Assembly (NCBI GenBank): GCA_030141605.1
Contig: JAQGDQ010000142.1
Span: 434,001-498,000 of the forward strand
Length of the DNA stretch: 64,000 nucleotides
Direction: 5' to 3'
Origin: Tubiluchus corallicola
Taxonomy: Eukaryota; Animalia; Priapulida
Position 1 is the stretch's first letter. Every line of letters starts with the position of its first letter. Below, piece after piece: positions 1 through 64,000 of the stretch. The notes under the pieces were generated by a model. The model did no database searches and was not told the DNA's origin. It worked only from the letters and a program-made list of their open reading frames with translations. Both the position numbers and the translations under genes were made by a program.

Positions 1-3000
1 GCAGACGCGTGGATTCAGTGGATTTCTTTGCTTATATTGCTGGGTGAGTTATCTCTTATATTAATATTCTTGGTATGGGCTTAATATATTTATTTATTTA
101 TATATATATAAGATTCGAGGCTACAGCTTCGACGAGGGCACCATTTGCGGCGATCTATACATCAAACGAAAGGTCTCGATCTAGTGTCGTGCCATTGATG
201 GTTTATTTTTTGAATTGGGCTCACCGGAAGGAAGGGGGGACGAAAAACCTCCAAAAATGGCCCTTTTTCGGCCGTTTTTTGCAAAAGTTATACGGCTGAG
301 ATGTAGAGAACGGGAACGGGCCGAGGGGGGTACTGGGTATGGATAGATAGCCCGTTCAGCGGTGGGTGTAGTATTTGTAATTAATGTACTGTAGGATTTT
401 GCAAGAAAACTGTCTGTTATTATGTCTGGTTTGCAAGATCATAAGTCTAAACTGTATTTACAGTCTAACGTGGTGCTTTCACACACTGATTGCTTTTTCC
501 CAAGCAATTTTAGCTACTTTTTCCGGTGCTACTACATGCTTAGCAAATCTCGCACAAGAAGCTCTATAATTCTTGCAAAAGAGAAACTGGGCTACAATAT
601 GCTTTGTCTGTCTTTTAAAAAGATGCTTATTAAACTGAATGTAGGCTGTCCAAAATCTGTTTTGGCGATTTCTTGCTAACTGCGTATAATTTGTGTAGCC
701 AGTTCTGTGAGATTACTGTTATTAGCTTGTAGATCGCAAGTTAAAGCAGTCGTTACTATGTAAAGTGCTTGCACATTATTGATTAAAACAGCAATTTCAA
801 TTTAATTATGTTTACATTTTTGATAAGCTACAGTAAGTTTTTGCTCAAAGACTCTCCATTTAGCGACGTTGAACATTTGACACGTTTTTCTCACTTAATG
901 AAGCATTTTTTACTTTAACGATGATTTTGTACTTTGCTCTCAGCCATTTTTTATTTTATCACCAAATTTTTTAGCTAATTTGAAGCATTAAAATGGTACA
1001 TATTGCATTATTCTGTTCTAAAACTACACCTAAACCCAACAGTACGATTATTATAATGTTTTTGCTTCCCGACTGACTACGAACTGTGTAAAGCGACATA
1101 TGTTTGCTGATTTATATGCCTCCAGACATCTGAGTTTAAACTTTATGCTAAGGAATTTTGTCTGCAACCTGTTGCAACAACAACTATATGAAATTGTCTT
1201 AAGGTCGTTCTGTGCAGGGCTTGGCTTTCACTATGCAGTGTTTAACTGCTAACTGGCTATATATAGGCTTCAACGTTAAGAAAAGAGATATCTAGCTAGA
1301 TATTGGTAAGAAAGAGAGATGGTTTCAAGTAAACAGAAAGAAATTAATCAGTAGAAATATGGATAAAACTCATAAAACGTTTAATTTATATGATTTATCA
1401 GCATTGATTTTTGCCTCTGGAACGAATCTCAATTCTTTTAGATTACTTTTTATAGAAGCCTTGGTTTCGTGTAACGATGTTTCGCTTAGCATCGCATTTT
1501 GCTGGAACGCATTAGCGTTGTTAAACAAGGACTTGCTGTATGATGATTTTATTACTAATACGCTATTTATTATTTGATTCATTCATTATTTCATGTTAAA
1601 TTGTTAAAGTAAAACAGGATGATTTTCATATCTTACCGAATATTGAAATACGGTAAAAGTGTACAATTTAAGACCTATAATAATGCCAAAGTGTTTTTGG
1701 TAATTAAATAATTGGTTAAAGACTTAATTAACGGCGGCTGAGCTCAATTACTGGTGACATCACAACTGAACATAATTTTCAACAGCACAAACATTCCACA
1801 AGCGTGTTGCACATGTTTGCGAAAGCAAAAATGGAAGTACGGTGCTACTGTATAACATTTAGTGTAATATAGAAAAACTCGGCAAATTTTAAGATAAAAA
1901 TTACAAGTTTACCACTGTGCTCATGCATGAGCTCTCGAACGTATGCACGACATCACAACTGAATACCTCTTGTGCAACGCGTTTCCGAGATGCTGGCGCT
2001 AGTGTCTTCTGTGTAGAGAATGGCAAAATGCATGTAACAGCGAATAACTAGCCACGCGAATGTGAAATTATCATTCCATAGTAATAACTCCTTAACATAA
2101 GTCATTCTTAAAAAAGTAGTATGTTTCCAAAAAGTAGTATGTTTCCGTTCAGTATTTTGTAGAGCAAATTGTTTTGAGTTATGAGCTACGATTGGGTCCA
2201 GTTTTCCCTTAAATTTAGCTACAATTATGCTGAAATTTGAGTTATCTGAATAATCAGAAAGCACCATTTAATATTATATTGTAGCTTAATCCTTTACTTT
2301 GACTTGGTTTGATTTAAACCTCCTGTGACAAACCAAGTTTTTACAAATCACTACAAGTTATTTTCTGGTGCAGGGATGTTACCCAAAGGAAAATTTCATT
2401 TCGGTTTGCCGAATTATTACACTTTTGGTCCAGTTTCGTTTTCAGTTTACAGGCACAATCGACCGATAAATCAAAACATAATTTGAATAAAATCTGAATA
2501 ATTTGTGAAATATAGGCAGCAAAATATTTATAAAATAACGTCAGTTTTTTTGAAACTTCATGATCTTTAACCATAAACATTGTTCTATTTTTGGTTAGGA
2601 TTTTTTGCCTAGGTACATTAATCAAGCTTGTATCAGAGCAAATGTAAGCAAACAAGCAAAAACAAAGTACAAGTATTTTATTTATTTCAGAATTTTTCTG
2701 TTTTGATAGTAGTTGGTTTTGAAATATGATTTCGGTTCGGTTTCGTTTCGGAATCAGTCTCCTATGAAATTTCGGTTTTTTTGGTTGGCAGTTTCAGTTT
2801 CGGTAACATTCCTGCTCTAGTGGTCCATCTCTTCTTCACATGTCAGCCCTTCACTGATGGAAAGATCCAAATTTACCTATTGGGTGACTAATGAAATGTG
2901 TATTTTGCATTTGCTGACTTTTTAGGGAGACTTCGTGTTCGCTAGCCAAGAAATTTGTGTGCTATGTCTTTGAAGCTTCTTGTGATGAAGAGGTAGGCGT

Positions 3001-3341
3001 TTGTTTCCTAAATAATCAATAAATAACTGATAAATAATTAAAAAAAATAATGTATTTAGATAATTATTGCTTCCTTACTTGGTGCTGTAAATCGTATATA
3101 AGGCAGTCGTAGTATAAAACTGACATAAAGTTTACTAAAACCAACATGTAAAGAAACTTTAGGAATCTTAAATTCAACTAAAACTAGAATACATTTCACT
3201 TTTATTAACCTTCTCAATGCTAAATGGTGGCTGCAAGATAGGAAATCAACTAAAAATTCACAAGTTTTTTTTCTTTTCCAGTCGAAGACGATTCTGTGTG
3301 CCATAGCACAGGGATTTGGACGAACCCATTGGTTCGTATAA
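1..3341 (+). CDS. 3' end of a PTB/PID-domain protein gene (3 exons in window, 5' part outside)
   Basis: Exons 1-43 (GG|gtgagt), 2926-2992 (tttttag|, GAG|gtaggc) and 3282-3341 (ttttccag|, TAA) join in frame to RRVDSVDFFAYIAGETSCSLAKKFVCYVFEASCDEESKTILCAIAQGFGRTHWFV*. The pattern FAYIA..CYVFEA..IL.AIAQGF fits the last strands and helix of a PTB fold. Missed by the ORF track. Confidence 0.8.
52..371 (+). mobile_element. Non-autonomous Helitron-like element
   Basis: Starts a|TC and ends with a GC-rich hairpin-like stretch followed by GTAG|t. The segment ggtatgggcttaata...ggcgatctatacatcaaacgaaaggtctcgatct recurs at about 38520-38616. Confidence 0.4.
831..1538. mobile_element. Tc1/mariner (Tigger/pogo-like) MITE, copy 1
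   Basis: TA|CAGTAAG...CTTGCTG|TA termini. Reverse-complement homologous to 59902-60449 and 61714-62432. Confidence 0.7.
1604..2212. mobile_element. About 610-bp TTAA-flanked MITE (Kolobok/T2-like), copy 1 of 5
   Basis: TTAA-AGTAAAACAGGA...TCCAGTTTTCCC-TTAA. Internal homology with 32049-32658, 42932-43531, 47799-48429 and 56127-56737. Confidence 0.75.
2371..2814. mobile_element. hAT-like MITE
   Basis: TIR CAGGGATGTTACC / GGTAACATTCCTG. The 8-bp flanks ttctggtg / ctctagtg match 6/8, like a TSD. Internal ttcggt subterminal repeats. Confidence 0.6.
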
Positions 3342-5361
3342 TAATCAGCTTTGCAAAGATGTGAATGAAGGAAGTCTATGCTAACTGAATTTATGCAGCT
3401 GGCAAAAATAATATTGTGATTGTAGAAGACATAGTGCTGCAAAATGGTTGTAACTTCAGCTGGATCTCTGGATTTTTGTCATATCATCTGCTTTCTCAAT
3501 CAAAGATGTTCGTGTTTGACTGTCGTGCATACGTCATAATTATGCATAATTGTTCACTGTAGAACTCTGTATAACTGCTTGGTATGCAGTTCATTTTTAA
3601 ATATCTATATGCAAGTTAATTAGAGGAGAGAAACGCATTGAGTACTTGCTGTTCAGAAACGTCTAGTCCCCAAGAGTTTTATAATCATTATGGCTGCCCA
3701 GTTGCAATGTTGCTTCGAGTGCTGCGTGTTATAGAATTAGGTGTGTTTAGATTCATTGTCTTAAGGATGCTTATAGTTTCTATTCTCTTACGTTCCACTG
3801 CTAAGACTTGAAGGAAAATAATTGTAAGAAGTTTGACTGAGAGAAGAATTACGTTGTGTATACATAGCTCTTGCTGCATAAGTAGTATAATTTTGTCATG
3901 CCTGTGTTATATTTGAAATGTGTAAGCAGTATTATTTCTTTGTATCTACATTCATATCTCTGTATTAGTTTTGAGCTTGAAAGAAAGAACTAGTCACTGA
4001 GTATATTGGATTTATTTTACTGTTATCACTTAAATTTAGAAAAATATAACACAGAAATTTGCAAAAAACTCTAGAAAGCATAAATCTAAAATATACTACC
4101 TCTGAAAAGAAATTTTCAGGCATGGTGGTTGCGCCATTCGTTTGAAAATCGTGACTTTTCGTAAACACGTCGTGGTTTTCCGTAAGCGCGCTACTTAAAC
4201 TAATTCAAACTTCTGAAACTTACCTAATGTTCAAGGGAAAATGTTACAAAATCAGTTATCTATTTTTTTAAAGCTTATGATACTTTTGACGAAGATTGAC
4301 AGTGCGCTACTTTTCTTCAAGACGAATGACGTCATTGGAAGTAGAATGGGCATTGAAATCCCGACTTTAAAGTTTTTTCATGCTTTTTTCCTTCTAAGTT
4401 TTTTTGTGAATGCTGAAATAAACCTGACTTCCCAGAAGGCTGGTCTTTACTTTAAGCTCTGCAGAGGTGGTCAGAAAGCACATACTCCACTAGTGCAGAT
4501 CTTTTTCACATCGAAAGCATTTTATGGCAGTGAATTCCATTTGCTCGTTTTGTGGCATTTGAGGCATTTTCTTGTTCCGTTTGAGCTTGTATATAATTTC
4601 TTTCCCATTAAATATTCACATGATGGTAGTGTGATTAAAGGTTGTGAAAATGTTCCGGTTTGTTTCTAGCCAGAGAACCAACTTCATGAAATTCGTCTGT
4701 TGTTCTGCATCAGCTCTTCTTCACGGTAATGTCTGTACAGATTTTGTCATGTGCATATGTGTAAATCACCATTTGATCACCTTGCATCATGGATTTCGTA
4801 TTTTGCTCCAGTTTATAAGGTTAAATTGATATTACTTTAAAATGAGTGCAATGACTGTATGAGGTTTGATTAACAACTTAAACATTATGCAAGTTATCTT
4901 AGATATTTTGCTTCTGAAAGTTTAGGAAAGTGACATCTAATTTCGTTTACTTTGAGCTTGTCTTGTACTTTATTTCGTTGGTCGTTGTTAAGAATGACTT
5001 CCTGTAGTTACAGAGTGAGTGTTTTCACATCTCAGAGACCAGTTCATTTCTGTGCTAAGTGAAACCTCTCAGTGTTGATGGGTCTTCTCAAGCTCTTTGG
5101 AAAAAGAGTTAGGGTTGCTAGTGTTTGAGCATTCAGATAAATTAGTTATCACCATATTATGCTGATTGGGACGACAGAACCTCGTAGTGCTAGATAATTG
5201 TTGCAGTAATTTTAATTTAACTTTATGAACATTGAGGTCGTTCAAGGGCTGAATACTGTAATAAAATTAAAATATGTAAAGTGACACTTTTAACACTCAT
5301 TCTTTAACATAAATTATTTGTTGTTATTTTTTATTAGTAGTTTTTAGTTGCTTTGACTAAA

Positions 5362-5485
5362 GTTTACAATTCCCCACACACAAGAAATTAGTTCCAGAAA
5401 CGGATTAGTATTAGGGTTTGGATTAGAATTAGGGTTAGGATTAGGACTAGGGTTAGGGTATTTAATTTGTGTGGGGAATTGGAAA
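5362..5485. repeat. Degenerate TTAGGG-like tract enclosed by an inverted repeat
   Basis: tttacaattccccacaca ... tgtgtggggaattggaaa flank ttagggtttggattagaattagggttaggattaggactagggttaggg. Confidence 0.55.
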
Positions 5486-6224
5486 CTCCTTCCATTGCTT
5501 TTACTGAGTAAGACACAGATCTGTATATTTTGTAGCTTTAGGAACGTGGGTTTTTTATTCCACGTTTCTGCATTCAAACTTCTACTAGTCAGTTCATTTT
5601 TTGTAAATTACCATCGTTGTTGCCCATGGTGGTAGTTATCTAGTCATACCTATGAAATGTTATTGGTGCCGTATGACTCAAACAGTGCTTGGCTTTCTCC
5701 TGTTTGTTACTTAAGGTCTATTCACATAGCAAACAAACCGTTTTGAAACTGTTTTGAAAACGATTTGCGGGTTCACACAGTAATCCAAAGCTTTTTCAAT
5801 ATTTTTCCATAAAAACATTTTGAAACCTACCTTGGAGGTTTCAAACAGTTTTGCAGGAAAAGCCTTGATGCCCATGACTGTGTGATTCGGTGTGAACACT
5901 CAAAGTTATTAATGCACTAATTATATTTCAATGGAATTGGTTTGAATTCATTTGTTTAAGCAGTTTTTTGACATTTTAATATAGTGAAGCAACTACATAT
6001 TCCAACAATTTCAAAATTTTTTATGTCTTTATGTCCATATTATTATAAAAATAATTAGAGTTTAGCTGGCATACTTCTCTGCAAATAGCTTTTAGGTTAA
6101 CAAAGGTTAAAGTTTATTATGCATAGTCAGCCTCAACAATTAGTAGGTCTCATCTGTGAAAAGCTAGAATTAAATAACCTAAAGGTTCATGTTAAACACT
6201 GATTAATCTTACAAAATTTTAAGT

Positions 6225-6300
6225 GGTTTAAGAAAGACTTAGCAGTAGAGTATGCGAGTTCTTATTGCTAGGTTATGGGTTCAAATCCTGACTGGCTAAA
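6225..6300 (+). mobile_element. tRNA-derived SINE head (degenerate)
   Basis: B-box-like GGTTCAAATCC preceded by an A-box-like acttagcagtaga. It does not fold as an intact tRNA. Confidence 0.35.
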
Positions 6301-8342
6301 AAGATTTCGGCATTTATTCTTTATCGCTATCTAGCCCATTAAGCTAATTATGGTTTAACATAAATCGAGTGGATTTATTGGTTCTGCTTTTTCTCGAGAC
6401 CCTCGAGTACTGCGAACTTTTGAGGGACCATGACGGTGATTTGAGGACTAGGAGTAGAACTTTACTAGTGCCATACTGTTCATGTTGCTTGAGTTTAACT
6501 TACACTTGGAATGTGATCTGTCTTCATGCGTTTATGCAAATCTTTCTAACCGAGATGATTTTTGCTATCGAGGTGTCAAAAGTAAGATTTGTAAAAGAAT
6601 CTCTACTATATCTCAAAAACGGTTTATTTTGTATTCTTCAAATGCTAAACAACATTGAAATTTTTGTGTAAGTATATAATTATATATTAGCATTAATTTT
6701 AATATATTCATTTTAAAGGTGCTTATCAAAGACCAAAGACATTGTTAAGCGAGATATCGGTCACATAAGCGCACTTGAATGCTGTGTAGCTATTCGCTTT
6801 TAATTCATGGCAGTTTGCTTTTCATAGTTAGTGTGCCCACTGTAGCTAAGGACTTAGTGAATTATGAAAAATAGATAACGTGTTAGTATTTAAAATAAAT
6901 TAAGCAGTTGGATTGTTTAGAATTTTGACCATTTAATATTCAAGATAAACTAAATATCTGCTCTTACTTTTATGATTTGCTATTTCTGTCATTGTCAACT
7001 TTAGCGGCTAAGTTTAGAAATTGTAATTCTCTCACATGTGTGCTATAAATTAAAATACTTTATTCAATTTTCATGCTAGATGAATTAATCACGAATTTTG
7101 GTGTAATTTCTATAGTGTAATTACTGTTGCATATACATATGTAACTTATATACTTGTGAGATTTGAACTGCTTGCTTAATTTGCTTATGCCATTAATCAT
7201 GTTTTATTGAATTGTTGAACTAAAATATCATTTTACTATATTTGCTGTCCCGTTAAATGCCTTCAATTACCTGGATGTAATTTAGTCCATTGATTCTCTG
7301 TAAAATGGACCTGCTGAGTTTAATATTAGCATTTTTAACAATATATTTCAGTTCACACTTTGTTGACTTTGTATTTCTCATGCAAACCCGCATATTGCCT
7401 AACAGATGATACAGTTTTCCCCAGGCCCTGCTCTTAACGTATACATATCTTCTGGTACATAAATGTGAAAAGATGAGCCTTTACTAGCAGGCGCCTATGA
7501 ACAACATATTTAAGGAGATAATACAGTTAAGAAGATCTGCTTCGGAAGGCATGTTACCTTGCTTTGGTATTGTCAATAAAGCTATTATTCTAGATTACAT
7601 TATTTGTTTTAGTCATTTCATATGTCAGTATTAGTAAGAATTTGTGCATATTTTGCTTTTTTATTTTTAAAATTAAACATTACGTGGCTGCTATTATTGC
7701 CATGTAGTAGGAAAATCGGGGTGCAAAATAGTTCCTTTTCCACTATTTGTTAGCACCCAGATATGGGATTTTTTCCTATTGATACTTTTCGTTAGCCGGA
7801 TGCACTTGAATATTAATTATTTTGAAATAGTTATTAATACGGTATGTTAATTATTAACAGAAATGAAGTTTTTTTGGTGTACTATGTTAACTGTTAATTG
7901 GTGGCTTGTGGAACTTTTGTTTTAACTGTTAATCAACTGTGACTGCAAATCTCTTTGTGAATCTCGATGTAGTTCTGATATTGTTGCGTTCTTCTAATTA
8001 GTATCAATGCCATTTGATTAATTCTAATTCTGTGTTTTGGCTAGTGCTTCCAAAGTTCTTGTGCAGAAATCTCAGCTGTAGCAATTGCATCGTTTGTATA
8101 AAGCTGTAATTTTTGTGCGTTGTGATCTTTTTCCGTCGCTGTTTGTTAAATTATTTTACATTGTATTATGTGTATGTCATTATTAAGTATGTCGTTGTTA
8201 TTATCGATATAAGAGGACATAATAAACATCTTTATCTTATAAATCTTATCTAATTTCTCAAGGTGAATGTTTGTTTTATACATGGTGCGTGTGTTTTATT
8301 AACAATAACTTTACAGGATAAACAGTTCCTCTGTTCCAGATC

Positions 8343-11300
8343 TCAAGACTTCCCTAGGTCTGAATTGGTTGGTTTTTCCCGGCATTCGTCTACGGAACTT
8401 GTGGATGGGTCCTGTCGCACACGTTTAACTTTTCTTGGTTCTAATTTTGTCTGTCTCATTGTTCCCTTGATCAGATGCCTGATGAACGCTGGTCGTTCTT
8501 GTTGGATTCGCCTTCGTGCTTCTAGCGTGATTTTCCGCACCTCATAGCTCAACAGCCGCTTCCGCTCCACCGGATCCAGCATCTGTCGCCTCTTGGCACT
8601 TGCTGCTATTGCTGACCTGCCACCAAAGGTCTCGCGGAGTCCCTGAAATGCAAAGGTTGTGCAAAAATAACACAATGTAATGCAACAAACTGTGGATTTC
8701 ATGGGTGGATGAAGCAGCTGACCCCAGAGACAAAATTTAAATCACCAACGGATATATCAGGCTAGTTGGAATTAGTGTGTGTTGAGTTAATAGATCAATA
8801 ACACTAGTATTCACATTTCAACACACACTAATTCCAACTTTACCTATTGTGTATGCACTACTGTGCAAATATAGAAAAATTGTCATTTTCAAACAAGTTA
8901 AGTAACAGTGAAAGAACCATTATGTATAGGGGTTTGACGCATTGCTGTTCTGTTACTGCTTATAGGACAAGAAAACGTTTTACTAACATAATGCTAAAAA
9001 ATTTGTCTTGAAATTTTGCATCACTTACATGCTGTCTTATTGCATACAGAGCTTGCGTTAAGAGTAATACTGTATAAAACTTGTAAATTTAAACTCTTGC
9101 AGTGACTATTAGGTGCAGTCATTTTTCATTTTAACAGTAGGTCATTTGAAACGAGTCTACGTAACAATGCTTAAAGCTTGAAAAAATAATCACAGCATTC
9201 GTGACACACATTTCACTAATTAAGGAAAAGTATAATTACTTTATCTTGTCAATAGTATTAATAATGTGTTTTTTATGAGTTGGTGCTTCCTGAGAAGGTG
9301 AGTCATTTTACCAGTTGGTGCCGACATTCTAAATAACTAAGAATTTTCTAGTTACACAAGTCTTTCAAGCAGGTAAGCATAATGCCAAGTCAATGAAGTA
9401 ATGTAACTTTGTTTGGAAAGTTTTTGTGATGCACTTTAAAATTGTCTTCTCTTCCTAATTTCATTTGCTGCTAACTTTCTTCCACGATGGCATTATAGTT
9501 TAAAAGAATTTAGGAAGAACTTACTTTCAGCTCGTTTTCAATCTCAATCGCAGCTTGATCGAGCAGGTAGTTCCAGGTATTCTGCTGCAATAAATTCACC
9601 ATAGATGATGAGCAGGACTTTGGTCTTATTTTAGAGGCAACACTTGACGTTTCTCGAACAGATACTTCCGAGCCGGAGTGGCTGCTTGCAAGCAAAACTG
9701 CAAAATCATTTTTTGATTATATAAGCAGAAAATGGGTCTTAAATTAGCCACTTTATCATATTTCGTTATCTAAGTAAGATGACCAATTTTATATATTTTG
9801 TGTTCAGTGCAGCTTTCAGATACAGATAACAGAAATAAAAATAACTGCCAGCACCCACTTAAGCAAAGAAGTGGCTTTTATTTAGACACAGCTTCTGCAA
9901 CGTTTCGACACGGTTAAGGTCATGTTCATGCAACAATTCACCTAAATGAAAATACGGTGTAAAAATGTACAAAAGTCAACATTGTGACAGACAAACATGA
10001 CAAATACTAAAAAGTAAATGTACATATCACGTGCTACAAAACCAAATGACAGAAAAATAAAGTTATGTTATTCCAGCACAATTCATTCTCTAACTAATGC
10101 CTGACACAATGTTGATCTTTGTACATTTTTTCCACTGTATTTTTATTTACGTGGATTGTTGCATGAACATGACCTTAACCGTGTTGAAACGTTGCAGACG
10201 TTTGTGTCTGAATAAAAACCATGTGTTTGCTTAAGTAGATGCTGGCTGTAATTTTTATTTTAAGAGTTCGTTTTCCTCATCATCAATCAGATAATAGATT
10301 TTCAACTTGCGGTAGCTTTTGCTGCAATCTTACCGCAATAAAAGCGAAAATTGCTCCTGTAAAGGTCAGTCTAATGCTTAATACTATAATGACATTAATA
10401 ACTGTCATTCTGACAAAGCGCCAAAATTATTTGCTTGAAATTCCACAAATGTGAGGCAACATTTTCTGTCCTCAAATATTGTTTGACACTAGGGAAGACA
10501 TTATGAATTACCATTAATCTGGGAAGTAATTTTGTTCAAAGCTGGTCCGGTGATTCCATACAAGCGAGACTTGGAGCTGATGCCATCAGAAGCCTTCAAA
10601 CACAAATCTATGACTCTGTTCTTCGCACTGCTGTAGAAAACAACGTGAATATTAAAACGTCATGCAAGTCTGCTGATGTGGAACACACAATATCCTATTC
10701 CAAACTTGCGTTTTGAGCCGTGCTTTAAATAGGTACCATGTCTTCCAAGTTAAAAGGTAGGACTGTTAATGGGATTGTTAATAGGTATGATGAATAAGAT
10801 GAATGATCATCATGAATATTTGCAGGAGACTCTGCAGTCTGAAGAATGCTTTATGTGTAAGAATCAAATATTTGCTTGATTACTATTACTGTCAGCTCTT
10901 ACTTTAAAACTGGCAGGCCTATAGTTTAATCTGTTTTATTTGGGAAGTCTCTGAAATCAAATGTGTTAATTGCTGTTCAGCAGACTTATTGCAGCACGAT
11001 TGCTATTTGTGCTAAGAATTTGCTGTAGGCAAGATTGCTATGCATGCAGAAAACTTATCATAGCAAGATCATTATTTGTGCTAGGAATTTGCCGTAGCAA
11101 GATTTCTTTTGTCGATTACAACTATCTCTAGGTGTCAGTAGGTATAAGTGTGTGGTCATTGTCAAGACTATTGTCCCCATTCGGATAGGTAAACTAATCA
11201 TCTTCATGTTCATAATCACCGTTTGCAGCTCATAAACTCTATTTCTCCACTTTCAAGTTCTTTGGCACAATCGAGCATCTCTTTTTTGTTTCTTTTGACA

Positions 11301-14300
11301 TCCACTCACCAGATGACTTATGAATATGTGACACGTCTGCAAGCGCAGGACACAGCTGCAAGATTGCTACTTATGCATTAAATTTTTAGCAAATTTTTAC
11401 CTATGGCATTTTGCTACAGCTGTTAGCATATCGGTGACTCTGGTAGGTGGTCGTGGTTTGCCATAAGAGCGTTGTTCGCAGGCGAATCCATGCTCAATCT
11501 CTTGCAAGGTTTCAGGATGGCGGATCATTACTGTGGAACGAGCCTTTTGAACTGCAAGTGAGGAAATCTGATATTAAAAATGAATGATTTTCAAATGGAG
11601 TAAGAACTGCAGGCATTGCTGTTGCTAGATGATGGTGTAACTAGAGCAGCTGGTGCCAGGTTCAGATGCTTACCTGTCGTAACAGAGCTGGTGTCACTGG
11701 ATGATGGCTTAACTAGAGTAGCTGCTGTTAGGTTTAAATACTTACTTGTCATAACAGAGCTATTGTTGCTGGATGACGGAGTAACTAGAGTGGCTGATGC
11801 CAGGTTTAGATGCCTACCTGTAGTGTTGGTGTCAGTGGATGATGGTGTAACTAGAGTGGCTGATGCCAGGTTTAGCTGCCTACCTGTAGTGTTGGTGTCA
11901 CTGGATGATGGTGTAACTAGAGTGGCTGATGCCAGGTTTAGCTGCCTACCTGTAGTGTTGGTGTCACTGGATGATGGTGTAACTAGAGTTGCTGATGCCA
12001 GGTTTAGCTGCCTACCTGTAGTGCTGGTGTCACTGGATGATGGTGTAACTAGAGTGTCTGATGCCAGGTTTAGGTGCCTACCTGTAGTGTTGGCGTCACT
12101 GGATGATGGCGTAACTAGAGTGGCTGATGCCAGTTTTAAATGCCTACCTGTAGTGTTGGTGTCACTGAATGATGGTGTAACTAGAGCGGCTGATGCCAGG
12201 TTTAGCTGCCTACCTGTAGTGTTGGTGTCACTGGATGATGGTGTAACTAGAGTGGCTGATGCCAGGTTTAAATGCCTACCTGTAGTGTTGGTGTCACTGG
12301 ATGATGGTGTAACTAGAGCGGCTGATGCCAGGTTTAGCTGCCTACCTGTAGTGCTGGTGTCACTGGATGATAGTGTAACTAGAGTGTCTGATGCCAGGTT
12401 TAGCTGCCTACCTGTAGTGCTGGTGTCACTGGATGATGGTGTAACTAGAGCGGCTGATGCCAGGTTTAGTTGCCTACCTGTAGTGTTGGTGTCACTGGAT
12501 GATGGCGTAACTAGAGTGGCTGATGCCAGGTTTAGGTGCCTACCTGTAGTGCTGGTGTCACTGGATGATGGTGTAACTAGAGTGGCTGATGCCAGGTTTA
12601 AATGCCTACGTGTAGTGCTGGTGTCACTGGATGATGGAGTAACCAGAGTGTCTGATGCCAGGTTTAGCTGCCTACCTGTAGTGCTGGTGTCACTGGATGA
12701 TGGTGTAACTAGAGTGTCTGATGCCAGGTTTAAATGCCTACCTGTAGTGTTGGTGTCACTGGATGATGGTGTAACTAGAGTGTCTGATGCCAGGTTTAAA
12801 TGCCTACCTGTAGTGCTGGTGTCACTGGATGATGGTGTAACTAGAGTGGCTGATGCCAGGTTTGATGGCTTGTTCAACCAGTTGGAAGTCTTGATGTCTT
12901 TTATTCGGATTCTAACTGCAGGGTCACGACAGAGCATCTTGTGAACTAAAGTACGACAGTCTGGAAAAACAAAATTCAGCAACATCATTGCCAAATGTAG
13001 CATAGCTACATAATTCGAAATTCGTTTTTCAAAAAAAGGTCAAGAATGTAGTGTATGATAGCCTCGTTTGAGTAGCTGTGCCATAAATAATTATATTACT
13101 GTTATTATCTATATGGGCAACATATGGAATACTGGCACTGCAATAGAGAATACAGTATATATTGTAAACTAGGCTGAGATCCGCAACTCACTGGAAGACG
13201 TTATTATTTTGATGATTGTAACGGGACTGCCTAGACCGGTATCTATTTTACTACTGTCATCTTTTTTGTATAAGATTTGTTACTGTAGCGACTATCATGC
13301 AAACTTGGTCTGCTAAAATAGTATAAACTGACTTCTCATACAAAAATTTAATGTAGATGATGTACTGCATGACAATTTTAATATAAAAAAGCTTTAAAAA
13401 GTTGTTTAGATAAAAGCAGTTCCTGGCGAAACAGGCAATTTTTGGTGTCTCTACCTGTGAGCAAACGTCATGTGAATCACTGTGCACCGATGGTCAATAC
13501 TGCGTGAACACTGCACAAAGTGCTTCAATGTATTTGTTCAATAATTAGATAAGATGCTTGCCTTTTGTAAGTTCTTTTGTGAATTTCACAGGTTCCTTCA
13601 TTGATTCGCGCAGAATATCGCTGGATTGATCTTGAAATGGTAATTTTCCACACAACATTCCATACAGACACACTCCTAAATTAGAAAGAAACTGTAGAAA
13701 TAACGGCATGGTATGATATGTAGGAAACTTACGTTAGAGCCGTGTCTGTATGCTGTGCAGGGGCGTAGCTAGGTTGTAAAGTTAGAGGAGCAAGCACATA
13801 GAAGGCGCCATGACACATACCAAGCAATTTTTAACGCACTGATTATGCATTTTAGTTTTGAATTTAAAATCAAATCAAGGGCAAAATACCGTTTTAAAGG
13901 AAGTACATAATTGCCATTTTGTATTATTTTAAAATTAAAACGCAAAAAATTGCAGTAGGCTCATCAATCTCAAAACAATGAAAATATGTTATATTATTTA
14001 TTTATTTTAATTTTAAATGTAAAATGAAAACAAAACGAAGCCTATATTATGAAAAATGTATCCCGAAGGCACTACAACAGTGTCTTTCGTCCAGGGCTTC
14101 ATTCTAGCAAAGTCAGATAACTTTATTACAATTCCTTTCAGTAGCCAACTCTCTTTCAATGGAGAGCAAACCTAACCCAGGTAATTTATCCTCGTCCACG
14201 GCAGAACGAAGGTAGGACATTATCTGTTTCAGCCGACTAAAGGATTGTTCAGCTACAGCGCTAGGTGTTGGTACAATGTGGACAGGGTAGCATAAATGGA

Positions 14301-16906
14301 ACACATGTCACTGACAATCGTGAATTTAAATACATTGTTGATGGTCAGTTTCTCAACACTTGAATTTGACGCTCATTTCAAAAACATGGGAGGGATGTTG
14401 TTCAAATAAATAAAGTAATGGCTCCAGAAAATTCTTCCAGTGCTGTGCGATTTAAAAAACCAAACAAAAAAGATCCGACTTTTATCGCACAAGTGAACTA
14501 CAGAGTTAAAAAATTTGTTATAAAGGCGCCAATTTTGAAAAAATCTGCTCAGGGGTAACTGTTGCTCCCCTATTAGCTTACGCCAATGGCGCTGTGTACA
14601 AGTGATCTTGCTAACTACAAGATAATATTACAAACGACTGCTACATTCAATCTATTCGGAGAAAGAAATACTTCTGTAGTTGGCACGGAAAGAACTTTTC
14701 ACGTTCCGGTATGAAAAACAGCAATTCGTTCAAAATCGACATTAACAACCAGCGACAGGGATTTGTATCTTCACATATCAAACTTTTTGACAGTTGGATC
14801 AGAATTTAGCGAAAGTTTATACTGGGACAAAATTTCATAATATTGCAGTAAAAAAGTAAGACAGCTTTCACAACTAATGGAAATACTAACACAACTGCTT
14901 TTGAATTTACTATTCTCAAATAGCAATTCATAAAAGATCATATTTTTTTAACCGAAAACGCTCCTCGCTTTGACATTTAGTGGCTTTGTATGATAACAAT
15001 GTTTGTAATTAATCATGTCAATTAGTTAGTATATGCATTTCCATAAGTTATTATGGGAAGATCTTGGGTAGATACGCAGGGGAAAGAGTTAAGAGTTACA
15101 TCATTATTTAACCTCAGAGAAGCGTTCCATTGGTCTTTGACGAGAATGATGTCGTAGAAGTTAAACTGTATTTTTCTCAAGAAACGTGGACTTAAATTTT
15201 ACCAAACCAACTAACTAATGGGTTTACCCATGCTCCATACATCAGCTAGTTCGCCCGAATACTCTGTTTCCTCTAACACTTCTGGACAACCGTACACGTA
15301 TGAGCCACACCGGGTATTGAGTAAGTCCGAGTCAGTCTTCTTGCACGCAAAGCCAAAGTCTAAGCAAAAATAAAACATGTTTAAATTATTACTCATCATC
15401 ATCATCAAGAGCCTATTGCACCTGTTGTAGGATAGTCAGAGCTCTAAAATGAAAGAAATCTGCTCTCAAGGCAGTAAAATACAACAGTACTTCAGCGAAA
15501 AACTAGACAATACTGCTATCCCAGTAGCGTGTCAGACCACTTCCGGCGCTACTGTTAAACTATAATAATAGTGTATTAGCATTCTGTACTGTTTCTAACT
15601 AAATTAATTAGCAGATCGATTTCGGCGATTTTTCAATAACATACAGACAATGAAACTTTTTAAAACAGTTTTTCTGGTGAACTTGCATTTACTGTTAAAG
15701 AAACGTAGTTTTTCAACTACAAATTTCCACAAGAAAATGTAAGCGAACTCACCACAAAGCTTGAGTGTATTATTGGTGTGATCTAGCAAGATATTCTCCA
15801 GTTTAATGTCTCTGTGATACACACCCTGCTCGTGTAAGTAATTAACCACCTATCAAGGGACGCACAATAACGCAATTAATTCAAAAATACATGAACCCAA
15901 ATCGTATGCACACGAATCCTGACCAGTTAGTCTCTGCCATAAAATGTTGACCTTGACCTCTGGCCTTTAGTCTGTCATGCAGTGCAGAATTTGACCTCAG
16001 ACATTTAGTCAGTCAAGTGTTCATTCAAGTCACGTTGGTAAAACGTTTTCTTGGCTTGATATTTGTAACTCCAGCTTCAGTGACGTTTCATTTTGTAGTG
16101 ACCTTGACCTCTGCTTTTTATCTTCTTATTCGTGCACACTTGGAGAAGAACAGAAGGACTGGTGAAACGCTTTAATTAAGATTTTGTAACATTAGTTCAG
16201 GTGTCTCAGGAATTTTAGACAGACGGACGAACAAACAAAACTGAAAATTGTGATTACAGAGCTCCCATAAGAGACCTTAATAGGAACACCCTCGTTAAGT
16301 CTATTGAAATTATTCATTTTTAAATACAGACGAACAGATAGACAAAGAGAGAGAGAGATAAAGAAAGAATGGGCAAGAAATGGGGAGAGAAACGAGGGAA
16401 AGAGGGAGAGGTTTTATAAATATATACTATATACATTCTTACTTCTAATAGCTGTCTAAACATCCGCAATGCATCGATCTCCTCCAGAGGTCCATGCTCC
16501 TCAATTCGTGTGAGAAGATCACCATTTGCAACATACTCCATGATAATGTAGATGGCAGCATGTGTCTCAAACGCCTCGTAAATTTCTACCTGGGAGAAAG
16601 AACAGATTTAAGTTTTCGTACTTAAATTACTTCTCGCACTCAGGTGGCTTACGAGTTGTGCGTAGCAGTTATTGATTTTTAGTTGGTCATTATTTCAAGT
16701 ACAAACCCCACGAAAGTTACCTAACGCAATAAACCCCTATACTTACGACTCTAGGATGCCGAAGATTGTTTAAAATGTTAATTTCTCTCGTTACAAATTT
16801 CTTGATGATGGCTTTCGGTAAGCGTCGCTTGAAGATTATTTTGACTGCAACCTAAGAGAAAAAACAGGCTTCATCGTGCTATATAATAATATGTAATAAT
16901 AAAAGC

Positions 16907-17001
<95 letters not shown>

Positions 17002-17212
17002 TTACAACCCTGTTTTGACTTACTTCTTTATTCATTTTAACACTGTGAGCAATTTTAATTTTTGAGTAGCTGCTCTCTCCAATGGTTTTCCCCAGCTTGT
17101 ATCCATATCGTTCTAACACGTTGCGTTTCTTCTTATCAGGATGCCAGCTTTCTTCATGGTACACCAAAGCCAGGGTACCATCATCCACTAGCTTTACACA
17201 CGAATCGATCAT
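8343..17212 (-). CDS. TSSK: Testis-specific Ser/Thr kinase-like (TSSK/CAMK group) gene, 11 exons, with repeat linker and long C-terminal tail
   Basis: Exons 17024-17212, 16747-16851, 16443-16589, 15753-15849, 15228-15359, 13562-13675 (GC donor), 12960 down to a donor between 12808 and 11674, 11401-11551, 10512-10630, 9525-9697 and 8343-8642. All phases match. Motifs: LERYGYKLGKTIGESSYSKIK, VAVKII, KKFVTREI, HRDIKLENILL, DFGFA, TRCGSYVYGCPE, ADVWSMGVCLYGMLCGKLPF, DPAVRI. Confidence 0.85.
8764..8839. repeat. Perfect 22-bp inverted repeat (hairpin) in the last kinase intron
   Basis: agttggaattagtgtgtgttga (8764-8785) / tcaacacacactaattccaact (8818-8839), with a 32-nt spacer. Confidence 0.85.
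9838..10256. mobile_element. About 155-bp inverted duplication, Penelope-like terminal repeat
   Basis: About 9838-9995 is the diverged reverse complement of about 10095-10256. Each arm contains TGAACATGAC-N9-GT(C/T)GAAACGTTGCA, resembling the PLE hammerhead-type motif. Confidence 0.55.
10990..11105. repeat. Degenerate ~35-bp minisatellite (3-4 units)
   Basis: gcaagattgctatttgtgctaagaatttgctgta-like units repeated. Confidence 0.55.
11620..12863 (-). repeat. 66-bp tandem array (16 x 66 bp + 2 x 72 bp + partial) encoding LNLASATLVTPSSSDTxTTGRx, each unit containing a 5' splice donor
   Basis: Directly visible repeat. On the minus strand each unit reads ...ACTACAG|GTAGGC... The ORF stays open through the whole array. 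Confidence 0.95.
13758..14588 (-). mobile_element. hAT transposon deletion derivative with transposase C-terminal remnant
   Basis: TIR CAGGGGCGTAGC / GCTTACGCCAATG. The 8-bp flanks atgctgtg / gcgctgtg resemble a TSD. ORF 14113-14304 (PSAVAEQSFSRLKQIMSYLRS..LGLLSIERE) resembles the hAT dimerisation domain. A related element lies at 45260-45605. Confidence 0.8.
16907..16998. repeat. (CT)n microsatellite
   Basis: About 45 CT units in kinase intron 1. Confidence 0.95.
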
Positions 17213-24686
<7,474 letters not shown>

Positions 24687-26085
24687 ACGGGACACTCCTG
24701 AGATGAACGCTGCAAAGGTTTATGTTGAACATGCTGAACATTGCCATGGAAGTAAATTCATGTGCTAATGAATGAACGATTGTGCATGTGTAAGTCAACG
24801 GATGCTGAGATGTACTTGCTGTCCTGATGCTAACAGACAGTTTAGTTTGATAATGAATGTTATCCTCTTCAGCACAACCTTTTAACCTAGCAAATGTGTT
24901 TTACTCTCATGTGAACAGGAATGTGGTTTTTGTGAACTTGTTACTGGCGTGTGTCGTCAAGTCATGGCAACAAATACAGATAGAACTATATTATTATTTA
25001 ACTTCAATATGAAAAAAATCCTTTTCAATTTTTATGGTACTTATCAATTTTTTTAATATGCCAAAATTTTATAAATCGTACTGTATGCAGTTTTTATTTA
25101 CTGTAGTATCCTTGGGGCTGTCTGGTAGTCTGTTCAACACAAGTCGTTTGCTATTTTCTAAATAGCTCTCCATTTGCCTTAACCTAATGCATTTTTAAGT
25201 TATAACGTGTATTTCGCCTGGTACTAAACCCTTTACTGAAGACTTTTATGATGTGCTAAAATGATGAGTATTAAATAATTAATTAACATTTTCTTTAATT
25301 AACATTACGAACGTGACTTGTAAATATGGTAAGACAAAGACTCATTATGTGAATTAATATGTGCAGTAGTACTCAGAATTAGTGTGCTACACCACATTGA
25401 CAGATATATAATTATGTTTTGGCTCAAGCTTGTCGGGCCTTGCCAGAAGATTTTCAAATATAATTTTTTTGCATTGCTGAATGATTCATTTAACTTAAAA
25501 TAAAATTATAACTTTGAAAACAGAGGCTCGGGAGTCTAAAAATCCAATTTTAAAGAAGTGGCCATTATTTCAGATAAAGGCAATTAGCTTAGGTGTCCCA
25601 GAATGTCATAATCCAGCCTTGGTCATAGTGTTTTAACTATAAAAAGAATGTACTAAGTGATATAAGTAAACATATGTCATGAGGTTTGTTGGTATTGTGC
25701 TGACTACATGAGCTTGTGCATATTACTGTAATCATTTTTGCCTCCTGAGTTTCAGTTATAATTGTCTTTAATGGCATTTTATGTTGTCAGTTTTTGTGTA
25801 GGATAATGAATAAAGTTAAGTGACTGTCATAAATCTTACATTCTCGTCTCTTTGATGTAATTTCGTGTTTTTGTAATTGCTAGTGCACATTTGGCTTGTA
25901 AACCTAATTGCGAATTTATCTGGATTGTGGTTATTCTGTTAACCCAAGTTCCCACTAAATGTTTGCTAATTTACCATATTTCGCAGTTCCAGTGATTGAT
26001 GATGATCGCGAAAGGTCAAAGGTTAAGTGTACCAGGCATTGCATTTGTATACACTTGACAACGCCTTGCAGCCAATGCTATGTGT

Positions 26086-26340
26086 AGTTTAACAGTTAGC
26101 TAGAACCTTACCTAGTTCATTTTTTCCTGTTCCTAAGCAAGATGTTGCTAGTAAATCACTCTATGCACAGTCTATGCATAATTAAGTAAAGCCCACGTAA
26201 AACAACTGAAGTTACTAAACTAATGCAGCAGACGGCTTTGCTTTACTTACATGTCACATAATGGTTGTAGTTCAGACGTGTTGCTGTGGTACAGTTAACC
26301 TTTGACCTATAGCAACTGCGGTGGTGGTTAATAAAACTGT
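26086..26340. mobile_element. About 255-bp dispersed repeat/MITE, copy 1
   Basis: Colinear diverged match to 58130-58385. Short termini (c)agttt...aaactg. Confidence 0.65.
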
Positions 26341-27085
26341 GGCTGTTAAAAATCCTTAAATATTTGGCTTGCAGTTTTGCAGATTGCAAATACCGCTTTG
26401 TGCGTTTTCGCGTATACTTTCGACTTGTAATTATGTGCTGCCATCTAGCACTAAGAAAACTGCGTAACGTACGGTTGAAAATGCAGTTCTGCACCCGGTG
26501 GCTTGTAATTAGGTGTTGCCATCTAGTGCTGAGAAAACTGCCTAACGTACAGTAATAAAAATACTGCATTGAAGGTCAAATCTGGAGCTTCCATGTTAAC
26601 TCAGTGACTTAGTCTTGTGTTCGTAATATTAATAAGAGAATTATCAATATAGAAACACTTGGTGTAGTCTCTATTGACTAAATGGCGCGTGTTAGGTGAT
26701 ACACGATGAAGTTAATCCCACAGATTAGACAAGGCGAGCCGTAACAGTCTTATTCTTATTTTAGCTGCCGTACCTGACTTTACGCTTTTAGGTCTAGTCT
26801 TCTCAACAGACTAACCTTATAAGATATCATACAGTTAAAAACACCGTATCATCGATACAGTGCCTTAGTTCAACATTTTGACCAGAGTTTCAAAGTCCTA
26901 CTTTAGGTTGCAATTGCACTGAGCCAAAGAACTTTCAAAACAGTGAAAGTTATAGTCTAAGTCAGGCTTTCACGTTACTGTCAATCTTAGATAAAGCACA
27001 TATATATTAAACATTTAAGCATATATATTATTTAAAAAAATTAGGATCTTGAACTTCAGTTTTTGTTAAACTGGTTGCTGCTGAA

Positions 27086-31183
<4,098 letters not shown>

Positions 31184-31424
31184 AAAAAGTTCATGACTAA
31201 AAAGAAAAATGGTGAAATCGCTAACTACGAATAATATAAAATCACTTGAAATATGCATCTGGATTATTTGTATTGTATATGCAAAATACATAATGTGCGT
31301 TTGTTTTATTACTATTGTCATTTTTGTTGTTGTTGTTGTTATTATTACTGTTGTTGTTATTGTTGTTTATTTATACATATATTTTTGTTTTTCAACAAAG
31401 GTCATGCACCTCAAAATTTAACCA

Positions 31425-31595
31425 AATATCTTTTTTCTTTTCTTCTAAACTTTCCTTCTCTTTTTTCTTTTCTTTTTTTCTTTTCTTTTCTTTCCCTTTC
31501 TTTTCTTTCCCTTTTCTTCCCTTCCTTTCTCTTCTCTTCTTTTCATTTCTTACCTTTTGCTTTCCCTTCATTTTTTCTTTCCTTTACATTTCTTT
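31425..31595. repeat. Pyrimidine-rich low-complexity tract
   Basis: TTTC-rich simple sequence. Confidence 0.85.
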
Positions 31596-32048
31596 TAATG
31601 TGGAGTTTTCATTTATCAAAAAAACAAAGGTTTAGATGCAGACGCAAGAAAAAATTAACAGCTAAAAAAGAAAAAAGAGGGAGACAGGGAATAAACATAA
31701 AAACAGAAGTATAAAATGACGTTAGTGAGCCACTGTCATACTTGAAAATTATTATTTTGATTTCTGTCCAGGTTTTTGGGATAAGCAATACTGGAAGAGA
31801 ATCACCAAGTAATACGCTCCTTATGTATTAATGCACTTGTAAGTACCTAGGCTTCTCCATCTAGGCATTTCAAACTCGACATGCAACTGGTCTTTTCTTG
31901 TCCTTTAATGTGTTTACGTCTCTACAGTGGTTTTAGTAAGAAAGTAAGCCTAATTGCAGCCAGATCTGCCTGGCCAAGCGTAACTTAGCTAGGTAAACCT
32001 GTGTAATTTCTAGTGTGCACCCTGCAAATCTTTGAAATTTTTAAATGT

Positions 32049-32658
32049 TTAATGGAAGACAGGATGATTTTTCATATACTAACTCATTTTCAAGTACGGT
32101 AAAAAGTATACATTTTAACACCAATGATACTATAAAAGCGTTTCTGATAAGTAAATAATAGATTAAAATCCTAATTAACGACGGGCGAGCCAAACTAGTG
32201 ATGACATCACAAACCAACATAGGGTATTGCACAAGGGTATTGCACGTGTTTTCGAAAGTGAAAACTGAAGTTCAATGCTACTATAAGAGATTCAGTGTGT
32301 TGTAATAACACTCGGCAAGTATTAAGATAAAAATCCAAATTTGAAATTTACCGCTGTACTCACGCATGAGCTGTCGAACGTGTGCAGTTCGTCACAAACT
32401 AACACATGTGAACTGAGAAGTACAGCACCTGTTTTTGTGCAATGCGTTTCCGAAATGCAGGCGCTAGTGCCCGTCTAACTAGCGAATGGCGAAATGCATT
32501 GAACAGCTAAGACCTAGTGGCGCGAACGGAAATTGTGTTGGAGTGGTAATAATTGTTTTACGTAAGTCATTCTTTAAAAACAGTACGTTTCCTTTCAATA
32601 TTTTAAAGAGCAGGTTGCTTTGGCCTACAGTTTAACATTGCGTGCGGTTTTGCTTTAA
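32049..32658. mobile_element. TTAA-flanked MITE (Kolobok/T2-like), copy 2
   Basis: TTAA...GCTTTAA. Same orientation and body as 1604-2212. Confidence 0.75.
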
Positions 32659-33580
32659 TGATATCTTGATGTCTACTGTTTAGGGGATAAATTGTGTCAT
32701 CTAAAACATTGAGGTTGAGACTGTTAGTATTTAAAGTGTTATTGCTGAATTTGTTATTGTATCAGAGAATGAAATTATCCAACTATGCCTGACACGCAAC
32801 CAACATTAGTAAGTGGTCATCCAATGTAGATAGACACACGTGTTATGGTTGTCTAGCTGTCTGGAGCTGTGGATGCGCATTCCACTCATTTGACAAACTT
32901 TCCGAGGCTCTCAGATAAACTGTTTTGTAGTTTAAAACAATTGCCATAATCCGCCTGGTCACTTCACTTGCAAGTCGAAAATAATTCAATGAAGGTCAAC
33001 ACACCTTCATATAATGACGAAACTTGCTTTTTACTGACTAAAAACGCATAAAAAAGCCGCAAAGCCGGTTGTAAAAAAACAATGCATTTTTTTACTTCAC
33101 AGCCGAAAAGCCAACTTTTCCGTTGGTACTATTCAGAATTAAGCTACGACTATACTTCTTGTTGTTGCTTATTCCTGGTCAAGATATTTGAATATTTCCG
33201 GGAAGCATAAAACTTCAACTTTTGTAGGGTAATAATTTTGTAATTCGGCACCGCACTTTCTAACACCGGCCCTGAAAAAGGTTAACTTTTTACGTTGACT
33301 AACTGCAGTCTACTGTTCTTCGACTGCACTTATTTGTTGAGAAACGTTTTTGCTAACTATGCATGTTTGATCGCTTGGTGGAATGTGAGCCAATTCTGCC
33401 TGTCCAAGCGTAACTTAGCTAGATATGCCTAAAGCATTCCTCAATATAGTACACTGAACTTATAATACAATGCTTAAGTTGTGTCAGTAGCTCTTGTGGG
33501 TGATTTTGATTGTAGCGTCTGTTACTTTTGTGCCGTTGAGACCGTCTACTGCTGCTGTAAAAGCCCTAAAAGTGTAAACT

Positions 33581-35008
33581 ATGGAACTTGAAGCATCTGA
33601 TATGCAAACGACTGTGGCACCTAGTGGCCGCAATGGCAAATTGTGGAAGAAAAAACTGAAAGTGCTGAAGGACATTATATTAATCAGTGTTGCTTTTATG
33701 GTACTTTTCACGGCATTTCAATCTGTGCAGAACTTGCAGAGCAGCTTAAACCGAGACGAGGGATTAGGAGTGGCTTCGCTAAGTATCATATATGCCTCCC
33801 TGGTTCTCTCGTGCCTGTTCCTGCCTAATTTTGTCATCGATAGACTGGGTTGCAAGTGGACAATAGTCATTGCTATGTTGGTGTATGGATTGTACATGTT
33901 AGCAAACTTTTATGCATCATGGTATACTCTGGTTCCTGGTGCTATACTATTAGGCGCAGCAGGTGCCCCCTTGTGGTCTGCCAAATGTACCTATCTTACA
34001 GAAATCTCCCCGGAATATGCAAATTTAGAGGGGGTAACTACAGAAACAATTGTCAATCGATTTTTCGGCATTTTCTTCCTATTCTTCCAGAGTGGACAAA
34101 TTTGGGGAAACCTAATTTCCTCCTCTATATTTAAAGTTACGGCACCTAACGATACCATACCTGTGGAGGTAGCAATGTCTTACTGTGGAGCAGCGTTTGA
34201 TAGTTCTACTAGTGAGGGCAGCCTCAGCGATTTCAAAAACATTACAAACCCAAACTTGAAAAGACCACCTAACTCTCGGGTCATGCTTTTAATGGGAATT
34301 TATTTTGGCTGTGCAGTGGTGGCAGCTTTTATAGTAGGTGTCGGCGTTAACCCTTTGAAAAAGGACATGGGTAAAAACATAAAACGTGGAATAGATTTCA
34401 GTCTGTTCATTGCAACAGTCAAGCATTTAAAACATGTGGATCAGTTACTTCTTATACCTTTGACAATATACAGCGGTGTAGAACAAGCATTTATAGCTGG
34501 AGATTATACACTAGCATTTGTTTCGTGTAGCTTGGGTGTCCACATGGTGGGTTATGTGATGATTACTTTTGGAGTCACCGATGCTGCCGGGTCGTTTCTG
34601 TCAGGTCGGTTAGTGCAGTATGTCACTCGAATTCCCATTTTTACATTCGCATTCCTAGTTCATTCGGCAACAGCATTCGTTCTTTTATACTGGCGACCAG
34701 ATCCAAGCAAAATTGTCGTTTTCTTCATCCTGGCAGCTTGCTGGGGTCTCAGTGATGCAGTGTGGCAAACCCAGATCAATTCCTTGTATGGTGTTTTGTT
34801 TGGCCACAGTGCCACAGCAGCATTTGCAAACTACAGACTTTGGGAAAGTCTTGGCTTTGTGGCTGCATATGCTTACAGTAAATTCTTAAGTACCAAGGTG
34901 AAACTGTGGATTGTGATTGGCAACTTACTAGCAGGAGCTGTAGGCTATACTGTTGTAGAAATTAGATATTATGTAACTAAACAGAGAGACACTTATGAAC
35001 TGAAGTGA
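33581..35008 (+). CDS. UNC93A: UNC-93-like MFS membrane protein (UNC93A), intronless CDS, 475 aa
   Basis: FMVLFTAFQSVQNLQSSLN..GLG..SLS.IY, LGCKWT, APLWSAKCTYLT, FFGIFFLFFQSGQIWGNLISS, LLIPLTIYSGVEQAF, WGLSDAVWQTQINSLYG and AAFANYRLWESLGF. Confidence 0.95.
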   Translation: MELEASDMQTTVAPSGRNGKLWKKKLKVLKDIILISVAFMVLFTAFQSVQNLQSSLNRDEGLGVASLSIIYASLVLSCLFLPNFVIDRLGCKWTIVIAMLVYGLYMLANFYASWYTLVPGAILLGAAGAPLWSAKCTYLTEISPEYANLEGVTTETIVNRFFGIFFLFFQSGQIWGNLISSSIFKVTAPNDTIPVEVAMSYCGAAFDSSTSEGSLSDFKNITNPNLKRPPNSRVMLLMGIYFGCAVVAAFIVGVGVNPLKKDMGKNIKRGIDFSLFIATVKHLKHVDQLLLIPLTIYSGVEQAFIAGDYTLAFVSCSLGVHMVGYVMITFGVTDAAGSFLSGRLVQYVTRIPIFTFAFLVHSATAFVLLYWRPDPSKIVVFFILAACWGLSDAVWQTQINSLYGVLFGHSATAAFANYRLWESLGFVAAYAYSKFLSTKVKLWIVIGNLLAGAVGYTVVEIRYYVTKQRDTYELK

Positions 35009-35559
35009 TAACAGTATTCTTTGATTTTGTCTGTTCATGTTTAAGTTTTCAGCACTGTCTCGTTTATTTCACTACTATCTTATTTGTTTACCATGTCTTA
35101 ATAAAATATCTATGTCGTATTGGGTTTTGTTTCATTTTTCACACGTGCAAATCATAATTCCACCGTCCAGTAGCCTGGCTGTAGCCACTAAGCCATCTAC
35201 TTAATACAACGACAGCCTGTTGTTATTGTTGTCAAAATAAAAATTGTATTGCTTAATAATATTTTTTCTTTTCTTGTTTGCTGATGTCATAATAAGATCC
35301 GCATATAAGCATGTTATGTGCATAAAGTTAACTAATACCTCAAGGAATTCATAACGCCTTATGATATAATGTTCACTTTTCTTACACTTACAACAAATTA
35401 CACAAGCAAACTGAGATTCAGCAAAATGGTAAAAATATAGCTTTTGTTATGTGGTGTTTAGTATAACATAAAAGCTAACTATTTGACGTAGGCATCAACA
35501 GAATTTCCAGAGCATATCTCTGCATTTGATGCCTTGAAGAAAGTTTCTTTCTCATTCTA

Positions 35560-36110
35560 CGATCTAGACAAAACTTCGTCAGTGGTCCCCTTATGGCAAA
35601 TGGTCGCAAAATTTCGATTTCCACAGCACTTCACCAAATGTAGTGTGTGTCTGTTACTACTGCCTACTAGGGGAAGGTCTGTAGCCATCCATTGACGAAG
35701 CAGACATATGTACTGAGCCATGCTCCAGGAGATACAGCGCGGATGGTACCAAGGTGTCACAGTTTTATATAAATTTGTGCCCCTGGTGACTTCGTGCCTA
35801 GACCAGAAACTCTGCTGCTGTCGTCCATGAACTCCATTAGGCTGCTGACAGTATAGTCCCTGCACTAACCTCTCAAGGGCTTCACAAGCAGTTTCGGATG
35901 CTTTTGCCCGTGCTTACCAATTTTTCAGTTAACTTTTCAGTCAATAAAATGAAGGTGCTATAACAGTCAACACCAGGTACCCCGAAACCTCCACTGCAAA
36001 TCAATGCTGCCATTAGTGCAATGATGCAGTGGAACAAGTCAGCAAGTACAAAACATTCAGAAACATCCATGGTAATATATATTTCCTTGACCAAGTGTTT
36101 ATATAAGCAC
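35560..36110 (-). mobile_element. Highly degenerate non-LTR retrotransposon fragment (possibly CRE-like)
   Basis: Broken frames with GGFGVP and KCCG...ATICHKG, reminiscent of the GGLG.P and CxCG..HA..CxxG motifs. Confidence 0.25.
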
Positions 36111-36713
36111 ACCCAAGCAGTTCATGTTTCTTTTGAAAAACTAACTCTGTCTGTCTTCTACAACTGTGATCTCGCTGGTGCTACTTAGTTCAAGGTATTC
36201 CACGTTGCTGTACCTCCATCAATGTTATATGGATGCACGTATGCACATGTTGATACAGACATCACATAAGTACCATATCAGAAGAAAGAATGGTTTCACT
36301 TTGCTGAACTTTGATGTATCCTTGACATGTGGTTGGATAACTATAGTCAACACTGAAAGTCTCAAGCTTACGCCCAAAATGAATCACCACCGAATCCGCC
36401 ATCCTGGTGTTATGAATAAATTTCGGAATCATGAATTAAGTGATTAATTAATGAAGTTATCAACTTCATCAGATTATGTTGATAAAGAGACCTCCAAATT
36501 GGATCAGAGAAATTTATTAAGAAATATGTGAACTCACTTAGCTGGTAAAGCATATATTTATTGTAAGGCAAGGAATTATTGTCACAAGAGATGTGTTTAC
36601 AAGTAATAGAACAGGTGTTCATTTAGAGAGGGAAAGTTTGTCACAGGTGTTTGAATTTAAGAGAAGCGAAGCTGAATTTTATAACTTGAAGTAGTTAAGA
36701 GTATATACCTCCT

Positions 36714-37938
36714 GTAATGTAATGCGAGTTGCTGGACTATAATTGGGAAGGAGCAGGAAGAAGCTCATTTCTTGAACAGAAGTTTATGACCCAAGCGACG
36801 CGAGAATCAAAAGACGAAGCGGAGTTTCTCAGATGAGAGGCTACGCGACCTGGACATCTGGATGATCATAAACACCCAAGCCACAACAGAACCTTTGACC
36901 TATGGTGACATCTCGGGCGCGTTCCCGCGCAAAGCCATGAAGACTCCATTGGAGTATATAAGATTATGTACGGCAAGGGCTCGTGGTTAATCGTTAGGCG
37001 TCGCGAAGTGAATCGTCGTTCAGTCGTGAGTGAACAAGTTGCGGACCACGTGAGTCGTGAGTCAGGGAGAGAGGAGATCAAGTCTGGAGAGACTACAGGA
37101 ACTCTGAGAGAAGCAAGGACCGCTAGACCCAGCGTAGACAACTATCTGCGTCCTCAAAGAATTGAGCACTGGATCTGAGAATTGAGTCTTGCAACGGAAA
37201 CGGAATTGACCAATTGAACGGTTGTTATTGGTCATTCCACCAAGTTAAGTGAACTTAACATATCGTAACTTGAGAGCAACTCTGCATAGTAGCTTCATCA
37301 CAGTAATAGACACCTTAAGTGTGACGTGTAGTCGATTGTAATAATTGTTTCACATTGTAAATTAGCACCTTAAGTGCGAAGGGAGAAGAACTAGTTAAGG
37401 AAACCGTTTAGTGTCTCTGGGAGCTAATTATAAATTGTGAGCGTCTTTGGCGATTAAGTACATACATTGTAATTTAGCTAACTAAGAGTAATTGTTGTAA
37501 ACAATAAACGGATCTCGTTTAATCATAAATGATTAGTTCGAGTATGCTTAGAGGTGTCTCAGTAAACAACATCAAATTCTGTAAACGAGTCTAAGGATTT
37601 GCTGTGTACATTAAGTATTCTACGAGTTCAATTGCGGGAACTTTTGGTAGGTAGCTTTAGATTAAGACTCTTTCACAACGCGGAGTCGTAGAAACAATCT
37701 TGTGAAAAGGAATTATTGCTCTATAGATTTTATCTTAAGCTCTAGTAGCCGGGTTACGAATAACCTTTTAGCAATTAATGTATTAGAGGTGAATCCCTCC
37801 TTCAGTCTTAAGTCGAGTTGTATACGATCACATGCGTCAAATAAGAATCAATATTAATTAGGGAGATTAATATTGCACATTAAAGAGTGACTAAGATAAT
37901 AAAGTGATAACTGGTACTTGGATCCAGGATCATTAAGA
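36714..37938 (+). mobile_element. LTR-like segment (possible solo LTR)
   Basis: Composition shift starting TGTAATG, a TATATAA box at about 36956, AATAAA signals and an end at GGATCATTAAGA. No clear TSD. Confidence 0.35.
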
Positions 37939-37944
37939 AGGAGA

Positions 37945-38170
37945 TAATACTGGAACACCAACTGCGTGGTGATCAGAGGATGTCAGTAAACTACATCTCT
38001 CCAACCAGCTTCATTTCTCAGAGTTTAGCCGAAGGTCAGCAGATGAGAGGTGATCCAAAAAGCGCTACAATGATCACATCAAACACATCCTTGCCGAGTT
38101 CAATATTTCCTCTACCATCACCTGTCAATGGATGAAATCACTCATATGGCTAGACAGCGACATTGGTTAC
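37945..38170 (+). mobile_element. RTE-clade LINE 3' remnant
   Basis: Frameshifted QLR...RMS..P.QLHFSE.AEGQQMRGDPKKRYNDHIKHIL matches the RTE ORF2 C-terminal pattern. Confidence 0.5.
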
Positions 38171-38500
38171 AGGATATCAAGCACAACACATGGTAGAAAT
38201 GAAATAATGACTATGTACTTGAAAAATGAAAAAAACCTGTCCTAAAGTACATATTTGTCAAGAATAGTGTCTTCGTCTAAATAGTTTTATTTTAACCCCA
38301 TGTCACAAGCTCCTTTGCACTTATGTTAGACTGAACTAAATTTTCCTTTTTTTCGTCTCATTATTGACATCAAGCAAGGAAACATGCGCAAAACTGAAAT
38401 CCATGAAGAGGCATTAGAGAGCCCGTGAAAAAGGTAACAAATTTCGTTTTACAAGTATGGTTTCCATATCGGCATAGCAAAAAACTTGATGAAATTAATA

Positions 38501-38682
38501 TCTCGTAATTAATTTCGAAGGTATGGACTTAATATGTACATATGTAAGACTCACGACAGCTCCGACAATGGTACCATTTTTGGCGATCTATATATCAAAC
38601 GAAAGGTCTCGATCTGCACGCCTGTTTTTCAACTCTTAGATATCACTTTGACGATGACTTCAAATCACGACACTTATTCTAG
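38501..38682 (+). mobile_element. Helitron-like fragment (relative of 52-371) abutting the UNC93A pseudogene
   Basis: a|TCTC start, a shared core with 52-190, and CTAG at the junction. Confidence 0.4.
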
Positions 38683-39301
38683 GGTAAAAGCATAAAACGT
38701 GGAATAGCTTTCACTCTGTTTATTGCAACAGTCAAGCATCTAAGACATGTGGATCAGTTACTTCTTATACCATTGACAATATACAGTGGTATAGAGCAAG
38801 CATTTGTGGCTGGAGATTATACATTAGCATTTGTTTCGTGTAGCCTGGGCCTTCACATGGTGGGTTATGTAATGATTACTTTTGGAGTCACCGATGCCAC
38901 TGGATCATATCTATCAGGTCGGTTGGTGCAATATGTCACAAGAGTTCCCGTCTTCATTTTTGGATTCCTCATTCACTTGGCGACAGCGTTCTCTCTCTTA
39001 TACTGGCGACCAGATCCAAACAAAATCGTCGTCTTCTTCGTTCTTGCAGCTCAATTCTTTGTATGGTGTTCTATTTGGTCACAGTGCGACAGCAGCATTT
39101 GCAAACTACAGACTTTGGGAAAGTCTTGGATTTGTGGCATCATATGCTTATAGTACGTTATTGTGCACTAGAACTAAACTGTGGATTGTGATTTGCAACT
39201 TACTGACAGGAGCTGTTGGTTACACCATTGTTGAGATCAGATATTACGTGTTAAGAAGTTCTTGCAGAGTGACAACTGCACTTTCTGGCCTATCACAGTA
39301 G
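38682..39301 (+). pseudogene. UNC93A: Truncated, frameshifted UNC93A duplicate (3' part only)
   Basis: Aligns to about 34369-34975 with many third-position changes. A 38-nt deletion near 39051 removes CWGLSDAVWQTQI and shifts the frame. The 5' part is missing. Confidence 0.9.
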
Positions 39302-39409
39302 TGTAATTTTGCACCTTCTGACTCACGTAGTACTGTTATTTCATAGCTTCCGGCCGATGCAGTTGTGTGATTCCTTAGCTTCTGGCCACTTCTGCAGAAG
39401 TGTGTTTAC

Positions 39410-39612
39410 GTAGCTCCTAGCTCACTGCAGTAGTGTGGTTCTGCAACTCGTAGATTTCTGCAGTAGTGTGGTTCTGTAGCTCCTCGTTCACTGCAGTAGT
39501 GTGGTTCTGTAGCTCCTCGTTCACTGCAGTAGTGTGGTTCAGTAGCTAGTAGTTTTCTGCAGTAGTGTGGTTCTGTAGCTCCTCGTTCACTGCAGTAGTG
39601 TGGTTCTGTAGC
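39410..39612. repeat. 33-bp minisatellite (about 6 units)
   Basis: ctgcagtagtgtggttctgtagctcctcgttca repeated. Degenerate units extend to about 39330. Confidence 0.9.
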
Positions 39613-40020
39613 AGAACAATTACTACATATCCTTATGAAAATATTAATAGGGTCATAGAACAACGGCATTTCAGTCACAATATCTTCATTATTTTTTAGA
39701 TTATTGGAAGTAGTATGGCCACTGTATTTAAGCTTGGGTACAACCAGCATCACCGTATCATTCAAGTGCACATGTCCTGGTATTGCTTGCCGCAGCTTAT
39801 TCGGCAAACAAATAGGCACTGATTTACCTGGACTGAAAATAACTTTGCTATTGGATGCAAGAATTTCACACCACTTTAGCAGTGATAGTATTGCTGTAAT
39901 AGAAGGACAAGTAGCAAGTGAAGCCAAACCATCTGCATATAAAATGTAGTTGATTTTCACGTTGCCTATAGAGCAACCAGGAAGACTGTTCAATTATATA
40001 GACAATTCGTCCCTGTACAC
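39613..40020 (-). mobile_element. LINE reverse-transcriptase remnant
   Basis: GCSIGNVKINYILYADGL (YADD motif decayed), F..GKS and LKYSGH (KYLG-like). Confidence 0.7.
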
Positions 40021-40716
40021 ACTGGAAAAAATAATCATGAGTTTGGTAAAATTATGACAACAGAGCACTAAAAATGCATGCTAATTAATTTTATTAAAAC
40101 AATTTAGTCTTAATTTACAGCTATTTTGTCGTTTACCATTGAGTAAAAATCTATAAAATTCAACCAAATACTGATTTTGCTCGTAACTTTTTAATGTACA
40201 GTACCTATGTTTTAGGAGTCTTTATCCAACTATGTAGGACTATAGCTGCATGTACACAACAAAAAAAACTTTCAAAAGTAACATTTAAAGAACAGTAACT
40301 TTTCCAATATTGTAGAACCGAAAATCATTTTGAGATATGGTCTCTAATATGTACTTTATTATAATTTTAGTGCTCTCATTGTAATTTTATTCTTTTAAAT
40401 GTAGAATGTATTTTTATAAGTGTGTACAAATTTATGTGTAATATGCAATAATTTTAACTCGGTGAATAAATAAATTGTAACATCTAAAAAAATCACTAAT
40501 ACATATAGTCACATATGCCTGTGGAAACGGTTAATAGTCTAGCTAACTGCTTTCATTACGGCCATTATTATAATGGTACGGCTTGTGCTATTAACCCTTA
40601 GCAGATGGCGCGTTGTGCAAGCACATATCCTTAACTTTCAGCTTTTAAAATCCAAAAAGTCGTTCACTACTGATCCTCTTTCAGTTCACCAGCTGCTCAC
40701 AAACTTAATTGAGGTT

Positions 40717-50483
<9,767 letters not shown>

Positions 50484-50949
50484 GATGAAAGTGCTATCAC
50501 GTAGTCTTTTCCACTGTTTGTTATTATAGTTTGAATTTTATATCACGTACTTTGACCTGGGAAAACATAATAATTATGGTACTGTATTATGTGTGACGTT
50601 TATGCAGCAGTACCTTCTTGCTTTGTTGGCTATAGATTATAAAAACCTCGTATGACGACGCATACAGTTAATATTTGCAGATTACAGCACGATTGGTGGT
50701 GCCTGGATGGATTGTTCACATACATATAGGTTTCAAGAATCAAAATACCAGTCATTGACAGTACTCTTCTAACGTAAGTCAGTAGTAAGTGCACATAGCT
50801 GTAAACTATAAAAATATAGGGTTATGTATTCCACAATCAAATTTGAGACTACTTTCGGCAGCTTGCGTAACTATTGCATGTAACTGCAAGTTAACTGAAT
50901 GACAGCTAAAGAGCAAAACTTTTGAGCATAGAGGTTTTTATATGACCGT

Positions 50950-51700
50950 GGTACAAGAAAATGTAATGTGGTACATATAAGGAAGAATAATCCTGCCAAT
51001 GTGTAGATAATTTCAGATCATATATTACCTAGTAGCTACTGTATCCTTTGTACGTGATCCTGGCATTATGATATCAAACGATCTTAAAGTTAATTTCTAA
51101 ATTAACTGTGTCGTAACTTCTAAAAAGCTAGTACAATTTTGAACATGTTATTTAGAATATTCGAAACTAGAAATGTTAATGCACTTCTCGTGGCCTATAA
51201 GGCACGTGTCATATGTTATGGTATATTGCTCCTCTGCTTGGTCTCTATCCTATTATAGATATAGCGATATAGAAAGATATTTCACACGTAGAGTTTTCTA
51301 TAGATGCTATTTAAGCTATCTCACTCCGAGAGGCTTAAGTTACTAAGCTTAGAATCTCTTGAAGAAAGACGTCTAAAAACGATTTAGTCATGTGTTATAA
51401 TATCATACACAAAGAAATGGATTTAGACGCCGAAATGTTTTTCAGTCGTGCAATAGCCGATAACACTAGGCGGAACCATTCCCTAAAATTATATGTTAGA
51501 CGTGTTTCCAAAATTAGTTTTGCTCATTATTTGTCAAATCGCGTAGTACTTATATGGAATTCCTTACCATCACATATAAATGGACATCCTTTAGTGACTG
51601 CCATGAATGACAAATTATTCCGGAAGCGTTTAAATGCTTTGGATTTAAATCAGTGCTTATATTATAATAGGCACATGTAACCAAAATTTTTATTGTTTAA
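50950..51700 (+). mobile_element. CR1-like LINE 3' remnant
   Basis: Frameshifted KCNVVHI..RDPGIMISNDLK..ERYFTRRV..ERLKLLSLESLEERRL..CYNIIH..TRRNHSLKL..LSNRVVLIWNSLP. Confidence 0.75.
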
Positions 51701-52928
51701 TATTATTTTAATTGTAAATAAAGCTGTAATGTTGTGTATTATACAAGGCGCACTTAAACAGTCCATCCTTGTGCGTCTCTTCCGTACCCTATGACTATTT
51801 TTATTGATTGACAATGATTCAATGTTTTCATTTATCTTATTGTAATCGTTTTATGGGTGTCAAATAAGCTTAAACTTAAACATACAATAATATAAGTAAT
51901 GAAATAAGGTTAAAAATAAGGTTAATATCACCCTCCAACTTCTGATACGTTGTAGTTCTTTAGTTTAGAAGCCATCTCGCAAATTAAAATATTCCTGAAG
52001 CTATTCGCTACAGTGTAGCAGCAACTCATCGGTTATGCCTATTATAGTAGTAGGCTATGGTCTAATAACTTTTGGAGACTATTTTATTCTATGGCTTCCA
52101 TTATATTGCATGTATATATGTGCAAGTATAAATATTTTTATGTGTGTGTGTGTGCGCATGTGTGTGCGTGTGCGTGTGTGCGTGCATGTGTATTTATTTA
52201 CAACTACATATTTCATTCTGTATATAGCTTAGCTTAATTTGCCACATATTTATCCACAGAATTATAGTATTATTCATATAGTACTATTCATGTAGGTATG
52301 TACAGTATGTAAAATTTTTGTGTATGTTTGTGTAAATATGTTTCCTATAATTTCAAATTGTTTAGATTAACAGTGTACGTTTACATTCACCATTATATCC
52401 TATTGTTATTTTTCATCACTTCATTAAATTTTGTCCTGTATCAATATTTTTGATCACTGTACAATATATTATAAAGTTTAATATTAGAATAATGGCAACA
52501 TGAACAAGGCTTACCTTTGAGGTTTGGCAACGTGAATGTTAAAAAGCTAGTTATTAATGCTTATGTGTGTTTACAAGATGTATCTCTGAAGGATATGTGA
52601 AAATAACGATATTTTTATGTACGATTATGTACAATCGTTGTCATTTTTAAAAATTGTTTATTTTATGCATACTAATTTCTTTATTTTTTGTGTGTGTTTA
52701 TGCTAACTTTTCCTTGTTATATTTTGTGTATATGAATATATGTGCTGTATCTGTATGCAACGGTGCTGAATAAAAGAATAATAATAATAATATGTTCCTC
52801 TCGCATTTGGTTTTATATTGATGTATCTTGATGTAGTACTGTTACTAACCATGGCCATGTATGCGAAATAAAACGATTCTTATCTGGCAGTAGTATGGTT
52901 ATGTACGCTTATATACCAGGTTTATTAA

Positions 52929-53148
52929 GTGGCGTTTACGTAGCATCCGGATGCTGATGCGTTTTGGGCATGCGACGCCCGGTGCGAGATAGATAAAATT
53001 GGTTTATATTGTTTTCAATGCTCCCGTTTATGCAGCTTGCATATGCGTTATCCTTTTTCTGCAGTTACTTCCTATTGATTTTTTTCGCAGGCTATTCCGC
53101 AGTGGAAAACGCATCCGCATACGCATCCGGATAGAATAAAACGCCACT
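52929..53148. mobile_element. Small inverted-repeat element (Harbinger-like MITE)
   Basis: GTGGCGTTT..GCATCCGGATGC..GATGCGTTTT / AAAACGCATCCGCAT..ATCCGGAT..AAACGCCAC. Confidence 0.55.
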
Positions 53149-53851
53149 TGTTTTGTATTAGTATTGTTTTGCAAGCAGCTTTTGATGTGCAAAGTTTTCA
53201 ATTTTTCAGTAGCTTTTCTTCTGGCAAGGATTACGCAACGAAGGCTTCGTAAGTCACATTAATGGTTTCATTCAATTCTTCTGTGAAAAGCTACTGGTTC
53301 ACATTAATATCTACGTCTTCCTCCCGGGTAGAATTTGAAAGTGCCACACACAAATTTCACATTCTAAGTAACACGTTGTTAACTACTATCATGGTGTACA
53401 TTTTTTGGTAAAAATTCGTAAGTTTTCACAGCTTTTCCACACACTTTTCACATTTAGATTTCAATTTCCCAATCTGAGCCAGTTTAGACCAACGTGGTCT
53501 GTCACACGAGTACTGTAGAAAACTCTCCCAGCGATCTCTTAAAACACCAGATAGAACAGACAGCTGCTGGTGATTCCAAAACGGCTTACTGTGTTGGCGG
53601 ATTCTTTTTCGTTTTAATACATTCGTATTACGTTATATTAGTTTTTATATTTTTGTGTATAATAGCTTACTTTTTGCGCAAGTCGCGCTCTCTCTCTCTC
53701 TCTCTCTTACCAACACTACGTGCGAATAAAAACGGCTCACTTAGCAACATTCTAATGACACAACAATAATGTCACGCGCCATACAAAACACGTTTGCAAC
53801 AGTCAAAGTGCACTATCTGTTTTACCACAGTAGCCAGAGCCATTTCTTAAC

Positions 53852-54745
53852 ATGCCTGGAATACTGCAACATCAAGAGACGGAGAATCGTAGCGAGAATT
53901 ACGTCAATGGCAGACGTGACTCGACTAACAACCCTATATGTGAAATTTTGACAGAACTTGCAGTTTTATACGCCACGAGTTCTGTTGAAATAAATGAAGC
54001 ACAGCGACTGATTGATGACATACGTGAAGGTACAGATCATGCCAGGCAAATTCAATCCATTGGAGAAGCGCTAAAACCCACGAGATCGGTCAATTCTGCA
54101 GCTAAGGACCTTTTTTTACTCAATACAAGTTCTGTAGAAGCAACCGAAGCACATGTACCTGTCTTGACTGATAGCATACCCGAGAGCTATATAGATGAAA
54201 CACCACTCGTTGGAGGTCAGACTTTTAGTTCTACAGATAACGACCTTTGCAGCACTAGTTCACTAGAAGCAAGTGTAGAAGTTAGTGAAATACCAGTTAA
54301 AGATGTTACCGATTCATTGATGGATCTAAGCGTTAACGAAGCAGGAATAGTGAATTCACGCACTAATCGGGTAATACATAATATTTGTCCAATTGAAAGG
54401 CGCACGTCTGCCAGATTGGCTGGTCCTTCCCAGTTCTGTCGACCGCCAACATCAGGAATTCTCAAACGAAGACATCAAGAAGAGGATAGCATTTCCGAAG
54501 CGGCTGCAGTGTCGTCAAAGAGACGCAAAGTTTCTTTCGTGCCTCACGTCGAGGAAACCATTATTGATGACTACAATGGTGCCGTCATCACCAGCGGATT
54601 TCTGCCACTAAGGAGGCACGACAAAAAATGTTGCTTGAATAAAAATAATAATTGTAACATCGTCGAAGGTGCACATGAGGATGTATCCATAGTTGAAGAT
54701 GAAGTTTTAGATGATACATACGACACGTTCGAGTCAGCGTTCTAG
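53852..54745 (+). CDS. Intronless 297-aa orphan protein, acidic/disordered, with putative PP1-docking SILK (GILK) and RVxF (KRRKVSF) motifs
   Basis: 894-nt open frame, GC-richer than its flanks, with no recognisable domain. Contains SGILKRR and, 20 residues later, KVSF. Confidence 0.65.
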   Translation: MPGILQHQETENRSENYVNGRRDSTNNPICEILTELAVLYATSSVEINEAQRLIDDIREGTDHARQIQSIGEALKPTRSVNSAAKDLFLLNTSSVEATEAHVPVLTDSIPESYIDETPLVGGQTFSSTDNDLCSTSSLEASVEVSEIPVKDVTDSLMDLSVNEAGIVNSRTNRVIHNICPIERRTSARLAGPSQFCRPPTSGILKRRHQEEDSISEAAAVSSKRRKVSFVPHVEETIIDDYNGAVITSGFLPLRRHDKKCCLNKNNNCNIVEGAHEDVSIVEDEVLDDTYDTFESAF

Positions 54746-55479
54746 GTAGCAATACTGAAAGTGTAAAAATTGTATATTTTAATCTTATTGTAGATCTTGG
54801 CCCACGAAAATCGTTTTTGTTTTTCATTGTTTTATATGCTCTTTGTTTACGAAACTATTTTCCTTATTTGTTATTTGTGTGCGGCCAAATCTATCAAAAC
54901 TTCCAAGTGATTTATTGTTTTTCTTGTTTCTCAAGTTTGTTTACTTTGTTTACTAGAGTCACTCCAAACGTTCGGTACCTTTTCTCATTTGTATAACTTA
55001 CAGAGAAAATAGGAAACAATCATTTTAAGAACTCTGACCTACTGGCCAAAAACTGGTCAAGTCTGATTTACATAGCACACATCTGTAATGAATTATCTAC
55101 AGCTGGGCAAGGAAAACTAAAAGGAGATTGATCGTCAAGTAAAAAATATTAAGCTGGTAAGGAGGAGTACAAGAAAAACAATCCTCGAGGAAAAACTGTC
55201 CAACTCGAGTTAGAGCAACTATAGCATCAAGCAAAAACTACGAAAGCTGGGCGGAGACAACTGTAAAGGAAATAATCTCTAAGCACAAACTGTTCAAACT
55301 GGACAACTATAAAGAGAGTATTCACAACTGTATAAAATAGAAGACCTTTGATATGAACGTCTTTACCAAATCTGGTAACACGAGCTCCGATCTGTTACAT
55401 ATGTTCTTGATGTTGCCTTTATACAAAAATTATCTTAATATTTTTGTAAACTCGCACTAAGTAAGATACATATCTCCTG

Positions 55480-55860
55480 ATACCACCCATTTTGCATTTG
55501 ATTTCTTTTAATTGACATGACCCTTCTCCCTTTGTAGTATAACGTGTCCTTTTAACCAATCACTGTTTTCCAGGAGTGTGAGTAGCTGACCCCCTCTGGG
55601 CTTTTCTGTCATTTCAAGAGTTTTATGCTGTATGAAATGGGGACTCTTGAGGTAATCTTAGTGCATGTCCAATCCATTGCAATCTTTATACTTGGATTTG
55701 TTTACTTTAAGGGTTGTTCTTCACCACATCATACAAGTCATCAATGTATATATTCCGTCAGGCCTATTTAATTCCCGAACTTTCTACCGAGACAGCGTCA
55801 ATTTCCTTCTTTTGTTTAACTTTTATTGTCCATAATTCACCATGATTCAAAAATACAGGT
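55480..55860 (-). mobile_element. Degenerate RTE-like LINE remnant
   Basis: Minus strand reads RLQWIGHALRLPQESP...KPRG. Confidence 0.4.
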
Positions 55861-56126
55861 TCAACTAAAATTGAATGATGGTTAGGTTACTGTGGACTTA
55901 ATAATCGACTTTTTTTTTAAAAAAGCAACTCGATTACAGATTTCGTACATTCAGGTCCAAAATTGAATTGACATTTACATTTTTTTAAATTAATGACAGA
56001 GTGAAAAGGAAACGAAGCTGATTATAATCAGCAACATCGATAATCACTTCATGGCTACTTTAAGTGGGAAGAAAGGGTATTTTAAAGTGTATACCAAAGA
56101 ATTTTCCATACAACGTTATATATTAC

Positions 56127-56737
56127 TTAAAGCAAAACCGGACCCAATCTGAAACTGTAGGTTAAACAATCTATTCTTTAAAATATTGGCAGGATGTTAT
56201 TTTTTCAAAATGACCTACGTGAAAGAACTATTATCACACAAACACAATTTCACGTTCACGCCACTAGTTCTTCGCTGTTACATGCATTTCGCCATTCGAT
56301 AGTTAGACGGGCACTAGCGCCAAGCATTTCTGAAAGTGTTGCCCAAAAATAGGTGGTGTACCTCTCAGTTCAGATGTGTTGATTTATGACGAACTGCACA
56401 CGTTCGACAGCTCAAACGTGAGCACAGCAGCAAATTTGAAATTTGAATTTTTTTCTTAAAACTTGCCTAGTTCTAGTACAACATACTGAATATCTTACAG
56501 TACTTCAATTTTCGCCTTCTTAAACACGTGCAACGCGCTCATGGAATATTTTTGCCGTTGAAAGTAATGTTAGTTTGTGATGCATCAATAGTTGGGCTCG
56601 CCCACCGCTAATTAAGATTTTTATCTACTATTTAACTATCAGAAACGCTTTTGAAGTATTATTGATGTTAAAATGTATACTTTTGATTGTACTTGAAAAT
56701 GGGGTAGTATATGAAAAATCATCCTGGCTTCCTTTAA
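56127..56737. mobile_element. TTAA-flanked MITE (Kolobok/T2-like), copy 5, inverted
   Basis: TTAAAGCAAAACCGG...CCTGGCTTCCTTTAA. Confidence 0.75.
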
Positions 56738-57599
56738 TATTACGCTTACCTGTTTTCAAAAGCTTATGTAATTGAAAAATTCTTAGCAATTAAAAATATT
56801 CACGCCACCTGGTAAAACGGCACTCATCGCTATCCCAGTGTGCACCACTGACTCACCAAAACACATTATTGATCTTATTAACAATATAAAGTAATTTAAA
56901 CTTTTGCTTAGTTAGTACCGAATGCACTTGTAATGCTCTGATTATTTTTTTAAATTTTATGCAATGTTATCTAAGCGTATTTCTAAAAGTGCTTCAAACG
57001 ACTTACTGTTAAAATGGTTGCACCTAACGGTCATCGCGCGAGTTTAAATTTACTACTTTTATACAGCGTTACTGCTAACGCAAGCATTGTAGCCAGTAAG
57101 ACAGCATGTAAGTGATATAAAATTTCAAGATGAATTTCTTAAGCTTTTATTTATGAAGAGTGTTTTCTTGTGCTTTAATTAACACTGTTATTTAACAAAC
57201 TCGTCATGAGTTTTTTTTATCAAAGTTGTGTGACTGTAGTTTAGTGGTAGCGACAAGCATAAAGTTACAGAGATAACAGCACAAACACACAGATTTATTA
57301 ACTTTTAACTTTATTTCAACGTAAATCGTCAACTGTTTATTTTAACACTTAGAAACGCACAATGGCGCCAAGGCAAGAAAGCTGCCAAATTTCAGACAAC
57401 CATGAATGTATCAAAGTTTCAGAAAAAAGTTCATGAAAGAAGCATTCACGAGTTTCATGTGTCCATAATAATATGTAAAGAATGAAATAATGAATGAAAC
57501 GACAGACTTTCTGTCTGCCGTGCCATCACCACAATATCAGCAGTAACAGTATTTTCACATTAAAGAAGATTTACGGGAGCTTCGATACATGCCTTACGT

Positions 57600-57805
57600 C
57601 TGCGTTCAGACTAGCGAGTTTTCTCGCCAGTAACTCGCAAGCGTGTTCAGACTAGAGATCAAAATTTGCTGCGAGTTACTTTTTGAGAAGTGTCGAGAGT
57701 AACTCGCCGAGGCGTTCACACTAGACAGTAAATCAACTCGCGGCAACTGTCAGAGTTTGCAATTTCTTGGCGACAGACAAAAAAACTCGCTAGTCTGAAC
57801 GTGCT
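57600..57805. mobile_element. PIF/Harbinger-like MITE
   Basis: TIR GCGTTCAGACTAGCGAGTTTT / AAAACTCGCTAGTCTGAACGT with internal repeats of the TIR. The same terminus begins at about 63974 (TAA|GGGCACGTTCAGACTAG). Confidence 0.65.
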
Positions 57806-58129
57806 GTTAGTATGAGCACGTTCACTCCTTTGCAAGTGAACGAAATCTAACAACATTAAAGGCTTTAATTATCACACCCACGTAAAACAGAGATTCCTTA
57901 TCATGATAATAATTAAAGATTGGACATAATAAATAGATAATTAGATAAAAAGTTACAATTGGTTAAACAATTTCAACTATTTTTTAAGAGAAACTTTGAT
58001 TAAAAATTGTAACAATTTTCTTGGTCTAAAAAGGTTTAACATGCAGATAGTAGGTCAAATGAACAAAGAAATCATCCTATTTAATAAGCCATCTCACAAT
58101 TCCAGCGACCGATTCTACTGTAGTAGTAA

Positions 58130-58385
58130 CAGTTTTAACAGTTAGCTAGAAGCTTGGTTAGTTCGTTTTTTCTTAGTCCTAAACAGGATCCTGCTAGTAA
58201 ATCACTCCACGCACACATTAATGCATAATTGAGTAAATTCCACGTAAAACAACAGAGGTTATTGAGCTGATGATGCAGACGGCTTTGTTTTACATACGTC
58301 ACATGACGGTTGTAGGTAAGATGAACTGCTGGGCTACAGTTAACCTTTGACCTGCAGCAACTGTGGGCGCGCACAGTGAAACTGT
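58130..58385. mobile_element. About 255-bp dispersed repeat/MITE, copy 2
   Basis: Homologous to 26086-26340. Confidence 0.65.
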
Positions 58386-59901
58386 AAAAAGGCTTATTAT
58401 AACTAGCACGTAATACTTTGAAAATTCTGATTACAACTTATAGTTTCGTACACTATAAGTTCCTTTTCATTGTGGCCCCACCTGTAGCTCTAGTACCTCT
58501 AGCTGCAAATCAAATGATGAAGGAAAAACCACACAGAAATAAACAGTGAAAAAAGCACGGGTCAAATTAAATTGACAAAATAAAACAATGTATTGACACA
58601 AGAATAAGAGATAGCAGAAACAAATAAATAAATATATATTAGGTGGCACAAAAAATGTGCCAAATTCATAGTCGTGATATTAAGGAAATAAGAAGAAAAT
58701 AAGGAAATCACATGAAAATTGTCAAGCTGAAGTTACAGACGCTTTTGGTATAAACACCAAAAATGTTAAGGTCAATCCCTAAAAGTTTTCTAAAAGTTGT
58801 TGTCTATGTAGTCGTTTAAGCTGAGATCATGCATAATAGCAGCAGCAATTTGTGAAGACTGATTGTCAAAAATTTACCTTTGCGGCAAAAATGCTGATGT
58901 TGAAAACTGATCTTAGGCCACTCCATGTGATAGAAACACAACATTACGTTATGCAACAACTAATGTACGTAATTCTGTACATATATCTACGATATGTACA
59001 ACAAAAATAAGTTATGAAGAATATATTTACAATGGAACGTTTAGTAATTAATATTTACACTAGTACCTCTGGATTAAATGCTATATTATATAAAATTAAA
59101 CTATGCACGACAGACTAAGATAATAATTTAACAATATAACTAGAATTGATGGTAAAATTTTGTATATAGTAAAATTCTAATCAATATAAGTAAAAGGCAA
59201 TAAAGATAATAAGAAAATTGGTACTAACTACGATAGCATGGGCTTTGAGAAAAAGTTATAAACAGGCCATTCAACATGGTTGTTAATAAAGAACACATGC
59301 ACAAATGTCCGTGTAATATTTACATAATACACAAAAACGAAGGACACCTATTTTACAACAAATCAGTAAATTTGTTTCCATTGTGGTGCTTCTGTTAACA
59401 GTCAAATGTGAACATACATAATTGACAACATAATCAAAGCCAGCAGATAATAAAAATAACAGATACATGTGCAAACGAGCCATGTAGTTTATAGGAATAG
59501 GAAAAACTAGGACTGCGTAGCAGCAGTTTATTAATTCATGTCTACCATTATCGTTGCTTTCCTTCTAGTAAAAAAATAAAGATCGCTTTAAAATTAATGA
59601 TAGTAAATAGCAACAAGTAATTATATACAGTTAGGAGCTATCCACATATAACAATATCAAATTTAGAGTAGGTAGGTGGCAGGAGATGTGATAATGCCAT
59701 TATAATGCAAGGTAGGTAGGTGATTTAGTCTTGATAAACATCTGACTTCACGTTTTGATGTGGAACAAGGAATGGTTGGATGTAATCGACCGCGAGGAGA
59801 AGGAATCTGCAAAATGGGTCAATGAGAATGAGTTCACCGATCTTGTGCTGTCACCGCCTTCACCCTCGATGACAGTAGAATCCATTGATGGTTTCCAGTT
59901 A

Positions 59902-60449
59902 CAGTGAGTCCTCACCCTTAACGACGCTAATGCATTCAAGCAAAACGAGACGTAAAGCAAAACTATCTTTCTTACCAATGCGTACCTCTTTCACTAAGGT
60001 TTAAGCCTAGGCAGCCATTAAACAATAAACACTGCAGAGTTAAAGCTAAGCTGAGGGAGCCTTGGAAATTTTATCATACCAGAGCACTGTATTATTTACT
60101 ACGTAATCTGGTTGCTATAGGAATTCCTTTGCACAAAGTTTGTTCACAGGTCTCGCTTGATAGAAATGGCAGCTAGTATAGTAGTCAACCGGGAAGTTAA
60201 AACATGTATAATAATTGCACTGTTTATGTTACTACTGCACTTTTAAAACAGAATAACGTAATATATGCCATGTTAATGCTTCAAATTAAGTAAAAAAGTT
60301 GTTGATAAATGAAAATTGGCTTTCAGCAAAGTACAAAAAATTGTCGTTAAAATGAAATGTGCATCATTAAGTGAAAAGAAGGTGTCAAATGTTCAGCATC
60401 GTTAAAACGAAACATCGCTAAAAGGGAGTCGTTAACCGAGAACTTACTG
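59902..60449. mobile_element. Tigger/pogo-like MITE, copy 2
   Basis: TA|CAGTGAGTCCTC...GAGAACTTACTG|TA. Confidence 0.7.
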
Positions 60450-60811
60450 TAATTAACGCAAATGATTACTGCTGCCTGTCCTTGGGAGAAGGAAGAATAA
60501 AATGTACAAAAATCTACATCGATGATGTGATATTAATATCAATATAAGGGGTAGGTAGGTGGTGGGGCTTATGATAATGCCATTATAACGCAAGGTAGGG
60601 AGGTCCTTGAAATCGGTCAAGAACTTGATATCATGGTATGTGGATGGCACCTTAGAGAATTCGGCATGTAGGGCAGTGAAAAAAAGATGAGTTTGACGGA
60701 TAAACAACAACTTCAAGCGTGGTTTCAAAAGTATCTGGTATGTTTCTCCCACTATATTTGCAAATCGACTTTGACCATCTGATGCTGTTAGGAGCTTTGA
60801 AAAGGCAACAC

Positions 60812-60932
60812 CCTTCAAACTGAAGCCACGGGCATTTTTGAGGCGGCAAAGCTTTCCAAACTGAAGCCATGGGCTATTTTGAGTAGGTGGAACTTTTTAA
60901 GCTGAAGCCACGGACTGTTTTGAGTAGGTGGA
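60812..60932. repeat. About 41-bp tandem repeat (3 units)
   Basis: aaactgaagccacggg...ttttgagtaggtgga repeated. Confidence 0.75.
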
Positions 60933-61198
60933 GAAAAAGGTTAGCTAAAACTCTCAGTGCTTGAATCTTATTTGATTAACAGTTACTGAAAAAAAGAGAA
61001 ACAAAGAGAAGCAGACAACGTACATTTGATTATGAATAACACTGGAAAGCTAGCATACATAATCCAATAAACCACTGCTACTCAGCATTATTATAATTAT
61101 GGGAAAACACATTTTTTTAATTTACCTGGTAGAAAAAACTTGTAAATGGTTCAGTTGCACAGATGAATGTTCGTTGAACTCTATAATTGAAATGTTTG

Positions 61199-63742
61199 TT
61201 AAACTGCAGTAGCATTACCCTGTTCTATTGCTGCTAACAAATTGGTTTTGAGTCGTACAAAAAGCCTTCCTTTAGTCCAGGGATTCTGCAACTGCAGCGG
61301 TTGGTAGTCATCCCGTAGGCAGCGCTCTCGACTACCGATCACGGCCACCAGGCAGAAATCGTTGAGCTGTTCATCTGTGTAGTTAGGCGCTCCGGGACCC
61401 TTTGCCTGTGCTGCTTTGTTTAACTGTTGTACAACTAGATTTATGACTTCGCGGGAAGTCGTGCGCGGCGTCACGTGTAACTTCACGCTTGCTCCTTTAG
61501 CCAGGCCCGTATCGTAGGCAGCAAATATTCGCAGGATACCGGATGGTTTTGTGTCGGTATCTAGTAAGCTGATCTGCGGGATTATAGCATCATAAATTTC
61601 TGGTGCTGCAAGTAAGAAAAACAAAGAGTTAAAACAGTAAACTAGAGATAATGGAAAACTTCGTTTCATTGTATGCTATGTATTAAACAATTAATATTTT
61701 TAAATGTAAATTACAGCAAGTCCTCGCTTAACGATGCTAATGCATTCCAGAAAATGGGACGTTAAGCGAAACGTTGTTAAACGAAGCCAAGACTTTCATA
61801 GAAAGTAACGTAAAAGAACTGAGATACGTTTCAGAGACAGAAATCAATACTGCTTAAATCATACAAGTTAAACATTCTATGAGTTTTATAGAATGTCTTT
61901 CTGCTTGCCTGACACCACCTATATATTTTGCTTACTAATACCTAGCCATAGCAGTTTCTCTTTCATTAACATTTAATCCTAGTCAGCAGTTAACAGTAAA
62001 CACTGCAGAGTCAAAACCAAGCCCAGGGGCAACCTTGGGTATTTTGCCTACATACTTAGTCTAGTTGCTATACCACCAGGTTGGAGGCAAAATTCCTTGC
62101 ATACCGGTTAACAGTAAACAATGCAGAGTCAAAACCAAGCCCAGGAGCAACCTTGGGAATTTTGCCTACATACTTAGTCTAGTTGCTATACCAACAGGTT
62201 GGAGGCAAAATTCCTTGCATAAGTTTTCTCGCTGATCACTTGTTAGTTGATGCAAACCGCTAGCAGTAGTAGTAGCGTCAGTAGTCAGCCAGAAAGCAAA
62301 ACCATGTATAATTGCACTGTTTACATTACTAGCGCATCTTTAGAACAGAATAATTAGATAAAAATTTTGTTGATCAAATCGTAGTTAAAATGAAACGTCG
62401 TTAAACAGGAGCTGTTAAGCGAGGACTTACTGTACACACCTTTGCATTATGAATAAGATTGTTCTCTTACTATCGAAGGCCCAAATTTTGAAAAGCATAA
62501 GTTTTCACATACTCACAAACATGCCAGTGATATATTTTCATTTTTCATCATATATTTTGCATCATATATATTCATAGGACGTGATAACAATATGGGGGAT
62601 ATTACGTGTTTAAATATAAACGCTGATAAGAATATGACCAGGGCCCGGCATGTCGTTGGATTCGCAGGAAAATTTGCAAAAGAAACTTGCATTTGTGTAG
62701 AAAAAGTTCTAAAAGTTCATGAAGGAGTATAAGGTTGTACAAAAGTGATAATCTTGTAAAATTTTATGAAACATTTTTCGAAAGTTCTGCAAATTCATGA
62801 ACCTACCAGAATCATCAACTGGCGTCAGCGATAGTTGACTCGCACTAGAAGTAGGCGTAATCATGATGCGGTGATCCGACAGGGGGCTATCTTCAGGCGA
62901 GGGAGGCGGAGCATACAATACCCCCAGTGGTATACCACCCTTTAACTAGAAAAAAATTCTTTTAAAACGTATTCTGTAATGTAGTTATTTTACAATGTGA
63001 AGTGCTATTATCATTATTTTTACTTACAAGAAAGCTGCAATCTTTTAAGTACTTACTCTAAATGAAGGCTTATATAATATATAGTTAAAATTATAGTGCC
63101 TTAAAAAATTAAAATTGTCAAAATTGAAGTTCTCTGGTAAACATGGGTAATTAAGGAGATGACAATTAACATTTTAATGAGCCCATTAATTGAAGCAGCT
63201 TAAAAATGAGCCGATTCAAGCTGAAACTAGTTTTACTTATTTCTTATAAACAATTTTTATTCATAAAACCTTGCAACCAGAAATACTTTTTGTCACTAAC
63301 TAAAACGATATCAAAATTAGTTTTAAATGTTTTGAGTATCTAAACAATGAAACTTTTACACTAAAAATCATATACAAGTTATCACATCATAATGACTGAA
63401 AGAAGTTATTTCACGAAACCGATCCCTTGTAAACGTGTCAAGATTAAAAAGAACTGATTAGATTTGTTATAAAAAATCTTCATAAAGATGCTCATTTTAA
63501 CTTAAGTCAGCAATGAAGTCTATTTGGTCATTACGTTTCCAACACTAGTAAGTTCTAATAATTTGTGAGTTAATTACAGGTGATACAGGTAGAAATAGTT
63601 CGTTAACCTGTTTGTCACGAGCGTAGATTAGCGCGTCCATTATCCAACGTCTTCGCTTCCACGTATCATCTAGAAGAACCTGAAAGTCTAACAGCTGAGC
63701 GAGTTTTTCTCTTGCTGTTGCTAATTCTGCTGGTGAGAATGC
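61199..63742 (-). CDS. ANKFN1: ANKFN1 / wide awake (banderuola) homologue, last three exons including the Ras-association domain; 5' part outside window
   Basis: Exons 63608-63742 (AFSPAELATAREK...WKRRRWIMDALIYARDKQ), 62807-62945 and 61199-61605 (GILRIFAAYDTGLAKGASVKLHVTPRTTSREV...FCLVAVIGSRERCLRDDYQPLQLQNPWTKGRLFVR). Phases match. Confidence 0.9.
61714..62432. mobile_element. Tigger/pogo-like MITE, copy 3, with internal ~118-bp tandem duplication
   Basis: TA|CAGCAAGTCCTCGCTTAAC...GTTAAGCGAGGACTTACTG|TA. 61989-62103 is nearly identical to 62107-62221. Confidence 0.8.
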
Positions 63743-64000
63743 CTAAAAATGAAAGAATTTTATAATATTTTGCAATAGTGTAATGCATTATAGTTAAATA
63801 ATCATTGCTATACGTTGAGCCAAAGTTAACTTCAGTTGCAAAGCATTAACAAATAAATGTTAAATAACTAGTTGTCAGCAGACCATTATCAATGCGCATT
63901 CTTCCAAAAATTTCCCAGAAAATCACCCAAAAGCAAAGAGAGCTATATAAAATGCATGTTACTGCATCTTTAAGGGCACGTTCAGACTAGTAAGTTTTCT

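What the first reader, a model, noticed from the sequence alone, without database searches (positions are those of the whole stretch)
11552..12960. Tandem splice-donor ladder: 18 in-phase 5' splice sites in a coding repeat of a TSSK-like kinase
Seen: the 66-bp unit is an amplified exon/intron junction. On the minus strand a candidate donor follows exonic positions 12808, 12742, ... every 66 nt to 11818 (CAG|GTAGGC in 15 units, CAC|GTAGGC at 12610), then 11746 (CAA|GTAAGT) and 11674 (CAG|GTAAGC). All 18 are phase 1. This matches the next acceptor (cttgcag|TT CAA AAG at 11551), which opens four more in-frame exons ending at 8343. The array has no stops or frameshifts (units are 66 or 72 bp). The same AG|GTAGGC donor is needed by my PTB gene model in this window (2992/2993). 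Inference: donor choice could yield up to 18 isoforms (about 559 to 937 aa) differing in 22-aa steps of a Ser/Thr/Pro-rich linker between the kinase domain and the tail. A read-through form (about 717 aa, stop at 11591) would lack the tail. This would be a splicing-set ruler or phosphosite dial, on top of VNTR allelic variation. The ORF track wrongly shows this as a terminal exon.
Basis: partly seen in the sequence, partly recalled or inferred. Interest (0 to 1): 0.85.

Follow-up and report, generated by a model that had tools for sequence, protein, structure and literature searches.

The report
Splice donor copied eighteen times, kinase
An animal protein-kinase gene carries 18 head-to-tail, same-frame copies of what is likely an exon end plus its splice signal, a repeat type already known from human and lancelet genes; the cell likely uses mainly one copy (probably the first), so the proposed 18-step series of protein lengths is possible on paper but unshown.

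Summary
There are 18 donor-like sites at the stated positions, all phase 1, in a stop-free array, and the 559/937/717-aa lengths are correct. Sixteen of the 18 pair with U1 better than the gene's 9 other donors. All four tail exons score as coding in the required frame, so one array donor is probably real.

The '18 in-phase, stop-free' pattern is mostly one event: any donor inside a 3n-long unit repeats in phase, and 7 of 9 other donors here would also give a stop-free unit. Neither coding selection nor donor conservation is significant. A low-depth DNA contig shows a frameshifting 14-nt deletion between donors 17 and 18. Donor use could not be tested with RNA.

This is a boundary-spanning minisatellite like human F7, IFI6 and CBS and the lancelet 'mirages'; in the five human cases only the first one to three donors are used. 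The scan noted this kind before in other genomes. My odds: first donor dominant 0.45, last 0.27, broad ladder 0.15, read-through 0.08.

The parts
17024..17212 (-). Kinase exon 1 (ATG 17212; subdomain I, Gly-loop reads GESSYS)
   Evidence: start codon inferred
16747..16851 (-). Kinase exon 2 (VAVK Lys, alpha-C Glu)
   Evidence: Pfam Pkinase 27-60, weak, E 0.016
16443..16589 (-). Kinase exon 3
   Evidence: Pfam Pkinase 61-109, E 3.8e-07
15753..15849 (-). Kinase exon 4 (HRDIKLEN)
   Evidence: Pfam Pkinase 111-140, E 6.1e-10
15228..15359 (-). Kinase exon 5 (DFG, T-loop Thr, CPE)
   Evidence: Pfam E 3.5e-07; best PDB hits BRSK2, SIK3, SNF1/AMPK
13562..13675 (-). Kinase exon 6, ending in a GC donor (AAG|GCAAGC), phase 1
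   Evidence: no Pfam hit on its own
12808..12960 (-). Shortest form of exon 7 (153 nt): kinase end plus the first 56-nt exonic copy of the unit, ending at donor 1
11818..12807 (-). Fifteen homogenised 66-nt units, each ending at a donor-like site (14 CAG|GTAGGC, 1 CAC|GTAGGC)
   Evidence: 61-66 of 66 identical to consensus
11674..11817 (-). Two diverged 72-nt units ending at CAA|GTAAGT (11746) and CAG|GTAAGC (11674, best U1 pairing)
11591..11673 (-). Decayed partial unit after the last donor, open to TGA 11593-11591 (read-through stop)
11401..11551 (-). Tail exon 8; acceptor at 11551 needs a phase-1 donor
10512..10630 (-). Tail exon 9
9525..9697 (-). Tail exon 10
8343..8642 (-). Terminal coding exon 11 (99 aa, TGA)
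   Evidence: no homologue found
8295..8300 (-). AATAAA 43 nt after the tail stop, candidate poly(A) signal
10935..10940 (-). First AATAAA after the read-through stop, possible poly(A) signal of a tail-less form
   Evidence: use untested

Best explanation
The array is 18 same-phase copies of a donor-like site in a stop-free 66/72-nt repeat, likely made by tandem duplication of the last ~56 nt of kinase exon 7 with the first ~10 nt of its intron, and the spliceosome likely joins mainly the first donor (12808) to the acceptor at 11551, which would give a ~559-aa kinase-plus-tail protein and leave most of the array intronic. Some leak to the next one or two donors is likely, as in IFI6 and CBS. 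Because the unit is 66 nt and exon-derived, such leak only adds 22-aa Ser/Thr-rich units and is tolerated, which would explain why the array could grow without a regulatory role. Shown: the array, donor motifs, phases, open frames and diverged 3' edge. Inferred: the junction origin, linkage of the tail exons, and which donor dominates.
For: Junction origin: the first copy matches the unit at 54 of 56 exonic positions and 3 of 10 donor positions; unit GC 0.49 against 0.33-0.41 in 9 introns; donors this strong are rare (0.8% per 66 nt; 0 in 4,714 nt of ORFs). Tail is coding: 4 of 4 tail exons score best in the modelled frame, as do 7 of 7 kinase exons; AATAAA follows the last stop. First-donor use: PMC1557585 (abstract, introduction, discussion read) reports that F7, lamin B2 (100-bp unit) and PDGF (81-bp unit) use only the first donor, and IFI6 and CBS the first plus two more. 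Lancelet mirages do not disturb regular splicing (PMC3087553 section 16). Donor 1 gives a 153-nt exon, within the 97-189 nt range of the other non-terminal coding exons, against 1,287 nt for donor 18. No significant coding selection: core 6 synonymous of 17 variants against 0.29-0.33 expected. One genomic contig (151 nt, depth 3.9) has a net 14-nt deletion at 11702-11717 that would put a stop before donor 18.
Against: In HeLa assays two strong donors 45 nt or more apart splice almost wholly at the one nearest the acceptor (PMC3413131, passages). These donors are strong and 66 nt apart, and the last pairs best with U1 (-11.0 against -10.7). The period and the only indel in the reference array (6 nt) are multiples of three. 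The edge units show 11 synonymous of 23 changes (p 0.04-0.13 depending on transition bias; some counted changes are core polymorphisms). The frameshift contig is a single low-depth record and may be an error. The human precedents were found as intronic repeats, which biases them towards first-donor use. A decayed unit follows the last donor, which the simple duplication model does not predict.
Confidence: 0.45

Rival explanations
1. Same origin, but the last donor (11674, perhaps 11746) dominates. The array is then a coding VNTR inside a 1.2-1.3 kb internal exon, giving a 913-937-aa protein with a ~380-aa Ser/Thr-rich linker whose length varies by allele, not by splicing.
For: Intron-proximal rule for strong sites 45 nt or more apart (PMC3413131). 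Last donor has the best U1 pairing and leaves a 122-nt intron. 11746 lacks -1G but has a perfect GTAAGTAT. Period 66 and the 6-nt indel keep frame. Weak synonymous excess at the edge. An unchecked scan note (e1-9353532) reports last-donor use in a similar array.
Against: Five of five human natural arrays use upstream donors. The 14-nt deletion contig would be a null allele under this model. Synonymous excess is not significant at the observed transition bias (23 of 35 variants are transitions).
Confidence: 0.27
2. One reading: four or more donors are each used substantially, giving isoforms that differ in 22-aa steps and are perhaps tuned by tissue or stage.
For: Sixteen of 18 donors pair with U1 better than all 9 other donors of the gene. 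All 18 products are open. The two published rules pull towards opposite ends, so mixed use is possible. IFI6 makes three mRNAs from repeat donors (PMC4526556 passage).
Against: No cited natural array uses more than three donors. Donor columns are not more conserved than the rest of the unit: 4 of 35 variant alleles fall in the 10 columns around the junction, and an invariant GT has chance probability 0.34. One donor has lost -1G. A stop-free frame is expected anyway (7 of 9 controls; p 0.48).
Confidence: 0.15
3. The main product reads through all donors to TGA 11591 (717 aa, no tail) and is polyadenylated near 10940; the tail form is minor or belongs to another transcript.
For: The frame stays open to a stop right after the last partial unit, and GC falls from about 0.5 to 0.3 near 11607. 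An AATAAA lies at 10940.
Against: It requires ignoring 16 strong donors. The tail exons score as coding and have no other phase-1 donor except skipping exon 7, which would cut the kinase domain. U1 sites normally suppress nearby polyadenylation (recalled, not from a call).
Confidence: 0.08
4. Each CAG|GT serves as both acceptor and donor, so the array is removed as a new intron from the first GT to a later AG (Rogers-type intron gain) or by recursive splicing.
For: Every unit has AG|GT. Intron gain from mirages was proposed in PMC3087553.
Against: The 15 nt before these AGs hold 2 T (11817) and 4 T (11673), against 5-11 T at the 10 modelled acceptors, and are A/C-rich.
Confidence: 0.05

Closest known systems
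Human minisatellites whose first unit spans an exon-intron boundary: F7 IVS7 (37 bp), IFI6/6-16, CBS IVS13, lamin B2 (100 bp), PDGF (81 bp); PMC1557585 abstract, introduction and discussion read; PMC4526556 passages
   Same: A real donor is reiterated in every unit, and many identical functional-looking donors face one acceptor. IFI6 and CBS use two extra donors, and IFI6 makes three mRNAs.
   Different: Here the unit is mostly exon (about 56 of 66 nt; F7 has 4 of 37). All 18 products are in frame with 22-aa steps, the donors pair strongly with U1, the last is the strongest, and it is close to the acceptor (122 nt). Donor use here is untested.
Lancelet 'mirage' minisatellites (Adh3, troponin C, globins BflGb6/9, PGBD5); PMC3087553 section 16 read, PMC3902484 passage
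   Same: Tandem duplication of an exon-intron boundary in an invertebrate, with a homogenised core and diverged edge units.
   Different: Mirages are reported not to alter splicing, and the passages read describe no in-frame isoform series. Here only the 3' edge is diverged and the array is wholly in frame.
Multi-exon, long-tailed Tssk5-type kinases of bivalves (scallop Tssk5: 12 exons, 731 aa; oyster TSSK-like genes with 8-11 coding exons, 529-574 aa); PMC8042308 and PMC6905558 passages
   Same: CAMK/AMPK-related kinase followed by a long multi-exon tail (11 exons, 559 aa or more here). The Gly-loop is degenerate here, and scallop Tssk5 seems to lack the ATP-binding pattern.
   Different: No sequence homologue or tree could be obtained, so orthology is not shown. 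The passages read mention no repeat linker.

Membership tests
Exon-intron boundary minisatellite (F7-type / mirage) | Tandem array whose first unit spans an exon end and its donor | tested here: met
   First copy shares 54 of 56 exonic and 3 of 10 donor-side positions; coding tail needs a phase-1 donor from the array. By sequence only, no cDNA.
Exon-intron boundary minisatellite (F7-type / mirage) | Splice signal repeated in most units | tested here: met
   18 GT sites in register, 16 with U1 pairing of -10.7 or stronger
Exon-intron boundary minisatellite (F7-type / mirage) | Homogenised core with diverged edge units | tested here: met
   Core 61-66 of 66; three 3' units 48-52 of 60; 5' edge not diverged
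Exon-intron boundary minisatellite (F7-type / mirage) | Allelic variation in unit number | tested here: inconclusive
   Only two short contigs of one genomic run touch the array; one has a 14-nt deletion; unit number cannot be read
Exon-intron boundary minisatellite (F7-type / mirage) | Splicing mostly from the first one to three donors | not testable with these tools
   Needs transcripts from this species
TSSK kinases | Ser/Thr kinase domain of the CAMK/AMPK-related branch with catalytic Lys, HRD, DFG | tested here: met
   Pfam Pkinase in 4 of the 5 kinase exons scanned (exon 1 alone had no hit); best PDB hits BRSK2, SIK3, SNF1; motifs located
TSSK kinases | T-loop threonine | tested here: met
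   Thr195 aligns with the Thr of BRSK2 TSCGS; feature from PMC7401350 passages. It is shared by all AMPK-related kinases.
TSSK kinases | Placement in the TSSK clade by phylogeny | not testable with these tools
TSSK kinases | Testis-restricted, post-meiotic expression | not testable with these tools
   Needs tissue RNA
Recursive-splice or Rogers-type AG|GT array | Polypyrimidine tract before the internal AG | tested here: not met
   2 and 4 T in 15 nt at the two sites listed, against 5-11 at 10 modelled acceptors

The most novel reading that the evidence does not exclude
The array is a working splice ruler: many of the 18 in-phase donors are used, in tissue- or stage-dependent proportions, so one kinase gene makes a series of proteins whose Ser/Thr-rich linker grows in 22-aa steps from about 22 to about 400 residues. 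That would exceed the three donors used in the natural cases I read about.
Probability: 0.15. Interest if true: 0.75.

Novelty: new member of a known kind. Interest (0 to 1): 0.35.

Why it matters
Repeated-donor minisatellites are known, so the arrangement itself is not new. This one is an unusually clean natural test of how the spliceosome picks among identical strong donors. The F7 scanning model predicts the first donor (153-nt exon). The double-occupancy model for strong sites 45 nt or more apart predicts the last (122-nt intron). Because all 18 products are in frame, decay of faulty mRNA should not hide any of them, so one RT-PCR or long-read run would show the choice directly. If many donors are used it would be a stepwise length dial on a kinase linker; if the last dominates it shows how a duplicated splice junction becomes a coding protein repeat.

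Tried and rejected
RNA: no RNA holder listed. Run X2 (RNA is a guess) had no contig on 10450-13690 and only short partial matches elsewhere. Run X1 covers introns, so it is genomic. None of this bears on expression. No whole genome is held.

Homologues: none found for the tail exon, the start of exon 7 or exon 1 (one search gave only unnamed or generic kinase clusters). These are weak negatives for short queries. Ancestral exon structure therefore could not be compared.

Folded repeat: AlphaFold2 gave a confident beta-solenoid for the array exon (pLDDT 79.5, pTM 0.76; solenoid matches, none with E <= 0.001). The antisense reading frame of the same repeat folded just as confidently (80.4, 0.76), and this bias is published (PMC11795689, abstract), so the model was rejected as uninformative. 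Pfam hits of the array (PF10370, PF12496) look like repeat artefacts.

Other ideas: a GT in the 19th register (11607) is probably chance, as the flanks match the unit at only 1 of 6 and 4 of 20 positions. Local RNA folding leaves the donors 0.18-0.44 unpaired and favours none. Kinase target motifs RxxS/T and LxRxxS are absent from the linker (0 hits; 41% Ser+Thr, 15 TP), so a phosphosite dial has no specific support. The unit does not occur elsewhere in the window, and the scan has no look-alike window. MaxEntScan was not available; U1 pairing energy was used instead.

Literature: searches returned no paper, and the listings showed none describing a ladder of more than three used donors. The library lacks most subscription papers; the primary IFI6 and CBS papers were not read, and no supplements were read.

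Full report
Observation. The minus strand carries a 66-bp tandem repeat (16.6 copies, 94% matches). Listing the donor-like GT sites between 12960 and 11552 gives sites after 12808, 12742 and so on every 66 nt to 11818 (15 CAG|GTAGGC, one CAC|GTAGGC at 12610), then CAA|GTAAGT at 11746 and CAG|GTAAGC at 11674. All are phase 1. With six upstream kinase exons and four downstream exons, all 18 joins to 11551 are stop-free (559 to 937 aa), and read-through ends at 11591 (717 aa). One addition: the DNA after the last donor is itself a decayed unit (49 of 60 identical to the unit).

What is and is not surprising. The donor is unlikely to be chance. By duplex energy with the U1 5' end (motif recalled), 16 of the 18 sites score -10.7 or -11.0, stronger than all 9 other donors of this gene (-4.5 to -9.2). 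Sites that strong occur at 0.8% per 66 nt elsewhere in the window and not at all in 4,714 nt of long ORFs. The count of 18 and the shared phase are one event, because any site in a unit whose length is a multiple of three repeats in phase. Lack of stops is also expected: 7 of the 9 other donors of this gene would give a stop-free unit if duplicated the same way, and 35 variant alleles avoid a stop with probability 0.48. What remains is that the period and the single 6-nt indel are multiples of three.

The gene. Exons 2-5 match Pfam Pkinase in order. Exon 5 is closest to BRSK2, SIK3 and SNF1/AMPK among solved structures, with the T-loop Thr aligned. The catalytic Lys, HRD and DFG are present; the Gly-loop reads GESSYS. 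TSSK membership could not be tested because no relatives were retrieved. The layout resembles bivalve Tssk5-type genes with 8-12 exons and long tails (PMC8042308, PMC6905558, passages).

The tail has no detectable homologue, so I tested it by composition. A codon-position model trained on four unrelated ORFs of the window scores 4 of 4 tail exons best in the modelled frame (0.028-0.077 per nt), like 7 of 7 kinase exons. The intron null reached 0.006 at its 99th percentile, but it was drawn from the training introns and so is biased low. Tail exons are 44-51% GC against 33-41% in introns, and AATAAA follows the last stop by 43 nt. The acceptor at 11551 needs a phase-1 donor, and the array is the only source that keeps the kinase whole. 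So some array donor is very probably used.

Origin (inferred). The copy before donor 1 matches the unit at 54 of 56 positions and at only 3 of the 10 positions that carry the donor. The unit is 49% GC. This fits duplication of about 56 nt of exon end with about 10 nt of intron start. The core units are 61-66 of 66 identical to their consensus, while the three 3' units are 48-52 of 60: recent homogenisation with an old edge, as described for lancelet mirages. The decayed unit after the last donor needs an extra loss or decay step.

Is the array under coding or splicing selection? Not detectably. The core has 6 synonymous of 17 variant alleles, against 0.29-0.33 expected, and the antisense frame gives the same 6 of 17. 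The edge units give 11 of 23 (p 0.04-0.13; with the core 0.05-0.18). Since 23 of 35 variants are transitions, the higher p values apply, and some edge counts include core polymorphisms. Four of 35 variants fall in the ten columns around the junction, about what chance gives. A genomic run, X1, holds 96 nt of the core unchanged and one 151-nt contig (depth 3.9) with a net 14-nt deletion at 11702-11717 and a change at 11740. If real, that allele stops at 11696, before donor 18, which harms last-donor and read-through forms but not upstream donors. It is one low-depth record, may be an error, and X1 may be the sample behind the assembly.

Which donor is used? This could not be tested here, so it rests on published rules, which disagree. 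PMC1557585 (abstract, introduction, discussion) shows that human F7 uses only the most upstream of its identical donors. It lists lamin B2 (100-bp unit) and PDGF (81-bp unit) as first-only, and IFI6 and CBS as first plus two; IFI6 yields three mRNAs (PMC4526556 passage). Lancelet mirages do not disturb regular splicing. Against this, PMC3413131 (passages) reports nearly complete use of the donor nearest the acceptor when two strong sites are 45 nt or more apart. That describes these donors, and the last one pairs best with U1 and leaves a 122-nt intron. Both rules predict one end of the ladder. I put first-donor dominance with leak at 0.45, last-donor dominance at 0.27, a broad ladder at 0.15, read-through at 0.08 and internal AG use at 0.05. 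The margin between the first two is small.

The linker. The repeat is 41% Ser+Thr with 15 TP dipeptides and no RxxS/T motifs. AlphaFold2 folds it as a confident beta-solenoid, but folds the antisense frame equally well, a published artefact (PMC11795689 abstract). A flexible linker is my inference from composition; a rigid ruler is not supported.

Novelty. This is a new member of a described kind. Earlier scan notes report the same kind in at least five other findings from other genomes (unchecked AI notes). They led me to the F7 and mirage papers, which I then read. Other notes guess a priapulid-like host; I did not test that. What sets this case apart is that every product is in frame and the two models of donor choice predict opposite ends, so a single transcript experiment would be decisive. 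Interest 0.35; the ladder reading would merit about 0.75 if shown.

Noticed in passing
window 13561-12961 (-): Intron 6 of the kinase is GC-AG (AAG|GCAAGC), directly upstream of the array exon; its phase-1 donor could also join 11551 and skip exon 7 in frame, cutting the kinase domain.
   Followed up: partly
window 17024-17212 (-): The kinase Gly-loop reads GESSYS, with Ser at the second Gly position; the other catalytic motifs are intact.
   Followed up: no
window 33578-35008 and 38683-39301 (+): An intronless UNC-93-like gene and a partial second copy (residues 258-461, 78-83% identical) split over two frames near 39050-39090, probably a broken duplicate.
   Followed up: partly
window 39392-39612: A 33-bp tandem repeat (6.7 copies, with a 99-bp higher period) just after the second UNC-93 copy; open on the minus strand.
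   Followed up: no
   Followed up: partly
window 28889-30163 (-), 30791-31183 (+), 61199-61675 (-): A long sulfotransferase ORF, a MAPEG exon and a Ras-association domain exon.
   Followed up: no
window 8990-9400, 9830-10300, 13700-14600: Kinase introns carry dispersed repeats with very high depth in the genomic run.
   Followed up: no
window 11604-12944 (+): The antisense strand of the array is also open for 446 codons; treated as a by-product of the repeat and used as a folding control.
   Followed up: yes
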